Shown here: positions 1 to 64,000 of the stretch, one piece after another
Layout of the letters: each line of letters opens with the position of its first letter
How positions within the stretch are numbered: the first letter of the stretch is position 1
From: an uncultured delta proteobacterium
Lineage (GTDB): Bacteria > Desulfobacterota > Desulfuromonadia > Geobacterales > Geobacteraceae
DNA: 64,000 nucleotides
NCBI GenBank assembly: GCA_963815135.1
Contig: CAWFFO010000003.1
Coordinates: 59,346 to 123,345 of the forward strand
Direction of reading: 5' to 3'
The notes under the pieces: model-generated
What the model was told of the DNA's origin: nothing
Database searches by the model: none
Seen by the model: the letters and a program-made list of their open reading frames with translations, nothing else
Translations under genes and position numbers: made by a program

Positions 1-1762
1 TCCCAATTTCGGCTCCGGAAAGATAGCCGCTGATCCCGGTTGCGTGGCTGTGCCTGCGGCTCATTCCCCTCAGCATTTCATAACTTCCCTTGCGCACCTC
101 CGCAACACAGCCGTCGATTACATCCTGAGGCAGCAGAAATTTTTTCAGAACCCGTGACAGGATTTCCACGGAGGTTTCGAACTCTTCGGGAATCACCTCG
201 TTCACCCCGAGCCTGTACAACGGTTCCACTTCTGCGACATACCTGGTCCTGACGATTATATGCAGACTGTCACTCATCTTGCGCGCCAGATCCGCAATCC
301 GGCGAGCAGCAGCGGCATCGGAGATGGCCACCACAAGGATGCGCGCCTTGCGGATCTGCGCATGTTCCAGTATCTCCGGGCTCGAAGCATCGCCGAAAAT
401 GATTCGCTCTCCCCTCTTTCTTTCCGTTTCAACGGTAAAAGGGTTCGATTCGATGATCAGGTATGGAGTTTTCAGGTAATTGAGCGCCCTGGCGAGATTT
501 TTGCCGTTCACTCCGAACCCCGCAATGATCACATGATCTTCAGGCTTCTCTTCCTTGTCGTGATTGCCGAAGAGCGTTTTCCCCCTGTTCATGAAATCCG
601 GTGCAATGCCGACAACCGCGTCCGCCAGGCGGGGTGCGGACTTGAGAAGGAAAGGCGTTAAACCCATTGTTGCCACTGAAGCGGCGAGAAAAAGCTGGTA
701 TGTTTCCGATGTCAGAAATCCGTACTGCAACCCTGACCGGGAAAGGACAAAAGAAAACTCGCCTATCTGGGCAAGGGAAATCCCTGTTATGAGAGCTACC
801 CTCAGCGGGATTCCCAGGGAAAGGACAGCCGTGACATTCATCAGGGCTTTTACCGCGATAATTGACAGGACAAGGAATAAAACCGCCAGCGGGTTCGCGA
901 GTATAACGGCAGGGTTTACCAGCATACCGACCGAGATGAAGAAAAGACTCATAAACAGGTCGCGGAACGGCATGATGTCGCCCAGGGCCTGATGACTGTA
1001 CTCGGATTCGGATATCGCCAGTCCCGCTATGAAAGCCCCGAGTGCGAGGGAGAGGCCCACCAGCGCCGTGACCCAGGCGATTCCGAAGCTTATGAATATT
1101 ACCGTTAGCAGAAAAAGTTCGCGGCTTCTCGTTCTCACGACCTGTCCGAATATCCACGGGACCAGAAAACGTGCGCCATAATGCGCCACCACGACTACCG
1201 CCACGGTTTTCACAGAGACTTCCAGAACATCCTGCAGGCCGTTGCCGACTCCCGCCAGCAACGGAGTAAAAAGCATCATCGGCACAATACAGAGGTCCTG
1301 GAAAATCAGTATGCCGAGGGCTGTTTTGCCATGCGGAGCATCAATTTCTCCGGCGTCCATCAGCAGCTTCATCAGTATGGCGGTACTGGATAATGCACCC
1401 AGAAAACCGAAGAAAAGCGCCTGGTTGAAGGGTATTTGAAAAAGGGAACCGATCCCGGCTGTTGCCAGGACGGTAAGGACGATCTGCAGACCTCCGCCGA
1501 TAAAGACGGCATGTTTTATTCGTGCCAACTCCTTGAGAGAAAATTCTATCCCGATTGTAAAAAGGAGCAGCATTACCCCGAGTTCCGCCATCTGCTCGAC
1601 GTGATGAGTATCCCTGATCAGGCCAAGCACATGGGGACCGGCCATAATGCCGGTAACCAGGAAGCCGATGACTGCGGGCAGCATCAGACGGCGGAACAGG
1701 GTAACGGTAAATAGAGCCATGCCGAAGAGCTTAACTATGTCCGCTACGGATTGCAGATCCAT
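1..1762 (-). CDS. Monovalent cation:proton antiporter-2 (CPA2, Kef-type) with C-terminal RCK/TrkA-N domain; the 3' end runs off the window
   Basis: Absent from the ORF track because there is no stop in the window. Manual minus-strand translation from ATG 1762 gives MDLQSVADIVKLFGMALFTVTLFRRLMLPAVIGFLVTGIMAGPHVLGLI... This is a multi-TM Na/H-exchanger core followed by the Rossmann motif HVIIAGFGVNGKNLARAL. The short ORFs listed at 40-1714 are shadows of this gene. Confidence 0.85.
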   Translation of the reverse strand, partial: MDLQSVADIVKLFGMALFTVTLFRRLMLPAVIGFLVTGIMAGPHVLGLIRDTHHVEQMAELGVMLLLFTIGIEFSLKELARIKHAVFIGGGLQIVLTVLATAGIGSLFQIPFNQALFFGFLGALSSTAILMKLLMDAGEIDAPHGKTALGILIFQDLCIVPMMLFTPLLAGVGNGLQDVLEVSVKTVAVVVVAHYGARFLVPWIFGQVVRTRSRELFLLTVIFISFGIAWVTALVGLSLALGAFIAGLAISESEYSHQALGDIMPFRDLFMSLFFISVGMLVNPAVILANPLAVLFLVLSIIAVKALMNVTAVLSLGIPLRVALITGISLAQIGEFSFVLSRSGLQYGFLTSETYQLFLAASVATMGLTPFLLKSAPRLADAVVGIAPDFMNRGKTLFGNHDKEEKPEDHVIIAGFGVNGKNLARALNYLKTPYLIIESNPFTVETERKRGERIIFGDASSPEILEHAQIRKARILVVAISDAAAARRIADLARKMSDSLHIIVRTRYVAEVEPLYRLGVNEVIPEEFETSVEILSRVLKKFLLPQDVIDGCVAEVRKGSYEMLRGMSRRHSHATGISGYLSGAEIG

Positions 1763-2027
1763 CAGTTCGCTCCGATAATGAGAGTATAAAAATAGTTAAA
1801 GTTATCACCTCTATGAATTATAATGTTCCCAGAAGAATGCTTATTGTCAACAATTGCCGACGGCCATCCGGTATGCACGGAATACAGCGAGAAAAAGATT
1901 GACAGGATAATCCCGATGCTGCTAGTTTGTATTTTAAATAGTTAAAACCTGTTGATATTCAAGGAAAATCACCTGAATGAAGGTTTCGGAAAAGCAGCAG
2001 GCTGAAAAATTGTAAAACAGGATTTTC

Positions 2028-2116
2028 GCTGGGGGAGTTTAGGCTGAGAGTCTGTTCCGGATGGAACGGACGACCCTTTGAACCTGATCCGGATAATGCC
2101 GGCGGAGGGAAGCGTT
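2028..2116 (+). promoter_or_regulatory. TPP (THI-box) riboswitch upstream of thiS
   Basis: Conserved THI-box strings are present: CTGAGA at 2044-2049 and ACCCTTTGAACCTGATCCGGATAATGCCGGCGGAGGGAA at 2073-2111. It lies directly upstream of thiSGE. Confidence 0.9.
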
Positions 2117-2140
2117 CTTTAGAGTATTTCCATTACCTTG

Positions 2141-2164
2141 AGGCCGCTTCGCGGCCTTTTTTAT
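2141..2164 (+). terminator. Intrinsic terminator, the likely expression platform of the TPP riboswitch
   Basis: Stem AGGCCGC / GCGGCCT with a TTC loop at 2141-2157, followed by a T-run at 2157-2163. It sits about 40 nt before the thiS start. Confidence 0.6.
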
Positions 2165-2205
2165 TGCTCTTGCTTCACTCAATTGCCTGCCAAAAAGGAC
2201 ATAAC

Positions 2206-2403
2206 ATGGAAATTACAGTAAATGGAGAAAAAAAATCCGTCAACCCGATGTCGGTGCTGGAGTTTCTGCAATCGCTTGAAATCGACTCCCGTCGGGTTGC
2301 CGTGGAATACAATAGGGAAATTTTACCGAAAGCCTCTTATGAAACAACTGTTCTGCAGGATGGAGATCAACTGGAAATCGTCCATTTCGTCGGTGGCGGT
2401 TAG
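2206..2403 (+). CDS. thiS: Sulfur carrier protein ThiS
   Basis: 65 aa, MEITVNGEKK...IVHFVGGG, with a C-terminal GG. It sits downstream of the TPP riboswitch and upstream of thiG. The internal ATG at 2206 is preferred over the ORF-track start at 2164. Confidence 0.9.
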   Translation: MEITVNGEKKSVNPMSVLEFLQSLEIDSRRVAVEYNREILPKASYETTVLQDGDQLEIVHFVGGG

Positions 2404-2517
2404 TAAAAATAATAAGGCGCAATGCTGATAACATAAAACAAAAGACAAAGAATCCGGAAAAAAAGACAACCCGGATATGCGTAAAGACCGATACGGGTGC
2501 GCGAAAGGAGAAGCATT

Positions 2518-3300
2518 ATGTCTGACAAGGCGGATAAACTCGTAATTGCCGGCAGGGAATTCAGTTCCAGGTTGATGATCGGCACAGGGAAATATGCCAG
2601 TTTCCAGCAGATGGCCCAGGCCATTGAGATATCCGGGGCGGAGATAGTCACGGTTGCGGTGCGCAGGGTCAACATTTCAGACCGGAACAAGGAGTCTCTT
2701 CTCGACTATATAGATACGGGAAAATACACCCTGCTCCCGAATACCGCCGGGTGCTACACCGCGGACGACGCCGTACGCACCTGCCGCCTGGCACGGGAGG
2801 CGGGCCTTTCGGATTTCGTCAAACTGGAAGTCCTCGGCAACGAAAAGACTTTGTTCCCCGACAACGAAGAACTGCTCAAGGCGGCAGCGGTTCTGGTCAG
2901 AGAAGGCTTTACCGTGCTCCCCTATACCAGCGACGACCCGATCCTCTGCAAGAAACTGGAAGATATAGGGTGCGCGGCTGTCATGCCACTCGGGGCGCCC
3001 ATCGGCAGCGGTCTCGGGATCCGGAACCCGTACAATATCCGCATCATAATGGAAACAGTCAAGGTGCCGGTAATTGTCGATGCCGGTGTCGGCACCGCTT
3101 CCGACGCGGCTATCGCCATGGAACTCGGATGTGACGGAGTACTCATGAACACCGGCATCGCCGGAGCCAGAGACCCGATTGCCATGGCAGAAGCCATGAA
3201 GCTGGCGGTCATTGCCGGCCGCCTGGCATTCAGGGCCGGACGCATTCCGAAAAAACTCTATGCTTCCGCGTCAAGTCCGATCGAGGGAATAATCGAGTAA
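2518..3300 (+). CDS. thiG: Thiazole synthase ThiG
   Basis: [26 protein letters not shown]...[14 protein letters not shown]...[11 protein letters not shown] is typical of ThiG. The length is 260 aa from ATG 2518. Confidence 0.95.
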
Positions 3301-3304
3301 AGGG

Positions 3305-3937
3305 ATGATTGATTTCTTTCTCTATCTCATCACAGACAGGAAACAGGTCCGCCGCTCAAGCCTTGCAGAAGTAATCGAGGCGGCTTTAAAAAGCGGGATT
3401 AAAGCGGTACAGCTGCGGGAAAAGGATCTTTCAGGCCGTGACCTGTACGAAACCGCCAGGGAGATAAGGAACCTGACGGCTCTTTACGGCGCCAAACTAT
3501 TCATCAATGACAGAACGGATATCGCTCTCGCGGTGGACGCAGACGGTGTTCATCTTGGCGGCGGGAGCATTCCGGTTTGCGCGGCAAGGCGCATTCTGGG
3601 CGGGAAAAAGCTGATCGGGGTCTCCTGCCACAACCTTACGGATGCTCTGTCAGCTGAAGAAAACGGAGCGGATTTTATTACGTTCGGCCCGGTTTATTAC
3701 ACTCCCTCCAAGGCACCTTACGGGGATCCGGTCGGCATAGCATCGCTGAAAGAAGCAGCCGGTCTCCTCACCATCCCGGTCTTTGCACTCGGAGGGATAA
3801 AGAAAGAAAACATACCCGAGGTCATTACTTCGGGAGCGCACGGTATAGCTCTGATTTCGGCCATCATCGCAGCCGAAGAACCGGGCAGAGAAGCAAGAGA
3901 GCTCTTATCTTTCTTCTCTTTCCGCGAAACAGTTTAA
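3305..3937 (+). CDS. thiE: Thiamine-phosphate synthase ThiE
   Basis: 210 aa with LYLITDR...VQLREKD...INDR.DIALAVDADGVHLG...GVSCH...FGPV, the TMP-TENI family pattern. Confidence 0.9.
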   Translation: MIDFFLYLITDRKQVRRSSLAEVIEAALKSGIKAVQLREKDLSGRDLYETAREIRNLTALYGAKLFINDRTDIALAVDADGVHLGGGSIPVCAARRILGGKKLIGVSCHNLTDALSAEENGADFITFGPVYYTPSKAPYGDPVGIASLKEAAGLLTIPVFALGGIKKENIPEVITSGAHGIALISAIIAAEEPGREARELLSFFSFRETV

Positions 3938-3939
3938 TC

Positions 3940-4935
3940 ATGTATGACGATTTTATTCACAAAGATCTGCGCATCAATTCCTATGGTTCATACCTGCGCC
4001 GTCGCTTTCGCTGCCGGGTCAGCAAGGTGAACGTGGATGGAGGCTTCACCTGCCCGAACCGTGACGGAGTCAAGGGTGACGGCGGGTGCGTCTACTGCGA
4101 CAACACATCTTTTTCCCCACGGGGGACCATCGAGGAAATCCCGCTCAGAAAGCAGATGGAAGACGGGATGGCCTATCATCGCAAGCGGCTCGGAAGCGAA
4201 AAATTCATCATCTATTTCCAGAAATACACCAACACCTATGGGCCGCTTGAAAAGATAACCGGCCTGTATCGGCTTGTACTCGACCACCCCGATGTCCTGG
4301 GCATATCCGTCGGCACCAGGCCCGATTGCCTGTCGGACGAAATATTAGCCCTGCTGGAGGAAATTGCGCAAACACATTATGTCTGTCTGGAACTGGGGCT
4401 GCAGTCCATGGATGACGACATCCTGCGCCGCATCAACCGCGGCCACAGCCTCGACGATTACCTCAGGGCCGTGGAGAAAACCGCGGGAAGGGGAATAGAG
4501 CTCTGCACTCACCTGATCTACGGCTTTCCCGGCGAGACCGCGGAGGGATTCCTCAGGACCGCGGACCTGGTCGCGTCACTTCCCGTCAATTCACTGAAGA
4601 TCCATCAGCTCCATGCGGTCGAGGGAACGAGGCTTGCAGAGATGTACCGGAGCGGTGAATTCATCCCCCTCAGCCACAGTGCATATGTCTCTACCGTCTG
4701 CGATTTTCTCGAACTTTTACCCCGGCGCATCGCCATCCAGCGTCTCTACGGCTCCGCTCCGCTCGCCATAAGGGTAGCGCCCACCTGGGACCTTAAAAAC
4801 AACCAGATGTGGTACTCGATAGTTAACGAACTGAAAAGGCGGGGAACCCGGCAGGGCTTTCGATTGGCGGGAAAAACATCGATGGCGCCGGGCAGTTCCC
4901 CGGCGCCGCGGTCATTGAAAAGAAACCATAAATAA
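3940..4935 (+). CDS. TIGR01212-type (YhcC-like) radical SAM protein
   Basis: VNVDGGFTCPNRDGVKGDGGCVYCDN matches the atypical Cys spacing and overall pattern of E. coli YhcC. It starts 2 nt after the thiE stop. Confidence 0.8.
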   Translation: MYDDFIHKDLRINSYGSYLRRRFRCRVSKVNVDGGFTCPNRDGVKGDGGCVYCDNTSFSPRGTIEEIPLRKQMEDGMAYHRKRLGSEKFIIYFQKYTNTYGPLEKITGLYRLVLDHPDVLGISVGTRPDCLSDEILALLEEIAQTHYVCLELGLQSMDDDILRRINRGHSLDDYLRAVEKTAGRGIELCTHLIYGFPGETAEGFLRTADLVASLPVNSLKIHQLHAVEGTRLAEMYRSGEFIPLSHSAYVSTVCDFLELLPRRIAIQRLYGSAPLAIRVAPTWDLKNNQMWYSIVNELKRRGTRQGFRLAGKTSMAPGSSPAPRSLKRNHK

Positions 4936-4945
4936 CCATTCCTTA

Positions 4946-6106
4946 TCAGAACGGACCGAGCCATATCCTGAAAATCCTGTAAGGAGGCACCCGTTTGTCT
5001 TTCCCGCTATTGAAACGGGGCATGCCGTCAATCTGCGATGACGTCACATAAAGGTTGCCCTCGGGGCCAATGCTCATACTGTCAGGCCACCGGAGCAGCT
5101 TGTTGCCTACCAAAAGCTCCTGCGAACCGTCATAAACACGGTAACGCTTTACCGAACTGTCTTCCAGGGAAGTAAAATAGAGGTTGAAATCCTGATCCAT
5201 CACCATGCCGTCAACAGGACCAGTGTCCGCAAGCTTTTCCACATGACTTGACACCTCACCCGGCAAAAGGGCGGCATCTTTCAGATAAGCGGTATTTATT
5301 CGATACAAAGTCCTGCCGGTAAGCGCGTGGTAGTAGAGAAATTTTCTGTCCGGATCCAGTGCGATACCGTCCACATTAATCAGCGGGGTCTTTCCGTTTT
5401 CATCAAGCAAATCCCGGCCGTTTATTGCCAGTTTCACATCCGGCTCGGCTTTCGTTGACGGATCATCGGCAAGAAGTCTCCTGCTCAGTCCGGTCTGCAG
5501 ATCGACCACGACTATTGCCCCGGTCCCCGAATCGCTGATATAGGCAAAATCATCCATCGTGTCGATCCGTACATCGTTGAGATAACTCGCCGGCGGAGCG
5601 ACCGTATCGTCAAAATGGAAAACCTGCTCCACCTTGCCGGTTTCAGGGTCGACCTTGACAAGTTTCGCGCCTCCCTTCACGACTCCCCTGAAACCAGGAG
5701 AGGCAGGATCGAGAATCCAGAGATAGTCGTCGTCATCCACATAGACGCTCTGCACGCAGACAAAATGATTGCCCGCGGCAATAACTTTTCCATTCCAGCG
5801 GTTCCATTCGCTGTCGGGATATGGCCGCAGCGAGCCGTCGGGCATCAATTCAGCCACCGAGTATTGCGGGATGCCCACCCAGCGGGGGAAATTGACAAAT
5901 ACCCTCCCTTTAGAGGAAACGGTTATTCCGGTTACCTGATCGGCCAGCTCGGCAAACTCAAAGAGCCCGCTGCCGAGTGGACGAGGGATCATCGGGTAGG
6001 TGACCGGGCGGACCCGGCAACCCGCCATAAACATGCAAATGACCAACATCAACAGGAATGCCGAATTCAGCCTGCTGCCGGATATTTCCATTTCTCCCTC
6101 CCGCAA
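4946..6106 (-). CDS. Secreted or lipoprotein beta-propeller, major royal jelly/Yellow-family-like
   Basis: Signal/lipobox LLMLVICMFMAGC. Repeated propeller-type motifs: YLWILDPASPG, NDVRID, AYISDSGTGAIVVVDL, DGIALDPDRKFLYYHAL, LYFTS. The family assignment is by recollection of MRJP/Yellow motifs. A possible start is the internal Met at 6091. Confidence 0.55.
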   Translation of the reverse strand: MREGEMEISGSRLNSAFLLMLVICMFMAGCRVRPVTYPMIPRPLGSGLFEFAELADQVTGITVSSKGRVFVNFPRWVGIPQYSVAELMPDGSLRPYPDSEWNRWNGKVIAAGNHFVCVQSVYVDDDDYLWILDPASPGFRGVVKGGAKLVKVDPETGKVEQVFHFDDTVAPPASYLNDVRIDTMDDFAYISDSGTGAIVVVDLQTGLSRRLLADDPSTKAEPDVKLAINGRDLLDENGKTPLINVDGIALDPDRKFLYYHALTGRTLYRINTAYLKDAALLPGEVSSHVEKLADTGPVDGMVMDQDFNLYFTSLEDSSVKRYRVYDGSQELLVGNKLLRWPDSMSIGPEGNLYVTSSQIDGMPRFNSGKDKRVPPYRIFRIWLGPF

Positions 6107-6277
6107 ACTTTATTGTCGCTAACTTAAGCCGCAACTCCGGTAACAATGTGACGCTTTAGCGCTGGCGAAAAACCAGGATCAAGAAACACTTAACTTCCTT
6201 TGATTCCGGTTTAGCCGGTATGAAGTATTCAGTTTAAGGCCCTCTTTTGTCTTGTATTGGCGCAAACACCCGACCAT

Positions 6278-6763
6278 CTACAGATCATTGAGATTGCTGA
6301 ACTCGCCCCACGCCAGGTATGTCTTGGGCGATTCCACGAAATCGAAGATATTTTCCATTATGTTCAGGTGCCGCCTTTCTTCTTCGGCAATCCGACGCAG
6401 CAGATTAGCTACATGTCCATTTTTCTCCTTCTCCGCCAGGTCCTCATAAAGCCGGATAAAGTCCTCTTCAGCCTTTATCGAGTATCTGTAACCATCGGGG
6501 TCCTTGCGAAGGATTTCCAGGGGGTCTTTTCTTTCCATGAGCTTACGGAAAGCGTTTCTCGCCTTCTCCAGGGCTATGGAATCGGCGGCGGAAGGGTTTT
6601 CGCCTTTTTTCATGGCCTCGAATATATCGCGGTGCTTCCGCTCCTCCTCGGCAAGCAGGTTGAAAATAGTTTTTAATTCCGGTTCGTTGGCTTCCTCTGC
6701 CAGTTTCCCGTATAATTTCATACCGTCCTCTTCCATACGTATCGCAAAGTCAAAGACATTCAT
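6278..6763 (-). CDS. Rubrerythrin/ferritin-like di-iron four-helix protein, with no rubredoxin domain
   Basis: Two E-x-x-H motifs, LLAEEERKHRDIF and RIAEEERRHLNIM. The N-terminus MNVFDFAIRMEEDGMKLY is typical of the rubrerythrin family. Confidence 0.75.
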   Translation of the reverse strand: MNVFDFAIRMEEDGMKLYGKLAEEANEPELKTIFNLLAEEERKHRDIFEAMKKGENPSAADSIALEKARNAFRKLMERKDPLEILRKDPDGYRYSIKAEEDFIRLYEDLAEKEKNGHVANLLRRIAEEERRHLNIMENIFDFVESPKTYLAWGEFSNLNDL

Positions 6764-7147
6764 AAATACCTCCGTCGGTTTTGAAAAGTTGCTTCCTTTG
6801 CTGATAACAGTATATCAAAAATACCGGCATAATTCCGGCGCGATTGAACGGGAGTGAGACTGGAAAAAGATAAGAAAATATACATGCGGTGTAAAACTAC
6901 ACCAGGGTCGTGGAACGTATGAAGAAGTCAGACATAAGGGATCATTTCAAATTCCCGGACCTGACTTGTGGCAGAACGATTGGCATGCGGATGAGATTTG
7001 CGACAACGATGTGATCCGCAGTTTGTTCGTCTCCGTCCGGATATGCGTATAATCACCTTCACCTGTGAGGCAGGCGGGTTTGCAGCTTAACCGGATCAAA
7101 CAGAACGGCTTTCAATCAAGTTGTCAATTAAAGGGGAATCCGGCAAG

Positions 7148-8872
7148 TTATGCCATTGCAAGCGGCGGCTTTTCTTCCGGATCGATATGTATATCAATCA
7201 AAGTCGGGCCCTGCCTGTTGGCCAGCAATTGCCAGTCTATCCGGTCAAGATCCTGCGCATTACGTACAGTAAAAGCCTCCGCGCCCGCTGACCTTGCCAT
7301 CATGGCAAAATCCACTGTCGGAATGGCAAAATCCACCTTTTCCCTTCCCAGCAACCGGTGTCCGTGTCGTATCAGGCCGTAAGCCCGGTCGTTCATCACG
7401 ACGAAAAGGACCGGCAGTTGTCTCTCCACAGCCACGGTAATCTCCTGTCCGCTCATCAGGTAGCATCCATCACCTGTGATGCAGACCGATGGCGACCGCC
7501 GGTTCGCAAATGCCGCACCGACAGCTGCGCCGACCGCCCAGGCCATGGTCGCGAACTCGATGGACAGGTGATAGCTCTCCGGACGGGGGTGGAAAAAATA
7601 GTGGATGGTCCAGGGAACACTGTTGCTGTTATCAATGAAGAACCGGCTTTCACGAGGGAGGTGACGAATCAGTTCCGCATAGACCCGGGGAGCTTTAAGC
7701 ATGCTGTCTGGGACGCCAGGCTGACAGCATGCCGGATTCAGAACCTCAATCCCTGTTGGAATATAACCCGCAGCGGCCGCTGCATCGGAATCACAGGACC
7801 AGCGGTTTAATAACCCCGGTTGTTCCGATTTTTGCAGCTCTTCTAGGCGTGCATTGAGTCGGGCAAATACCGCGTCTATTGATCCGGCCACATGCAGCCG
7901 GGCCATGGGCGAGCGGGTAAAACAAGACCGGTCATTGTGGATATGAACCATTTTGCTGTTCATCAGCACCGGGTCCCACCTGCTTGTGGACCATTCACCC
8001 AGGTTGGTGCCAGCCGCCAGGATCAGCTCAACCGCTCTGTCCTCCAGCGCCCGTCGCGCCGAGGCATGTCCTGCACAGCCGAACACGCCCCGCACCAGCG
8101 GATGATAGGGATTAACGACCGATTTGCCGCGAGGAGTTGTGATTATTTCCGCTCCCGTAAGCTCCGCGAAGCGGATGATTTCCCCTGCGGCGCCGGTGCA
8201 ATTGTGGCCAACAAGCAAAACAATTTTCCCTTTTCGTTCCAGGACGGAGGAAATTTCTGCATCCAAACGCTCCACTGCCGCAATGTCCACCAAGGATTCT
8301 CCTGCACTCAAAAGAGGATACAACCCGGCAAAAGATGCCGGAGCACTTGACTCGGCTGCGAAAACATCGATGGGAATGCTCAGGTGAGCCGGTCCCCGTG
8401 GAGTGCCCAATGCGGTGGTGAGGGCTGCAGCCAGCTTCTTTTCCAGCTGGTTGGGGTGTGTAACCATGGAGTTGTAGCGTGTACAGTGTTCAAACATGCC
8501 CATGATATCAACACCGTCCCTTGAAGAGTCCTGAAAGCAGCCGAAACTTAAATCCGGAATCCTGGTCTGGGATGTAATAACAAGCATGGGAATCTGCTCG
8601 GCATAGGCAGAGGCAACACCGGTAATAAGGTTGGTGGCACCAGGACCGGTTGTCGAGCAGCAGACTCCGATTCTGCCGCTTTCGCGCGCATAGCCGTCGG
8701 CGATAAAAGCCGCTCCGGATTCATGCCGGGTCAGAACCGCACGGGGTCCGCCGCACCTTTCGCTTCGCGCCAGAGCATCAAATAGCGGACCGAGCGGGCT
8801 TCCGGGAACGCCGAAAACATATTCCACACCAAATTGCTCGAGATAATCGACGATCAGATCGCTCACAGTCAA
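7148..8872 (-). CDS. Thiamine-diphosphate-dependent enzyme, acetolactate-synthase large-subunit-like
   Basis: VSDLIVDYLEQFGVEYVFGVPG...CCSTTGPGATNLITGVASAY...ITGDGCYLMSGQE (TPP-binding GDG). The preferred start is TTG 8872, preceded by AGGAGG at 6 nt and overlapping the upstream stop as TTGA. The ORF-track start at 8989 would overlap the aldolase gene by 120 nt. Confidence 0.85.
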   Translation of the reverse strand: MTVSDLIVDYLEQFGVEYVFGVPGSPLGPLFDALARSERCGGPRAVLTRHESGAAFIADGYARESGRIGVCCSTTGPGATNLITGVASAYAEQIPMLVITSQTRIPDLSFGCFQDSSRDGVDIMGMFEHCTRYNSMVTHPNQLEKKLAAALTTALGTPRGPAHLSIPIDVFAAESSAPASFAGLYPLLSAGESLVDIAAVERLDAEISSVLERKGKIVLLVGHNCTGAAGEIIRFAELTGAEIITTPRGKSVVNPYHPLVRGVFGCAGHASARRALEDRAVELILAAGTNLGEWSTSRWDPVLMNSKMVHIHNDRSCFTRSPMARLHVAGSIDAVFARLNARLEELQKSEQPGLLNRWSCDSDAAAAAGYIPTGIEVLNPACCQPGVPDSMLKAPRVYAELIRHLPRESRFFIDNSNSVPWTIHYFFHPRPESYHLSIEFATMAWAVGAAVGAAFANRRSPSVCITGDGCYLMSGQEITVAVERQLPVLFVVMNDRAYGLIRHGHRLLGREKVDFAIPTVDFAMMARSAGAEAFTVRNAQDLDRIDWQLLANRQGPTLIDIHIDPEEKPPLAMA

Positions 8873-9537
8873 AACAAACCTCCTTTTTCCACCATCTCCC
8901 CAGCCGCGGCTTCGAAGGCTATTGCAGCCTCGACCGAGAGCGGTTCGCAGAATAGCATGTCCGCCACGGGGGGCGAGAGAGTAATGCAACCGATTCCATT
9001 TCGGGCCAGTATCGCCAGATCATCTGTAGTTCGAACGCTCGCGGCCAGAATTTCAGTGCTGCCATCAGTATTACGCAATGCCTCAGACATCCGGGCAATC
9101 AGCGAATGACCGTCCAGGCCCGCATCGTTCATCCGCCCCAGGTACGGAGCCACATATGCCGCACCAACCGAAGCTCCAAGGAGGACCTGGAAAGGGGCAT
9201 ACACCGCGGTTATACAGATCCTGATGCCTTCGTCAACCAATCCGGATGCAGCTTCCAGACCTTCCCTTGTGACCGGCAGTTTGACCACGACATTTTCACT
9301 GATGCGCGCCAACTTTTGTGCGTTTCGACGGAGAATCATGGCTTCATTCCCCCAGCTTTGCAAATAAACTTCCCGCGCGCCCAATTCTATAATCTGTTCG
9401 ACAAAATCGCCCAGACAGTCCGGTGTCAGTCCGGAATTTCGCAATAAAAGCGGATTTGTGGTCACACCGTAAAACACTCCGGTTTTCATAAGGGATTCAA
9501 TTGCGAAAATATCTGCAGAATCTATATACAATTTCAT
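8869..9537 (-). CDS. Transaldolase-family protein, fructose-6-phosphate aldolase/TalC-like
   Basis: MKLYIDSADIFAIESLMKTGVFYGVTTNPLLL...VVVKLPVT...ITAVY. The 222-aa size class is typical of Fsa/TalC. Confidence 0.85.
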   Translation of the reverse strand: MKLYIDSADIFAIESLMKTGVFYGVTTNPLLLRNSGLTPDCLGDFVEQIIELGAREVYLQSWGNEAMILRRNAQKLARISENVVVKLPVTREGLEAASGLVDEGIRICITAVYAPFQVLLGASVGAAYVAPYLGRMNDAGLDGHSLIARMSEALRNTDGSTEILAASVRTTDDLAILARNGIGCITLSPPVADMLFCEPLSVEAAIAFEAAAGEMVEKGGLF

Positions 9538-9830
9538 TTTGCACCTTTTATAATTTATTAAAAATAAAAATATTTATTTTTATTGAATTACAATAAAACA
9601 TATAGTATACATAAAGAGTAACTAACCTCCTTGTTATGAGCCTCGAATGTCGGATATGGTTTTTTCCATTCGCCGCCGATTTCGGGGTTTTTTTTCTTCT
9701 GATTTTATTAAGAATAAAACAAGGGGCTGTTCAGAGAAACGGACAGGTTAACCTCAATTTTACTTGAAAAAACAGGTACACACAAAGTTGACTAGGAGTT
9801 TGAGCAGTCAAACGCGGTTCTTGATTTTTT

Positions 9831-10157
9831 TTAATGGCCAATTGAAAAAAGTGGTTCCTCTATCAGCTCGCCACGACATACTGGACATTTGCCGGGCTTG
9901 GAAAGCCGATCTCTTTTCCGAAACACGAAACCGCATTTCCCGCATATCGCCGGTTTCACCAAAATGACCTTCCCGCTTCTGTGAAGCATAACTCTAATAT
10001 GTTCCAGGTTGTCTAGTACTTCCTTTTCCGAAATTCCCAATTCCATGGATATATCTCTGGCAGCCATCTCGCGGTGTTGAATCAGAGCCATTATTTCATG
10101 GCGGATCGTATCGTGTCTTTCAACGGGAATAAACGGTTCAGCTGATTTTTTCTTCAT
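9831..10157 (-). CDS. Small regulator with a winged-HTH fused to a C-terminal zinc ribbon
   Basis: 108 aa with IRHEIMALIQHREMAARDISMELGISEKEV (HTH), then CGKCG...17 aa...CPVCRG (a C4 ribbon). Confidence 0.55.
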   Translation of the reverse strand: MKKKSAEPFIPVERHDTIRHEIMALIQHREMAARDISMELGISEKEVLDNLEHIRVMLHRSGKVILVKPAICGKCGFVFRKRDRLSKPGKCPVCRGELIEEPLFSIGH

Positions 10158-10184
10158 GACGACACCGGAGTTGCAGCAGGTTTC

Positions 10185-10727
10185 TCAATTGTCATCTGAC
10201 TCGATTTCATTGTTATCCAGTTTGCGGAGTCTTTCCTGCTCCTCCCGGATAAGGGGCTTGTATCTGATCAGATTGTGAAAATTTTCAAGTGCCAGAATTG
10301 TAAACCCCGAAACAAAAACCGCCCAGAAATACTCTTCCAGAGACCCGGCCATGTGATAGAACCCGTAAAATGCAGCGAGATAGATAACATGCAGCAAGCC
10401 GCGAGATGGCTTGGCACCGCTCATCATCTTCGAAAGGATCAGTATGATGGCGGAGAAGCTGTAAAGCACGAGCAGGCCGCTGACCAGATTCAGCGGCGGT
10501 GGAGGTCCGAGCTTGGCCCTGATATTTTCAGGCAGCGACGGGATAAAACGGAAGTCGTTCTGCGCTCCTATACTGACAAGGAGAAAAGCGGAAAGGGCCC
10601 ACATCCCGCGGACGGACTTCGCCTGAAGATATCGGATCTTATCAAGTACTTCGCGGCGCTGAAGTTTTTTTCCCCGGCCACCATCACCGGTTTCCGAAAA
10701 CGACGGCTCTTCAGGTCTACTCACCAT
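10185..10727 (-). CDS. Hypothetical integral membrane protein, about 4 TM, with an acidic C-terminal tail
   Basis: Hydrophobic segments MWALSAFLLVSIG, LVSGLLVLYSFSAIILIL, LLHVIYLAAFYGFY and FWAVFVSGFTILAL. The tail is EEQERLRKLDNNEIESDDN. No family was recognised. Confidence 0.5.
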   Translation of the reverse strand: MVSRPEEPSFSETGDGGRGKKLQRREVLDKIRYLQAKSVRGMWALSAFLLVSIGAQNDFRFIPSLPENIRAKLGPPPPLNLVSGLLVLYSFSAIILILSKMMSGAKPSRGLLHVIYLAAFYGFYHMAGSLEEYFWAVFVSGFTILALENFHNLIRYKPLIREEQERLRKLDNNEIESDDN

Positions 10728-10730
10728 AGT

Positions 10731-11576
10731 CTAATGTCCGTTTCCGTCATCGCCACGGGGTCGCTGTATTCGATCGTTTTTTACCTTTTCCGAAAGACAC
10801 TTCAATGACTGGGCAAGATTTTCCAGTTCACCTTCGAATTCAGGGATTTCCCGCCCGGGTTTCCCCTTTGCAATATCATTGCAGTAGCCTGTCAATATCT
10901 TTACCGGAGTCAGTATGGAACGTCGCAAAAGCGCTGCGGCCCCTCCTACGGTGAGAAACAGGATTAGAACCGCAAACACAATCATTCGGCCTCGCATGGT
11001 CGCAAGGGCATCCCTCAGCGGCTTTCTCGAGAGACCAATATCAAGCGTGCCGAGGACCTTCTGATTGGATGTGTGAAAATGGCAGGAGGAGTTATAGCAT
11101 TCCGGTTCATTGTATATCGGCTCGGTAATAGCAAGAACCTCCCGGCCCTTTTCATTGATGAAGGTGCGGGCTTTCTGCATTGCTCCCAGTTTCGCGGTCG
11201 GTGTGGGCCCGGCGTGGCAGCCAATACATCCGGCGGTTTTTTTATCCACCAGATGATTGAGTTCTTTAGGGTTGGATGAGAATTCGATCAAGCCTTTTTT
11301 ATTGAAAATGCGGACATGCTCCACCTCATGTTGTTCACCGACATTTTCGATTATGTTGCGCAGTGTTTTTCGATCGGAAGTGAGCATCGAGTAATGTGTC
11401 GATTGCACAACCACGTTTGCCAGACTCGTTGCGTGCAGGGTCGCCGTATGCGTCATGTCTGACTTAATAACCGAATAAAGCAGGATACAACAAACAATGA
11501 CAAAACCGGTCACCGCAATGGCTACCGGAAATATGGCCTTCCCTGCGAGAGTCTTTATCATGACAAATCTCCTCAT
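10731..11576 (-). CDS. Membrane sensor with a periplasmic haem-c-motif domain and HAMP, lacking any transmitter domain
   Basis: TM1 is IFPVAIAVTGFVIVCCILLY. The periplasmic region carries CIGCH (CxxCH) and CYNSSCH (Cx4CH). TM2 is MIVFAVLILFLTVGGAAAL. A HAMP-like stretch LLRRSILTPVKILTGYCNDIAKGKPGREIPEFEGELENLAQSL follows, and the stop comes about 20 aa later. Confidence 0.65.
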   Translation of the reverse strand: MRRFVMIKTLAGKAIFPVAIAVTGFVIVCCILLYSVIKSDMTHTATLHATSLANVVVQSTHYSMLTSDRKTLRNIIENVGEQHEVEHVRIFNKKGLIEFSSNPKELNHLVDKKTAGCIGCHAGPTPTAKLGAMQKARTFINEKGREVLAITEPIYNEPECYNSSCHFHTSNQKVLGTLDIGLSRKPLRDALATMRGRMIVFAVLILFLTVGGAAALLRRSILTPVKILTGYCNDIAKGKPGREIPEFEGELENLAQSLKCLSEKVKNDRIQRPRGDDGNGH

Positions 11577-11906
11577 TCCGTTTCGAGATAGAAATTAAAC
11601 GGCAATTCCATTTCCGGTGTCCGAAACAATAAAAACAGGAATTGCGTATAGTGTCAACAATTGGATTTATCTTACAGGAAAGATTTTCCGCTCAGATCGT
11701 TTTTAGCTGAATTTATTCTCATTACTGATATAGATTCAGAATCGGGAATAATTCAGCTTGGGCGGGGAAAGAGTTAATCGACAAGAATTTATGAAGCCGG
11801 AAATTGCATAAATCTGTTCCTTTCGGAAAAAAAGTATATATTTTCTCTTAAGGAATGATCAGGGTTCAAAAGACATGTACCATATAAGCTGAAAAGACAG
11901 GCAATA

Positions 11907-12170
11907 TCAAGGATTACCGTTGATTTCTTTCGCGGTAACAGTACCTTTCTCCTTTTCAGCGGATACAAAAAGCCCCTTGATCATGGAATAAAAAAGGACC
12001 AGTCCGGGGATAAGCTGGAAGACAATGATCAGTGCGCCGAAAGCCAGGAATATGGCTATCATAACTCCGCTTCCTTCTTTGCTTCCACCCGTTTCGGCAA
12101 ATGCCTGCGACGTACCGGCGATCAGTGCTATGATCGCACAGAGAAAAGTGAACCTGTCTTTCGCTTTCAT
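11907..12170 (-). CDS. Small hypothetical membrane protein
   Basis: 87 aa from ATG 12170, with AGGAGG 6 nt upstream. It has a signal-like N-terminus FLCAIIALIAGTSQAFA plus one TM, VMIAIFLAFGALIIVFQLIPGLVLF. Confidence 0.45.
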   Translation of the reverse strand: MKAKDRFTFLCAIIALIAGTSQAFAETGGSKEGSGVMIAIFLAFGALIIVFQLIPGLVLFYSMIKGLFVSAEKEKGTVTAKEINGNP

Positions 12171-12702
12171 GGCGTCCTCCTCTTTGAAGGCAAGATACCA
12201 AATCATCCTCGATGAAGGCTATGTCTCCATTATCCAGCCAACACAAACAGGATGAAAAAGTATCTCTTTTCGACCGCAATCTTTTTTCAGCTCAAACGCT
12301 GAAAAATCACATGGCATTATATAACCATTTCATGAAATAATTATACCATAAAATATTGTAAATATATTTTTTTCGTAGAATTTTTCGCACACTTACATTT
12401 CTTTTTCATATAAACATATAATTGACTATAGTGAATAGTTATAAATATTATTGCCATTCACAATTTCCGGTTTACCATTATTTGTAGAGGTAAAATGATT
12501 TTATTATTACGGCTGAGTGCCCCCTTCTTTTTGCACCGTTTTCACATGCAGGTGCTGTCCTGTGAGATTCAGGCCTGTGATAATTTGACTCCGCATGGTG
12601 CATGGGGTAATCTTCAAGGTTGACATGCAATATAATGGAAGTTGCAAACGCGGAATTCCGAACGCGGAAATGCTGCAATACAACAGAAACAGAGGCCACT
12701 AA

Positions 12703-15700
12703 ATGAAAAACACCGGAAAGTCCGAAAAATATTTTCCTTACGAAATCCAGATAAACAGAGAAGCCTGGGACAAGCTAGGCCTGGATTCCGTCGCCAGGCA
12801 TTTGCGCACACGTACGAACATGCCGGATATCATATTCTGTCGGCATGTGGCAAACGCCTTGAACAAGCGTCCGGAAGGCCGCGACAAACCCGCAAAAGCC
12901 GCTAACGTATATTTTTACGCCTTACTGACCAGAATTTTTCGTTACCTGCTCAACCATTACAATACGGTCAAAGCACCACAGATCCTGGAAAAAGTACTTG
13001 ATCCGGAAAACCAGGAAATTCCAATGGATAAACTTCGGGCGGCAATGGGAGGTTTCGTCGAGCACTTTCCTGATTCACGGGTTATTGAAAAAACAGGGTC
13101 CGCACAAGATTATATTTCAGGCGCAGACCCGGGAAACCGCGGCAAGAAGATGATCGTCTCGGAATTTCTCCTGCTGGGGTTGTCACTGGAAAATCCCGCG
13201 CTCGAGGAATTTCAGGAGTTATTTGATACCACCGCTCTTTTAACTGCGGTACCGTTCGAAGCGGTTGTCAATTCCCTCGAAGAAATGTTCAAAAAGGGCC
13301 CTTCATTTGAGCCCTTTGAACGTCCGGTTATGGAATTTCTGAGGATGCCGATAAAATTTTCCCCTTCATCCCTTGCCGGACAACTGGAATACATCAGAAC
13401 AAACTGGTCGGAATTGCTCCCGCTGGAACTCCTGTCGGAGATGCTTCTGGGTTTTGATATTCTTCGCGAAGAGGAAAGGGAGTGGTGGGGCGGTCCCGGC
13501 GAACCGCAGGTCCTTGAATTCGAAAGGGTCGGCCGAACCGGAAAGGGTTCTTACGATTACCCGGAATATGAAAGATTCTCAGCCGACGCGGACTGGATGT
13601 CGAATGTGGTCATGATTGCCAAGATGGTATATGTGTGGCTCGACCAGCTTTCGAGGTACTACGGCAGGGATATTTCAAAGCTGGATCAGATCCCGGATGA
13701 AGAACTGGACAGGCTTGCCGGATGGGGTTTCAACTCCGTCTGGCTGATCGGTGTCTGGGAACGCTCACCATCATCACAGAGATTAAAGCAGCTGAGCGGT
13801 AACCCTGAAGCAGTTTCTTCCGCTTATTCACTATATGATTACACTATTGCAGTCGATCTGGGAGGTGAGGCCGCACTCGCCAACCTGAAGGAACGGGCAT
13901 GGCGCCGCGGAATCCGGCTGGCCAGTGACATGGTCCCCAACCACACCGGCATTTTTTCCAGATGGACGCGGGAGCATCCCGATTGGTTCATCCAGCTCGA
14001 CTATCCGCCATATCCCTCTTACAGCTTCTCTGGACCGGACCTCTCCTTTTCCTCCGAAATAAGTATCCGTATCGAAGACGGATACTGGGACCGTCGCGAC
14101 GCCGCCGTGGTATTTCAGCATGTGGACAATAACAACGGCAGAACACGTTACATCTACCATGGCAATGACGGCACCAGCACTCCCTGGAACGACACCGCCC
14201 AGCTCAACTACCTGATTCCCGAAGTGCGTGAAGCGGTGATCAGGACGATAATCCACGTGGCGCGGCAGTTTCCCATCATACGCTTCGATGCCGCCATGAC
14301 ATTGGCGAAGAAACATTACCAGAGGCTCTGGTATCCCCAGCCGGGGCATGGCAGCGGTGTGCCGTCAAGGGCGGAACACGGCATGAGCAGGGAACAGTTT
14401 GACGAACTTTTCCCCCAGGAATTCTGGCGCGAAGTGGTTGACCGTATGGCTGTAGAAGCCCCCGATACTCTCCTTCTCGCTGAAGCCTTCTGGCTCATGG
14501 AAGGATATTTCGTCCGGACCCTCGGCATGCACCGGGTTTACAACAGCGCATTCATGAACATGCTGAAGATGGAGGAAAACGCAAAATACCGACAGACGGT
14601 CAAAAACATCCTCGAGTTCAATCCGGAAATTCTGAAGAGGTTCGTCAATTTCATGAGCAACCCTGACGAACGGACCGCCATTGACCAGTTCGGCAAGGAA
14701 GCTAAATACTTTGGAGCTGCTGTCCTGCTTGTCACCATGCCCGGTCTGCCCATGTTCGGGCACGGCCAGGTCGAGGGTTTTACGGAAAAATACGGCATGG
14801 AATACCGCAGGGCATACTGGCAGGAAGAAATCGACTGGCATCTGGTGGCTGTGCATGAAAACAGGATTTTTCCCCTGATGAAAAAGCGCCGGCTGTTCAG
14901 CGGTTCAGAAAACTTCGTCATGTACGATTTTTTTGCGGGAGATCAGGTCGACGAGAATGTCTTTGCATATTCCAACAGGTTGGGCAACGAACGCACTTTA
15001 ATCTTCTACCATAACAAATATGCATCGACCGCCGGCTGGATCAGAATGTCCACCGCCGCGGCCGCAAAAGACGACCAGGGACAAGCCACGCTTGTACGTA
15101 AGACCCTTGGGGATGCCTTGGGCTTCAACCCGGACGGGCGTTATTATTATGCTTTTCGTGACTATTCTTCGAGCCTGGAATACCTCCGCCATGGAAAAGA
15201 ACTTTCTGAAAACGGCATGTACGTGGAGCTTGAGGCCTACAAGTACCATGTATTCCTCGATTTTTGCGAAATACGAGATGACGATTACGGCACATGGGGA
15301 AAGCTGTGCCATCAATTGCAGGGCAGACCGGTCGTGAGTATCGATGAAGAAGCGAAACAGATCCGTTTTGCAGGGGTAATCGATCCGTTCAGGAAACTTT
15401 GCATCGATTTGCAGGAACGGCTGGATATCCTTTTGGCACCGGAAAGTGCGGCCGAAGCAGTCGAAGAATGCCTCGAAATTCTTCGGGAAGAGCTGATTGC
15501 ATTCCTTTCAGCTCTTGGAGACCATACAGGCCACAGGGAAAATATCGGGATCATTGCCGGCAGGATAATTAGCGAGCTGAAATTTTGCCGAAAATTCACG
15601 TTAATGCGCAAAGGCAAGAAAAGCGAGAGCAGAGCTGCTGCCTTTTTTCAAGCCGTGCTGAAAGGAGAGGACTGCCGATTCAACCGGTTTTTCCTTGCAA

Positions 15701-16206
15701 TTTTCCTGATCCTGCACAGGATCACAGAGACAACAGGCTCTGAAAACTTTGACGGCAAACCCGAAACATGGTTCGATGAATTCGGCATCAACTATGCTCT
15801 GCGAAAAATTATGCACGAATACATGGAAAGTGTGCCCGTTCCTCAATGTCCATGGGGATCGGAAACCGAGGTTTTACTCATCGACATTCTTCTGGCTCAT
15901 CAGGCATTTTTTCCGGGAGAGGACGAAAAAGCGAAAACAGCGGAAATCAGCTTTCTGTTAGAAAATGAAAAGGCGCGGCAATTCCTCCTCTTCCACTGGA
16001 GCAATGGGGTGGAATGGTTCAACAAGGAGCGCTTTGAAGATCTGGTCAGATGGTTGGGGCTGACAAACATTTTTTCAGGCTTCCACGAGACAGTGGATGA
16101 TAAAGCGCTGGCCGCCATGATCTCGCATAGATACGATGCTGTCATGGACCTCTATGCGAAGGCCGAGACAGCCCATTACCGGACGGACATTTTCACAACG
16201 CTGTAA
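12703..16206 (+). CDS. Large (1167 aa) alpha-amylase-family (GH13) glycoside hydrolase/glucanotransferase
   Basis: All four GH13 regions are visible: DMVPNHTG, IIRFDAAMTLAKKH, LLLAEAFW and FMSNPDE. There are long N-terminal (about 330 aa) and C-terminal (about 450 aa) extensions. Confidence 0.85.
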   Translation: MKNTGKSEKYFPYEIQINREAWDKLGLDSVARHLRTRTNMPDIIFCRHVANALNKRPEGRDKPAKAANVYFYALLTRIFRYLLNHYNTVKAPQILEKVLDPENQEIPMDKLRAAMGGFVEHFPDSRVIEKTGSAQDYISGADPGNRGKKMIVSEFLLLGLSLENPALEEFQELFDTTALLTAVPFEAVVNSLEEMFKKGPSFEPFERPVMEFLRMPIKFSPSSLAGQLEYIRTNWSELLPLELLSEMLLGFDILREEEREWWGGPGEPQVLEFERVGRTGKGSYDYPEYERFSADADWMSNVVMIAKMVYVWLDQLSRYYGRDISKLDQIPDEELDRLAGWGFNSVWLIGVWERSPSSQRLKQLSGNPEAVSSAYSLYDYTIAVDLGGEAALANLKERAWRRGIRLASDMVPNHTGIFSRWTREHPDWFIQLDYPPYPSYSFSGPDLSFSSEISIRIEDGYWDRRDAAVVFQHVDNNNGRTRYIYHGNDGTSTPWNDTAQLNYLIPEVREAVIRTIIHVARQFPIIRFDAAMTLAKKHYQRLWYPQPGHGSGVPSRAEHGMSREQFDELFPQEFWREVVDRMAVEAPDTLLLAEAFWLMEGYFVRTLGMHRVYNSAFMNMLKMEENAKYRQTVKNILEFNPEILKRFVNFMSNPDERTAIDQFGKEAKYFGAAVLLVTMPGLPMFGHGQVEGFTEKYGMEYRRAYWQEEIDWHLVAVHENRIFPLMKKRRLFSGSENFVMYDFFAGDQVDENVFAYSNRLGNERTLIFYHNKYASTAGWIRMSTAAAAKDDQGQATLVRKTLGDALGFNPDGRYYYAFRDYSSSLEYLRHGKELSENGMYVELEAYKYHVFLDFCEIRDDDYGTWGKLCHQLQGRPVVSIDEEAKQIRFAGVIDPFRKLCIDLQERLDILLAPESAAEAVEECLEILREELIAFLSALGDHTGHRENIGIIAGRIISELKFCRKFTLMRKGKKSESRAAAFFQAVLKGEDCRFNRFFLAIFLILHRITETTGSENFDGKPETWFDEFGINYALRKIMHEYMESVPVPQCPWGSETEVLLIDILLAHQAFFPGEDEKAKTAEISFLLENEKARQFLLFHWSNGVEWFNKERFEDLVRWLGLTNIFSGFHETVDDKALAAMISHRYDAVMDLYAKAETAHYRTDIFTTL

Positions 16207-16376
16207 CGACCTGAGCCGGGATAATTTTCTTGACAGTCGAATAACGGAAATATAATGTTAGCTTCGGCCGGACAACCGGCCGGTACGCCTTGAAAACAGT
16301 GAATAATAATGGTTTGCGGAAATTAGTTTCATATCTTAAAATATATATCCGTACCGATGATCAAGGAGGATTTTGA

Positions 16377-16601
16377 ATGAATGTCACTGTAAAACTGTTT
16401 GCCACGTTCAGGACCGGCCGTTTTACATCGGAAAGCCGTGAATACCAGGCCGGTACGACGGTCCGGAATGTTATCAACGAACTCAACCTTCCGGAAGATG
16501 ATATCGGCGCAACCCTTATAAATGGTCGCCATGTGGAAGAAGACTGCGCATTGAACAATGGAGATACCCTTTCCATTTTCCCTCTCGTCGGTGGGGGGTA
16601 A
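16377..16601 (+). CDS. MoaD/ThiS-family ubiquitin-like sulfur carrier
   Basis: 74 aa, MNVTVKLFATFR...GDTLSIFPLVGGG, with a C-terminal Gly-Gly. Confidence 0.8.
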   Translation: MNVTVKLFATFRTGRFTSESREYQAGTTVRNVINELNLPEDDIGATLINGRHVEEDCALNNGDTLSIFPLVGGG

Positions 16602-16602
16602 A

Positions 16603-17421
16603 ATGGAAAAGATGCATGATTTTCTTCGCGCCATGGCGGAAGGTGACTTGATATCCTGGCACCATCAGAAATTTGCCGCGAATCATTTCGGAATATCAGT
16701 CGCCCAGATGGAGGGGATCGCCCTGGATATGGGACTCCTTCCGGCAAGATACCAGCGCAACAGGAACATGATCTCCACCAGAGAACAGGCAAGGCTCTTT
16801 CACAGCCATGTGGCAGTGATCGGCTGCGGCGGGCTCGGTGGCTATGTCATCGAGGAACTGGCCCGGCTCGGAGTGGGGCGAATAACTGGAGTCGACCCGG
16901 ATGTTTTCGAAGAGCATAACCTTAACCGGCAGCTGTATTCTTCGCCGGGAAACCTGGGCAAAGCCAAGGTGGATGCCGCACATGCCCGGGTGAATGAAAT
17001 CAATCCGGCGGTCAGTTTCAATCCAGTCAGGGTAGCCTTCAGTAAAATGAACGGATTCGACCTGCTCCAGGGAGTTGACGTCGTGGTGGACGCTTTGGAC
17101 AGTATCACGGTCCGCCTGGAACTGGCTGAAACGAGCGCTGAAATTAACGCGCCTCTTGTCCATGGTGCAATCGGCGGGTGGTATGGACATGTGGCGACCC
17201 AGTTCCCCGGAGAAAATATCCTGAGGAAGATTTACAGTCGTGCCGCCCAAAGCAAGGGGATTGAAAAAGGATTGGGAAATCCCTCTTTTACTCCCGCAGT
17301 CATCGCGAGCATGGAGGTGGCCGAGGTGTGCAAAATCATCACCGGACACGGCACACCGCTTAGCAACAGGAATCTGCATATCAACCTGCTCGATATGGAA
17401 GTGGATGAAATAAAATACTGA
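16603..17421 (+). CDS. ThiF/MoeB/HesA-family E1-like adenylyltransferase
   Basis: VAVIGCGGLGGYVIEELARLGVGRITGVDPDVFEEHNLNRQ. ATG 16603 lies 1 nt after the carrier gene stop. There is no rhodanese domain. Confidence 0.8.
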   Translation: MEKMHDFLRAMAEGDLISWHHQKFAANHFGISVAQMEGIALDMGLLPARYQRNRNMISTREQARLFHSHVAVIGCGGLGGYVIEELARLGVGRITGVDPDVFEEHNLNRQLYSSPGNLGKAKVDAAHARVNEINPAVSFNPVRVAFSKMNGFDLLQGVDVVVDALDSITVRLELAETSAEINAPLVHGAIGGWYGHVATQFPGENILRKIYSRAAQSKGIEKGLGNPSFTPAVIASMEVAEVCKIITGHGTPLSNRNLHINLLDMEVDEIKY

Positions 17422-17594
17422 ATTTTTTCATTTCCCGTCCCATGATGGATATGCCTGCCGTCCAGTCATAAGTACTTTATAAAATTCCGGCAGACTGCTT
17501 CCTGTCCTCCTTATGTTCACCATTCAAAACCGGTGTTTGAGTCATACGCATGTTGCGCCTGACACGAAATGTCCGGTTTTCTTTTTAACCCATA

Positions 17595-18466
17595 ATGGAA
17601 AATTTTCTTCTCATCATAATACCCTTTCTGTCAGCGATACTCCTGCGCAGATTGGGAATCATCAGGGAAAAGCATGCGGTATACGCCACCTCGTATGTCA
17701 TAAACTTTTCCCTTCCATGCCTGGCCATAATAACAATCAGCAATCTGGACCTGAAACACGGCAACTTCACCGTGGCGGTAATCGCCTGGATAGTCATGGC
17801 GGCAGGTGCCGGTCTCTCATATCTTGCCGGCAGATTTCTCAAACTGACCGGGGAAAACTCCGCTCCTTCATCCTTGTTGTTACTTTTCCCAATACCTGCT
17901 TTCTCGGGTACCCGCTGACATATGCACTTTACGGCGGCACGGGTCTCCCCTACGCGGTCATTTACGACCAGATGGGAATGGTTCCTTTTTTCCTCACTCT
18001 TGGTTTTATTGTCGCAGGGGGAAGAAAGAGTCTGGCCAGCGCCCTCAAGTTTCCACCCTTCATCGCCCTGCTTTTCGCCCTGCTGATCAACATGACCCGC
18101 GTTGGCATCCCCGGTCCGATTTCATTCGCCCTGCAATGGGCCGGCTGGACCACGCTCCCCCTGACAATTTTTCTCATCGGAGTCAAAGTCACCTTCACTG
18201 CGGTGCGTGACTATAGAAACGTCGCGGCCAGCCTTGCTTTGAGAATGGTTGCGATACCGGCACTGCTTTTTGTATTCATGTCACTCCTCGGGATAAAGGG
18301 ACTACCCTACACAGTGGCGTTGCTGGAAACTGCCATGCCCCCCGCTCTTACAACCAGCATACTGGCGCTCAAGTATGGCCTCGACGAGGAATTTGCCGTG
18401 GCTTCCATCAGTGCCGGAACTATCCTGTGCATGTTTGCCTTTGCGGTCATGACCTTCTTCAGGTAA
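17595..18466 (+). pseudogene. AEC (auxin efflux carrier) family transporter with the reading frame interrupted once
   Basis: The N-terminal half is in the 17595 frame (MENFLLIIIPFLSAILLRRLGII...RFLKLTGE). The C-terminal half is in the 17513 frame (KLRSFILVVTFPNTCFLGYPLTYALYGG...FFR). The junction is at the G4A4 run at 17850-17857, and one extra A would restore ...TGEKLRSFIL... Confidence 0.7.
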
Positions 18467-18504
18467 AATTTCCTGATAAGGAAAATGAGATATGGAGGAC
18501 GAAT

Positions 18505-19161
18505 ATGAAGAAAAAGATCGGAGTTGTTCTGTCGGGATGCGGCGTTCGTGACGGCAGTGAAATCCATGAATCGGTCCTGACCCTGCTGGCAATAGACGAA
18601 AACGGTGCTGAAGCGGTCTGCATGGCTCCGGACATGGAGTTTTCCGAAGTCAACCACCTGACAATGAAGGAAACCGGAAACAAACGCAATGCGCTTGTAG
18701 AGGCGGCCAGGATTGCAAGGGGCAACATAAGGGATGTCAGAGAGGTGCACGAAAAGGATCTTGACGCGGTTATCTTTCCCGGCGGGTTAGGAGCGGCAAA
18801 AAACCTGTGCGATTTCGCGGAAAAAGGCGCTGACGCTGCGGTGCAGCCTGATGTTGCCAGACTTCTGAAAGAAATGGCGGCGGCGGGGAAACCGATCGGC
18901 GCGATCTGCATCGCCCCGGCACTGGTGGCAGCTACTCTCGGCAGGCAATATGCCCCGAAGCTTACAATTGGAAACGATGCCGCAACGGCCGCCGAAATCG
19001 GCAAGACGGGCAGCTCTCATATAAATTGCCCCGTTACGGAATTCACTGTAGATACTGAAAACAAAATAGTATCGACACCGGCCTACATGCTTGCAGGAAG
19101 AATCTCGGAGGCAGCGGAAGGAATTGAAAAACTTGTTAGGGAAGTAATAAAACTTATCTGA
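18505..19161 (+). CDS. elbB: DJ-1/PfpI-family glyoxalase ElbB
   Basis: MKKKIGVVLSGCGVRDGSEIHESVLTLLAID...AICIAPAL. GGAGGA lies upstream of ATG 18505. Confidence 0.8.
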   Translation: MKKKIGVVLSGCGVRDGSEIHESVLTLLAIDENGAEAVCMAPDMEFSEVNHLTMKETGNKRNALVEAARIARGNIRDVREVHEKDLDAVIFPGGLGAAKNLCDFAEKGADAAVQPDVARLLKEMAAAGKPIGAICIAPALVAATLGRQYAPKLTIGNDAATAAEIGKTGSSHINCPVTEFTVDTENKIVSTPAYMLAGRISEAAEGIEKLVREVIKLI

Positions 19162-19440
19162 GAATGCCCAAAAAATCTGCAGAGCTGATTGCTCATTATA
19201 CACTTCGATACTGTTCAGCTGTATCATCCGGGCTTGTGATGGATTATCGGTGGACACCTCTTATCAATCAAATCCGTTGTAAACAGGGTTATAGTACCGG
19301 AGCACGATTTATTTTGTAACGATTCAGGAAAAACGGCACGGAAGATGAAATAACTACTTATAGAGGAAAAGACTTCTCCAGAATTCAAAAAGATAAGGGC
19401 TACCCAGAAGCCCGGCTAATGTCTTTTCTCTCCTCCTTTA

Positions 19441-19463
19441 GCGACCCCCGGGTCGCTTTTTTT
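19441..19463 (+). terminator. Intrinsic terminator, plus-strand orientation
   Basis: GCGACC-CCCG-GGTCGC followed by T7 at 19457-19463. It lies 280 nt downstream of the elbB stop and directly abuts the stop of the convergent MBL gene. Confidence 0.6.
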
Positions 19464-19476
19464 GTTTCCTGCGCAC

Positions 19477-20331
19477 CTAAACCTCTAGGGTATATCCGAC
19501 CTGGGCATGATAAAAGCGTCCGGGGAATTCCCCGTGAAGGCGTGCGGATGCCGCGAACCCGGTGCAATGGCTGCCGCAGATCCTGCGGATGTCGAAAGCT
19601 CGCAATGCCTTGATGGTATTTTCCATCTGCGAAACATCACAGAATCCGAGGTGCGTCCCCCCGATAAGGGCATAGACTTTCGACTCTCCCGTCTTTTCCA
19701 TGGCATAATTGATGGTATTGATCATACCTGAATGGCAACAGCCAAAAAGAAGGACCAATCCCTTGCCGGTGTTTATTACCAGTGACTGGTCATCGGGGAC
19801 CTGATCAGGCATGCATCCGGACGCATCGCAAAAAAGACCGGCATCACCCCTTTCGAAGCTGGATCTTCTCGGAACCTCTCCGGTCAGGAAAACCCCTGAT
19901 TCTATCTCCCTGAATGTTTCACTATATTTGAAAGCCGCTCCGACACCACGCAAATACGCCTCGTCGTAGGGAATGCCGATCGGGGCACTGTCACCCTTGT
20001 CTCTGACCCGGTATCGATGTGAAAATATCGCCGGATGAGCATAAATTTCCTTTGTTCCACAGTTCCTCAACAGTGGCAACAGACCACCTGTATGATCATG
20101 GTGGCCATGAGAAACGACGACTTTCCCGACTGCCCGCAGGTCCTTGTTCATCCGCATTGCATTATTGATAAGTGTCTGTCCCATGCCGGTATCGAATAGA
20201 AGCTCAAACCCGTCACACTCGACAAGCGCGGCAAACCCATGTTCCCCTAATGTTCCGGAAACCGGGCCTACACTGTTGTCACACAATATTGTCAACCTTA
20301 TCCTGTCTACTGTTGTCATTTCTCGATCCAT
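19477..20331 (-). CDS. MBL-fold metallo-hydrolase
   Basis: VVVSHGHHDHTGG (the HxHxDH motif), with later GCCHSG and GGTHLG motifs. 284 aa. Confidence 0.8.
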   Translation of the reverse strand: MDREMTTVDRIRLTILCDNSVGPVSGTLGEHGFAALVECDGFELLFDTGMGQTLINNAMRMNKDLRAVGKVVVSHGHHDHTGGLLPLLRNCGTKEIYAHPAIFSHRYRVRDKGDSAPIGIPYDEAYLRGVGAAFKYSETFREIESGVFLTGEVPRRSSFERGDAGLFCDASGCMPDQVPDDQSLVINTGKGLVLLFGCCHSGMINTINYAMEKTGESKVYALIGGTHLGFCDVSQMENTIKALRAFDIRRICGSHCTGFAASARLHGEFPGRFYHAQVGYTLEV

Positions 20332-20358
20332 CCAGGATTTCTATACAATTCGGCAATG

Positions 20359-20390
20359 AAAAAAGGGACGCAACCGGTCGGCTGCGTCCC
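20359..20390 (-). terminator. Intrinsic terminator after the dksA-like gene
   Basis: Minus strand reads GGGACGCA-GCCGACCGGT-TGCGTCCC followed by T6, seen as the A-run at 20359-20364 on plus. Confidence 0.7.
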
Positions 20391-20415
20391 TTGAAAATCC
20401 GGAAAATCCCTTTTC

Positions 20416-20835
20416 TCAGACATCATCCTCGTCACCAATGGAAATCTCGCTGTAGGTCCGGTCCTCTTCGAAGCGCTTCGTCTGGGCCTGCAACTTTTCT
20501 ATATCTGATTTGCATCTCACGCAATATCGGGCAAACGGCATGACCTTGAGACGTCCCAAGGGGATGTCGTCTCCACATTCCTCGCATATTCCATATTCTC
20601 CCTCCTCGAATTTCAGGAGAGCCTCATCGATATTCCGCAATTTTTCTCTTTCCCTGTCTCCCAACAGCAGCCCGAGCTCGCGGTCACGTTCACTTGAAGC
20701 CTGGTCGTAAATATCTCCGCTCGGTTCTCCCGATCCTGCATCAGAAGTAGATTTGAGAGATTTGCTGATCTCCTTGAGGGTTTCCGCTTTCATCTTCAGA
20801 AGTATTTCCTTGATTTCGTCCAGCCGTTCTACCAT
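20416..20835 (-). CDS. DksA/TraR-family C4 zinc-finger protein
   Basis: The coiled-coil N-terminus includes the acidic tip DQASSERDRE. The zinc finger is CEECGDDIPLGRLKVMPFARYCVRC. Confidence 0.85.
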   Translation of the reverse strand: MVERLDEIKEILLKMKAETLKEISKSLKSTSDAGSGEPSGDIYDQASSERDRELGLLLGDREREKLRNIDEALLKFEEGEYGICEECGDDIPLGRLKVMPFARYCVRCKSDIEKLQAQTKRFEEDRTYSEISIGDEDDV

Positions 20836-20881
20836 TCACTATACCCCGTTTTTTCAATATATCCCGGTTTTGAGTCACGAA

Positions 20882-20909
20882 ATAATATCGTAATTTAATT
20901 GTTTGTCAA
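20882..20909 (-). promoter_or_regulatory. Putative sigma-70 promoter for the dksA-like gene
   Basis: Minus strand reads TTGACA (20909-20904), a 16-nt spacer, then TATTAT (20887-20882). It lies about 45 nt upstream of the start at 20835. Confidence 0.4.
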
Positions 20910-20936
20910 GAAAAAAGCCGGAGGACCGGAACCCCC

Positions 20937-22298
20937 TCAAACACCGGTGTCGGAAACAATTTCGCCGATAAGATCGTAATCCGAAGAGTCGGTGATTTTG
21001 AGAGTGACGATATCGCCGACCATGGCATTTCCAGCGGTGATGTAAACCTGGCCATCAATATCCGGCGCCTGCCGGGAAGAGCGTCCTTTAAGTAAAAGGT
21101 CGGTTTCATCACTATACCCTTCGACCAGAACCTGTTCGTATCCGTCTATGAGACGGCGGTTCCGCTTGAAGGAGACCCTGGCCTGTACCTTCATTACTTT
21201 CTTGTAGCGGTCCCTCTTCACCCTCTCCGAAACCTGCTCGGGCATCTCCGCCGCCGGGGTGCCTTCTTCCCGCGAATAACAGAAAACACCGAGCCTGTCG
21301 AACTGGGCTTCTTCGACGAAATGAAGCAATTTCGAAAAATCTTCGTCACTTTCGCCCGGGAAGCCTACAATCACGGAAGTGCGCAGGGCCAGATCCGGTA
21401 TTTCCGTCCGCAGTTTTGCGATCAGCTCCCTTATTTCGGCCTCCCCTCCTCTCCTTTTCATCTTTCCCAAGATGGAATCGCTGATGTGCTGCAGAGGAAT
21501 ATCCAGGTATTTGCAGATTTTTTCCTCAGACTTGACAAGCTGAATCAGCTCATCGGTTATCCCGTCCGGATAGGCATAGAGAAGACGGATCCAGGCCAGG
21601 CCCTCGATCTTCACCAATTCCCTGAGAAGGCCTTCCAGTGTTTCGCCGCCTCCGAGGTCTTTACCGTAATTGGTGACATCCTGGGCGATAATGTTGAGTT
21701 CCCTGACCCCGGTCGACACCAGTTCGCGAGCCTCCGACACCAGACTTTCCATCGGCCGGGAGCGGAAGGAGCCGCGCAACGCCGGAATCACACAATATGA
21801 GCAGCAGTTGGAACAACCTTCGGCGATTTTCAGATATGCCGTATAAAGGGGAGTGGATTTCAACCTCGGGAAGCTTTCGTCATAGATAAAATCGGGATCC
21901 CCCGTATAACGCAGCTGCCCGGCAGTACCCTGCTTTTCCGCGATGATCTCGGCTATTTTCGGATAATCACCGGTACCCACGAAGATATCAACCTCGGGAA
22001 GCTCCCTGCAGAGTTCCTCCTGGTAACGTTGCGGCAGGCAGCCGGTAACAATCAGGAGTTTGCAACGTCCATCATGTTTACGGTCCGCAAGATCGAGGAT
22101 TGTGTCGATGCTTTCCTGTTTCGCTTCCTTTATGAAGGAACAAGTATTGACTATGATTATATCCGCATTCTTCTCGTCGGTTGTTACTTCATAACCTTCC
22201 CTGTCCAGGAAACCGAGCATAATTTCGGCGTCCACCAGATTTTTCGGACAACCGAGACTTACCATCCTTACCTTTTGCCGTACATTGGAATCCGACAC
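20937..22298 (-). CDS. rimO: Ribosomal protein S12 methylthiotransferase RimO
   Basis: [14 protein letters not shown] (UPF0004 domain), the radical SAM motif CSNCCSYC, and a C-terminal TRAM domain ([20 protein letters not shown]). Confidence 0.9.
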
Positions 22299-22349
22299 TA
22301 ACCTGTTTCTCCTTTACACCTTGATTCATTCCCGCCCGAATTACTTCGC

Positions 22350-22835
22350 CTATTCCCTGAAATTGACAAATTGCAATTCAACGCCGAGATCCTTGTTTTT
22401 CAGCAGTCCGATAACTTCCTGGAGATCATCCCTGTTCTTTCCGGTTATCCGGACCTGGTCGTCCTGGATCTGCCCCTGGACTTTAAGCTTGGTGTCCTTG
22501 ACAAGAGAGATTATTTCCTTTCCTTTTTCCTTGGAAATTCCCTGCTGGATGGTGATCAACTGGCGCACCATGCCACCCGAAGCTGGCTCGACCTTGCCAT
22601 ACTGCAAAGACTTCAATGAAATTCCCCTCTTGATACACTTCGATTGCAGGATATCCACAACTGCCTTCAGTTTGAAATCATCATCGGCAAGCACTTTGAC
22701 GTTTTCCTGTTCAAGCGTCACCTCACTTTTGCTGCCCTTGAAATCATATCTCTGGGCTATTTCCTTCAGAGCCTGGTTTACGGCATTGTCGACTTCCTGC
22801 ATGTCCACCTTTGAAACGATATCGAACGACGGCAT
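22350..22835 (-). CDS. yajQ: YajQ-family nucleotide (c-di-GMP)-binding protein
   Basis: [41 protein letters not shown] lies 6 nt upstream of ATG 22835. Confidence 0.9.
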
Positions 22836-22897
22836 ATTCATCTCCTTTGTTATCCACATAACTGGAACTTTACAGCGGCCGAGGGTTTAGCCATCAA

Positions 22898-23620
22898 TTA
22901 TCGTTTAATAACCTCGACCCCCTTGGGAATTTTAAAATCAAACAGGGAATTGCTCACCCCTCGGTTCACCTTAACCTTGGTGAATTCAATCGCCGTTTTG
23001 TTGCCATAGGGATCATAAACCACGGAAGACACGACTGGGAACGGATCCGCGGCCTTCCCTTCCCGCGTGTATTTTTCAACCGCATCGGAAGTCACGGTTA
23101 TCTGTATCTTCGACAGGACCCGATTTTTCTTTTTAGGGGTGAGGTCGAGAACATAATTCCCTTTTTTATCACGGCCATTGCCGGCAAAAGAGACGCTGTA
23201 ATCCCGGCTGAGGTGATCCAGACCTGTCAGGTAATTGAGATTGACCCCGCTTTGCCCCTGAAACAGACCGGAAACATCACTGACCATAACCTGCCTGTTT
23301 TCAGGGAGGTAAAACCATACCGATTTACCGTTGCAGACAATCTGTTGAGACGGTTTTGAATAATCGAAACGAAACATGGCCGCTGCGCCCGGTCTTTTTT
23401 TGATATAAAGAATACCCGAACCTCGCTGCTCCTTTTTTATGGATACGAGAGTCGTCTGTTGAATGAAATCAGCCTGGACATCTTTCAACTCCTTGTAGCC
23501 CTGCTCGAGCGCGGAAACAGCATCATTAAGGTTCGCGTCCGCACTCCATGCCTTCCGTTGCGATAAACACGTGACAAGAAAAACACCGGCCACAACAAAC
23601 ATGAATATATAACGTTTCAT
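22898..23620 (-). CDS. lolA: LolA-like outer-membrane lipoprotein carrier protein
   Basis: Signal peptide MKRYIFMFVVAGVFLVTCLS. LolA-type motifs: DFIQQTTL, MFRFDYSKPSQQIVCNGKSVWFYLP. The start is taken at the internal ATG 23620. Confidence 0.7.
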   Translation of the reverse strand: MKRYIFMFVVAGVFLVTCLSQRKAWSADANLNDAVSALEQGYKELKDVQADFIQQTTLVSIKKEQRGSGILYIKKRPGAAAMFRFDYSKPSQQIVCNGKSVWFYLPENRQVMVSDVSGLFQGQSGVNLNYLTGLDHLSRDYSVSFAGNGRDKKGNYVLDLTPKKKNRVLSKIQITVTSDAVEKYTREGKAADPFPVVSSVVYDPYGNKTAIEFTKVKVNRGVSNSLFDFKIPKGVEVIKR

Positions 23621-23940
23621 AGATTTCCTCTTTACTGTCTTTTTTTGTATTATCCAGATAAATGCAGCTTGGCGCATGTTCCTGATCCTGCCGGTTAGGC
23701 TTCCGCCAGAAAACAGTCCAGGATTTTTAGGCCGGCGGCGGATCCTTCCTTTCTCACTAGAGAGGGAAAACGCGGCTGATATTGCCATAAGTCTTTCCAT
23801 GAGGCAATTTATTTCACACACGAGCATTTTTGTTCCGACTTTACGGGTCAGGGGATTTGGCGAGTGGGGCTCTGCCCAAAACAGCCTGAACCGGAGATCA
23901 ATACTGGAACCCTAATTTCTCGGCAGATCCTTTACCGTTG

Positions 23941-25608
23941 TTATCTATAAGCTTGTTCCCGGGTTTTCCGGGGCTGCCAGAGTCCTGCGGGGTCCAGCAC
24001 CATTATTACCCGGCCGTCCCCCAGAATTGCTCCGCCTGCAACACCTCTCAAAGTTCCCAGTGGGCTTCCAAGCTGCTTGAGAAACACCTCCTGCTGCCCT
24101 TCGAAAGAATCTGCCATAAGACCCACTTGCTTTCCCCTCAATTCGGTGACTATGGTCGGAATATACTCCCTCGCCTTCAGATCGTGTTGAACTCCGAGAA
24201 GTCGGTTCAGGCTCACAAGGGGTATCTCTTCATCATCCAGGCGAAATACCTTCCGTTTATCCCCGCTGACCATGTCGCGCCTGAGATCAAGCGTTCGCCG
24301 GATTTTCGCTACCGGGAAAGCTACGGTCAGGGAGGAACAGGTTACGAGAAGTACATGGATGATGGCGGCACTCAAGGGAACCGTAACCGTAATACGTGTG
24401 CCCTCCCCCACCTGGGAATCGATAGCAAGGTTACCGCCGAGTGACTGCACGGAACACCTGACGATATCCATACCCACACCGCGGCCCGAAATGTCGGTTA
24501 CCTCCCGCGCCGTGGAAAACCCCGGTATGCAGGTAAGCATGAACGCCTGGCCTGGCGAAATGGCATTTCTCTGTTCAGGTTTTACAAGGCCTCTTTCTAT
24601 AGCGGAATCGATCAGTTTTACGGGGTCCATCCCCCTGCCGTCATCTCCCACGGTTATGATAACCAGGTCCTTTTCCCTTTGGACCTCGAGCTTTAACCTG
24701 CCTGCAGCCGGTTTGCCGGCGGCGAGTCGCTCTTCGGCAGTTTCAAGACCATGGTCGACGGCGTTTCTAAGCAGATGGACAAGGGGAACCGCAAGCTCCT
24801 CCAATATCCCCCGGTCAATTTCGAGCGTTTTCCCCTTGACTTCGAAAACAACTTCCTTGCCGCTCCTTTTCGCTGTATCCCTGACCGCTCTGGGGAAGCG
24901 GTCGGCAAGAGCAGCAAACGGCATCAGCCTGACTTTCATCACTTCACCCTGGAGCACCCTCAAAAGCTTGGAGAGATCCGTTAGCGCCTCGTTAAGCCAG
25001 GCTGAGTCGACTTCCTTTCCTATAAGCATAAGCCGGTGTTTGGCGGTTATCAGTTCACCGGTTATATTTACGAGGTTATCCAGCGTCTCGGCCTTGACCC
25101 TGACCGTTTGTTGTATCTCATCCCGGTCTTTGCGAATTTCCGGCTCTGCCGTTACCTCAGATTCCTCCAGGTCGTAGTCTGCCGAATCAGGCTCAATCGA
25201 CCCGGATACGGATGAAAGGGTCTCGTTTTTCGTCGAAGCGTAAGATTTCAGCCTGTGGGTAATTTCCGATATATCCCCACGATCGGCTTCGCCGCTTTCA
25301 ACAGCCCGCAACATATCAGTGACACGATCGACTCCTTCCAGGAGCAGATCCGCCAGTGACGGGCAAAAAATGAATTCCGCCTTACGGACGCCGTCCATAA
25401 GGTCTTCCATCGCATGGGCGAGTTCCGCGATATCTTCATAGCCCATGGACGCAGCCATCCCTTTTATTGAATGGGCAAATCGGAACAGAGAATCAACCGT
25501 ATCCCTGTCGGAGGAATCATTCTCGAGAGCGACAATGCATTCGCTCATTCCACCAAGATGTTCCCTCGTCTCCGAGATGAATAAATCCATGTACCGGGAC
25601 ATGTCCAT
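23941..25608 (-). CDS. cheA: Chemotaxis histidine kinase CheA, short form
   Basis: HPt domain (FRFAHSIKGMAASMG), dimerisation region (VRVKAETLDNLVNITGEL), HATPase (NAVDHG...DDGRGM...GRGVGMD) and a C-terminal CheW-like domain. Confidence 0.9.
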   Translation of the reverse strand: MDMSRYMDLFISETREHLGGMSECIVALENDSSDRDTVDSLFRFAHSIKGMAASMGYEDIAELAHAMEDLMDGVRKAEFIFCPSLADLLLEGVDRVTDMLRAVESGEADRGDISEITHRLKSYASTKNETLSSVSGSIEPDSADYDLEESEVTAEPEIRKDRDEIQQTVRVKAETLDNLVNITGELITAKHRLMLIGKEVDSAWLNEALTDLSKLLRVLQGEVMKVRLMPFAALADRFPRAVRDTAKRSGKEVVFEVKGKTLEIDRGILEELAVPLVHLLRNAVDHGLETAEERLAAGKPAAGRLKLEVQREKDLVIITVGDDGRGMDPVKLIDSAIERGLVKPEQRNAISPGQAFMLTCIPGFSTAREVTDISGRGVGMDIVRCSVQSLGGNLAIDSQVGEGTRITVTVPLSAAIIHVLLVTCSSLTVAFPVAKIRRTLDLRRDMVSGDKRKVFRLDDEEIPLVSLNRLLGVQHDLKAREYIPTIVTELRGKQVGLMADSFEGQQEVFLKQLGSPLGTLRGVAGGAILGDGRVIMVLDPAGLWQPRKTREQAYR

Positions 25609-25651
25609 AGGTTAGTCCCCGATACGGGCCTGGCAAATTTTTATAGCTGGA

Positions 25652-26071
25652 TCAAACATTTATTTCTTCTTCAAGCAATTTCAGGAGCTTCTCCGGCCCA
25701 ATCACTTTTATCGCTCCGTCAGTTGTCGTAATTATCTTCTTCACTGCCGTTTCATCTCCGGACGTCTCATCCGTAGTGAAATCACCCGTTATTATGTTGG
25801 CCACATTATCCACCAGCAGGGCAAGATTAGCCTCTTTCCAATTCAGAACAATGAGTTTGCCCGGCCCGGCAGAGGGAATCTCTTTGCATATCAAAGACAG
25901 ATCGACAACCGGTACCGGTTTTCCGTGGCAGTTCATTACGCCCCGGTAATAAAGAGGCACTTTCGGCAAGGGATAGAGGGAGGGAGGATCCATGATTTCT
26001 GCAACATGCTCCAAAGCAGCAGCGTACAGCTCCCGCTGAATTTCAAAAATTAAAAACTTCGGAATTCCCAT
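25652..26071 (-). CDS. cheW: Chemotaxis coupling protein CheW
   Basis: 139 aa with FEIQRELYAAALEHVAEI...YYRGVMNCHGKPVPVVDL, the CheW fold pattern. Confidence 0.85.
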   Translation of the reverse strand: MGIPKFLIFEIQRELYAAALEHVAEIMDPPSLYPLPKVPLYYRGVMNCHGKPVPVVDLSLICKEIPSAGPGKLIVLNWKEANLALLVDNVANIITGDFTTDETSGDETAVKKIITTTDGAIKVIGPEKLLKLLEEEINV

Positions 26072-26076
26072 GGCCC

Positions 26077-27348
26077 TCAGGCACCACCGGTCGATAAGTT
26101 AAAGCGTTCAACGCTCCCCACGAGTTCCTCGGAGAGCCTGGCCAGTTCCCGTGCGGCTACCGTCATCTCCTGCATGGCAACCGTCTGCTGTTCCGTAGCC
26201 GCTGAAACTTCTTCCGTTGAGGCTGCATCATCCTCCGCCATTTTTGCGAATTCATCCACAGCTCTTACCATTTTTTCCGCTCCTGCGGTCTGGACTTGCG
26301 ATAATTCGGCAATACTGTTTGCCTTGCGCTCGGTTTCAAGAACAGTCTGGACTATTTCCCTGAAAGACGCCCCCGTAACATCTATATTCTTCCTTCCTTC
26401 GCTGATATGCCTGGAGCTCTCCATTATGGAGTCCTGAACAATTCTGCTCTCCTCCCTGATCGAATGGATGAGATCAATTATGTCTTCGGCGGATTTGCCG
26501 GTTCCGTCCGCCAGCTTCCTTACCTCCTCCGCCACCACTGCGAAGCCGGTTCCGTATTCTCCTGCACGGGCAGCCTCAATCGAGGCATTAAGGGCGAGCA
26601 TATTCGTCTGGCGGGCTATATCACTAATAAAATCGGCAATTTTCCCCACCCTTTGCAATTTCGCGTTGAACTCCATGAATCGTTGTCCCGTAAGTTCGAC
26701 ACTCTCAAGTATGTTTTTCATGCGCACCAGCGAATCATTGGCAAGTTCTCCCCCCTGCTGGGCGGTGCGGCTGGTTTCCCTGGCAGCGGTTGAAGCCTCC
26801 TTTGCCCTTTTTGCCACAAGCTCAATCGATATGGCCATATCGTGAATAATTTCGGCGCTTTTTCTGGCTATATCCGCCTGATTCTCCGCTCCACGGGATA
26901 TCTGCTCCATGGCATGCGCCACTTCTTCGCCGGATGCGTTGATCTCCTGTGCGGAATATGAAAGTGTTTTTGCCGAGGAGGAAACTTTTTCGGCAATTTC
27001 CCGTATCTGGCTGACGAGTTCCCTTAAATTACCTACCATCCTGTTAATGGAACAGCCGATATCATATGTCTCGTCGGGAAACCTCGAAGTACCAATCGCC
27101 ACATTCCTGGTCAGATCCCCCCTGCTGATGAATTCCGCGGATTCAGTAAGAAGCGAGATGTTTCTGGTAAAGGTCCTGGAAATAATCGAACCCAGAATCA
27201 GCCCGATCGTCAGCGCTACAGTATATGTAAGGAATTTTGTTGCTTCAGCGGAATACCCGAGAAGCTTTATCCACTCGGGAGTGAAGGCAACGGCGGCCAC
27301 GACCAGCATAAAACCGACAATAAACTTGTATCCGATTTGAATTTTCAT
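26077..27348 (-). CDS. Methyl-accepting chemotaxis protein: two TM with a minimal loop, HAMP and a signalling domain
   Basis: The HAMP region is [18 protein letters not shown]. The conserved hairpin tip is [37 protein letters not shown]. Confidence 0.9.
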
Positions 27349-27407
27349 ACCTCACTCCTTTCGGATGAAACTTCAGGTAAGACTGTTGTTATAATTGCAG
27401 GCAACCT

Positions 27408-28388
27408 TCAGGAAAAGTGGTTGAACCCTCTCCGGGAAATTTCGTATGGAGACCCACCTGAAAGGACCGTAAGCCCCCCATCCGAGGTAATCTCACCGAT
27501 AGCTGTTACGGAAACGCCGGAGAGGGCTGGTATGGAGTCGATCACGCTTTTCGCGGTGGGAGGAGCGGTAAAAAGGAGTTCGTAATCCTCACCTCCGGAC
27601 AAGGCGAGTGAATAAGATTTTCCCGACAAAGGGCTGCATTTTTCACGAAAAAAAGAAGAAAGGGGAATTTTCTCCAACTCAAGTCTAGCACCGGTCCCGG
27701 AGCTATCGAGAATATGTCCGAGGTCGGCCAGCAAACCATCGCTTATATCAATCATCGCGGACGGAATCCCGGCTTCGGCAAGCGCAATACCTTCACGTAC
27801 CCTGGGAAATGGATCCAGATGTTTCTCCGTCGCAAAATTATCCGGCTCTCCCTTTTTCAGGATCTCCAACCCCAGCGCCGAATCACCCAGAAATCCGGTA
27901 ACAAAGACGATATCACCCGGAACGGCGCCCCTGCGCCGGATTATCCTGTCAGGGATCTGCTCCCCGACAATGGTCAGAGAGATCACCAGTCCAGACTTGG
28001 AAGAGCATGTATCGCCGCCGATCAGGGTTACACCGAATTCATCAGCCCTGTCCAGCATTCCGCGCATGAAGTCATCGATGAATTCTACGGAAATATAGGG
28101 AGGAATCGCCAGAGAGAGGAGAAAGTGACGGGGTTCCCCTCCCATGGCAGCTATATCTGAAAGATTTACCGAAAGCGATTTTCGTCCCAGTGTGGCCGGT
28201 CCACAAAGAGAAAGATCAAAATGGACGCCTTCCACCAGCATGTCCGTGGCGGTCAGCGTCCACATCCCTGAGCCGGACCTGGTAGCGGCGGCATCGTCAC
28301 CTATGCCTATTTCCACACCCCTCCCCGGCCCGACCCGGCCCGCAATGCGGGCAATCAGCCCGAATTCGCCGAGATCATTTACATTCAC
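27408..28388 (-). CDS. thiL: Thiamine-monophosphate kinase ThiL
   Basis: GEFGLIARI...IGDDAAA...DMLVEGVHF. The GTG start at 28388 overlaps the lon stop as GTGA. Confidence 0.9.
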
Positions 28389-30834
28389 CCCTTGGCTCCG
28401 GCAACATATCCCTTGGAAGAGGAAACAACCCGGCGCGGTGCAGTTTTGTTCCTGGGTGGTTCCTTCTTCACCCCTGGAGGTGTCGGGGGATATTTTTCCA
28501 GGGCGGTTTTCAGGACATCGTCGATAAACTCGGCCGTCACTACTTTCACTTTCTTCAGGATATGCCTGGGAATTTCTTCAAGGTCTTTTTCATTCTGCTC
28601 GGGAATCACGATCGTCTTGATCCCCGCTCTTATCGCAGCAAGCATTTTTTCCTTGAGCCCGCCGATGGGAAGGACCCTGCCCCGCAGAGTAATCTCGCCG
28701 GTCATGGCAACTTCCTTTTTTACCGGAACCCTGGTAAGGGCGGACACGAGCGCGGTAGCCATGGTAATGCCGGCCGAGGGGCCGTCCTTCGGAATGGCGC
28801 CCGCCGGTACATGGACATGGATATCCTGATTGGCGTAGAAATCCTCCGGCAGATGGAACTCGCCGGTTTTCGAGCGGATGTAGGTGAGAGCCGCCTGCGC
28901 CGATTCCTTCATGACGTCACCCAGTTGCCCGGTCAGGGTCAAGCCGCCTTTCCCTTTCATCACCGTGGCTTCCACGAAAAGGACCTCGCCGCCGACCGGT
29001 GTCCAGGCGAGGCCGGTGGCTACACCCGTCTCATTGTTTTCCATTTCGGCTTCACGCAGGAACCTGGGCGGGCCGAGATATTTGGCAACAGAAACAGCAC
29101 TAATGGTGAAATGTTTTTCGTTACCCTCCGCAACCTTGCGGGCAACCTTGCGGCATATGGAGCCGATTTCCCTTTCCAGGTTTCTCAGACCGGCTTCCCG
29201 GGTGTACTTGCTTATGATGGTCTTTATTGCTTCATCTGAAAACGTTATCGTCCTCTCGGAAATGCCGTTTTCCGTGACCTGCCTCGGGAATGAGATACCT
29301 TTTGGCGATCTGCAGTTTTTCTTCTTCGGTATAGCCGGAGAGGTATATAACCTCCATCCTGTCCCGCAGAGCGCCGGAACCGGATCGATCTGGTTCGCGG
29401 TGGCGATGAACATGACATTATGAGAGATTGAAGGGAAGATTGATGTAGTGGTCGGAAAAAGCATGAGTTCTGTTCCGGATCCAGCACTTCCAGCAGTGCG
29501 GCGGACGGGTCGCCCCGGAAATCGGCGCCGATCTTGTCGATCTCGTCCAGCATGAATACCGGGTTGTTGGTCCCGGCCTGCTTCAGACCCTGGATGATCC
29601 GCCCGGGAACGCAGCCGACATAGGTGCGGCGATGCCCCTGATTTCCGCTTCGTCCCGCACGCCGCCGAGCGAAATGCGGATGAATTTGCGCCCCATGGCC
29701 CTGGCGATGGATTTGCCGAGGGATGTCTTGCCGACACCGGGAGGGCCGACGAAGCAGAGGATCGGTCCTTTCATCTTTTTTTTCAGTTTGCGGACCGCAA
29801 GAAACTCCAGGATCCGTTCCTTGATTTTTTCAAGATAATAGTGGTCTTCATCAAGGATATCCCTGGCCCTCTTTATGTCGAGAGAATCCCTGGTGGATTT
29901 ACCCCAGGGTAGTTCCACCATCCAGTCCAGGTAAGTGCGGAGCATACTGGCTTCAGCAGCATCCGGATGCATCTGTTCGAGACGCCCCAGCTGTTTCAGT
30001 GCTTCCTTTTTCCACAGGCGCCGGCATTTTCGCATCTTCGACGGCCTTCCTCAACTCCGCCATCTCCTCACCGCGCGAATCCGCCTCGCCGAGTTCCTGC
30101 TGAATGGCCCGCAACTGCTCGCGGAGGAAATATTCGCGCTGGGTCTTGCCCATTTCCTCCTTGGCCGCGGACTGTATCCGCGCCTGCATGGCCAGAAGTT
30201 CGTATTCCTTGCTCAGGAACTCGTTCACCTTGTTGAGGCGCTCCAGAGGATCCAGTGTCTCCAGGAGACGCTGGGCCTCCTCGACTTTAAGTCCGATGTT
30301 GCTGGCTATCAGATCGGCAAGGCTGCCCGGATCCTGCATATTCTCCACAATTACGGTAACTTCCGAAGAAATGACCTTACCCATGGAGATAATCTTCGAC
30401 AGCTGCTCTTTGACCGTCCGCATGAGAGCTTCCGTTTCCAGTGTGTTTTCCGTTGCGGCGGATTCTACGATCCGTTCGATACGCACGGAAAAAAACGGCT
30501 TTGTCTCAACAAATTCCTCGATTCTTCCTTTGGCGAGCCCCTGAACCAGGATCTTCACCCTCCCGTCGGGAAGTTTCAGCATCCGCATGATCATGGCCAC
30601 CGTACCGACCGTATAGATGGAATCAGGCTCGGGCTCTTCGTCGGATATATCCTTTTGGGTGGCCAGAAATATCAGCCTGTCTTTGGACAGCGCCCAATCG
30701 ACCGCGCTGATGGAAATCTCTCTCCCCACGAAAAGCGGTATTATCATATAGGGATAAACCACCACATCCCGCACAGGAAGCAAAGGCAATATATCCGGTA
30801 TTTTCAGTTCTTCCTTCTCCTGATTGTTTTCCAT
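28385..30834 (-). pseudogene. lon: ATP-dependent protease Lon, with the reading frame broken at least 6 times
   Basis: All Lon domains can be reconstructed: the LON N-domain (ILPLLPVRDVVVYPYMIIPLFVGRE), Walker A ([15 protein letters not shown]), [17 protein letters not shown], and the protease domain ([17 protein letters not shown]). The pieces lie in three frames (ORFs 29953-30852, 29583-30035, 29245-29553 and 28385-29737). Junctions are near 30007-30011, 29634, 29465, 29420, 29368 and 29285. The start is taken at ATG 30834, with AAGGAG 6 nt upstream. Confidence 0.85.
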
Positions 30835-30844
30835 TTCATTCTCC

Positions 30845-31252
30845 TTATTCAATCGGTATATCTTTAATAATCGACCTGGTCTCAGCTATCCTGGGGAAAG
30901 ACACCGACAGGACTCCATTTTGGTAACGCGCTTTCACTCCTGCAGTATCAACCAGGGCCGGTATTTCGACGGTCCGGGAGAAACGTCCGAATGTCCGCTC
31001 AAGACAGAGATAGCGAACGGTCTCCCCCTTTTCCTCTTCCTGTCTCAACCCCTCAACGACCAGAATATTCCTGCATACTCCAAGACTGATATCTTCGCGA
31101 CGAAAACCGGGCAACTCTATTTCCACAACGTATTCATCAGCGGTTTCAAAGCAATCCACCGGAGGAACTATTTCCTGCTCCCCGTACGCGCCCTTTTTTT
31201 CCAGACTGAAAAGCTCTCTCGAACAACTCATCCATCTGTCTTTGAAAAACAC
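30845..31252 (-). CDS. Hsp20/alpha-crystallin small heat-shock protein
   Basis: VDCFETADEYVVEIELPGFRREDISL...YQNGVLSVSFPR, an alpha-crystallin domain. The stop lies 10 nt upstream of the lon start. Confidence 0.85.
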   Translation of the reverse strand: MFFKDRWMSCSRELFSLEKKGAYGEQEIVPPVDCFETADEYVVEIELPGFRREDISLGVCRNILVVEGLRQEEEKGETVRYLCLERTFGRFSRTVEIPALVDTAGVKARYQNGVLSVSFPRIAETRSIIKDIPIE

Positions 31253-31843
31253 TCAATAGTTCCGGAAGATCTCTGGGAATAGCAGCCATCACTACCTCTG
31301 TCGAACTGCGGGCGGTTATACTGAAGAATTCATATGTTCAACATGAACTCTCATCTAGAGTTGTAATCATTCCCGGACGGGAAGTCAAGACCCGCCGGCA
31401 ACCTTGAAAAATTCGAACTATTCTTGCCTTTCTATTAAGAATGTATGTTATATCCATACCGCCGTCAACCCAAATCAGAAGCTTGTATTTCTAAAACCTA
31501 GATTCGGCCTAAAATAATCACCATCCCTCCCAGTTGAATCATTATCGGCTGACTCTTTCCGGAAATTCTTACGCATCGTTTCAATCAGGTTCTTTCACAC
31601 TGCCGCCAAATTTCGCACTGTTATTCATCGTAGCGAAAGTTGTATAAAATTTGAATTTTTCAGACAAGGCGTGTATAATCCGCCACCTGCATGATCCGCC
31701 GTCGGGTATCGGGACAAAGTATTAATGGATTGAAAAATCCGCAAAACGCCGGAAACTCCGGAATCCTGGCTTTTTTACGATTAACACGATAAAAAAAACA
31801 GGTAATTAAATTTCTGCAGCCGAAAATTCGATTGAGGACAATA

Positions 31844-33790
31844 ATGAAAAAATATATGCCCTTACTTTTGTTATTATTTTTTGCAGTATTCACCTGTGGT
31901 TTCGACTGGTCCTTCGGCCTCGGCAAAAACAAATGCCTCCAGGCAAAAAAGATCATAAGCGGATGGGCTGTTCTCAAGGATGAAGCAAAGAAAGAGCAGG
32001 AGGAAAAACAGGTCCTGTCATTATGTCCGTCAGGTCCCGGAGGTCACTACGTCAGGGCTCTCCATCTTGAAAAGGAAGGAGATCTGGACGGGGCAATTGA
32101 TGAATACCGCCAAAGCGTAAAGGGTGACCCGGCCTTCCCGGAGGCTGAAGGTAACCTGGGTCTGGCCTGTATGAAAAAAGGAATGTGGGACGAAGCCGCG
32201 CCTGCCCTTACGATGGCGCTTGAGAAAATAAACGATCCCCGTTATCACAAGGCCCTCGGTAAAATCTTCCTGGACAGAAAATTTATACCCATGGCTTTAT
32301 ACCATTACAACGAAGCGTTGAAAAGTTTGCCGGGTGATGCAAGTGTCCATATTGGTCTGGCTGAAATCTACACTGAACAGAAAAATACGCTTAAGGCGGA
32401 GGAAGAGTACAAGCAGGCAATTGCTCTCGAGCCCGACAACGAGGATGCCAAACTCGGCCTTGCAAAGCTTTACCTGAGGACGGATCAGCCGGACAAGGCA
32501 CTTGACGAACTGAAAAAAGGCCTAAACTCGAACACATCAAGCAGAGAAATCCATCACCTGCTGGGCGAAACTTATGAAAAGAAAGGCGAGCTCGAGAAAG
32601 CTGAACAAGAGTACAGCCTGGCCGGGATAAATCGTTCGGTAGAGCTCATGAGGCAGATTCGCAGCGGGAACGAGTCCATAAAGGCAGGAGATTACGGGAA
32701 GGCCGTACAGGAGCTTCATTCGGCGCTTAATGTGAAACCGAAGGATCCGACAACCCTGCAGAAACTGGGCGACACCTATATGGCAGCCGGAAAGGACGAA
32801 GAAGCCCTTGCAACCTATAAAGAGGCGATCCGAATCAGAGAAAACAGTGACATACATTATAATCTTGGAATTTTATATGAGCGCAAGGGACTTTTCGACG
32901 AAGCAGTAGTCGAGTACCGGCAGGCTCTGAAAAATTCAATCGAAAATACGGATATCCGGCGACGCCTGGCGGAAATCTACATAATGCGCGGCAGTTTCCC
33001 CCAGGCCATCGAACAGTACAAAGAGCTTATAAAAACAAATAATGACAATCCCCTTTACCACCTCAAGCTGGCCGGCATCTATTCAAGCTCAAAAGATTAC
33101 AGGGATGCAATCAGCGAATACAGGGAAACGCTCAGGTTCGATCCGGATCAATTCGAGGCGCACAAGGAACTGGCCGGGCTGTACAGAAAAACCCGCATGG
33201 ATGATGAAGCGGAAAAAGAATACAAGGAAGCTCTTCGCCTGAAAAAAGATGATTCCGATTCCAGAAATTCTCTCCTGGCCTTGTATGTAAAAAAGAGAAA
33301 ATATGACGATATTATTTCCCTTTTGAGGGAAAATGTCGAGATTTCACCAAATGATCCCGTCAGCCATTACAAACTCGGCCTGATATACGAGTTCACCAAA
33401 GATTATGATGCATCTGTTGGCGAATACAAAAAAGCCGCGGAATTGAAACCCGACTATGCCAAGGCTCTCAACGCAATGGGTCGGGTATATCTGAAGACAG
33501 GCCATTTCACCGAAGCACGGGACAGCCTGGAAGCCGCAAAAAAGGCTGACCCGGAACTTGCCGAGACTTCAGTGCTGCTGAGCAACATAAAAGAAGAGCT
33601 CACACCTGAGCCACAAACATACCGGAAAAAGCATCACGAAAGAACTATAAAAGGAAAAAGCGGAAGAAAATCGAAAAGTTCAAATAAATCCAGGAAATCG
33701 AAGAAAGCAAAAAAAATTAAAGAAAAGAAATCGCATAAAACGAAGAAAGCCGCTAAATCAGTCAAGAAAAAAGGTTCGAAAAAGAAATAA
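31844..33790 (+). CDS. Tetratricopeptide-repeat (lipo)protein with a lysine-rich C-terminal tail
   Basis: The signal/lipobox-like N-terminus is MKKYMPLLLLLFFAVFTCG. More than 12 TPR units follow (AL.L.P....A...LG.IY pattern). The last 55 aa or so are KKHHERTIKGKSGRKSKSSNKSRKSKKAKKIKEKKSHKTKKAAKSVKKKGSKKK. Confidence 0.8.
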   Translation: MKKYMPLLLLLFFAVFTCGFDWSFGLGKNKCLQAKKIISGWAVLKDEAKKEQEEKQVLSLCPSGPGGHYVRALHLEKEGDLDGAIDEYRQSVKGDPAFPEAEGNLGLACMKKGMWDEAAPALTMALEKINDPRYHKALGKIFLDRKFIPMALYHYNEALKSLPGDASVHIGLAEIYTEQKNTLKAEEEYKQAIALEPDNEDAKLGLAKLYLRTDQPDKALDELKKGLNSNTSSREIHHLLGETYEKKGELEKAEQEYSLAGINRSVELMRQIRSGNESIKAGDYGKAVQELHSALNVKPKDPTTLQKLGDTYMAAGKDEEALATYKEAIRIRENSDIHYNLGILYERKGLFDEAVVEYRQALKNSIENTDIRRRLAEIYIMRGSFPQAIEQYKELIKTNNDNPLYHLKLAGIYSSSKDYRDAISEYRETLRFDPDQFEAHKELAGLYRKTRMDDEAEKEYKEALRLKKDDSDSRNSLLALYVKKRKYDDIISLLRENVEISPNDPVSHYKLGLIYEFTKDYDASVGEYKKAAELKPDYAKALNAMGRVYLKTGHFTEARDSLEAAKKADPELAETSVLLSNIKEELTPEPQTYRKKHHERTIKGKSGRKSKSSNKSRKSKKAKKIKEKKSHKTKKAAKSVKKKGSKKK

Positions 33791-33804
33791 TTCATATTCT
33801 TCAT

Positions 33805-33841
33805 GAAGAAAGGCCGGACGCCCAGCGCCCGGCCTTTCTTC
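33805..33841. terminator. Bidirectional terminator hairpin between the convergent TPR gene and rlpA
   Basis: A 13-bp perfect stem, GAAGAAAGGCCGG (33805-33817) with CCGGCCTTTCTTC (33829-33841), and an 11-nt loop. Confidence 0.65.
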
Positions 33842-33883
33842 ATTGTTCGCCCAATTATTTATTTTAGAAACATGCTTTCTTTC

Positions 33884-34342
33884 TCAGGAAGGTTCTTCAT
33901 CCACAAGGACAATGCGAACTTTCGTCAGCCCCTCTCCGAGAAATCCCAGCTCTTCGGCCGCCGCCCTTGAAAGATCAATGATCGGTACATTTCTTTCCCG
34001 GCAACGGTCGTTTATTCTTACTACCACTTCTTCATTGTTTGCAAGGTTTATAACCTTGACTTTCGTTCCGAAAGGCAGGGTTGGATGCGCGGCGGTTAGT
34101 TTTTCAGGCCTGTAGCGCTCCCCCGATTGCGTTCTCCTTCCGTTATAACGCTTGGCATAATATGTAGCCAAACCTTTTACGCCTGTGGCCTCTTTTACGG
34201 CAGGTGTTTCAAGGCCGGTCTGAAACTTTCTTACATCCCGGGGTAATTCTTCTGCTTGCAAGGGAAGTGTCTGGATCAGGAGCAACATCGAACAGGCAAC
34301 ATAAAAAGTTGTCTTGATGCCGCAGCGAATCAGTGATGCCAT
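33884..34342 (-). CDS. rlpA: Septal ring lytic transglycosylase RlpA-family (DPBB domain) protein
   Basis: GLATYYAKRYNGRRTQSGERY....LTAAHPTLPFGTKVKVINLANNEEVVVRINDR. The start is taken at ATG 34342, preceded by AGGAGG. Confidence 0.8.
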   Translation of the reverse strand: MASLIRCGIKTTFYVACSMLLLIQTLPLQAEELPRDVRKFQTGLETPAVKEATGVKGLATYYAKRYNGRRTQSGERYRPEKLTAAHPTLPFGTKVKVINLANNEEVVVRINDRCRERNVPIIDLSRAAAEELGFLGEGLTKVRIVLVDEEPS

Positions 34343-34499
34343 CGGCACCTCCTTTTTGGGCGATGCGGAAAGATACATCAAAATCCGGTCACTGTCAAAC
34401 CCTCGCTACCAGAGAACCCGTCTTGGCACCTGTAACCATATGTATCTATTCAATATTATGCCTGCAAAAAAAATGAACCTCAAAAACACATATGCATTA

Positions 34500-35330
34500 T
34501 TAAATAAATAACGATTTAATCGATCCCGGCACCAGGCCGGATGATTCCGCCCTGTCCAGCAACGCTTCCATTGCCGACTCACCTTCGCGACCCAACTCCA
34601 GGGAATAATCATTCACATAAAGATCGATATGGGCCGCACAGACTTCATCGCTCATTTCCTGCGAATGGGAACGTATGTAACCCTTAACTTCAGAGGGATT
34701 ATTTCCCGAATACAGAATGCTTTCGCGCATCATGCGCTCCAGACCTGACAGGATCAGCTTGCCCAGTGAACGCCTCGCAACAATGCAACCCAGGGGAATC
34801 GGATGACCTGTTTCTTTTTCCCACCAGTCCCCCAGGTCCATCACCTTTTTCAAACCATGAGAAGCATAGGTAAACCGCGACTCGTGAATTATGACCCCGG
34901 CATCCACCTCTCCTTTCGCAACCGCCTCCATGATCATGTGAAAGGGAAGAAAAACGATCTCCCCGCAACCGGATCCATACAAACTGAAGAGCAGGGAGGC
35001 CGTCGTGTAACGACCTGGCAGAGCGATTTTTTTCCCTTTCAATTCATCTATACCGTCGAAATCCCGAGCCACCACCAGAGGTCCGCACCCCCTGCCCAGA
35101 GCTCCTCCCGTGCGCAAAACGCAATATTCATCGCGAATAAAGCCGAGGGCATGACAGGAAACCTTGCTTATATCAAGCTCTCTTTCCAGCGCGAGACGGT
35201 TCAGCGTCTCCACATCTTCGAGCCGTTCCTGGAATCGGAGACCATTACAGTCGATCTTCCCATGGACCAAAGCATAAAAGATATAGGTGTCATTTGGACA
35301 GGGTGAATAACCGAGTTTCAAAGGTTGCAT
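34500..35330 (-). CDS. mqnD: 1,4-dihydroxy-6-naphthoate synthase (futalosine pathway)
   Basis: MQPLKLGYSPCPNDTYIFYALVHGKID....F.....DVETLN is a typical MqnD N-terminus. It is adjacent to an mqnB-like gene. Confidence 0.8.
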   Translation of the reverse strand: MQPLKLGYSPCPNDTYIFYALVHGKIDCNGLRFQERLEDVETLNRLALERELDISKVSCHALGFIRDEYCVLRTGGALGRGCGPLVVARDFDGIDELKGKKIALPGRYTTASLLFSLYGSGCGEIVFLPFHMIMEAVAKGEVDAGVIIHESRFTYASHGLKKVMDLGDWWEKETGHPIPLGCIVARRSLGKLILSGLERMMRESILYSGNNPSEVKGYIRSHSQEMSDEVCAAHIDLYVNDYSLELGREGESAMEALLDRAESSGLVPGSIKSLFI

Positions 35331-35427
35331 AATAATCCTCGTTAATTGGAAATTCGCATCGTTTTTTATCGAAGTATGTTGGATTTACTCCCATTTTGTG
35401 AAAAGCGGGGAAATTGACGCGGAGAGA

Positions 35428-36165
35428 TCAAAGCGAATCTAAAAATGCCAGGATAAAACGTTGTGCATTTTCAGATGCCTTGCCTATATCCCAGCGGGAA
35501 AGGTTCCGGTCCTCGACCATGTTGCTGACACCCCGTATTTCGAGACATTCCAATCCGTAACAAAGCGCAACATGGGCAAGCGCGGCTCCTTCCATATTTT
35601 CGCAGATCGCATTGTACCGCCGGGAAAGCTCCGCTCCGCGGGCTGAGGTCCCGCTACAAGTGGATACAGTGACAAATTTTCCATTCGTGAGGCACGTGCC
35701 GCACGTTTCGGCAAAACGCAATGCCATCTCCGCCGGCGAAATAGCAAGGGGCAATTCGTTGAAATAACGCTTTCCACCGATCTCGATCAAGGGGATGCCG
35801 ATAAATTCCAGTGGTTGCCAGCCTGTAAGTGTCTGGACACCTTCGTCACCGTAGATTTCCGTACAGGCCAGAGCAAGGTCACCGACTGAAAGTCCGGATC
35901 CCTCGTAAGCTCCGGCACAACCGGTGTTGACAAGAAGGTCCGGATTGCATGCACAAACGAGGGATACTGCACTCAGCGCGGCGTTCACCTTCCCCATCCC
36001 GGTCTCAGCGATTATCACCCTCTTTTCCGGAAAGATCTTTTCATACATTCCCGGAACACCTCTTATTTCCTTCTCGGCTGCCCCCAATTCTTCCACCAGA
36101 AGCGACAGCTCCTTGAATGTTGCGGCAGTGACCACAATTGTTTTCAATGGGCTTTCTCCAGACAC
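35428..36165 (-). CDS. mqnB: Futalosine hydrolase (PNP/UDP phosphorylase family)
   Basis: The nucleosidase-fold motifs IIAETGMGKVNAA, NTGCAGAY and CENMEGAALAHV are present. It is adjacent to mqnD. Confidence 0.7.
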   Translation of the reverse strand: MSGESPLKTIVVTAATFKELSLLVEELGAAEKEIRGVPGMYEKIFPEKRVIIAETGMGKVNAALSAVSLVCACNPDLLVNTGCAGAYEGSGLSVGDLALACTEIYGDEGVQTLTGWQPLEFIGIPLIEIGGKRYFNELPLAISPAEMALRFAETCGTCLTNGKFVTVSTCSGTSARGAELSRRYNAICENMEGAALAHVALCYGLECLEIRGVSNMVEDRNLSRWDIGKASENAQRFILAFLDSL

Positions 36166-36382
36166 CGTCCATGGATTGCTTCTTCTGCGACTCCGGATAA
36201 AATATAGCCCTTTTGAAAATATAAGTGCGCAGAAAATAAAAGCACAGCAATAATCAGAAACCCGCTTATCATTTATTTACATTTCCTTTCCGCAATTTTG
36301 CTGTCACCATTTATTTTTCTTTTCCGGCATCTTTTTTTCTGTTACTATTTGTCAAATATTATCCATATATTACATAACGAAT

Positions 36383-37261
36383 GTGCAAATGTCGAAAACT
36401 CTTTGTATCAACTTATTGCTATTTTTTCTTTCCATTGCTGTCGTAGCCAAGGTTGCTTCGGATTTCATATCTTATCGCCTGTCGCATACCTTCCCAGCAT
36501 CAGGTAAAAGAATCAACCCCGCTCCGTCTGTCTCTTCCGTGGAAGATCTAGGCTTTTTTTCTCCAATTCTGGAAAAAGGCCTATTCGGAAAGGCAACCCA
36601 AGGGAAACTGACCCCCATAACGGCCACCTCCGAACCTTCGAAAAAAGCGGCAGCATCACCGGGAGACCTTGTACTTCTGGGCACCGCCGTCGGCTCAGCC
36701 AGAGAAACGTTCGCCCTGATGCAAAAGTCAAGCACCCATGAAGAGCAGGCTTTCAGACTGGGCGAGAAGGTTTTCGATCTGGGTACGCTGGAAGCAGTGA
36801 ACAAGGACTCAGTGGAAATCATGTCAGACGGCAGACGCATGAAAATTGTGTTGCCCACGGCTTCGATGGGCGAGGCGGCAAACAACAATCCATCACAGGC
36901 CCCGCAGACCTCCGCCGGTCTTGTACCGCAGGTAACGTCCCCCGGCAATTACGTAATTGACCAGAGGGCGCTCAACGCTGCTCTGGACAACATAGGCAAG
37001 GCAATGACCGATGCCAGGCTCCTGCCCAGCGTAAAAGACGGGAAGGTCGAGGGTTTTCGGGTTTCCGAGGTGAAACCTGCCGGTATATTCGGCATGGTGG
37101 GGATAAAGAACGGCGATGTGATACTGAGCATTAACGACTTCAAGATAGATTCGCCTGAAAAGGCAATCCAGTCGCTTGCTGCCCTTAAAGGACAAACCAG
37201 TATCAAACTTGATTTGCTCCGGGACGGGAAACCGACAACCATGAATTACGATATCAGATAA
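36383..37261 (+). CDS. gspC: Type II secretion system protein GspC (TM, HR region, PDZ)
   Basis: N-terminal TM LCINLLLFFLSIAVVAKVA. C-terminal PDZ-like region GFRVSEVKPAGIFGMVGIKNGDVILSINDFKIDSPEKA. It is the first gene of the gsp cluster. ATG 36389 is an alternative start. Confidence 0.7.
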   Translation: MQMSKTLCINLLLFFLSIAVVAKVASDFISYRLSHTFPASGKRINPAPSVSSVEDLGFFSPILEKGLFGKATQGKLTPITATSEPSKKAAASPGDLVLLGTAVGSARETFALMQKSSTHEEQAFRLGEKVFDLGTLEAVNKDSVEIMSDGRRMKIVLPTASMGEAANNNPSQAPQTSAGLVPQVTSPGNYVIDQRALNAALDNIGKAMTDARLLPSVKDGKVEGFRVSEVKPAGIFGMVGIKNGDVILSINDFKIDSPEKAIQSLAALKGQTSIKLDLLRDGKPTTMNYDIR

Positions 37262-37354
37262 AGCCAGGCAAATTACCGACGGCCAGGGAATCAAACCGCA
37301 TGAACTTATCCCCTGGAATTAAACTTTTTCCGCCTTCGGCTTTTTTTTTGGAGG

Positions 37355-39268
37355 GTGCCATTGAAGAATAAAATCATATCCGCAGTTGGATCCATAACAT
37401 TGCTCTGTTCTTTGCTGACCCCGGTGGCGGCACTGGCAGCCAAGGGCGTTGTGCTGAACTTCAATGATGTGGACATCTCCACGATGGTTAAATTCATCAG
37501 TGAGCTGACAGGCAAGAATTTTATCATGGATGACAGGGTCAAAGGAAAAATTTCCGTATATTCTCCATCCAAGATAAGCCCGGAAGACGCATTCAATGTC
37601 TTTACTTCCGTCCTCGCCCTGAAGGGTTTCACCACCGTTCCGGCGGGCAAGGTTTACAAAATCGTTCCTACCGCAGGCGCCAAACAGGAAGGAATGAAGA
37701 TTCTTTCGGGGAAGGAAAAAGGGGCGGTAAACGATGCCTATGTCGCAAGGGTCATCGCCTTGCAGAATATTTCATCAACTGAAGCAGTCACATTGCTCCA
37801 GCCTGTTGTTTCCAGGGACGGATACATCGCTTCCTTCGGCCCTTCCAATATGCTTCTGGTGGTGGATTCCGACCTGAATATTCAGAAAATCCTCGGCATC
37901 CTCAATATAGTTGACACCAACCAGAGGCGTGAAGGGGCGGAAATACTTTTTCTCAAGTACGCCACCGCAGAAAATGTAGCCGACGTAATCCGCGAATGGG
38001 CAGGGGCCAGGGAAAAAGGGAGAACGGCCGGACAGTCTGTGACCGTGCCTTCAGGGGCACTCATTGTACCTGACAGCAGGCTAAACGCCCTGATAATCTT
38101 CGGCGGGGACAAGGAAAAGGAAGATATCAAGAAACTCATCGCCATGGTTGATGTTCCCTCCCCCACTTCCAGCAGCAAGATAAATGTTTATTACCTGGAG
38201 AATGCGGATGCAACCGATGCCGCCAAGGTGCTGGACAGTGTCGTGAAGGGATCGACCGCCACTGCGCAAACCGGGCAACAGGCCGGAGCAGCGGCACAGC
38301 AGTCTGCCTTTGAAAGCGGCAAAATCACCATAACTCCTGACAAGGCCACCAACTCGCTGGTCATAATGGCATCTCCGGCCGACTATCAGAACCTGCTCCA
38401 GGTGATTCAAAAACTGGACAAACGCCGCCGCCAGGTATTCGTCCAGGCGGTAATCGCCGAGATATCACTGGATAAACTCAAGGATATCGGAAACCAGCTG
38501 GGCGTTGCGGGTGGCGCCGTGAAAGGCGATGTAGCTACTGCAGGCGTGTTCGACCCGTTCAACATCCTCGGACAATCAACCCCCCAGCAGGCGGCAATAA
38601 TATCTGCGCTCGGGACCCTGGGAAGCGTCAGGATCGGGGCAAATTTGAACGCACTGTTTTCGAACGGCACGGTCAATGTCCTTTCCACCCCCACCATAAT
38701 GACTTCAGACAACAAGGAAGCGGAAATCTTCGTCGGCGAAAACGTGCCCCTTGTTACACAGACCAGTTCTACTTCGATAGCGGTCCAGACATCTGTTGAA
38801 AGAAAAGACGTGGGTATCGACCTGAAAATAACCCCGCAGATCACTGAAGGCGATTACCTGAAGCTCGATATATACCAGGAGATCTCCGCGGTAAAAAGCA
38901 ACAAGGGACAGGCCACCGACCTGGTTACCACAAAGCGGTCGGCAAAGACATCGGTGGTCATAAAAGACAAGGACACAGTTGTAATAGGTGGATTGATCCA
39001 GGACCAGGATAACCAGACCGTAAATAAAATTCCCATACTGGGCGATATACCGCTGCTCGGCTGGTTGTTCAAGACCAAGTCGACTGAAAGAAACAAGACC
39101 AATCTCATTATCCTGCTGACTCCCCGGATCATTAAATCCGCCCGTGATATGGCGGAAGTCTCCGAACAGCAGAAAAATAGTTTCAGCAAGGCGGTGCACA
39201 GCAACAAACCTTTCAATATTGACAGGGAACTGAACACGTCGCATCAGGAGGAAATGAAGCGGCCATAG
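37355..39268 (+). CDS. gspD: Type II secretion system secretin GspD
   Basis: N0-N3 domains plus a secretin domain (VLSTPTIMTSDNKEAEIFVGENVP...VVIGGLI...IPILGDIPLLGWLFK). The start may be TTG 37361, 6 nt after GGAGG. Confidence 0.95.
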   Translation: MPLKNKIISAVGSITLLCSLLTPVAALAAKGVVLNFNDVDISTMVKFISELTGKNFIMDDRVKGKISVYSPSKISPEDAFNVFTSVLALKGFTTVPAGKVYKIVPTAGAKQEGMKILSGKEKGAVNDAYVARVIALQNISSTEAVTLLQPVVSRDGYIASFGPSNMLLVVDSDLNIQKILGILNIVDTNQRREGAEILFLKYATAENVADVIREWAGAREKGRTAGQSVTVPSGALIVPDSRLNALIIFGGDKEKEDIKKLIAMVDVPSPTSSSKINVYYLENADATDAAKVLDSVVKGSTATAQTGQQAGAAAQQSAFESGKITITPDKATNSLVIMASPADYQNLLQVIQKLDKRRRQVFVQAVIAEISLDKLKDIGNQLGVAGGAVKGDVATAGVFDPFNILGQSTPQQAAIISALGTLGSVRIGANLNALFSNGTVNVLSTPTIMTSDNKEAEIFVGENVPLVTQTSSTSIAVQTSVERKDVGIDLKITPQITEGDYLKLDIYQEISAVKSNKGQATDLVTTKRSAKTSVVIKDKDTVVIGGLIQDQDNQTVNKIPILGDIPLLGWLFKTKSTERNKTNLIILLTPRIIKSARDMAEVSEQQKNSFSKAVHSNKPFNIDRELNTSHQEEMKRP

Positions 39269-39332
39269 CTTAAATCCGGATTTGTTCTGCGATTAGATGC
39301 CTGGCCAATATAGCTTTTGCCGGAAGATAACC

Positions 39333-40894
39333 ATGAAAGTACCTTCTCACATAGAATCGATTGCCAAAAAACTCGGACTCCCATTTCTGGACGAGATCAG
39401 CGATAGCCAGGTCGATACCGCGCTCCTGGCACACCTTCCGCTGACTTTTGCCCGAAACAACCTGCTCCTCCCAATGCAGGAAAAAGACGGCAAGATTCTG
39501 GTCGCAACGGGGAATCCCACTAATCTGCTTGCCCTTGATGAATTGCAGGGAATCCTCAGCATGGCGGTACAGCCGGTTGTGACTCTGCCCGAAACCGTGC
39601 TCGAAGCGATAAACAGACTTTATTCCCGCATGTCGAGCTCCGCACAGGATGTGGTACAGGAACTCGAAGGCGAAGACCTCTCCAAGGTAGCCACCGAATT
39701 CAACGAACCGCGCGACCTTCTGGACCTGTCGGATGAAGCACCTGTTATACGGCTTTTGAACTCCATCCTGTTCCAGGCAGTAAAAGAACGGGCAAGCGAT
39801 ATTCACATTGAGCCCTACGAACGGGAGATGGAGGTTCGCTTCAGGATTGACGGCATTCTGTACAATAAACTATCGCCTCCCAAGGTAGTACAGGAAGCGC
39901 TGATATCCAGGGTAAAAATCATGTCCGGTCTCAACATAGCTGAGAAGAGGCTCCCGCAGGACGGAAGGATTCGGGTTGTCGTTGCCGGACGCGAAGTGGA
40001 CATAAGGGTCTCAGTCATACCCACCTTCTTCGGCGAACGGGTCGTGCTCAGGCTCCTGGACAAGAAGAAGGGAGTCCTTTCCCTGGAAGACATCGGTCTG
40101 TCCAAGTCGGGTGTGACCCTCATGGACAGGCTCCTGTCACGCAACAACGGAATCATTCTGGTAACCGGCCCGACCGGGAGCGGCAAGTCCACCACCCTGT
40201 ATGCCGCCTTGAACCACCTCAACTCCTCGGAAAAGAATATCATAACCATAGAAGACCCGATCGAGTACCAGTTGAAAGGCGTTGGCCAGATACAGGTAAA
40301 CCCGAAAATCGACCTGACTTTTGCCAATGGTCTGCGTTCAATTCTGCGCCAGGATCCCGATATCATAATGGTCGGCGAAATTCGTGACGTGGAAACAGCA
40401 GAAATTGCCATCCAGGCCAGTCTTACCGGACACCTGGTGCTGTCGACTTTGCATACCAACGACTCCGCCACGGCAATCGCAAGACTTGTGGATATGGGCA
40501 TTGAGCCGTTTATGGTCGCCTCGTCGCTTTCCGCGGTCCTGGCCCAGCGCCTGATCAGACTGATCTGCCCTCACTGCAGGGAGAAATACGCTCCGGACCG
40601 GGAATACCCGGAATCGAACTGCCCTCCGTATTGTACCGCGGCAGGGGATGCGACAAATGTTTCGGACTCGGGACCATGGGCAGGACGATAATTCATGAAC
40701 TGCTGCCGGTGGATGCCGATATCTGCTCGATGATCATAAAAAGGGAACCGGCAGGTGTCCTGAAAGAGTATGCAATATCGAAGGGCATGAAGACCCTGAG
40801 GGAGGACGGCCTGCTGAAGGCGGCCGCTGGCCTCACGACCATCGAAGAGGTGGTAAGGGTAACCCAGGAGGATTATGCCGACCTTTCGTTATAG
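39333..40894 (+). pseudogene. gspE: Type II secretion ATPase GspE with a single frameshift near the C-terminal zinc-binding region
   Basis: Walker A is GPTGSGKSTT, with Asp/His boxes and CPHC in the 39297 frame. ...GIELPSVLYRGRGCDKCFGLGTMGRTIIHELL... continues in the 40631 frame. The junction lies between about 40591 and 40612 (a C3/G2 run). Confidence 0.85.
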
Positions 40895-42086
40895 CGCATA
40901 CAATGCGTCAGGCGGCCAAGTTACAGGGTCTATCGAGGCGGAAAATGTCCGCGATGCAAGGGCCCGTCTTAAAAAGGACGGCCTCTACCCGCGGATGCTG
41001 ACCGCCAATGATGACACAAATCTCCGCGGTGCAGCCAAGCTTTTTCGACACGGGGTACGCCTGCCGGAAATAGCACTGATGACCCGGAGACTAGCCACCC
41101 TCGCCGGTTCCTCGGTACCGATCTTTGAAGCGATCACAACCCTGTATGAACAGGAGCAGCCGGGAGAGCTGAAGAAGGTCCTCGGACGGGTCAGAGAAAG
41201 ACTGGCGGAAGGGGCTGGCCTTGCCAAGGCCATGGCAGGCGAGCCGGACGTCTTCAGTGAAAGCTACACAAGCATGGTCGCCGCCGGTGAGGCGAGCGGG
41301 GCGCTGGAAACCATCCTTGACCGGCTGGCCGATTTTCTTGAAGACCAGGAAGAGGTCAGGAGCAGGATAATAACTTCCCTTGCATACCCGGTATTGATGG
41401 TTATTGTCGGAACCGGGGTCATGATGTTCCTGCTGGCATTCGTCGTACCTAAAATTGTCGTCATCTTCGAACAGAACAAGGCAGCCCTGCCCCTCATCAC
41501 CATCCTGCTTATAAAAGCGAGCAATCTCGTCCGCCATGGATGGTGGGCACTGCTCACGCTGGGTGCGATTGCCGTGTATATGTACAAAAGGGCGATGAGG
41601 CGGGAAACATTTCGCCTCCGCATGGACACTATGCTGCTCAGGCTCCCCTTGGCCGGACAACTTGTCAGCAAGCTGATCCTTACCCGCTTCGCAAAGGTAC
41701 TCGGTCTTCTGCTGGAAAGCGGCGTACCGATCATCAAGGCGTTGGAGATAACCGGAGAAGTCGCCGTCAACAGAAAATACAAGGAGTTTTTCAGAAACGC
41801 AAGGGAAGAACTCGTCGAAGGCGGAAGCTTGTCGGCTTCCCTGCGTTCATGCCCCCTCTTCCCGCCTCTACTGGTCCATATGGTTGCAGTCGGGGAACGC
41901 GGAGGTAGGCTGGAAGCAATGCTGATGAAAGCCGGAAACGCCTATGAGAAGGAATTCAATTCCTCGATAGCCAGGTTCATGGCGCTGCTGGAGCCGTTGC
42001 TTGTACTGGCCATGGGCCTGGCGGTGGGCTTCGTGGTACTGGCTGTCCTTCTGCCCATATTCCAGATGAACCAGCTTATCAAATGA
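40875..42086 (+). CDS. gspF: Type II secretion inner-membrane platform protein GspF
   Basis: 403 aa with two T2SSF repeats, MPTFRYSAYNASGGQVTGSIEA...GEASGALE...GERGGRLE. Confidence 0.95.
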   Translation: MPTFRYSAYNASGGQVTGSIEAENVRDARARLKKDGLYPRMLTANDDTNLRGAAKLFRHGVRLPEIALMTRRLATLAGSSVPIFEAITTLYEQEQPGELKKVLGRVRERLAEGAGLAKAMAGEPDVFSESYTSMVAAGEASGALETILDRLADFLEDQEEVRSRIITSLAYPVLMVIVGTGVMMFLLAFVVPKIVVIFEQNKAALPLITILLIKASNLVRHGWWALLTLGAIAVYMYKRAMRRETFRLRMDTMLLRLPLAGQLVSKLILTRFAKVLGLLLESGVPIIKALEITGEVAVNRKYKEFFRNAREELVEGGSLSASLRSCPLFPPLLVHMVAVGERGGRLEAMLMKAGNAYEKEFNSSIARFMALLEPLLVLAMGLAVGFVVLAVLLPIFQMNQLIK

Positions 42087-42174
42087 TCCGGCTCCGCTCA
42101 CCAGAGCGGACACCGGTAAAGAAAGTCAAACAAGTCAAAAGAACTGACTCACAAGCAGTATGGAGGTATTCAAA

Positions 42175-42618
42175 ATGAAAGCGTTTCCAAGAAACAACCG
42201 TGGTTTTACTCTCATAGAAATTATGGTCGTCATAGTAATCCTGAGCATTCTGGCCATCCTCGTGGCGCCGAAAATCATCGGCCGTACCGATGACGCCAGG
42301 ATCACCGATGCAAAGGTCCAGATCAGAAACCTTGAGAGCGGACTTAAACTGTACAAGCTGGACAATGCAAACTTCCCGACCACCGAGCAGGGGCTCCAGG
42401 CTCTGGTGACAAAACCGACCACCGGACAGATCCCGAAAAATTATCGCGACGGCGGCTATCTTGAAAGCAATTCTGTCCCGAAGGATCCCTGGGGCAATGA
42501 TTTTGTCTATATATCGCCCGGTGAACATGGCGACTATGACCTTTATTCCTATGGCGCAGACGGCGTCAAGGGGGGCGACGGCAAGGATTCCGATATCGAA
42601 AGCTGGAACATGCGCTGA
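42175..42618 (+). CDS. gspG: Major pseudopilin GspG
   Basis: Prepilin leader and cleavage motif MKAFPRNNRGFTLIEIMVVIVIL, plus the GspG core LPKDPWGNDFVYISPGEHGDYDLYSYGADG. Confidence 0.95.
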   Translation: MKAFPRNNRGFTLIEIMVVIVILSILAILVAPKIIGRTDDARITDAKVQIRNLESGLKLYKLDNANFPTTEQGLQALVTKPTTGQIPKNYRDGGYLESNSVPKDPWGNDFVYISPGEHGDYDLYSYGADGVKGGDGKDSDIESWNMR

Positions 42619-42692
42619 CAGACTGCAAGGGATATCCGCGTATACAAGAATTTTCTGCAGTTTGTGTGTTCAAATACAGCTTCAAGTATCTT

Positions 42693-42763
42693 TTTTCCAT
42701 ATTCCCGGCAGCCTGCGAACTTCCCGGAATATGGAAAATCAGGATTCCCGCTTACGCGGGAAT
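42693..42763 (+). promoter_or_regulatory. Two consecutive stem-loops between gspG and gspH, a possible intra-operon attenuator or RNA-stabilising element
   Basis: Hairpin 1 pairs TTTTCCATATTCC (42693-42705) with GGAATATGGAAAA (42726-42738). Hairpin 2 is ATTCCCGC-TTAC-GCGGGAAT (42744-42763). Both are built from ATTCCCG-type half-sites. Confidence 0.4.
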
Positions 42764-42789
42764 AACTATTTACGCCCCGATACCGCATT

Positions 42790-43326
42790 ATGAAAGAACG
42801 CAATATTAGCTTTATAACTTATCATCGCACTGACAGCGGTTTCACCCTGATTGAGCTGATGGTAATTATCGTAATCCTGTCCGTTGTTGCCTTGCTGGTC
42901 TTCCCGAATCTGTCCAACAACGGCAACGCTGATCTTCGTTCGTCGGCCCGTTCTGTCGCCGCATCGCTGCGCTACCTTGAAGACAAGGCCGTCACCACGA
43001 AGACCGCTTACAGGATGAATATAGACATGGACAATTCATCAATCCAGGTTAACAGGATATTGCCGGATGGAAACGAACAGCCCGATGATGATGTTTTCTT
43101 CAGCGGAAAACTGCTGGCCGAGGATATCACCATAGCCGACGTGATTACATCCCGTCTGGGGAAGGTTTCCATCGGCGATGTGCAGCTCGATTTCACCCCC
43201 ACGGGGCTTCGGGAACTCGCGACAATACATCTCCGCTCGAAGAATGACCGGTTTTATACCGTGAGGGCATACCCCCGCAACAACAGGGTAAAGGTTTTCG
43301 AAAATTACAGCGGGGGGTCAATGTGA
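42790..43326 (+). CDS. gspH: Minor pseudopilin GspH-like
   Basis: Prepilin-type N-terminus SGFTLIELMVIIVILSVVALLVFP. Assigned from its position in the cluster. Confidence 0.7.
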   Translation: MKERNISFITYHRTDSGFTLIELMVIIVILSVVALLVFPNLSNNGNADLRSSARSVAASLRYLEDKAVTTKTAYRMNIDMDNSSIQVNRILPDGNEQPDDDVFFSGKLLAEDITIADVITSRLGKVSIGDVQLDFTPTGLRELATIHLRSKNDRFYTVRAYPRNNRVKVFENYSGGSM

Positions 43327-43670
43327 AGGGATTTACCCTGCTGGAAGTAATGATCGCCCTGGCTATCATGGCCGGTGTGGTCCTGACGGTCATCTCGTCG
43401 ATAAATTACCATCTTTCCATTGCAACGCGAGACCAGGAGGAAACCGTGGCTCTCCTTCTCGCCGGCTCCAAACTGGAAGATATCGAACTGACACAGAAAG
43501 ACGACCTGAAAACCGTTCAGGACGGAACATTTGCCCCGGAACATCCGGATATTTCATGGAAGGCCGAAGTCACCCCGACGCCGATCACCTTTTTCAGGAA
43601 ACTGACCCTCACGGTAACATGGGGAAATGATAAGAGGACCCTTTCGCTTGTCCACTATGTCGCCAAATAA
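43323..43670 (+). CDS. gspI: Minor pseudopilin GspI
   Basis: MKGFTLLEVMIALAIMAGVVL. The 115-aa size and position fit GspI. Confidence 0.75.
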   Translation: MKGFTLLEVMIALAIMAGVVLTVISSINYHLSIATRDQEETVALLLAGSKLEDIELTQKDDLKTVQDGTFAPEHPDISWKAEVTPTPITFFRKLTLTVTWGNDKRTLSLVHYVAK

Positions 43671-44262
43671 AGGTTTCACCCTCCTGGAAGTCCTTATCGC
43701 CCTGATGCTGATGGCGATCTTGACCGGAGCCCTGTACGGCACTTATTTTACCGCCATAAAAAGCCGGGACAGGGCAACTGCTCAAATGGAGCCCCTTCGT
43801 GACGTAAGGGGTACACTGGACATGCTTCGCAGGGAAATCGACTCTGCCTTCTACAGCAGCAGCAACAAGAGACTTCATTTCGTGGTCGAAGACCGGGACA
43901 TATTCGGCAAGCCTGCTTCAACCCTTGACTTAACCACCTTTACGACGCCCCTGGCCGGCGCCGTCCCGTCTTCCGATGTGATCGAAGTCCGTTATGAACC
44001 GTCGGAAAAGGAAAGGAATATGCTTTTGAATCGGCAGGAGAAGGACATCTACCTGGAAAACCAGCCTGTCTCCTATCCGCAGATCGACGAAATCCAGGGA
44101 TTTCTGGTGGAGTGTTACAACGGCAGCTCGTGGGTGAAAAGCTGGGATACAGCCCTGAACCACACCCTTCCCCAGGCCGTGAGGGTTACCATATCCATTC
44201 AGGATGGAGATAAAACTTCCGATTACTCTGTTACTACCGTCCCGCGAACGAGGGACCGGTGA
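43657..44262 (+). CDS. gspJ: Minor pseudopilin GspJ
   Basis: MSPNKGFTLLEVLIALMLMAIL from ATG 43657. Assigned from size and position. Confidence 0.7.
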   Translation: MSPNKGFTLLEVLIALMLMAILTGALYGTYFTAIKSRDRATAQMEPLRDVRGTLDMLRREIDSAFYSSSNKRLHFVVEDRDIFGKPASTLDLTTFTTPLAGAVPSSDVIEVRYEPSEKERNMLLNRQEKDIYLENQPVSYPQIDEIQGFLVECYNGSSWVKSWDTALNHTLPQAVRVTISIQDGDKTSDYSVTTVPRTRDR

Positions 44263-45188
44263 AAAAGGAACACGGGTTTGCCCTTGTCATAACACTGATC
44301 GTCACCGCCCTGCTGGTGGCCGTGGCCGTCGAGTTCATTCGCGAGGTTTACGTGGAGAACTCGTTGAGCAGGAGTTACGCCGATGGAAAGCAGGCATCCC
44401 TGATGGCGGATTCCGGGGTATATGGCGGGATGAAGCTGCTGCAGACGATTCTGCCCGGCCAGACTTACAGTTCACTGCTCGACAGGTGGGCACAACCCAT
44501 CGAACTGGACGATGAGAAGGGCAGTCTCAGGGTCGACATTACCGATGAAAGCGGCAAATTGAACCTGAACTCGATTGTATATCCCAATGGAGACATTAGG
44601 GAGCCTTTTTTCAGTATAGCCTTGAGACTGCTTCATCAACAGAAACTCCCGGCCGATCTGCTCGATGCAACGGTGGACTGGATAGATGAAAATGACGATC
44701 CGCGTCCCGGAGGAGCCGAATCTCATTACTACAAATCGCTTCCGGTCCCGTATGAGGCGAAAAACGGTGCGCTGGATACTTTTGACGAATTGAGAATGGT
44801 CAAGGGATTCGACGATAAGACGCTGAATGCCATTCGCCCTTTTATGACGGTATATGGCGACTCATCGGGCATGCAACCGAGCCTGATAAACATCAATACC
44901 GCTCCTCCCGAAGTACTTGCAGCTTTGGATGATGACATGACCGGAACGCTGGTCGACCGGATACTTGAATACCGTAAAACCACTCCTTTCAAAAACAACT
45001 CGGATATCTTCAAGATACCCGGCATGGAGACACTCGGCCAGAAATTGGGCATATTAACGATAGGGGTAAAAGGTACCGTTTACCGTATCACTTCACAGGC
45101 CACGGTAAACGGCACAATCCGTATAGTCGAAGCACTGGTGCGTACTGACGGATTGACGCCCGTAATTCTCTACTGGAGAGAAATGTAA
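44259..45188 (+). CDS. gspK: Minor pseudopilin GspK
   Basis: The N-terminus GFALVITLIVTALLVAVAVEF lacks the conserved Glu5 context. The helix-hairpin-helix-like INTAPPEVLAAL is typical of GspK. Confidence 0.8.
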   Translation: MKKEHGFALVITLIVTALLVAVAVEFIREVYVENSLSRSYADGKQASLMADSGVYGGMKLLQTILPGQTYSSLLDRWAQPIELDDEKGSLRVDITDESGKLNLNSIVYPNGDIREPFFSIALRLLHQQKLPADLLDATVDWIDENDDPRPGGAESHYYKSLPVPYEAKNGALDTFDELRMVKGFDDKTLNAIRPFMTVYGDSSGMQPSLININTAPPEVLAALDDDMTGTLVDRILEYRKTTPFKNNSDIFKIPGMETLGQKLGILTIGVKGTVYRITSQATVNGTIRIVEALVRTDGLTPVILYWREM

Positions 45189-46522
45189 TGGATATTCTTA
45201 TACTTGAAGAAAACTGTCGGTCCATACGTATTGTTCGCTTCCGGGTAAAAGGCGGTTCTCTTTCCTTTCTGGACATGGACCGGTTTCACCTGGTGGATGA
45301 GGAAAATTTCGACACGCTTTGCAAAAAACTTGCTACCGACGATGAAGTTAAAGAGAAAGTTATACTTTCACTTCATCCCGCCACTTTTTTTTACCGCGAG
45401 ATGGAATTACCCATCAGCGACAGGCGCAGGATAAGGGAAATACTTCCCCTGGAACTGAAGGGGGAAACAGCAGTCGACACTGAAGAATCGATATTCGAAT
45501 CGCTACCCATGGATGGCGGAAAACATCTGGTCACCTGGGGAAGCAGGAAGGGCATTTCCACACAAATCGAATATCTGGCCCAGAATGATCTTGAGCCCCA
45601 GATAGTAACCTCCGCACCGTTTCAATGGCAGTCCCTGATCCCCGCTTCAACCGGTACATACGTTGCCCTGTCGGACGGGACGGCCCTTTCTGTCTACAAT
45701 AACCGCGAACTGGTATATTTCAGGGCAATCTCCGAAGAGGAAACGGGTATTGAAATAGAGAAAACCCTTGCGGCTCTGGAATGCGGCAAAGGGATAAAAG
45801 TGGAACAGGTTTATCTGTTTGGCGAGGCGGTTGACAAGTGCGCAGAATTATTTTCGCCGGCAGTCTCCAAAAACACGATTTTTTTGAAACTTCCCCTCGA
45901 AGAAAAAGTTTTGCAAACGTTCGGCGGAAATTCGGATACTGCGATCTTGCTGGCAGGAATATGGGCACTTGCTGACGCCTCCGTTTCCGGATCGCCTGTC
46001 AATTTCCGATACGGAGATATGGCATTTACCGCAGGTTTTGCCAGAACCTGGAAAAAATGGCGCATTACCGCAATCCTTGCCTCCCTCGTCTTGCTTCTTC
46101 TGCTTGTTGAAACTGGAGCGCGTTATTTCATGGTAAAAAAAGACCTTGATTCGCTCAACAAATCGATCAGCTCCATCTATCACGAAGTGTTTCCCAACCG
46201 CAAGAAAGCCGTGGATGAAGTTGCGGAGCTTAAATCGGAAATAAAGGGGATGGGAGGGTATGACAAGGATCAAAACATTCTCGATGCAATGAAAAAAATC
46301 GCTGAAATAAAGGGCGACGGAATAAATGGTTTCTATGAGAGCGAATTCGAGGGGGACCAGGTGAGGTTGAAAGGCGATGCAGACTCATTTCAGGCGGTAA
46401 ATGATTTCAAGACTCGTACCGGTTCTCTTTTTGCCACTGCGGAGGTGGGCGAAATAAAGTCAAAACCGGGCGGAGGAGTTTCTTTCTCTTTCCATGGTAC
46501 ACTTCGGGAGGCGGACAAATGA
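45188..46522 (+). CDS. gspL: GspL-like assembly protein: cytoplasmic actin-like domain, one TM and a periplasmic domain
   Basis: 444 aa with a single TM WRITAILASLVLLLLLV near residue 300. Assigned from its position between gspK and gspM. No strong motif was recognised. Confidence 0.6.
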   Translation: MDILILEENCRSIRIVRFRVKGGSLSFLDMDRFHLVDEENFDTLCKKLATDDEVKEKVILSLHPATFFYREMELPISDRRRIREILPLELKGETAVDTEESIFESLPMDGGKHLVTWGSRKGISTQIEYLAQNDLEPQIVTSAPFQWQSLIPASTGTYVALSDGTALSVYNNRELVYFRAISEEETGIEIEKTLAALECGKGIKVEQVYLFGEAVDKCAELFSPAVSKNTIFLKLPLEEKVLQTFGGNSDTAILLAGIWALADASVSGSPVNFRYGDMAFTAGFARTWKKWRITAILASLVLLLLLVETGARYFMVKKDLDSLNKSISSIYHEVFPNRKKAVDEVAELKSEIKGMGGYDKDQNILDAMKKIAEIKGDGINGFYESEFEGDQVRLKGDADSFQAVNDFKTRTGSLFATAEVGEIKSKPGGGVSFSFHGTLREADK

Positions 46523-47067
46523 AATACGTGACTCCTCTGATCGAATGGGTGCAAAATCTGGACAGGCATACACGGATGTATCTGGGAGCAGTGGTCTCGA
46601 TCCTGCTTCTGGTTGCCATAATCCTGTTCACGGTAAATGCCATGACAGCCTCTCTTTCCCGAAAGCGCGAATCCCGGGAAGATGACCTTGTCCAGATGAT
46701 GACCCTCAAACAGCGCTGGCTCTCCGCAAGAATGCTTACCCAGAGATTCAGCAACCGGCTGGCCTCGGCCCACGCTGACGATTCGCCGGCCAAGATCATA
46801 GAAGAGATCGGCATTAAGGGCAAATCCAGTAGTATAACCCCGGTTAAAGGCGAGCAAAACGGGCGATTTGTCGAAGACGCAGCCGACGTGAAACTTGAGT
46901 CTCTCACGGCTAACGAAGCGGTGAATCTCATTTACCGCCTGGAAAACGGGACGCGTCCGGTTATCATCAAAAGAGCCTTGTTCAAAACCCGCTTCGACGA
47001 CGCCTCCAAACTCGATCTCACCCTGACCCTAGCACTTCTCAAACCTTCTCCACAGGGGAAACAATGA
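46519..47067 (+). CDS. gspM: GspM-like protein
   Basis: 182 aa with an N-terminal TM YLGAVVSILLLVAIILF. The gene overlaps both neighbours by 4 nt. Assignment is by position. Confidence 0.55.
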   Translation: MKYVTPLIEWVQNLDRHTRMYLGAVVSILLLVAIILFTVNAMTASLSRKRESREDDLVQMMTLKQRWLSARMLTQRFSNRLASAHADDSPAKIIEEIGIKGKSSSITPVKGEQNGRFVEDAADVKLESLTANEAVNLIYRLENGTRPVIIKRALFKTRFDDASKLDLTLTLALLKPSPQGKQ

Positions 47068-47906
47068 AACATTCCAGGACCCTGTTCATATGTGCCTGCA
47101 TTGCCGCGGGTCTGTTCCTCCTGGTTTCACTTACCCTTATATTCATTCCGGACAGTGTAATCAGGGACTTTGTCGATCACAGCCTGCAAAACAATGGATT
47201 GACCATGCGAGCCGTGTATTTCGGCAAGGCGTTTCCGCTCGGCATCAAGGCACGCGGCCTGGAAATCAGCGATGCGCGCGGAAGACTGATCAAACTGGAT
47301 GATGCCGTTGCCCGTATCAGTATAACTTCGCTGCTGATCGGCCGGGTTGTAGTCAATTTTCATGCTGATATCGGCAATGGTTCAATCAAGGGAAGTTTTT
47401 CCCACCGAAGGGGTAACAGTTTTACCTTTCAGGCCAGAGATGTTCATCTGGAGGACATACCCTTTTTCCAAACAGTTACCGGAGCGCGGGTAAAGGGAAA
47501 CCTCAATACCGACGCCGTATTCCGGGAGGACGGGCCCATGCGCAATGGGGAAATTCGTCTGCTGATCAATGGAGCGGTTCTGAACGGCGTAAAAATCGGG
47601 GGGACACCGCTTCCTGATGCCTCTTACGAAACAGTGCAGGGGATGTACCGGCTGACCGGCAACAGGGGAACACTGGAAAGCCTTTCTCTGCAGGGCAAGG
47701 GAATCTATGTGCGTCTGAAGGGGGAAATCCCTTTCGTATCGCCACCCGGAGCGGCCCCGCTGAACCTGACCCTGGAGCTGATGCCCAAGCCGTCATTCCT
47801 GGAAAATCAGAAGTTCATCTTTCTTGTGCTCACCAAGTATCTGACGACTCCCGGACACTACCAGATTCCTATCCGGGGCACTCTGGCGAAACCTCTTATC
47901 CAATAG
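47064..47906 (+). CDS. gspN: GspN-like protein
   Basis: 280 aa with an N-terminal TM LFICACIAAGLFLLVSLTLIF. It is the last gene of the cluster. Assignment is by position and size. Confidence 0.55.
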   Translation: MKHSRTLFICACIAAGLFLLVSLTLIFIPDSVIRDFVDHSLQNNGLTMRAVYFGKAFPLGIKARGLEISDARGRLIKLDDAVARISITSLLIGRVVVNFHADIGNGSIKGSFSHRRGNSFTFQARDVHLEDIPFFQTVTGARVKGNLNTDAVFREDGPMRNGEIRLLINGAVLNGVKIGGTPLPDASYETVQGMYRLTGNRGTLESLSLQGKGIYVRLKGEIPFVSPPGAAPLNLTLELMPKPSFLENQKFIFLVLTKYLTTPGHYQIPIRGTLAKPLIQ

Positions 47907-49154
47907 TCATTTGCCGCTGCCGGAATCAAGCAGCCGGTTAACCCTCTCGACCATGGGCGGGTGTGAGTAGTATATCCTGGCGTACAGTGGATGGGGATGG
48001 AGGTTGGACAGATTTTCCCTGGTAAGTTTTATCAGAGCGGAAGCCAGTGCATCAGGCGTTCCTGTCAGTTCGGCAGCAAAGCGGTCCGCCTGCCATTCAT
48101 GCCTCCTGGACAGCCAGCTTGACAACGGTGCAAGGAAGAAGCCTGCCAGCGACGCCATAAAACCCAGAATCACCAGTTTAGCGGCAAAAGTGATACCTTC
48201 TTCATATCCCAGCAGCCCGGGCAGACCATGCCATTGCAAAAAATGGAAAGCCGAGAACAAAACCAACAGGCTTCCTGCTTCGGTAAATACGAGTGTTTTC
48301 ACCATGTGATGTTTCTTCCAGTGCCCTGCCTCATGGGCGAGAATTGCCAGAACCTCCCTGTTGTCCATCTGTTCAAGAAGTGTATCGAACAGCACTATCC
48401 GTTTCACCCTGCCTATCCCGGTAAAGTAAGCGTTGGAGTGACGGCTGCGGCGGGAGGCATCCACCTCCATGACGCGACTCACTTTCATACCCGCCTTCTC
48501 CATCAGGACGCGTAAATCATCTTCGAGACCTTCCTTGCTCACCGGTTTGAACTTGTAAAAAAGCGGTTCGATGACATAGGGAGATATATACATGAGGATA
48601 AGGGTCACCACTGCAAAGAATACCCACACCCAAAACCACCACAGGTGCGGGCTTTTATAAATGAGAAAGAAAGCCCCTCCGGTCAGGAGTGAGGTCAGAA
48701 TGACACCAATCGCCGCGGATTTGAAAAAATCTGCTATCCAGAGCTTCATTGTCATGGTATTGAAACCGTACCGGTTCTCGACGCGGAATGTTTCATACAG
48801 GTTGAATGGAATTTCAATTACCGACTGTGCGAGCAGGAGAACAATGAAAAACAGCACCCCTCCCATGACAAACGAATCAGTCATTGAGCGGATCCACCCG
48901 TCATAAATTCCCAGCAGGCCACCAAAGAGGAACGTCACAAGAATTATGTTGTCGGTTATCGACTCCACCAGGCCGACCCGGCTTTGTTCAAATGTATAGT
49001 CCGAGGTCTTGCGCAGGGTTTCCGGATCGATTGCCCCGGCAAAATTTGCAGGCACCTCGGATCCATGCCTTTTCAGATGACGGAGATTAAGATAACGAAG
49101 TGAATAGCCGATAACGAGTTCGAGAACATATACAAGCAAAAGTAGTATTTTCAT
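47907..49154 (-). CDS. M48-family zinc metallopeptidase (Ste24/HtpX-like)
   Basis: A multi-TM N-terminal region with HEAGHWKKHH (HExxH) and a downstream E....AD motif. Confidence 0.85.
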   Translation of the reverse strand: MKILLLLVYVLELVIGYSLRYLNLRHLKRHGSEVPANFAGAIDPETLRKTSDYTFEQSRVGLVESITDNIILVTFLFGGLLGIYDGWIRSMTDSFVMGGVLFFIVLLLAQSVIEIPFNLYETFRVENRYGFNTMTMKLWIADFFKSAAIGVILTSLLTGGAFFLIYKSPHLWWFWVWVFFAVVTLILMYISPYVIEPLFYKFKPVSKEGLEDDLRVLMEKAGMKVSRVMEVDASRRSRHSNAYFTGIGRVKRIVLFDTLLEQMDNREVLAILAHEAGHWKKHHMVKTLVFTEAGSLLVLFSAFHFLQWHGLPGLLGYEEGITFAAKLVILGFMASLAGFFLAPLSSWLSRRHEWQADRFAAELTGTPDALASALIKLTRENLSNLHPHPLYARIYYSHPPMVERVNRLLDSGSGK

Positions 49155-49561
49155 AATTCGGATAGTAAACGATTACGGGGCAAAACGTCAATAAATTGTC
49201 ATTTATTCGACAATATCGTCCCTGAGTTGATAACTTTCTCCCATATATTTGGAATTGCCTGTATACATTGCATCCGCTTCCACAAAAACTGTGAATATCT
49301 CTGTTGATAAAAGCCCGGCAATAAAAATAACGGTACCGGAATCATTGAATTTATGGCATTTTGCATATATTTTTTGCACTTTACCAGGTGATAAAAATTT
49401 AACTTGGCGAAATAAAATTTCTCCGGAATCACGCAATGAAGTTGCTGCAGCTGCAGCTGGAAAGCATGTCAAACTAACAGTCTTTTAGAATTTGTTTGAC
49501 TGATACTTCCAGTCTTTATAGATTAGGATCTCATTTCACAAATTCAAAGACGGGGGACCCA

Positions 49562-50833
49562 ATGCAGAACGACTATAACGGATTATGGAGCGAGCTTGGC
49601 CTCAACCTGGAAAATCACGCCGGCCTGTTGGGTGTGTTGTCCGATGCCTACAAGAACATCTATCTCACCCAGCAGAAAAGGCCGAAGGGTATGGAGTACT
49701 TCGATTTTGTGATTTCCGAAGTTCACGGCTTGCGTATCAAGGAAATCTATGAAGCAAAAGAAGCAGGGAAAAAGGTGATAGGAACCTTTTGTGTCTACGT
49801 CCCGGAAGAAATAATCCTGGCGGCAGGCGGAGTCGCCATCGGACTGTGCGCGGGTGCGGAAGTGGGAACCGAGGAAGCCGAAAAGTACATCCCGCGCAAC
49901 ACTTGCGCCCTGATAAAGGCTTTCATGGGTTTCAAGCTGGCGGGGCTTTGTCCATATGTGGAGCTCACCGACCTGATAGTAGGCGAAACCACCTGTGATG
50001 GAAAAAAGAAGGCGTACGAGATATTCGACGACATCACAGGGAAGGTTTACGTGATGGAACTTCCGAATATGAAAAGCGATGAAGGTAAACGTATGTGGCA
50101 TAATGAAGTGGTCCGGTTTCGGGAAAAGATGGAGGATCTCACGGGAAGCAAGATATCCCCAGAAAAAATGAAGCAGGGGGCCTCCCTGGTCAACGGCAAA
50201 CGCCGTGCTCTCCAGCGTCTGAGCAGGCTGCGCGAGGCCGACCCTGCGCCCATTTCCGGGCTGGACGCACTCCTCGTCAACCAGGTTTCCTTTTATGATG
50301 ACCCGGTCAGGTTCACGGAAATGACCAACAGACTATGCGACGAACTGGAGGAAAGGGTCAGAGAGGGAATAGGCATAGCCCCGAAGGGAGCTCCGCGCAT
50401 CCTTATATCCGGCTCTCCGATGGCCATTCCCAACTGGAAGCTCCACGCCATCATCGAAGGGAGTGGCGCCGTAGTGGTTGGCGAGGAATCCTGTGTCGGT
50501 GAACGAAACCACCGTGACCTGCTGGACGAAGATTTTGCAACCGTTGACGAGGCGCTGGAAAAGATGGCCGGTCGTTACATGAAGATCGACTGCGCCTGTT
50601 TCACACCGAACAACGAACGGCTCGACAATGTCCGGGCCTTGACTACCCGTCTCAAGGCGGACGGCATCATCCACTATGCGCTGCAATTCTGCACCCCGTA
50701 TATGGTGGAAGCCCATAAAGTTGAAAGTGCGGTCGGCGACACACCGTTCCTGCGTATCGAGACCGACTACGGCATGGAGGATTTCGGCCAGCTCAAAACC
50801 AGGATCCAGGCTTTTCTGGAAATGATCGAATGA
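49562..50833 (+). CDS. 2-hydroxyacyl-CoA dehydratase / benzoyl-CoA reductase BcrC-BadD-HgdB family protein encoded as a single subunit
   Basis: About 423 aa from ATG 49562. Family-typical Cys-containing stretches: GTFCVYVPEE, RNTCALIKAF, GETTCDGKKK, EESCVGERN and IDCACFTPNN. It is followed by an activase. Confidence 0.8.
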   Translation: MQNDYNGLWSELGLNLENHAGLLGVLSDAYKNIYLTQQKRPKGMEYFDFVISEVHGLRIKEIYEAKEAGKKVIGTFCVYVPEEIILAAGGVAIGLCAGAEVGTEEAEKYIPRNTCALIKAFMGFKLAGLCPYVELTDLIVGETTCDGKKKAYEIFDDITGKVYVMELPNMKSDEGKRMWHNEVVRFREKMEDLTGSKISPEKMKQGASLVNGKRRALQRLSRLREADPAPISGLDALLVNQVSFYDDPVRFTEMTNRLCDELEERVREGIGIAPKGAPRILISGSPMAIPNWKLHAIIEGSGAVVVGEESCVGERNHRDLLDEDFATVDEALEKMAGRYMKIDCACFTPNNERLDNVRALTTRLKADGIIHYALQFCTPYMVEAHKVESAVGDTPFLRIETDYGMEDFGQLKTRIQAFLEMIE

Positions 50834-51588
50834 ATGCACTCGGGATTGATATAGGTTCCCGCTTTATCAAGGCAGCCCTTGTTCGCGGGGGACAACTCGT
50901 TTCCTGGAGGAAAACCGATACATCCTTCAACCCCTTGGAGCGATGCTCCCAACTGCTGCAGGAATTGGCCGCGACGCGGGTCGTCGCCACCGGTTACGGC
51001 AGACATCTTCTGGAGGTTCACGGGGACATAAGATCCATCACTGAGATAAAAGCCTTCGCCATGGGGGCAAAATCCTGCTTCCCGGCATGCCGGACGATTA
51101 TCGACATCGGCGGCCAGGACACCAAGGTAATCTGCCTTGATGAAAGGGGAAATGTCCGAAAATTCGAGATGAACGACAGGTGTGCCGCAGGAACCGGAAA
51201 ATTTCTCGAAATAATGGCTGGAAGCCTGGGCTATTCAATCGAAGAGTTCGGTTCGCTGACTGAAACCGATGCGGCCGTGATGCAGCTTAACAGCATGTGT
51301 ACGGTTTTTGCCGAATCCGAAGCAGTCTCGCTCATTGCTAAAGGAGTCTCCCGGGAGAAGATCGCCATGGCCGTCCACAGGTCGGTTGCAGCACGGGTAA
51401 CAGCCATGGCAGGACGTCTCCCACTTCATGAAGACGTGGTTTTCGCCGGTGGTTGCGCCGGGAACCTGGCCCTGGCAACCATGATCGGCGAGGGGTTGGG
51501 AAAAGTACTGAAGTCCGCGCCCATGGCCGAATTTACCGGCGCATTGGGAGCGGCGCTTTACGCCGAACAAGATCCTGCAAAGTCCTGA
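50830..51588 (+). CDS. Acyl-CoA dehydratase activase (BcrAD/BadFG/HgdC ATPase family)
   Basis: LGIDIGSRFIKAAL (ASKHA phosphate 1), DIGGQDTKVI, and NDRCAAGTGKFLE with the cluster-bridging Cys. It overlaps the upstream gene by 4 nt. Confidence 0.85.
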   Translation: MNALGIDIGSRFIKAALVRGGQLVSWRKTDTSFNPLERCSQLLQELAATRVVATGYGRHLLEVHGDIRSITEIKAFAMGAKSCFPACRTIIDIGGQDTKVICLDERGNVRKFEMNDRCAAGTGKFLEIMAGSLGYSIEEFGSLTETDAAVMQLNSMCTVFAESEAVSLIAKGVSREKIAMAVHRSVAARVTAMAGRLPLHEDVVFAGGCAGNLALATMIGEGLGKVLKSAPMAEFTGALGAALYAEQDPAKS

Positions 51589-51626
51589 GGCCGCAAAGCA
51601 CCGGGACCCGGTAACCCGCCGGAAAT

Positions 51627-51662
51627 GGAAAAGGCGTTGAAGATCGATTCAGCGCCTTTTCC
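51627..51662. terminator. Bidirectional terminator hairpin between the convergent activase gene and hcp
   Basis: GGAAAAGGCG (51627-51636) pairs with CGCCTTTTCC (51653-51662) around a 16-nt loop. Confidence 0.6.
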
Positions 51663-51688
51663 TGAGTTTGCCGTTTTTTCAAGAGTCG

Positions 51689-53341
51689 TCAATCGCCCAA
51701 CGCCTTCTTCAGGTCGGCTTCCGGCGTCGTGATCTGGCCGATGTTGAAGTTTTCCACCAGGAAGTTGAGAACATTGGGGGTGATGTAGGCCGGCAGTGCC
51801 GGGCCGATTTTGATGTTCTTTATACCCAGGGCAAGCAGCGTGAGCAGAATGACGTGCGCCTTCTGTTCGTACCAGGAGAGGATGATCGACAGAGGCAGAT
51901 CGTTCACCCCGCAATTGAAGGCATTGGCAAGGGCAAGAGCAATCTGGATCGCCGAATAGGCGTCATTGCACTGTCCCACATCCAAGAGCCGCGGGATGCC
52001 TCCGATGTCTCCGAAGTCCAGTTTGTTGAAGCGATATTTGCCGCAGGCGAGCGTCAGGATAATGCAATCTTTCGGTGCCTTCTCCGCCAGTTCGGTGTAG
52101 TAGTTCCTTCCCGGCTTCGCGCCGTCACAACCGCCAATCAGGAAGAAGTGTTTCACCGCTCCGGTCCTGACCGCCTCGATCACCTTGTCCGCAACGCCCA
52201 GTACTGTGTTGTGGCCGAAACCGACCAGGATTTCCTTGCCCGGTGCCTCCGGAAGATCCGGACATTCCAGTGCCTTGTTGATCACCTCGCTGAAATCCCA
52301 GTTGCCGATATGCTTGATCCCTGGCCACCCGACCTGCCCCCAGGTGAACAGCCGGTCCTTATAGTTTTCTGCCGGACGCTGGATGCAGTTGGTGTTGAAA
52401 ATAATGGCACCGGGGAAATCGGGGAATTCCTTGTACTGGTCCTGCCATGCACCCCCGAAGTTACCGTACAAATGAGGGTATTTCTTCAGCCCGGGATAAC
52501 CGTGGGCCGGCAGCATCTCGCTGTGGGTGTAAATATCGATCCCTTTCCCATCGGTCTGCACGAGAAGCTCTTCAAGCATACGCAAGTCATGGCCGGAGAC
52601 GAGTATTGCCTTGTTTCTCCTCGTACCCAATTGCACCCTGGTAGGCACCGGATGGCCGAAGCGTTCCACATGGCCCGCGTTGAGCATTCCCATGACTTTG
52701 AGATTCATCTTGCCGATTTCCATGGCCAGGCCGACAAAATCCATCAGTCCCTTTGACCTGTCGGCAGTAGCTGCCAGAGTCTTGTGGTAAAAAGCGAAGA
52801 CCTCTTCTTCCTTTTTCCCGAGAATATAGGAGTGGTCGGCATATGCCGCCATCCCCTTCAAGCCGAAAACGACGATTTCTATGGCAGACAGGATGTCCGG
52901 GTCGCTGTGCTGTGTTTTGACACCATGCTCACGTCCCTGCCTGACGAGCCCCTCCAGATCGTCTGCGATTACCCATGTTGCGGGGCCGTCGCTAATCTGC
53001 GGTGCATGATGGCCGTTTTTTTCACGGTAGGCCGTTTCATACCTTGCCTTGGCTTTTTCCTTAAGGTCATAGCATTTGCGAAGCTTGGCGGCGATCTGTA
53101 CCGGGTCGAAATCCACATTGGTTACCGTGGTGAAAAGGCCCTCGAACATGAAGAGGTCTATCTCCTGGTCTTTCGCCCCGAAGTCGCGTGCCTTGTCAGC
53201 ATAGACCGCGAGTCCCTTCAAGCCATACAGCATCAGATCCTGGAGTGCAGCCACCTCGGGGTTCTTGCCGCAGACACCCATTATATCGCAACCGATGCCT
53301 TTTGAGGCCTGTTCACACTGGTTGCAAAACATCTCAGACAT
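51689..53341 (-). CDS. hcp: Hybrid-cluster protein / hydroxylamine reductase
   Basis: MFCNQCEQASKGIGCDIMGVCGK (the N-terminal Cys cluster). 550 aa, full-length Hcp pattern. Confidence 0.95.
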   Translation of the reverse strand: MSEMFCNQCEQASKGIGCDIMGVCGKNPEVAALQDLMLYGLKGLAVYADKARDFGAKDQEIDLFMFEGLFTTVTNVDFDPVQIAAKLRKCYDLKEKAKARYETAYREKNGHHAPQISDGPATWVIADDLEGLVRQGREHGVKTQHSDPDILSAIEIVVFGLKGMAAYADHSYILGKKEEEVFAFYHKTLAATADRSKGLMDFVGLAMEIGKMNLKVMGMLNAGHVERFGHPVPTRVQLGTRRNKAILVSGHDLRMLEELLVQTDGKGIDIYTHSEMLPAHGYPGLKKYPHLYGNFGGAWQDQYKEFPDFPGAIIFNTNCIQRPAENYKDRLFTWGQVGWPGIKHIGNWDFSEVINKALECPDLPEAPGKEILVGFGHNTVLGVADKVIEAVRTGAVKHFFLIGGCDGAKPGRNYYTELAEKAPKDCIILTLACGKYRFNKLDFGDIGGIPRLLDVGQCNDAYSAIQIALALANAFNCGVNDLPLSIILSWYEQKAHVILLTLLALGIKNIKIGPALPAYITPNVLNFLVENFNIGQITTPEADLKKALGD

Positions 53342-53653
53342 GATATACCTCCTTTAAGCCTTGGAAATTTTTCCGGTTTTTGTCACTTTTAAAAATATAC
53401 ATGGCAAGCTCTTTTTTTCAACTCGAGTCAGGAAATTTGACCGGGCGCATTTCCGCAATTAACCGTCGGTTGTAAACCAAAAACATCTTAAGGCGTAAAA
53501 TGGACTAAACACATTTATTTCCACCAAAATAAATTATACTTTCAAAAACAATTCGAGCGACCTCACCTGGAAGCTTAATTATGGCAGAACTTCAGAAGAA
53601 CTTTTTTCATCGGACCGGCAGCAGCCGGTTCCAACCATGAAGGAGGAACAAAC

Positions 53654-54340
53654 ATGAAAAGGAGTATTATCGTTTTTGCAGCCATGGCCGCACTTATGAT
53701 CCCTTCAATATGCTCGGCGGCCCCGCCGCGTCCCGGTCCGTATGTGTCGGGTTTCGCCGGCATAAGTGTCCCCAGGGATACCGAACCGAATACCACTGCC
53801 TATTCTTCCTCTGGAACTTCCACCTTCAACGACAGTGTCGAGTTCGACCCCGGCGTCTACACCGGGGGCACAGTCGGTTTCGACTACGGCTTCCTCCGAC
53901 TGGAGGGAGAGCTTTCTTACAGGTACTCGGATATAAAATCCGTAACCGACAAGAACACCTCTTTTAGTTTCCATGACGTAGACGGGAATCTCGGGGCTCT
54001 GTCCATGATGGCCAATGCATTCTTCGACCTGCACAACCCCTCCCCCATCACCCCTTATGTCGGTGGCGGCGTCGGCTTCGCCGTGCTGCATATGGACAGC
54101 ACTACAGGAGTCGATTCGACAGGAACCAGAGTCCTTTTATACCCCAGTGACGACAATGCTGTTTTTGCCTACCAGGTGGGCGCGGGTATGGAGATTGCCC
54201 TTAATCCGATCGTTTCACTTGATGTCGGATACCGCTACTTCGGCACTGACAGTGCCAGGTTCGAGTCCGATTCTCTCAGCACATCAAATGTGAAACTTGA
54301 AAGCCACAATGCCCTGGTGGGAGTCAGGGTGAAATTCTGA
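53654..54340 (+). CDS. Outer-membrane beta-barrel protein (OmpA-like/OmpW-like 8-strand class)
   Basis: Signal peptide MKRSIIVFAAMAALMIPSICSA. Alternating-hydrophobic beta strands end with the terminal VGVRVKF. Confidence 0.7.
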   Translation: MKRSIIVFAAMAALMIPSICSAAPPRPGPYVSGFAGISVPRDTEPNTTAYSSSGTSTFNDSVEFDPGVYTGGTVGFDYGFLRLEGELSYRYSDIKSVTDKNTSFSFHDVDGNLGALSMMANAFFDLHNPSPITPYVGGGVGFAVLHMDSTTGVDSTGTRVLLYPSDDNAVFAYQVGAGMEIALNPIVSLDVGYRYFGTDSARFESDSLSTSNVKLESHNALVGVRVKF

Positions 54341-54366
54341 AGCAGTTTATTGCCGTTAAACAACAA

Positions 54367-54397
54367 AGCCGCTGTCTTTTCCTGCAGCGGCTTTTTT
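54367..54397 (+). terminator. Intrinsic terminator after the OMP gene
   Basis: GCCGCTG (54367-54373) pairs with CAGCGGC (54384-54390), followed by T7. Confidence 0.8.
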
Positions 54398-54442
54398 TAT
54401 TTGCCTCATTCCTGATTTTGCATTTTAAGTAAGAGAACGGGG

Positions 54443-55009
54443 TCAGATAAAGCTGTTCGAGCGTAACATTTCGGCGATTGCCTTCGCGATCCTGCCGTAG
54501 CCTCTGGCGTTTGGGTGAAGCAAATCTGATTTCAAGGACGGATCGGCAAGAACATCGGCAACCGTGTCGCGATCGAAGGGAATGTTGAATTCAGCCGACA
54601 CTTTTGCATAGAATGGCGGCTTTGATGTAAAGAGCGTCGGATACGGAATTCCGACAAGAACCACATGCGCCCTGAATTGATGTACTATACGAATCATTTC
54701 TCTTATATTTTCGGATACCTGAAGTTCCCCGAAGCCCTGGTTCAGGTCGTTTGCGCCATGGCACAGGATAACGAGCGAAGGTCGAATCTCCTCCAGTACC
54801 AAAGGCAGCCGTGCCAGCCCCCTTTCCGTATCCTCTCCGGGGACGCCCGCATTAACCACCCTGCGGGAAACAAGCCTTTCCAGCTGTGCCGGGTAGCTCA
54901 GTTCCGTTGCCGCTCCGGTCCCGAACGTCAGGCTGTCACCGAAAGCCAGTATCACCGGGTCTTCAGCAAGAAAATCGGGATCTGCGTTTGTATCTTTCTT
55001 TTCATTCAT
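54443..55009 (-). CDS. SGNH/GDSL-family hydrolase (arylesterase/TesA-like)
   Basis: Block I is FGDSLTFG, block III is GANDL and block V is DLLHPN. The start is taken at ATG 55009, with an AGGAG-like RBS upstream. Confidence 0.8.
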   Translation of the reverse strand: MNEKKDTNADPDFLAEDPVILAFGDSLTFGTGAATELSYPAQLERLVSRRVVNAGVPGEDTERGLARLPLVLEEIRPSLVILCHGANDLNQGFGELQVSENIREMIRIVHQFRAHVVLVGIPYPTLFTSKPPFYAKVSAEFNIPFDRDTVADVLADPSLKSDLLHPNARGYGRIAKAIAEMLRSNSFI

Positions 55010-55090
55010 TCCCCCACTCCTGTCATTCTCTTCACTCAATCTTATTACACAACTGAATATCCGTGAACTACTATTACGGAATGCGGGCAA

Positions 55091-55128
55091 ACGAAAGGCC
55101 GCAATCTCATCGAGATGCGGCCTTTCGT
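55091..55128 (-). terminator. Terminator-like 13-bp hairpin downstream of the DEAD-box helicase gene
   Basis: ACGAAAGGCCGCA (55091-55103) pairs with TGCGGCCTTTCGT (55116-55128). There is no strong T-run on either side. Confidence 0.45.
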
Positions 55129-55186
55129 TATGATTATGCCACGGCGATTTGTTTTTTTAAATTAAAGGCATTTACCGCCTTTTAAT

Positions 55187-56548
55187 TCAGTTCGACCGGT
55201 TTGCGGCTTGCCCCGAAGCGCTCCTTCGATACTCAACGACAACAGGTTTCTGGCTTCTTGCCGTACTTTTCCTACCGGCAGAACCATTGCCTCCATTACG
55301 GTTGACATCACCACCGCGGCCCTTCGCCTGGGATGAAGAAAACCTTCTTGCATTCTTGCCGGCCCCGGCCTGACCCTTGCCTTTCCGTCTCGCCACAGCA
55401 GTTTCCAGCGGCCGGACTGCCTCCAGACCGGGAATTGCATGATGGGGGATGGATTGCCCGATATAGCGCTCTATTCTTTTCAGGCAATCGACCTCTTTGT
55501 TCGACACGAAGGAGATGGCAACACCCGAAGCGCCCGCACGTCCTGTACGCCCGATACGATGGACATAATCTTCAGCAAATTTCGGCAAATCGAAATTTAT
55601 CACATGGCTGATCCCTGCAACGTCCAGCCCCCGCGCCGCGACATCGGTTGCGACAAGCAGCCTGATCTTGCCCCTGCGCATATCGGTAATGGTGCGGTTG
55701 CGGGCATTCTGCTTCATATCGCCGTGCAGGGCCGCCGCTGCATATCCCTCGGAACGGAGTCTGACGGCAATGTCATCGGCATCACGCTTGGTCGCCGAAA
55801 AGACGATCGCCCTGGTCAGGTCCCCGTCATCGATAAGATGCTTGAGCATGCTTGTTTTGTGTTTAAGATCATCAGCAACAAGAAGGCGCTGTTCGATGTT
55901 CTCATGACCGGATTTCTGGGCTGCAATCAGAACCATTTCCGGCTGATTAAGTATTCCCTGCGCGAGTCTTTCAATCCGTGCATCCAGCGTGGCTGAAAAC
56001 AGCAGAGTCTGACGGTCTGCAGGCGTTGCACCGGCAATCCTTTCGACATCTTCGATGAAACCCATGTCTAGCATGCGGTCGGCTTCGTCGAGCACCAGCA
56101 GTTCAATACGGGACAAGTTGATACGGCCTCTTTCCAGGTGGTCATTGAGGCGGCCGGGGGTGGCAACTACCAGGTCGAGCGGCTGAGACAGAAGCCTCAA
56201 CTGTTCCCGGTAAGGCATGCCGCCGAGAATGGTTGCCGTTCTCAGACGCATGTACTTTCCATACTGGCGGGCAGCTTCGCTGACCTGGTTAGCCAGTTCG
56301 CGGGTAGGAGTAAGAACCAGAATCCGCGGACCGCGGTTTTTCACCATCGGCTTGGTACTCAATAGCTGCAGGGCCGGAAGGATGAAAGCGGCCGTCTTGC
56401 CGGTTCCGGTCTGGGCCGAGGCGATAAGGTCGCGTCCGGCAAGGGCGATGGGCACAGCCTGCTCCTGTATCGGTGTAGGTGAGGTATAACCGCATTCGTT
56501 GACGGCCTTCAGGATGTTAGGCGCAAGCTGCAATTTTTCAAATGACAT
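55187..56548 (-). CDS. DEAD-box ATP-dependent RNA helicase (RhlE-like) with a basic C-terminal tail
   Basis: The Q motif, AQTGTGKT, DEAD, SAT and HRIGRTGRAG are all present. The C-terminal tail is Arg/Gly/Lys-rich. Confidence 0.95.
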   Translation of the reverse strand: MSFEKLQLAPNILKAVNECGYTSPTPIQEQAVPIALAGRDLIASAQTGTGKTAAFILPALQLLSTKPMVKNRGPRILVLTPTRELANQVSEAARQYGKYMRLRTATILGGMPYREQLRLLSQPLDLVVATPGRLNDHLERGRINLSRIELLVLDEADRMLDMGFIEDVERIAGATPADRQTLLFSATLDARIERLAQGILNQPEMVLIAAQKSGHENIEQRLLVADDLKHKTSMLKHLIDDGDLTRAIVFSATKRDADDIAVRLRSEGYAAAALHGDMKQNARNRTITDMRRGKIRLLVATDVAARGLDVAGISHVINFDLPKFAEDYVHRIGRTGRAGASGVAISFVSNKEVDCLKRIERYIGQSIPHHAIPGLEAVRPLETAVARRKGKGQAGAGKNARRFSSSQAKGRGGDVNRNGGNGSAGRKSTARSQKPVVVEYRRSASGQAANRSN

Positions 56549-57239
56549 AGTGTTTCCTTTTTAATGGTTTGAGAAATCCTGAATCCGCTGACGGCCACTG
56601 AAAGAGGATTTGACACGAATAAAGTCAGACGCCTTATCGGCGCGGGACGACTGTCTTGTCGGGCCTGAACAACAAAAATTCTCATGCCTTTTCGCTTCCG
56701 CAAAAAGATCAATATTGAATTTTAGAGCGTTGTTCCGCGTGCTCCGAGGTCAGGTTTTCTTGGGATTAAGCGTGCAAGCCGCCGGGACAGCAATTGTACC
56801 GGAAGTGATTCGACAACAGCACGGTATGGCATATACATATCGTCGCCAACCGGATAAACTGCCGCATTTTCAAGGAATGACCGATAGCAGGGAGGGTTAG
56901 TGACTGATTTAGCGCAGCGGGATACCTTGGAGAAAATAAATAGGGTTACATCTGGCTCCACCCGCCGGGGCTTTGAATAGCCTAGACTGTCTTGTATACG
57001 TCAATAGTCAGCAGAATGCAAGTTTTTTTTGCCTACTGCACAAAATAAATTATTACTGAAAAATATAGAATGAATCAATGAAATATTAATTTTTTTTATT
57101 TGCTTTCAATAATTATTATGTTATAAACAGCTGACTAATATTGAATACATCTTATTTGTTATATCGAATCAGTTGGGAAACTCACCACAAACAGCCGTTA
57201 ATATCTTACTTACAGAGGTTTACAGGGTTGCATGATAAC

Positions 57240-57818
57240 ATGGCAAGACTTTATCTATTGTTGATTTTAATGATAATCAAGTTAATACTCCCCATTACAG
57301 CAACGGCGGAATTCTATAAATACACCGATAAGGATGGTGTTATCCACTTCCTTGACGACCCGGCAAAAATTCCCAGGCAATATTCCAAAAAGATCAAAAC
57401 TTATTTTGCAGGAGCTGGAAACGAAAATGGTAATGTAACCAAGGTCCGGATTATCGGCAACCAGGTATTGGTACCAGTAACCCTTGGATACGGAGACAGG
57501 CAGATACAGACAACGCTGGTTCTAGACACCGGGGCTTCAATGACCGCAATCGATTCGGATATGTTTAACGGAATGAATCTGGACGCAACCAAAACCCGTG
57601 CCATAAATGCGCGTGTCGCTGATGGGGGCGTGGTGACGGGCAGAGCGGTCAGGGTTGACTACATCGAAGTGGGATCCCACAGGCTTTCCGACGCATATAT
57701 CGCTTTAATACCCCATCAAGGCCCCAGGGAAAACCATGACGGACTGCTGGGGATGAATTTTCTCCGCAATTGCGAATATCGGATTGATTTTGATAACCAG
57801 CAGATCTACTGGAAATAG
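57240..57818 (+). CDS. Secreted retropepsin-like (clan AA) aspartic protease with a DUF4124-like N-terminal module
   Basis: Signal MARLYLLLILMIIKLILPITATA, then FYKYTDKDGVIHFLDDPAKIP, then the catalytic LVLDTGASMTAI (D-T-G). Confidence 0.65.
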   Translation: MARLYLLLILMIIKLILPITATAEFYKYTDKDGVIHFLDDPAKIPRQYSKKIKTYFAGAGNENGNVTKVRIIGNQVLVPVTLGYGDRQIQTTLVLDTGASMTAIDSDMFNGMNLDATKTRAINARVADGGVVTGRAVRVDYIEVGSHRLSDAYIALIPHQGPRENHDGLLGMNFLRNCEYRIDFDNQQIYWK

Positions 57819-57871
57819 CGGCCGGCAATAAATAACCTGGACGCCCATCCGCAAGAAAGAATCAAATCCGT

Positions 57872-58477
57872 TCAGCTTTTTCCCACATTTTCCAGCTCCG
57901 GTGGCTGTTTGTGAGCTTTGATGTAATCATCCAGCCTGCCTTCGCTTTCCTTCTTCTCAGCCCAATGCCGGACACCCTTTTCTCTGGTTTTTTCGAAACG
58001 CATTACCGGCACACTCAATCCGCAACTTGCCTCAACCGCATATATATCGAGACTGAAAATCTGACGCACAACCGCCGGATTGACATCCGAAAAGCTCTTC
58101 ATCAATGCTGTGAATTGCTGAGAGTCCTTTTCCACGATGCTGCCTTTACAGAAAAGGCGGAGCACTTTCGGTTCCTCTTCGAAAGAACAGAACATTACCG
58201 TTACTTCCCCCCCTGACGCGATATCACGCCCGGTCCGGTTGCTGCTTCCGGGAAAATCGAGGATAAGCATCGATTTTTCATCAGGGAAACGGAAGCAATC
58301 GTCCCCTTTCGGAGCCAGGTTTACCTCTTTACCGCATGCGCTGGCAATAAAAAAAGACATGCTGCCGGCCTGTAAACTCCACATCCTTTTCCGTGAGTTG
58401 TTTGTATTGTTTTCCCATAAATGCCTCACCTTCGGTGTTTTTACGCTATCAATCAACAAAAGAAACGATAATGTCAA
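57872..58477 (-). CDS. Pyridoxamine 5'-phosphate oxidase-family (split-barrel FMN-binding) protein
   Basis: FFIASACGKEVNLAPKGD....ILDFPGSSNRTGRDI..GGEVTVMF resembles the PNPOx-like fold family. The assignment is by pattern only. Confidence 0.55.
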   Translation of the reverse strand: MTLSFLLLIDSVKTPKVRHLWENNTNNSRKRMWSLQAGSMSFFIASACGKEVNLAPKGDDCFRFPDEKSMLILDFPGSSNRTGRDIASGGEVTVMFCSFEEEPKVLRLFCKGSIVEKDSQQFTALMKSFSDVNPAVVRQIFSLDIYAVEASCGLSVPVMRFEKTREKGVRHWAEKKESEGRLDDYIKAHKQPPELENVGKS

Positions 58478-58584
58478 CTATTAATTGCTTGAAAAATGCT
58501 TCCGATAACTTATCCTGAATATCACAAGATAACATTCAACATCCCGGTTTTCCTGGTTGCCGGAAAGGAAAGAGGATTCGGATC

Positions 58585-59403
58585 ATGGAAGAAAATGAAC
58601 GGCAATTCTCCGCAAAAAGGTGCGCCGGACTGATCCGGCATTCAACATCCATGGTTGCTCTGACCGGAGCGGGAATTTCGACTGCGGCAGGAATACCCGA
58701 TTTTCGCGGTCCGGGCGGATTGTATGCGACCCGACGCTACGACCCCGAGCTGGTTTTCAATATAGAGCACTTCCGCCGCGACCCTTCGATGTTTTACGAA
58801 TTCACCCGCGATTTCGCCGCCATGCTGAAGAACGTACGGCCCACCTTTACCCACCATTTCCTTTCCGACCTGGAGAAGAAAGGAATTCTCAAAACCGTCA
58901 TCACCCAGAATATCGACGCACTTCATCATTTCGCCGGATCGCGGAAGGTAATCGAACTCCACGGTTCGTACTGGTCTGCCGCCTGCACACAATGCGACGA
59001 GTATTCCATAGAAGGAAAACCGTATGAATGGTGGATGGAAGCCATACGTAACAGCCCTCGCTCACCGATAATTGTCTGTCCTCTATGCAGTGGCGTGGTC
59101 AAGCCTGACGTGGTTTTTTTCGGTGAAATGGTGCATGAATTCGAAGAAGCCGCGGATCTCGTTGCAGGATGTGATCTGCTCCTGGTTCTGGGCTCTTCAC
59201 TGGAAGTATACCCCGCCGCTCTCCTGCCGCAAATGACCGGTGCAAACGTCCTGCTTGTCAACAGGGGACAGGCAAAACTTTCTCCGGCTTCAAACCGTTT
59301 TTTCGCGGAAGCCGATCTCGATGAGTACTTCTCAGAGGTTGCCCGATATCTCGACTTGAGAATTTCGTCCGGCCACTTTCCGGACCCGGAACAAAGTCAT
59401 TGA
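58585..59403 (+). CDS. cobB: Sir2-family NAD-dependent protein deacylase
   Basis: GAGISTAAGIPDFRG, QNIDALH, the Zn-ribbon cysteines CTQC...CPLC, and VVFFGE. Confidence 0.9.
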   Translation: MEENERQFSAKRCAGLIRHSTSMVALTGAGISTAAGIPDFRGPGGLYATRRYDPELVFNIEHFRRDPSMFYEFTRDFAAMLKNVRPTFTHHFLSDLEKKGILKTVITQNIDALHHFAGSRKVIELHGSYWSAACTQCDEYSIEGKPYEWWMEAIRNSPRSPIIVCPLCSGVVKPDVVFFGEMVHEFEEAADLVAGCDLLLVLGSSLEVYPAALLPQMTGANVLLVNRGQAKLSPASNRFFAEADLDEYFSEVARYLDLRISSGHFPDPEQSH

Positions 59404-59425
59404 TTAGACATCTTGCTGTTGGATT

Positions 59426-60367
59426 TCAGCCAAACAGGACGATCAGCGCAAAACCCGACACCATCAGCACGGCGCCGGCAAAACGCTCCCTGATTGAATC
59501 CTCTTTCAGAAATGCCCAGGCAAGGGCAATGCTGAACATGACACTCAGTCTCTTCACCGTCGTGACATAGGTCACCTTTGCGATACTCATGGCAAAGGCC
59601 GCCGCAAAAACGGCGGTAACGAACAGCAAAGCCGGCAGCATGGCTTTCCTGACCGTGCCTTCCTTCAGGACCTCACCCCATCTGCCCCTGTACGTCCAGG
59701 CGGCCAGTGGAGACATGCCCAGGACAAGACACGTCCAATAGACAGCCATGTAATGCAATGGTGATGAAAGGGAAATAGCCTTTTTGGAAAGTGTCGCGGT
59801 AAACGAGAAGAGTAATGCGACCATACACATGTTTATCGCACCCCGCTCCCGGAACAGTGCCCTGAAAGGTTCCAGCATCCCTCTTTTCAAGGCGCCGGCA
59901 TTCAGGATGTAGGCGCCCGCGGCAACCATCAGCACCCCCACGCCTCCCGCGATGCCGATTCTCTCCCCTATCAGCAGGAAAGGTACAACCAACATGAATA
60001 CCGGCGAAAGAGAAAGAAGCGGTGCAACGATGCTGAGCGGGGACAGCCTGAGGGCCTGCATGTACAGGATCTGGGCAAGGATTTCCAACGGCAGGGCGGT
60101 GAATATGGCCTGGTAGAAACCGGGCGCGGGACGAGGGATGCCATAGAGAAAGTCGGCGATGTAAATCAACGGCAGGGGGATGGCGAATAACAGCAGGGTA
60201 AATAGCATGGAATTGTTTTTCGTCAGGGCCCTCTTCGCCGAGAAATCCCGCACCGAGTCTCCAATTGCCGAGAGAAGCGCTATGTAAATCCACAGCTTCC
60301 CCAATTCATTCCACCCATTCCAGTATTTTTTCCCTGATATCCTCCCAGCGGATTCCGAATCTCCCAA
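59426..60367 (-). CDS. EamA/DMT-superfamily transporter
   Basis: About 10 TM with two EamA repeats. The annotated ATG 60367 overlaps the rtcR 3' end by 60 nt, so TTG 60304 is a plausible alternative start. Confidence 0.75.
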   Translation of the reverse strand: MGDSESAGRISGKKYWNGWNELGKLWIYIALLSAIGDSVRDFSAKRALTKNNSMLFTLLLFAIPLPLIYIADFLYGIPRPAPGFYQAIFTALPLEILAQILYMQALRLSPLSIVAPLLSLSPVFMLVVPFLLIGERIGIAGGVGVLMVAAGAYILNAGALKRGMLEPFRALFRERGAINMCMVALLFSFTATLSKKAISLSSPLHYMAVYWTCLVLGMSPLAAWTYRGRWGEVLKEGTVRKAMLPALLFVTAVFAAAFAMSIAKVTYVTTVKRLSVMFSIALAWAFLKEDSIRERFAGAVLMVSGFALIVLFG

Positions 60368-61918
60368 GGTACTTCCTCAAGCGGTCGGCGTCATTTACCG
60401 ATTTCCTTTCGTCCCGCGAAATATGGAACAGCGTCCTGCCTGCATCGGACAGGCTTCGCGAATTCCGGCATACACGCAGGACACCGTCCAGCTGCAATTT
60501 GTCGAACCTGTCCAATTTTCCGATGGCCTCCCCTCCAAGGACCGACCGGAGAACAGCCTCATGATCGGACTGGCTGGTCCCGGACCATTCACGGCGAAGG
60601 CGGACTATCTCCTCCTCGACCACGGCCCTGGTGATGCGCCCTCCCGGGGCGAGTGTAGCCATCCGGGTCACCGCCCCGCCCAGGTCACGGAAATTCGCCG
60701 TCCAAAAAGCATCGCCGGAGACAGCGAAGCTCAGGAAACATCTGCGAGCCTCGCTGTTGAAGGTAACACGCATCCCACTGCGTTCGCAGAAGCGGTCCAT
60801 CTCATAATCCAGGTTGGGCTCGATATCTTCCGGCCGTTCACGGAGCCCTGGAAGTTCGAAGGTCCAGAGATTGATACGGGCAAGCAGGTCCTCGCGGAAC
60901 AGCCCCTCCGTACATCGTCCCGGAGATCGTGGTTCGTGCCGCACAGCAGCTGGAAGTCGCTGGCCGTTTCATGGTCGGCCCCCACCGGGAGGAAGGTTTT
61001 TTCCTCGATCGCCCGCAGGAGCATTGCCTGCTCGTCACGCCCCAGTTCTCCCACTTCATCAAGAAACAGCATGCCGCCGTCGGCGGAGCGGAGCAGCCCG
61101 TGGCGGTCCTGAGAGCGCCGGTAAAAGCCCCGCGCTTGTGCCCGAACAGTGCCGACATGGCGGCGTCGCCTCTCAGTGTGGCGCAGTTCACCTCCACGAA
61201 ATTCCCCTCGAGCCGATGCCGGGCCTTTTTTAGCTCAAAATGCGGCGGGCCAGCCGGGATTTGCCCGCGCCGGTGGGGCCGGTAAGTAGAATCGGATCGC
61301 GGAGCTAGTCGCGCCACGCTTTCGATCTGCTCAATGAGCTGGTTGAAACTGGAATTGCGCGTATCGATCCCGGATTTCAGGAACGAGATATCGTCGCCCC
61401 TTTCCTCGTTGAAGCGAGTGGCAATCCGGTCGTATTTCGAAAGGTCGAGATCGATAATCGAGTATTCGCCGGCGACCTTGTGTTCCATCCTTCCGCGAAG
61501 GCCGGGTCTGGATGAGCCTGTGCGGGCAAGGCGCCGGGATTCGGTCAGGAGGAACAGGCATATCTGGGCCACGTGGGTGCCGGTGGTTATATGGACCAGG
61601 TAATCTTCATTGTCCGGATCAAACGGGAATTGCCGGGAAAAATCATGCAATGCGCCGTAGACCTCCTGAAAATCCCAGGGGTCATCGAATTCTATTTCAT
61701 GCGGAATAACCTCGGTCTCGGGAGAGACATGCCGAATATCTTCTGTTATCTGTGCTCGAGCCGGCTGTGTTTTTTCTGGTAGAGGAGCACAAAGCTTGAT
61801 CAAAAAGGTCTTCGTGCTGGCAGACGGCAACAGTAGGACGCCAGCGCTCCCATCTCTTGCGCCCGCTACCCTGGTCCAGGACCGGTCCCAGCAGACCGAA
61901 AACAACCATATGTTTCAT
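60306..61918 (-). pseudogene. rtcR: Sigma-54-dependent activator RtcR (CARF-like N-domain, AAA+, HTH), with the reading frame broken 7 times
   Basis: The gene can be reconstructed collinearly with E. coli RtcR. Segments include MKHMVVFGLLGPVLDQG..RWERWRPTVAVCQHEDL, SPETEV, DPWDFQEVYGALHDF, YLVHITTGTHVAQICLFLL, RLIQTRPSRK, IIDLDLSKY, SFLKSGIDTRN, DPILLTGPTGAGKSRLARRIL, FVEVNCATLRGD, GAFTGA, GMLFLDEVGELG, FREDLLARINLWTFELPGL and SVNDADRLRKYL. The pieces are spread over ORFs 61697-61918, 60838-61905, 61331-61561, 60731-61072 and 60306-60944. Confidence 0.85.
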
Positions 61919-61948
61919 AAAACATCCTCTATTAATTTATAAATTTGG

Positions 61949-61977
61949 ATAGTAATAACTCCTCGGTCGATTGTCAA
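61949..61977 (-). promoter_or_regulatory. Putative sigma-70 promoter of rtcR
   Basis: Minus strand reads TTGACA (61977-61972), a 17-nt spacer, then TACTAT (61954-61949). A GAGGA RBS precedes ATG 61918. Confidence 0.45.
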
Positions 61978-62051
61978 GAAATCGGGCTACTAACAGGTTG
62001 AAATTCTAAATGCGCAATAATATCAGCATGTTACAATATTATCGAAAATGC

Positions 62052-62067
62052 TGGCACGGCGATTGAA
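62052..62067 (+). promoter_or_regulatory. Sigma-54 (-24/-12)-type promoter element, divergent from rtcR
   Basis: The sequence is TGGCAC-GGCGA-TTGA. The -24 is perfect, while the -12 is TTGA rather than TTGC. It is in the position expected for an RtcR-activated operon. Confidence 0.55.
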
Positions 62068-62168
62068 ATACAAAAGACGTCAGATGTCGCCGGGCCGGCG
62101 GCGCATTTCCCCGTTGCATTGAAACACGGCAAAAGTTCGAGCGATTGGGTAATGGGTTCCGTAACGGG

Positions 62169-62260
62169 TTCTGACCGGGAAATACGGCGACCTGGTTAGC
62201 TCAATGGGTAGAGCAGCGTACCGGAATACGCGAGTAGCAGGTTCGAGTCCTGCACCAGAA
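62169..62260 (+). ncRNA. tRNA-like module (not a decodable tRNA) inside the structured leader of the rtc operon; a candidate YrlA/Y-RNA-like tRNA mimic
   Basis: D arm GCTC-AATGGGTA-GAGC (62199-62214). Stem GCGTA/TACGC with a 6-nt loop CCGGAA (62216-62231). 5-nt variable region. T arm GCAGG-TTCGAGT-CCTGC (62237-62253). The 3' acceptor strand is ACCAGAA (62254-62260). The 5' acceptor strand is split, TTCT(G) at 62169-62173 and (G)GT at 62194-62196, around a 21-nt insert. There is no CCA. Confidence 0.6.
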
Positions 62261-62635
62261 GGGTTGACCAACCCTCTTGACCGCGAAAGCGGCAAGACAC
62301 GCGGCCGGAGGGGAAACGGCCGTTCATGCCCGACCTCTTCCATCGATCCGAACGCACAACGTCGGGAAACCTCGACAGGCCGGACCGGATACGGGAGGGC
62401 GGGAAACCATAAACAGTGCCATGCAGCGTGCGCATCGTTTTCCGGATAGCGGACACAGGCAGCCCTTTACGTCGGCGGGGATTGTCTTCGTTAAAGGGCC
62501 TTCGAAATGCGGTTGAAGGGAAACCCGGACATGCCTCCGCAGTTGTTCGTGCGGCGGAGGACCGCTGCTCCCCCGAAGGCTTCAACCGGTCACAATTTTA
62601 CGGAAAAATGAATTTTTGGTAAAAGGAGGAGAATC

Positions 62636-63741
62636 ATGTTAATCGTCAAAAAAATAAAAGTCCATTCCCACGAAAAGGGATTTTATTTAAAGACGGGGAG
62701 TTTAAGGGCATACTGGGAACGGGCCGGCATCTGTTTGCCGATCCGCTGCGCAAGATTCGCGTGGATGTGGTGTCCCAGCGCGAGCCGTGGCTGACTCACC
62801 GGGACCTCGATCTGATCGTCAGGTCGGGACTTCTGGAAAAGGATGCCGCAATGCTTGATCTCAAGGACCATCAACGGGGACTTGTCTGGATCGACGGGCG
62901 TTTCGCGCGGGTCCTGGGACCGGGGCTGTATGTCCTGTGGACGAAATTCCGGGACATACGCACCGAAGTGGTTGATGCGCGATCCGTCAGTTTCGAACAC
63001 AAAGAGATGTTTACGATTCTCGGCTCGCCCGGAGCGGAGAAATTTCTCGACACATTCACCGTCGAGGAAGGGTTCGCCGGGATCTTTTTCCGGGAAGGGG
63101 AATACATTCAGACATTCGGTCCAGGCCGCTTCACGTTCTGGAAAGACATGGGCAAGATCCGCCTGCATCCGGTGGATATGCGTGAAACTATACTCGACAT
63201 CTCCGGGCAGGAGATCCTGACCGCCGACAAGGTGACGATCCGTCTCAATGCGGCCATAACCGGCAGGGTAACTGACGCGCGCAAAGCGGTATGCGGGGTG
63301 GAGAATTTCACCCAGGCCCTTTACCGTGAAGCACAACTGGTAATCCGGGACATCGTGGGATCACTCAACCTGGATTCACTGCTGTCCGACAGGAACAGCC
63401 TGACCCGGGACGTGGAGGAAACCCTTCGCAGGCGGGCCGCGGCGTTCGGTGTGCATGTCGTTTCAGCGGGAGTCCGCGACCTGATTCTGCCGGGGGACAT
63501 GAAAGAACTCCTCAACAAGGTAATCCAGGCGCAGAAGGCCTCCGAGGCAAACCTGATCGTGCGGCGGGAGGAAACGGCCGCCATGCGCAGCCAGGCCAAC
63601 ACGGCAAAGCTGCTGGAGAACAACCCGACACTCATGCGGCTCCGCGAACTGGAAGTACTGGAAAAAATCGCTTCCAGCTCGGAACTGAAGGTGGTGCTTG
63701 GAGAAAAGGGGCTGACCGAAAGGATCATTACCCTGCTCTGA
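62636..63741 (+). pseudogene. SPFH/Band-7 (slipin-like) domain protein with one frameshift in the first 20 codons
   Basis: ATG 62636 follows AAAAGGAGGAG and gives MLIVKKIKVHSHEKG. The protein continues as ILFKDGEFKGILGTGRHLFADPLRKIRVDVVSQREPWL... in the 62761 frame. The junction is at 62676-62685 (a G3/T4 run). The SPFH core is QEILTADKVTIRLNA...RDLILPGDMKELLNKVIQAQKASEAN. Confidence 0.8.
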
Positions 63742-63758
63742 ACAGTGAATTGATATGA

Positions 63759-64000
<242 letters not shown>

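Follow-up and report, generated by a model that had tools for sequence, protein, structure and literature searches.

We identify with high confidence a non-decoding, tRNA-shaped RNA domain at positions 62190-62261 (forward strand) of the window, i.e., the whole 64,000-nt stretch of DNA that was analyzed. It lies within a larger conserved RNA, roughly 350 nt long (approximately 62092-62437 in the window) and made up of blocks Z, A, tRNA-like, C1, C2, D, and E, and this RNA constitutes the 5′ part of the transcript of a slipin-rtcA(-rtcB) operon with a sigma-54-type promoter beside rtcR; both of these assignments are likewise made with high confidence.

Gene Organization and Putative Promoter of the Locus

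The domain is situated in the gap between rtcR and the slipin gene, which measures 717 nt (61919-62635) and had been estimated at about 700 nt in an earlier note on this DNA. Pfam searches established the gene order, namely the divergent rtcR gene (60306-61918, reverse strand; Pfam RtcR, Sigma54_activat, and AAA_lid_14), encoding an activator with CARF and sigma-54 AAA+ domains, the slipin/SPFH gene (62636-63741, forward strand; Pfam Band_7), and the 5′ part of rtcA, encoding the RNA 3′-phosphate cyclase (63780-64000, forward strand; Pfam RTC), which continues past the window end. In the related loci L083, L086, and L001, rtcA is followed by rtcB; at the locus studied here, it lies beyond the window edge. 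The rtcR gene of the window is broken into three frameshifted ORF pieces, and the slipin gene is divided into two frames (62636-62794 and 62761-63741) by the loss of one A from an A-run near 62683. Both genes are intact in L083, the syntenic closest relative, where RtcR has 537 aa. The ribosome-binding site of the slipin gene, AAGGAGG (62623-62629, forward strand), is kept in the alignments. A scan of ten large ORFs of the window (415-652 aa) detected no Ro60/TROVE protein, in line with the observation in the earlier note that no Ro60 (rsr) gene is visible in the window, and rsr/TROVE was also absent among the called genes of L083 and L086.

A sigma-54-type element (-24/-12) of the form TGGCAC-N5-TTGA, TGGCACGGCGATTGAA, was read from the sequence at 62052-62067 (forward strand) and represents the putative promoter of the operon, with a predicted transcription start near 62078. 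The element adjoins rtcR, as had been reported, and RtcR-linked relatives carry the same kind of element, TGGCAY-N5-TTG(A/T/C), at the equivalent site. The combination of a sigma-54-type element and a divergent rtcR gene was found in Desulfobacterota, Lentisphaerota, one Planctomycetota locus, and Burkholderia.

The tRNA-Like Domain and Its Homologues

The cloverleaf first recognized by eye was recovered by two programs at 62190-62261. Rfam RF00005 matched with 39.4 bits (gathering score 29; E = 8e-5 over the 64-kb window), and ARAGORN reported a "tRNA-???" with a 2-nt anticodon, i.e., a 6-nt loop; as this was the single tRNA-like call of ARAGORN in the whole window, no tRNA array is present. 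The domain is composed of a 5-bp acceptor, a D arm, the anticodon arm GCGTA-CCGGAA-TACGC, a 5-nt variable region, and a T arm, while CCA is absent 3′ of the element and U33 is missing (C33). The 6-nt loop CCGGAA that had been pointed out is indeed present in the window; its length, however, may be due to a homopolymer indel error, because the loop is one A short of the 7-nt CCGGAAA of L083 (also with C33), and the slipin frameshift likewise reflects an A lost from an A-run. Loops of 5-6 nt were also found in eight other homologues (9/51 with the window included).

Covariation was analyzed in a set of 51 homologues. In the stems of the domain, 96% of the cells were paired, compared with 31-46% when the partners were slid, and both-sided changes were found at 17 pairs, with the observed values being reached by none of 500 shuffles. 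Compensatory changes, seen in every stem with variation, affected all five pairs of the anticodon stem, all four of the acceptor, and three of the five pairs of the T stem. The nucleotides U8, A14, G19, A21, G46, and T54-T55-C56-G57-A58 were invariant in 50-51 of the 51 sequences, and the 15-48 Levitt pair covaried (G15-C48, n = 24; A15-U48, n = 12), the window clade having A15-A48 at this position. The check on homologous loci that had been proposed for the cloverleaf, therefore, yielded a conserved structure with compensatory changes across the set.

When considering the features associated with decoding, the homologues presented a different picture. Their RF00005 scores ranged from 40 to 63 bits, often with truncated model ends (e.g., 4-67). 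The 42 loops of seven nt carried 21 different anticodons, and U33 was present in 23 of them. The contiguous acceptor helix comprised 3-6 bp in 50/51 homologues (five pairs in the window), and CCA occupied the canonical position in 10/51; several homologues had 6-bp acceptor stems, and some Planctomycetota copies were nearly canonical. Bacterial tRNA-Ser requires a long variable arm, and the copies of L083-L085 were called "tRNA-Ser(GGA)" (75 nt) without one, their aligned variable region being 5 nt. The Burkholderia homologue has no anticodon loop, its 6-bp stem being capped by a GAAA tetraloop instead. Loop positions 32, 36, 37, and 38 were partly conserved, so the loop may matter to some degree. 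These data bear out the earlier idea of a non-decoding tRNA mimic (no U33 or CCA, a short acceptor, and an anticodon that varies among homologues). One structural proposal did not hold, since the 7-bp acceptor helix formed by looping out 21 nt was absent in 44 of the 51 homologues; complete formation was limited to the window, L001, and L003, and four more homologues had three of the four extension pairs. Likewise, the origin of the domain from one array isoacceptor was rejected, as no array tRNA class resembled the body (best mean score 15/71).

Conserved Blocks of the Leader RNA

The suggestion that the mimic is embedded in a longer RNA was substantiated by the conservation of blocks Z to E, all of which are on the forward strand. 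Block Z, GGCC(R)(R)CGGCGC (62092-62104), opens the series of conserved blocks in the leader RNA; it is situated about 55 nt 5′ of block A and is kept in loci of several phyla. Block A, GTTCCG-N-yGGrTTCTGAC (62156-62175), for which regex matches were obtained in most loci, contains a small UCCG/yGGr hairpin that was 94.5% paired, with one-sided changes only. Block A is possibly a degenerate T-arm; a true T-arm-like hairpin is present at the corresponding leader region in the Burkholderia and E. coli versions. The 3′ end of the tRNA-like domain is abutted by the candidate hairpin C1, GGGTTGACCAACCC (62261-62274), at whose position most homologues have a GGGyu...AACCC hairpin, followed by hairpin C2, CCGC-GAAA-GCGG (62281-62292), with a GNRA-type loop, compensatory changes at 4/4 pairs, and 89% of the cells paired in the homologue alignment. 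The next conserved alignment block is the block D hairpin GGCCG-N9-CGGCC (62303-62321), which has a purine-rich loop and the family consensus GCCCG-AGGGAGG-CGGGC. Blocks E′ and E (62398-62437) have the consensus CGGCAGCAC ... GCCnUGYAGYGCGYGGAUACCG; the window's copy has diverged in its 3′ half, and block E was located 3′ of the tRNA-like body in 60/72 loci. From the conserved RNA to the ribosome-binding site extends a weakly conserved spacer (62438-62622), which in relatives is mostly 182-450 nt long, with a maximum of 1122 nt.

The description of the leader as packed with hairpins was correct for CCGC-GAAA-GCGG and GGCCG-N9-CGGCC, which are conserved, but the whole 573-nt leader folded no better than shuffles (z = -0.98), and the same applied to the cloverleaf region by itself (z = -1.04). 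Since these folding-energy z-scores are not significant, the structural evidence consists of the comparison with relatives. In the region 61900-62700, no Rfam family besides RF00005 appeared at E <= 10, so that the recommended check for Y-RNA/YrlA-type models returned tRNA only, and RF00005 was also the sole match in an Rfam scan of 13 loci. Several additional features were considered and discarded. Covariation scans for helices linking Z/A to D/E (column-pair and stacked-helix scans, on two alignments) gave ambiguous, G-U-rich options of 5-6 bp; among the candidates, a helix between the start of block A and block E was 92.5% paired, with nearly all variation being one-sided. A switch between the SD-like purine-rich loop of block D and an anti-SD element close to the ribosome-binding site was dismissed because pyrimidine-rich motifs 3′ of block E were absent in about half of the loci, and only 5/54 loci showed a terminator or attenuator beyond that block.

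Distribution and Genomic Partners

The tRNA-like body was located 5′ of the slipin gene in 71 of 72 related loci, which belong to Desulfobacterota, Planctomycetota, Lentisphaerota, and Lindowbacteria, with a diverged version in Burkholderia. Most Planctomycetota loci contain the RNA and the slipin gene, but rtcR, rtcA, and rtcB are not nearby. Across genomes, the constant partner of the RNA is the slipin gene and not the repair enzymes, and a role specific to RtcA, RtcB, or RtcR cannot be ancestral given the Planctomycetota without adjacent Rtc genes. In Planctomycetota and Lindowbacteria, the module is placed directly after, or inside, same-strand tRNA arrays of up to 36 or more genes, and the upstream tRNAs all share the strand of the slipin gene; the array of locus L081 additionally holds GNAT and HNH genes. 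In Planctomycetota, the distance from the end of the last array tRNA to block A is commonly 57-100 nt, with no change of strand, and array, leader, and slipin gene therefore look co-transcribed. A phage origin was rejected, as no slipin homologues were found in 50,697 phage records, and only one of eight IMG/VR pattern matches contained a real module. Cultured and partly tractable carriers include Syntrophotalea carbinolica, Trichlorobacter thiogenes, Burkholderia, Lacipirellula, and Adhaeretor, while Pseudomonas aeruginosa possibly carries the module, with an SPFH gene inside its rtc locus.

The slipin family has a length of 368 aa without a predicted TM helix, and 4875 homologues were retrieved at E <= 1e-20. 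NCBIfam showed sub-threshold HflK similarity only, and a defence-system label was discarded, PADLOC giving no match. The AF2 model comprises three N-terminal beta modules, the SPFH domain, and a long helix. The top Foldseek matches were ordinary stomatin/HflK/C proteins; among the PDB matches, only major vault protein (MVP) chains aligned over more than 400 columns, with low TM-scores of 0.35-0.38. The N-terminal 184 aa had no PDB match by sequence, and an assignment of this region to MVP repeats by sequence was rejected because it matched only approximately the first 45 positions of Pfam Band_7.

Possible Functions of the Element

Our preferred reading, in which we place about as much trust as doubt, is that the element is a tRNA mimic by shape alone and serves as the RNA partner of the slipin/Rtc stress module, a function that we infer. 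The element would act via the L-shape of a tRNA, without involvement of the anticodon. Selection would maintain the elbow formed by the D-loop and T-loop, the Levitt pair, and the helicity of the anticodon arm, while decay would be permitted for the anticodon triplet and U33 as well as for the CCA end and a full-length acceptor stem. With the elbow kept and the decoding features decayed, the RNA should be bindable by readers of tRNA shape and neither chargeable nor decoding. Its production would depend on activation of the operon by RtcR, a regulator that in Salmonella is responsive to damaged or nicked tRNA, and the mimic could then be a tRNA decoy or a handle engaging tRNA-directed factors. 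Candidate first readers are processing enzymes of the RNase P type, which would excise the mimic from the transcript; an acceptor helix of 3-6 bp, however, makes for a poor RNase P substrate and argues against this excision step. Candidate next partners would be the co-encoded slipin and/or RtcA, RtcB, or RtcR. In these terms, we propose that the element may be a functional analogue of YrlA outside the YrlA family.

A processing role is a less probable explanation, although one of the more serious rivals. Here, the domain would be punctuation only, a signal for RNase P/RNase Z that splits the slipin mRNA from upstream tRNAs in genomes with arrays or sets and stabilizes its 5′ end, and it would serve no later purpose. 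The apparent co-transcription of array, leader, and slipin gene in Planctomycetota (last tRNA 57-100 nt before block A) is consistent with such a role, as are the canonical CCA of ten homologues and the several 6-bp acceptor stems; tRNA-mRNA co-transcripts are known, for example, from the E. coli tufB operon. Any tRNA would suffice for this purpose, yet different phyla have retained the same body together with flanking blocks Z, A, D, and E. Moreover, the element persists at loci that lack an array and have the promoter just 5′ of it (the window, L083, L086, and Burkholderia), the acceptor is usually 3-5 bp and hence poor for RNase P, and the anticodon arm is kept by compensatory change, although RNase P can do without this arm.

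We regard as similarly doubtful a broader reading, in which the approximately 350-nt RNA and a vault-like SPFH protein form a bacterial ribonucleoprotein (RNP), an undescribed multi-phylum module with lineage-specific stress partners. In Planctomycetota, the partner could be a long array of spare tRNAs, and in Desulfobacterota, Lentisphaerota, and Burkholderia it could be RNA repair by RtcA/RtcB under the control of RtcR; the analogues of such a particle would be Ro60/Y RNA or vault/vtRNA. The more specific proposal of a vault-like assembly, in which the Z-E RNA is bound or enclosed by the co-encoded slipin as its subunit or cargo, appears unlikely. It draws on the observation that slipin alone invariably accompanies the RNA as a gene partner, on the three beta modules, SPFH domain, and long helix of a model without a TM helix, on the alignments of more than 400 columns obtained only with MVP chains, and on the Salmonella operon, in which the corresponding place is taken by an RNP (Rsr plus YrlA/B). 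Against it, the TM-scores to MVP are only 0.35-0.38 and the top Foldseek matches are stomatin/HflK/C, and gene adjacency would fit a cis-acting leader equally well.

The element could also be a bait or sensor, an idea that we consider very improbable. Stress or toxin anticodon nucleases would cut the loop, and either the resulting half with its 2′,3′-cyclic phosphate would activate RtcR in a positive feedback or the domain would soak up the nuclease. The triggering of RtcR by tRNA halves and nicked tRNAs (PMC7790460, PMC10159003) is compatible with this idea; a hypervariable triplet in a partly conserved loop frame could mean an arms race, and a "sponge" has been suggested for L-array tRNAs. 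[quoted passage not shown] Among the roles put forward in the earlier note (decoy, substrate, scaffold, or sensor), the Burkholderia tetraloop weakens that of a sensor or substrate cut in its anticodon loop.

There is very little likelihood that the element is a functionless, decaying tRNA pseudogene or, alternatively, a working decoding tRNA. A mismatched acceptor stem, the missing CCA, and the odd loop would be expected of a pseudogene, but the tertiary nucleotides are invariant, compensatory changes are many, and the position is fixed across phyla. ARAGORN and Rfam calls and the near-canonical Planctomycetota copies would fit a working tRNA, whereas the orthologues, with their 21 anticodons, a U33 that is retained in roughly half of the loops, an acceptor of 3-6 bp, and the GNRA cap in Burkholderia, are at odds with decoding. 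Membership in the YrlA class of Y RNAs with Ro60 (Rsr) encoded elsewhere is the least credible alternative, since the tRNA-like domain, the covarying Levitt pair, and the RtcR-controlled operon that it would explain are accompanied by a linear cloverleaf, absence of the Ro60 motif, no TROVE in the scanned ORFs of the window or the flanks of relatives, and Rfam matches to tRNA only.

The shape-based mimic that we favor bears on the physiological job of bacterial Rtc RNA repair and of the tRNA-like domains of Rtc operons (YrlA). It would be a second tRNA mimic, unrelated to YrlA, maintained in RtcR-controlled operons, and the conserved shape, the free anticodon, and the tetraloop cap in one lineage suggest that the cell needs "something tRNA-shaped" at this site. 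The element joins three topics hitherto treated apart from one another, namely repair by RtcR/RtcAB, the long tRNA arrays induced by stress, and an uncharacterized, widespread SPFH protein. The existence of cultured carriers makes the binding partner of the mimic directly testable.

Comparison with Known Systems

Vault RNA with the major vault protein and Y RNA with Ro60 offer a parallel to the co-encoding of a small structured RNA and a protein that combines beta repeats with an SPFH-like shoulder and a long helix. The likeness to the vault is one of architecture only, cage formation and RNA binding by the slipin being hypothetical, and Pfam showed no sequence homology between the slipin and MVP repeats.

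The tRNA-like part of YrlA is reportedly permuted, with its acceptor closed by a loop, according to the original description of 2014 and a later crystal structure, and the RNA ends are said to exit from the anticodon-stem side. In contrast, the window element is a linear cloverleaf with a closed anticodon hairpin, and its flanks exit from the acceptor; the conserved flanking blocks are also different, and the partner gene is slipin. [quoted passage not shown] 2014, RNA 20:1715; PMC4201824). The two RNAs share conserved D and T arm sequences, a covarying 15-48 Levitt pair, a free anticodon, and an RtcR-controlled operon, while the ends of YrlA form a Ro60-binding helix with the motif G-N-CGAA-N0-1-G and rsr is adjacent, both of which are lacking for the window element. 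This motif was not found in 62068-62635, where 0.45 chance matches would be expected. The assignment to a YrlA class considered in the earlier note was therefore abandoned, given the linear cloverleaf, the missing Ro60 motif, and the absence of rsr from the scanned ORFs of the window and the called genes of L083 and L086. [quoted passage not shown] 2014, PMC4201824).

The operons of long tRNA arrays (L-arrays; PMC8421152, PMC10272220) are related by position, as arrays adjoin the module in Planctomycetota and Lindowbacteria, whereas the window has none. In Anabaena, TrcR is the common repressor of the trn array, rtcB, HNH and GNAT genes, and alr0740, a gene of the slipin family, and inhibitors of translation induce them (PMC8421152; PMC10272220). 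The alr0740 gene is only a putative counterpart of the window's slipin family, and the regulator differs, being TrcR in the Anabaena array system and RtcR/sigma-54 at the window locus. Neither PMC8421152 nor PMC10272220 mentions a tRNA-like leader before slipin.

The closest known case is the "mutant tRNA" Pcar_R0061 of Pelobacter (Syntrophotalea) carbinolicus, located between a divergent rtcR gene and stomatin-like-rtcA-rtcB (Aklujkar et al. 2012, BMC Genomics 13:690; PMC3543383), of which the window element is, with high confidence, an orthologue. Both have the same gene context (divergent rtcR; a stomatin-like gene, then rtcA), and Pcar_R0061, which corresponds to our S. carbinolica locus L086, aligns with the window in the D arm, the anticodon stem, the T arm, and the ACCAGAA 3′ strand. 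They also share the loss of U33 and an "ACCA" that is paired within a shortened acceptor stem, while the loop differs, being CACAGAA in Pcar_R0061 and CCGGAA(A) in the window and L083. The element is consequently not the novel tRNA mimic that the earlier note had considered as one option: this kind of element is not new, having been described in 2012 as Pcar_R0061 in the same context. That paper (PMC3543383) treated it as a one-off, a mutated tRNA-Asn of a single genome, and does not include the conserved flanking RNA, the cross-phylum spread, the link to slipin, or the tRNA arrays. What is new here is its spread over phyla, the partnership with slipin, the covariation, the conserved RNA of about 350 nt, and the association with arrays.

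Locus organization and sequence quality

Pfam assigned rtcR to 61918-60306 (-), split over three reading frames, the SPFH/Band_7 gene (slipin) to 62636-62794 and 62761-63741 (+), with its start at 62636 and a frameshift dividing it over two frames, and rtcA to the (+) strand from 63780 past the window edge. The gap between rtcR and slipin measures 717 nt and includes TGGCACGGCGATTGAA at 62052-62067; in the window's lineage, a sigma-54-type promoter is conserved and rtcR is divergent. The slipin frame break corresponds to an A lost from an A-run near 62683, and the truncated slipin ORF is identical in the public assembly (P0001, 100% identity). At L083, the locus of the closest relative, which is syntenic with the window, rtcR and slipin are both intact, and the anticodon loop reads CCGGAAA versus CCGGAA in the window. 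Since the loop is one A short and slipin has likewise lost an A, homopolymer indel errors are likely; they probably underlie the broken rtcR and slipin frames and may underlie the 6-nt loop, so that short window features such as this loop call for caution. Loops of 5-6 nt also occur in eight further homologues. A TPP riboswitch, with no relation to the tRNA-like element, is located at 2021-2127 (+) (Rfam RF00059, 69.7 bits).

Detection and conservation of the tRNA-like element

ARAGORN made a single tRNA-like call in the 64 kb, a 'tRNA-???' at 62190-62261 (+), for which it printed a two-letter anticodon corresponding to the 6-nt loop. This segment scored 39.4 bits with the Rfam tRNA model (gathering score 29), and no other family was found in 61900-62700 at E <= 10. 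Minimum-free-energy folding did not support the densely structured leader described in an earlier note, as the leader gained no stability over shuffles (z = -0.98) and the cloverleaf region, taken in isolation, was predicted to adopt another fold; the structural evidence is therefore wholly comparative.

This evidence comes from an alignment of 51 homologues, in which 31 pairs were evaluated: those of the cloverleaf helices, of two hairpins close by, and of a candidate helix between blocks A and E of the leader. Standard pairs filled 96% of cells, compared with 31-46% when partners were slid, and two-sided changes affected 17 pairs (126 cells), a level matched by 0 of 500 shuffles. Compensatory changes were present in 5/5 anticodon-stem, 4/4 acceptor-stem, and 3/5 T-stem pairs, and the D stem showed no variation. 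U8, A14, G19, A21, G46, and T54-T55-C56-G57-A58 were invariant in 50-51 of the 51 homologues, and the Levitt pair occurred as G15-C48 (24), A15-U48 (12), or A15-A48 (7, the window's clade). As judged from aligned sequences, this pattern marks a genuine L-shaped tRNA fold maintained by purifying selection.

The features required for decoding followed a different course and, by the same comparison, are not retained. The 42 seven-nt loops carried 21 different 'anticodon' triplets, with U33 kept in only 23; nine homologues had loops of 5-6 nt, and the contiguous acceptor helix spanned 3-6 bp in 50/51. The alternative acceptor helix advanced in the earlier note, 7 bp long with a 21-nt loop-out, was confined to the window's nearest relatives. 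The L083-type element, with its 7-nt loop, was named 'tRNA-Ser(GGA)' by ARAGORN and has C33, a 5-bp acceptor, and neither CCA nor a long variable arm; thus, a corrected sequence would still not yield a normal tRNA.

Conserved leader RNA around the domain

The proposed embedding of the element in a longer RNA was borne out by conserved blocks flanking it, whose order was fixed across alignments and pattern searches (Z, A, tRNA-like domain, C1, C2, D, E'/E). Block Z (62092-62104, +; consensus GGCCRRCGGCGC) is followed by a variable hairpin, block A (62156-62175, +; GTTCCG-N-yGGrTTCTGAC), the tRNA-like domain (62190-62261, +), the C1 hairpin (62261-62274, +), the GNRA-type C2 hairpin (62281-62292, +), all four pairs of which show compensatory changes, and the block D hairpin with an AGGGAGG-type loop (62303-62321, +). 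Further variable hairpins separate block D from blocks E'/E (62398-62437, +; CGGCAGCAC...GCCnUGYAGYGCGYGGAUACCG), the window's block E being a diverged copy. Downstream lies a weakly conserved spacer, 182-450 nt in most loci, and then AAGGAGG and the slipin start.

At Rfam gathering thresholds, 13 whole loci returned tRNA matches only, so the leader RNA is not a curated family. Long-range helices were sought within it and none was established. Because the spacer is variable and no general terminator or anti-SD element was found between block E and slipin, regulation of the slipin ribosome-binding site by a simple riboswitch-type mechanism is disfavoured, and a discrete RNA unit that is transcribed along with the genes, like yrlA and yrlB in Salmonella, is favoured. 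A terminator-like hairpin (GCCyCCCGAGGGC plus a U-run) occurs about 167-172 nt past block E in 5/54 loci (L025, L036, L043, L066, and L078); a related sequence in the window, GCTCCCCCGAAGGC at about 62567-62580, has no U-run.

Distribution and gene neighbours

The slipin family comprises proteins of about 368 aa (4875 matches at E <= 1e-20), and scanning GTDB at one genome per species yielded 80 loci. ARAGORN identified 670 tRNA genes over these loci, all upstream ones sharing the slipin strand. Desulfobacterota, Lentisphaerota, and some Planctomycetota carry a single odd tRNA-like gene about 320-580 nt 5' of slipin; many Planctomycetota and one Lindowbacteria locus carry arrays of up to 36 tRNAs within 5 kb upstream, the final one commonly ending 57-100 nt 5' of the conserved leader. 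At L081 (5849-13308), leader and slipin lie within a 31-tRNA array on the same strand, together with GNAT and HNH genes; the flanking 10 kb in each direction contain no called RtcR. Planctomycetota and Lindowbacteria loci with long same-strand tRNA arrays in the 5 kb directly 5' of the leader and slipin include L010, L014, L018, L019, L022, L029, L048, L062, L070, and L080; L010 and L014 share contig CAWDRV010000004.1, about 50 kb apart, giving two array-leader-slipin modules in one Planctomycetia genome. About 15% of array tRNAs lack U33, and CCA is encoded in only 9%.

Among the 72 loci with 650 nt or more of sequence 5' of slipin, 71 matched the tRNA-like body pattern less than 2 kb 5' of the gene. 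RtcR upstream with RtcA/RtcB downstream was present in the Desulfobacterota and Lentisphaerota loci and in one Planctomycetota locus, and was absent in most Planctomycetota. In this sample, these counts point to the RNA and slipin as the constant pairing, with Rtc genes and tRNA arrays as lineage-specific neighbours.

A distant version of the module occurs in Burkholderia cenocepacia (L095, NZ_CP091013.1, 2210-6871), with RtcR (61% identity), slipin (35% identity), RtcB, and no rtcA match within the locus. Between RtcR and slipin lie, in order, the sigma-54-type promoter TGGCACGCTCCTCGCT, a T-arm-like hairpin standing alone, and a tRNA-like domain at 4154-4226, the anticodon arm of which is capped by a tetraloop (GCCGGC-GAAA-GCCGGC). 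The P. aeruginosa rtc locus is also described as containing an SPFH gene (2026 paper). E. coli STEC639 (L082, CP061233.1, 4475-6928) has an island, flanked by yjbD (DUF3811) and lysC, that encodes a slipin-family protein (33% identity, full length) and a nucleotidyltransferase-domain protein. The 530-nt leader of the island combines a sigma-54-type promoter (TGGCACGCTTCTCGCA) with a sequence resembling block A (GCGTGTTCCGTCAG) and a single T-arm-like hairpin (TGGG-TTCGATT-CCCA), with no tRNA by ARAGORN or Rfam and no adjacent activator gene. A 94-kb contig classed as viral (L088, IMGVR_UViG_3300007072_000340) carries a full module with 10 tRNAs, blocks Z/A/T/D/E, and a slipin of 60% identity; all seven remaining block-E pattern matches in IMG/VR were due to chance.

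Possible roles of the element

The element combines a conserved tRNA shape lacking decoding features with a position adjacent to, and co-oriented with, slipin. We propose that the domain acts as a shape-only tRNA mimic, which would serve as a decoy or handle for proteins reading tRNA, produced while the stress operon is on. Processing punctuation as its only role is a less probable competitor; conservation of the body and of the blocks on either side, and the shortness of the acceptor helix, count against it.

Slightly less probable still is an RNA subunit of a slipin assembly. In the AlphaFold slipin model (P0002, pLDDT 85.7), three five-stranded beta modules form the N-terminal part, accompanied by an SPFH domain and a helix about 60 residues long, with no TM helix seen; the N-terminal modules resemble repeats of the first ~45 positions of Band_7 (sequence, Pfam). 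The best Foldseek matches in the PDB were stomatin, HflK/C, and prohibitin, and full-length alignment was obtained only with major vault protein chains (>400 columns, E down to 2.5e-11), at TM-scores of only 0.35-0.38. For the modelled slipin, a ribonucleoprotein reading is thus only suggestive, if worth testing.

Nuclease bait feeding RtcR is improbable, since a tetraloop variant exists and some modules are without RtcR. A pseudogene or a true decoding tRNA is very unlikely given the shape and loops described, and a Y RNA of the YrlA class even more so.

Comparison with known systems

In Pelobacter carbinolicus, Aklujkar et al. 2012 (PMC3543383) described a 'mutant tRNA', Pcar_R0061, with an altered anticodon (CAG), U33 changed to A, and a deletion burying CCA in the acceptor stem. 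It has the divergently oriented rtcR on one side and, on the other, a stomatin-like gene with rtcA1 and rtcB next in line. The L083 locus encodes a slipin 89% identical to the window's in the order SIR2-x-EamA-RtcR-leader-slipin-RtcA-RtcB, with all genes intact, and the leaders of the window, L083, and L086 (the P. carbinolicus locus) align from the promoter through the ribosome-binding site. By this alignment, the window element is the orthologue of Pcar_R0061, and for that reason its kind was already known, not novel as the earlier note had allowed it might be; the spread of the module over several phyla, the conserved RNA in which the domain is embedded, the constant association with slipin, and the link to long tRNA arrays appear undescribed in the searchable literature.

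Activation of RtcR by tRNA halves and nicked tRNAs is documented (PMC7790460, PMC10159003). YrlA likewise ties a tRNA-like domain to an RtcR-controlled operon, and PMC4201824 and PMC7790460 present that domain as uncut by the stress nuclease and suggest a competitive-inhibitor role. The observation made in the earlier note is confirmed; of its interpretation, the tRNA mimic in an RtcR-operon leader stands, and membership of the YrlA family does not. Translational stress in Anabaena acts via TrcR to induce a long tRNA array together with rtcB, an HNH gene, GNAT genes, and a gene of the slipin family (PMC8421152, PMC10272220).
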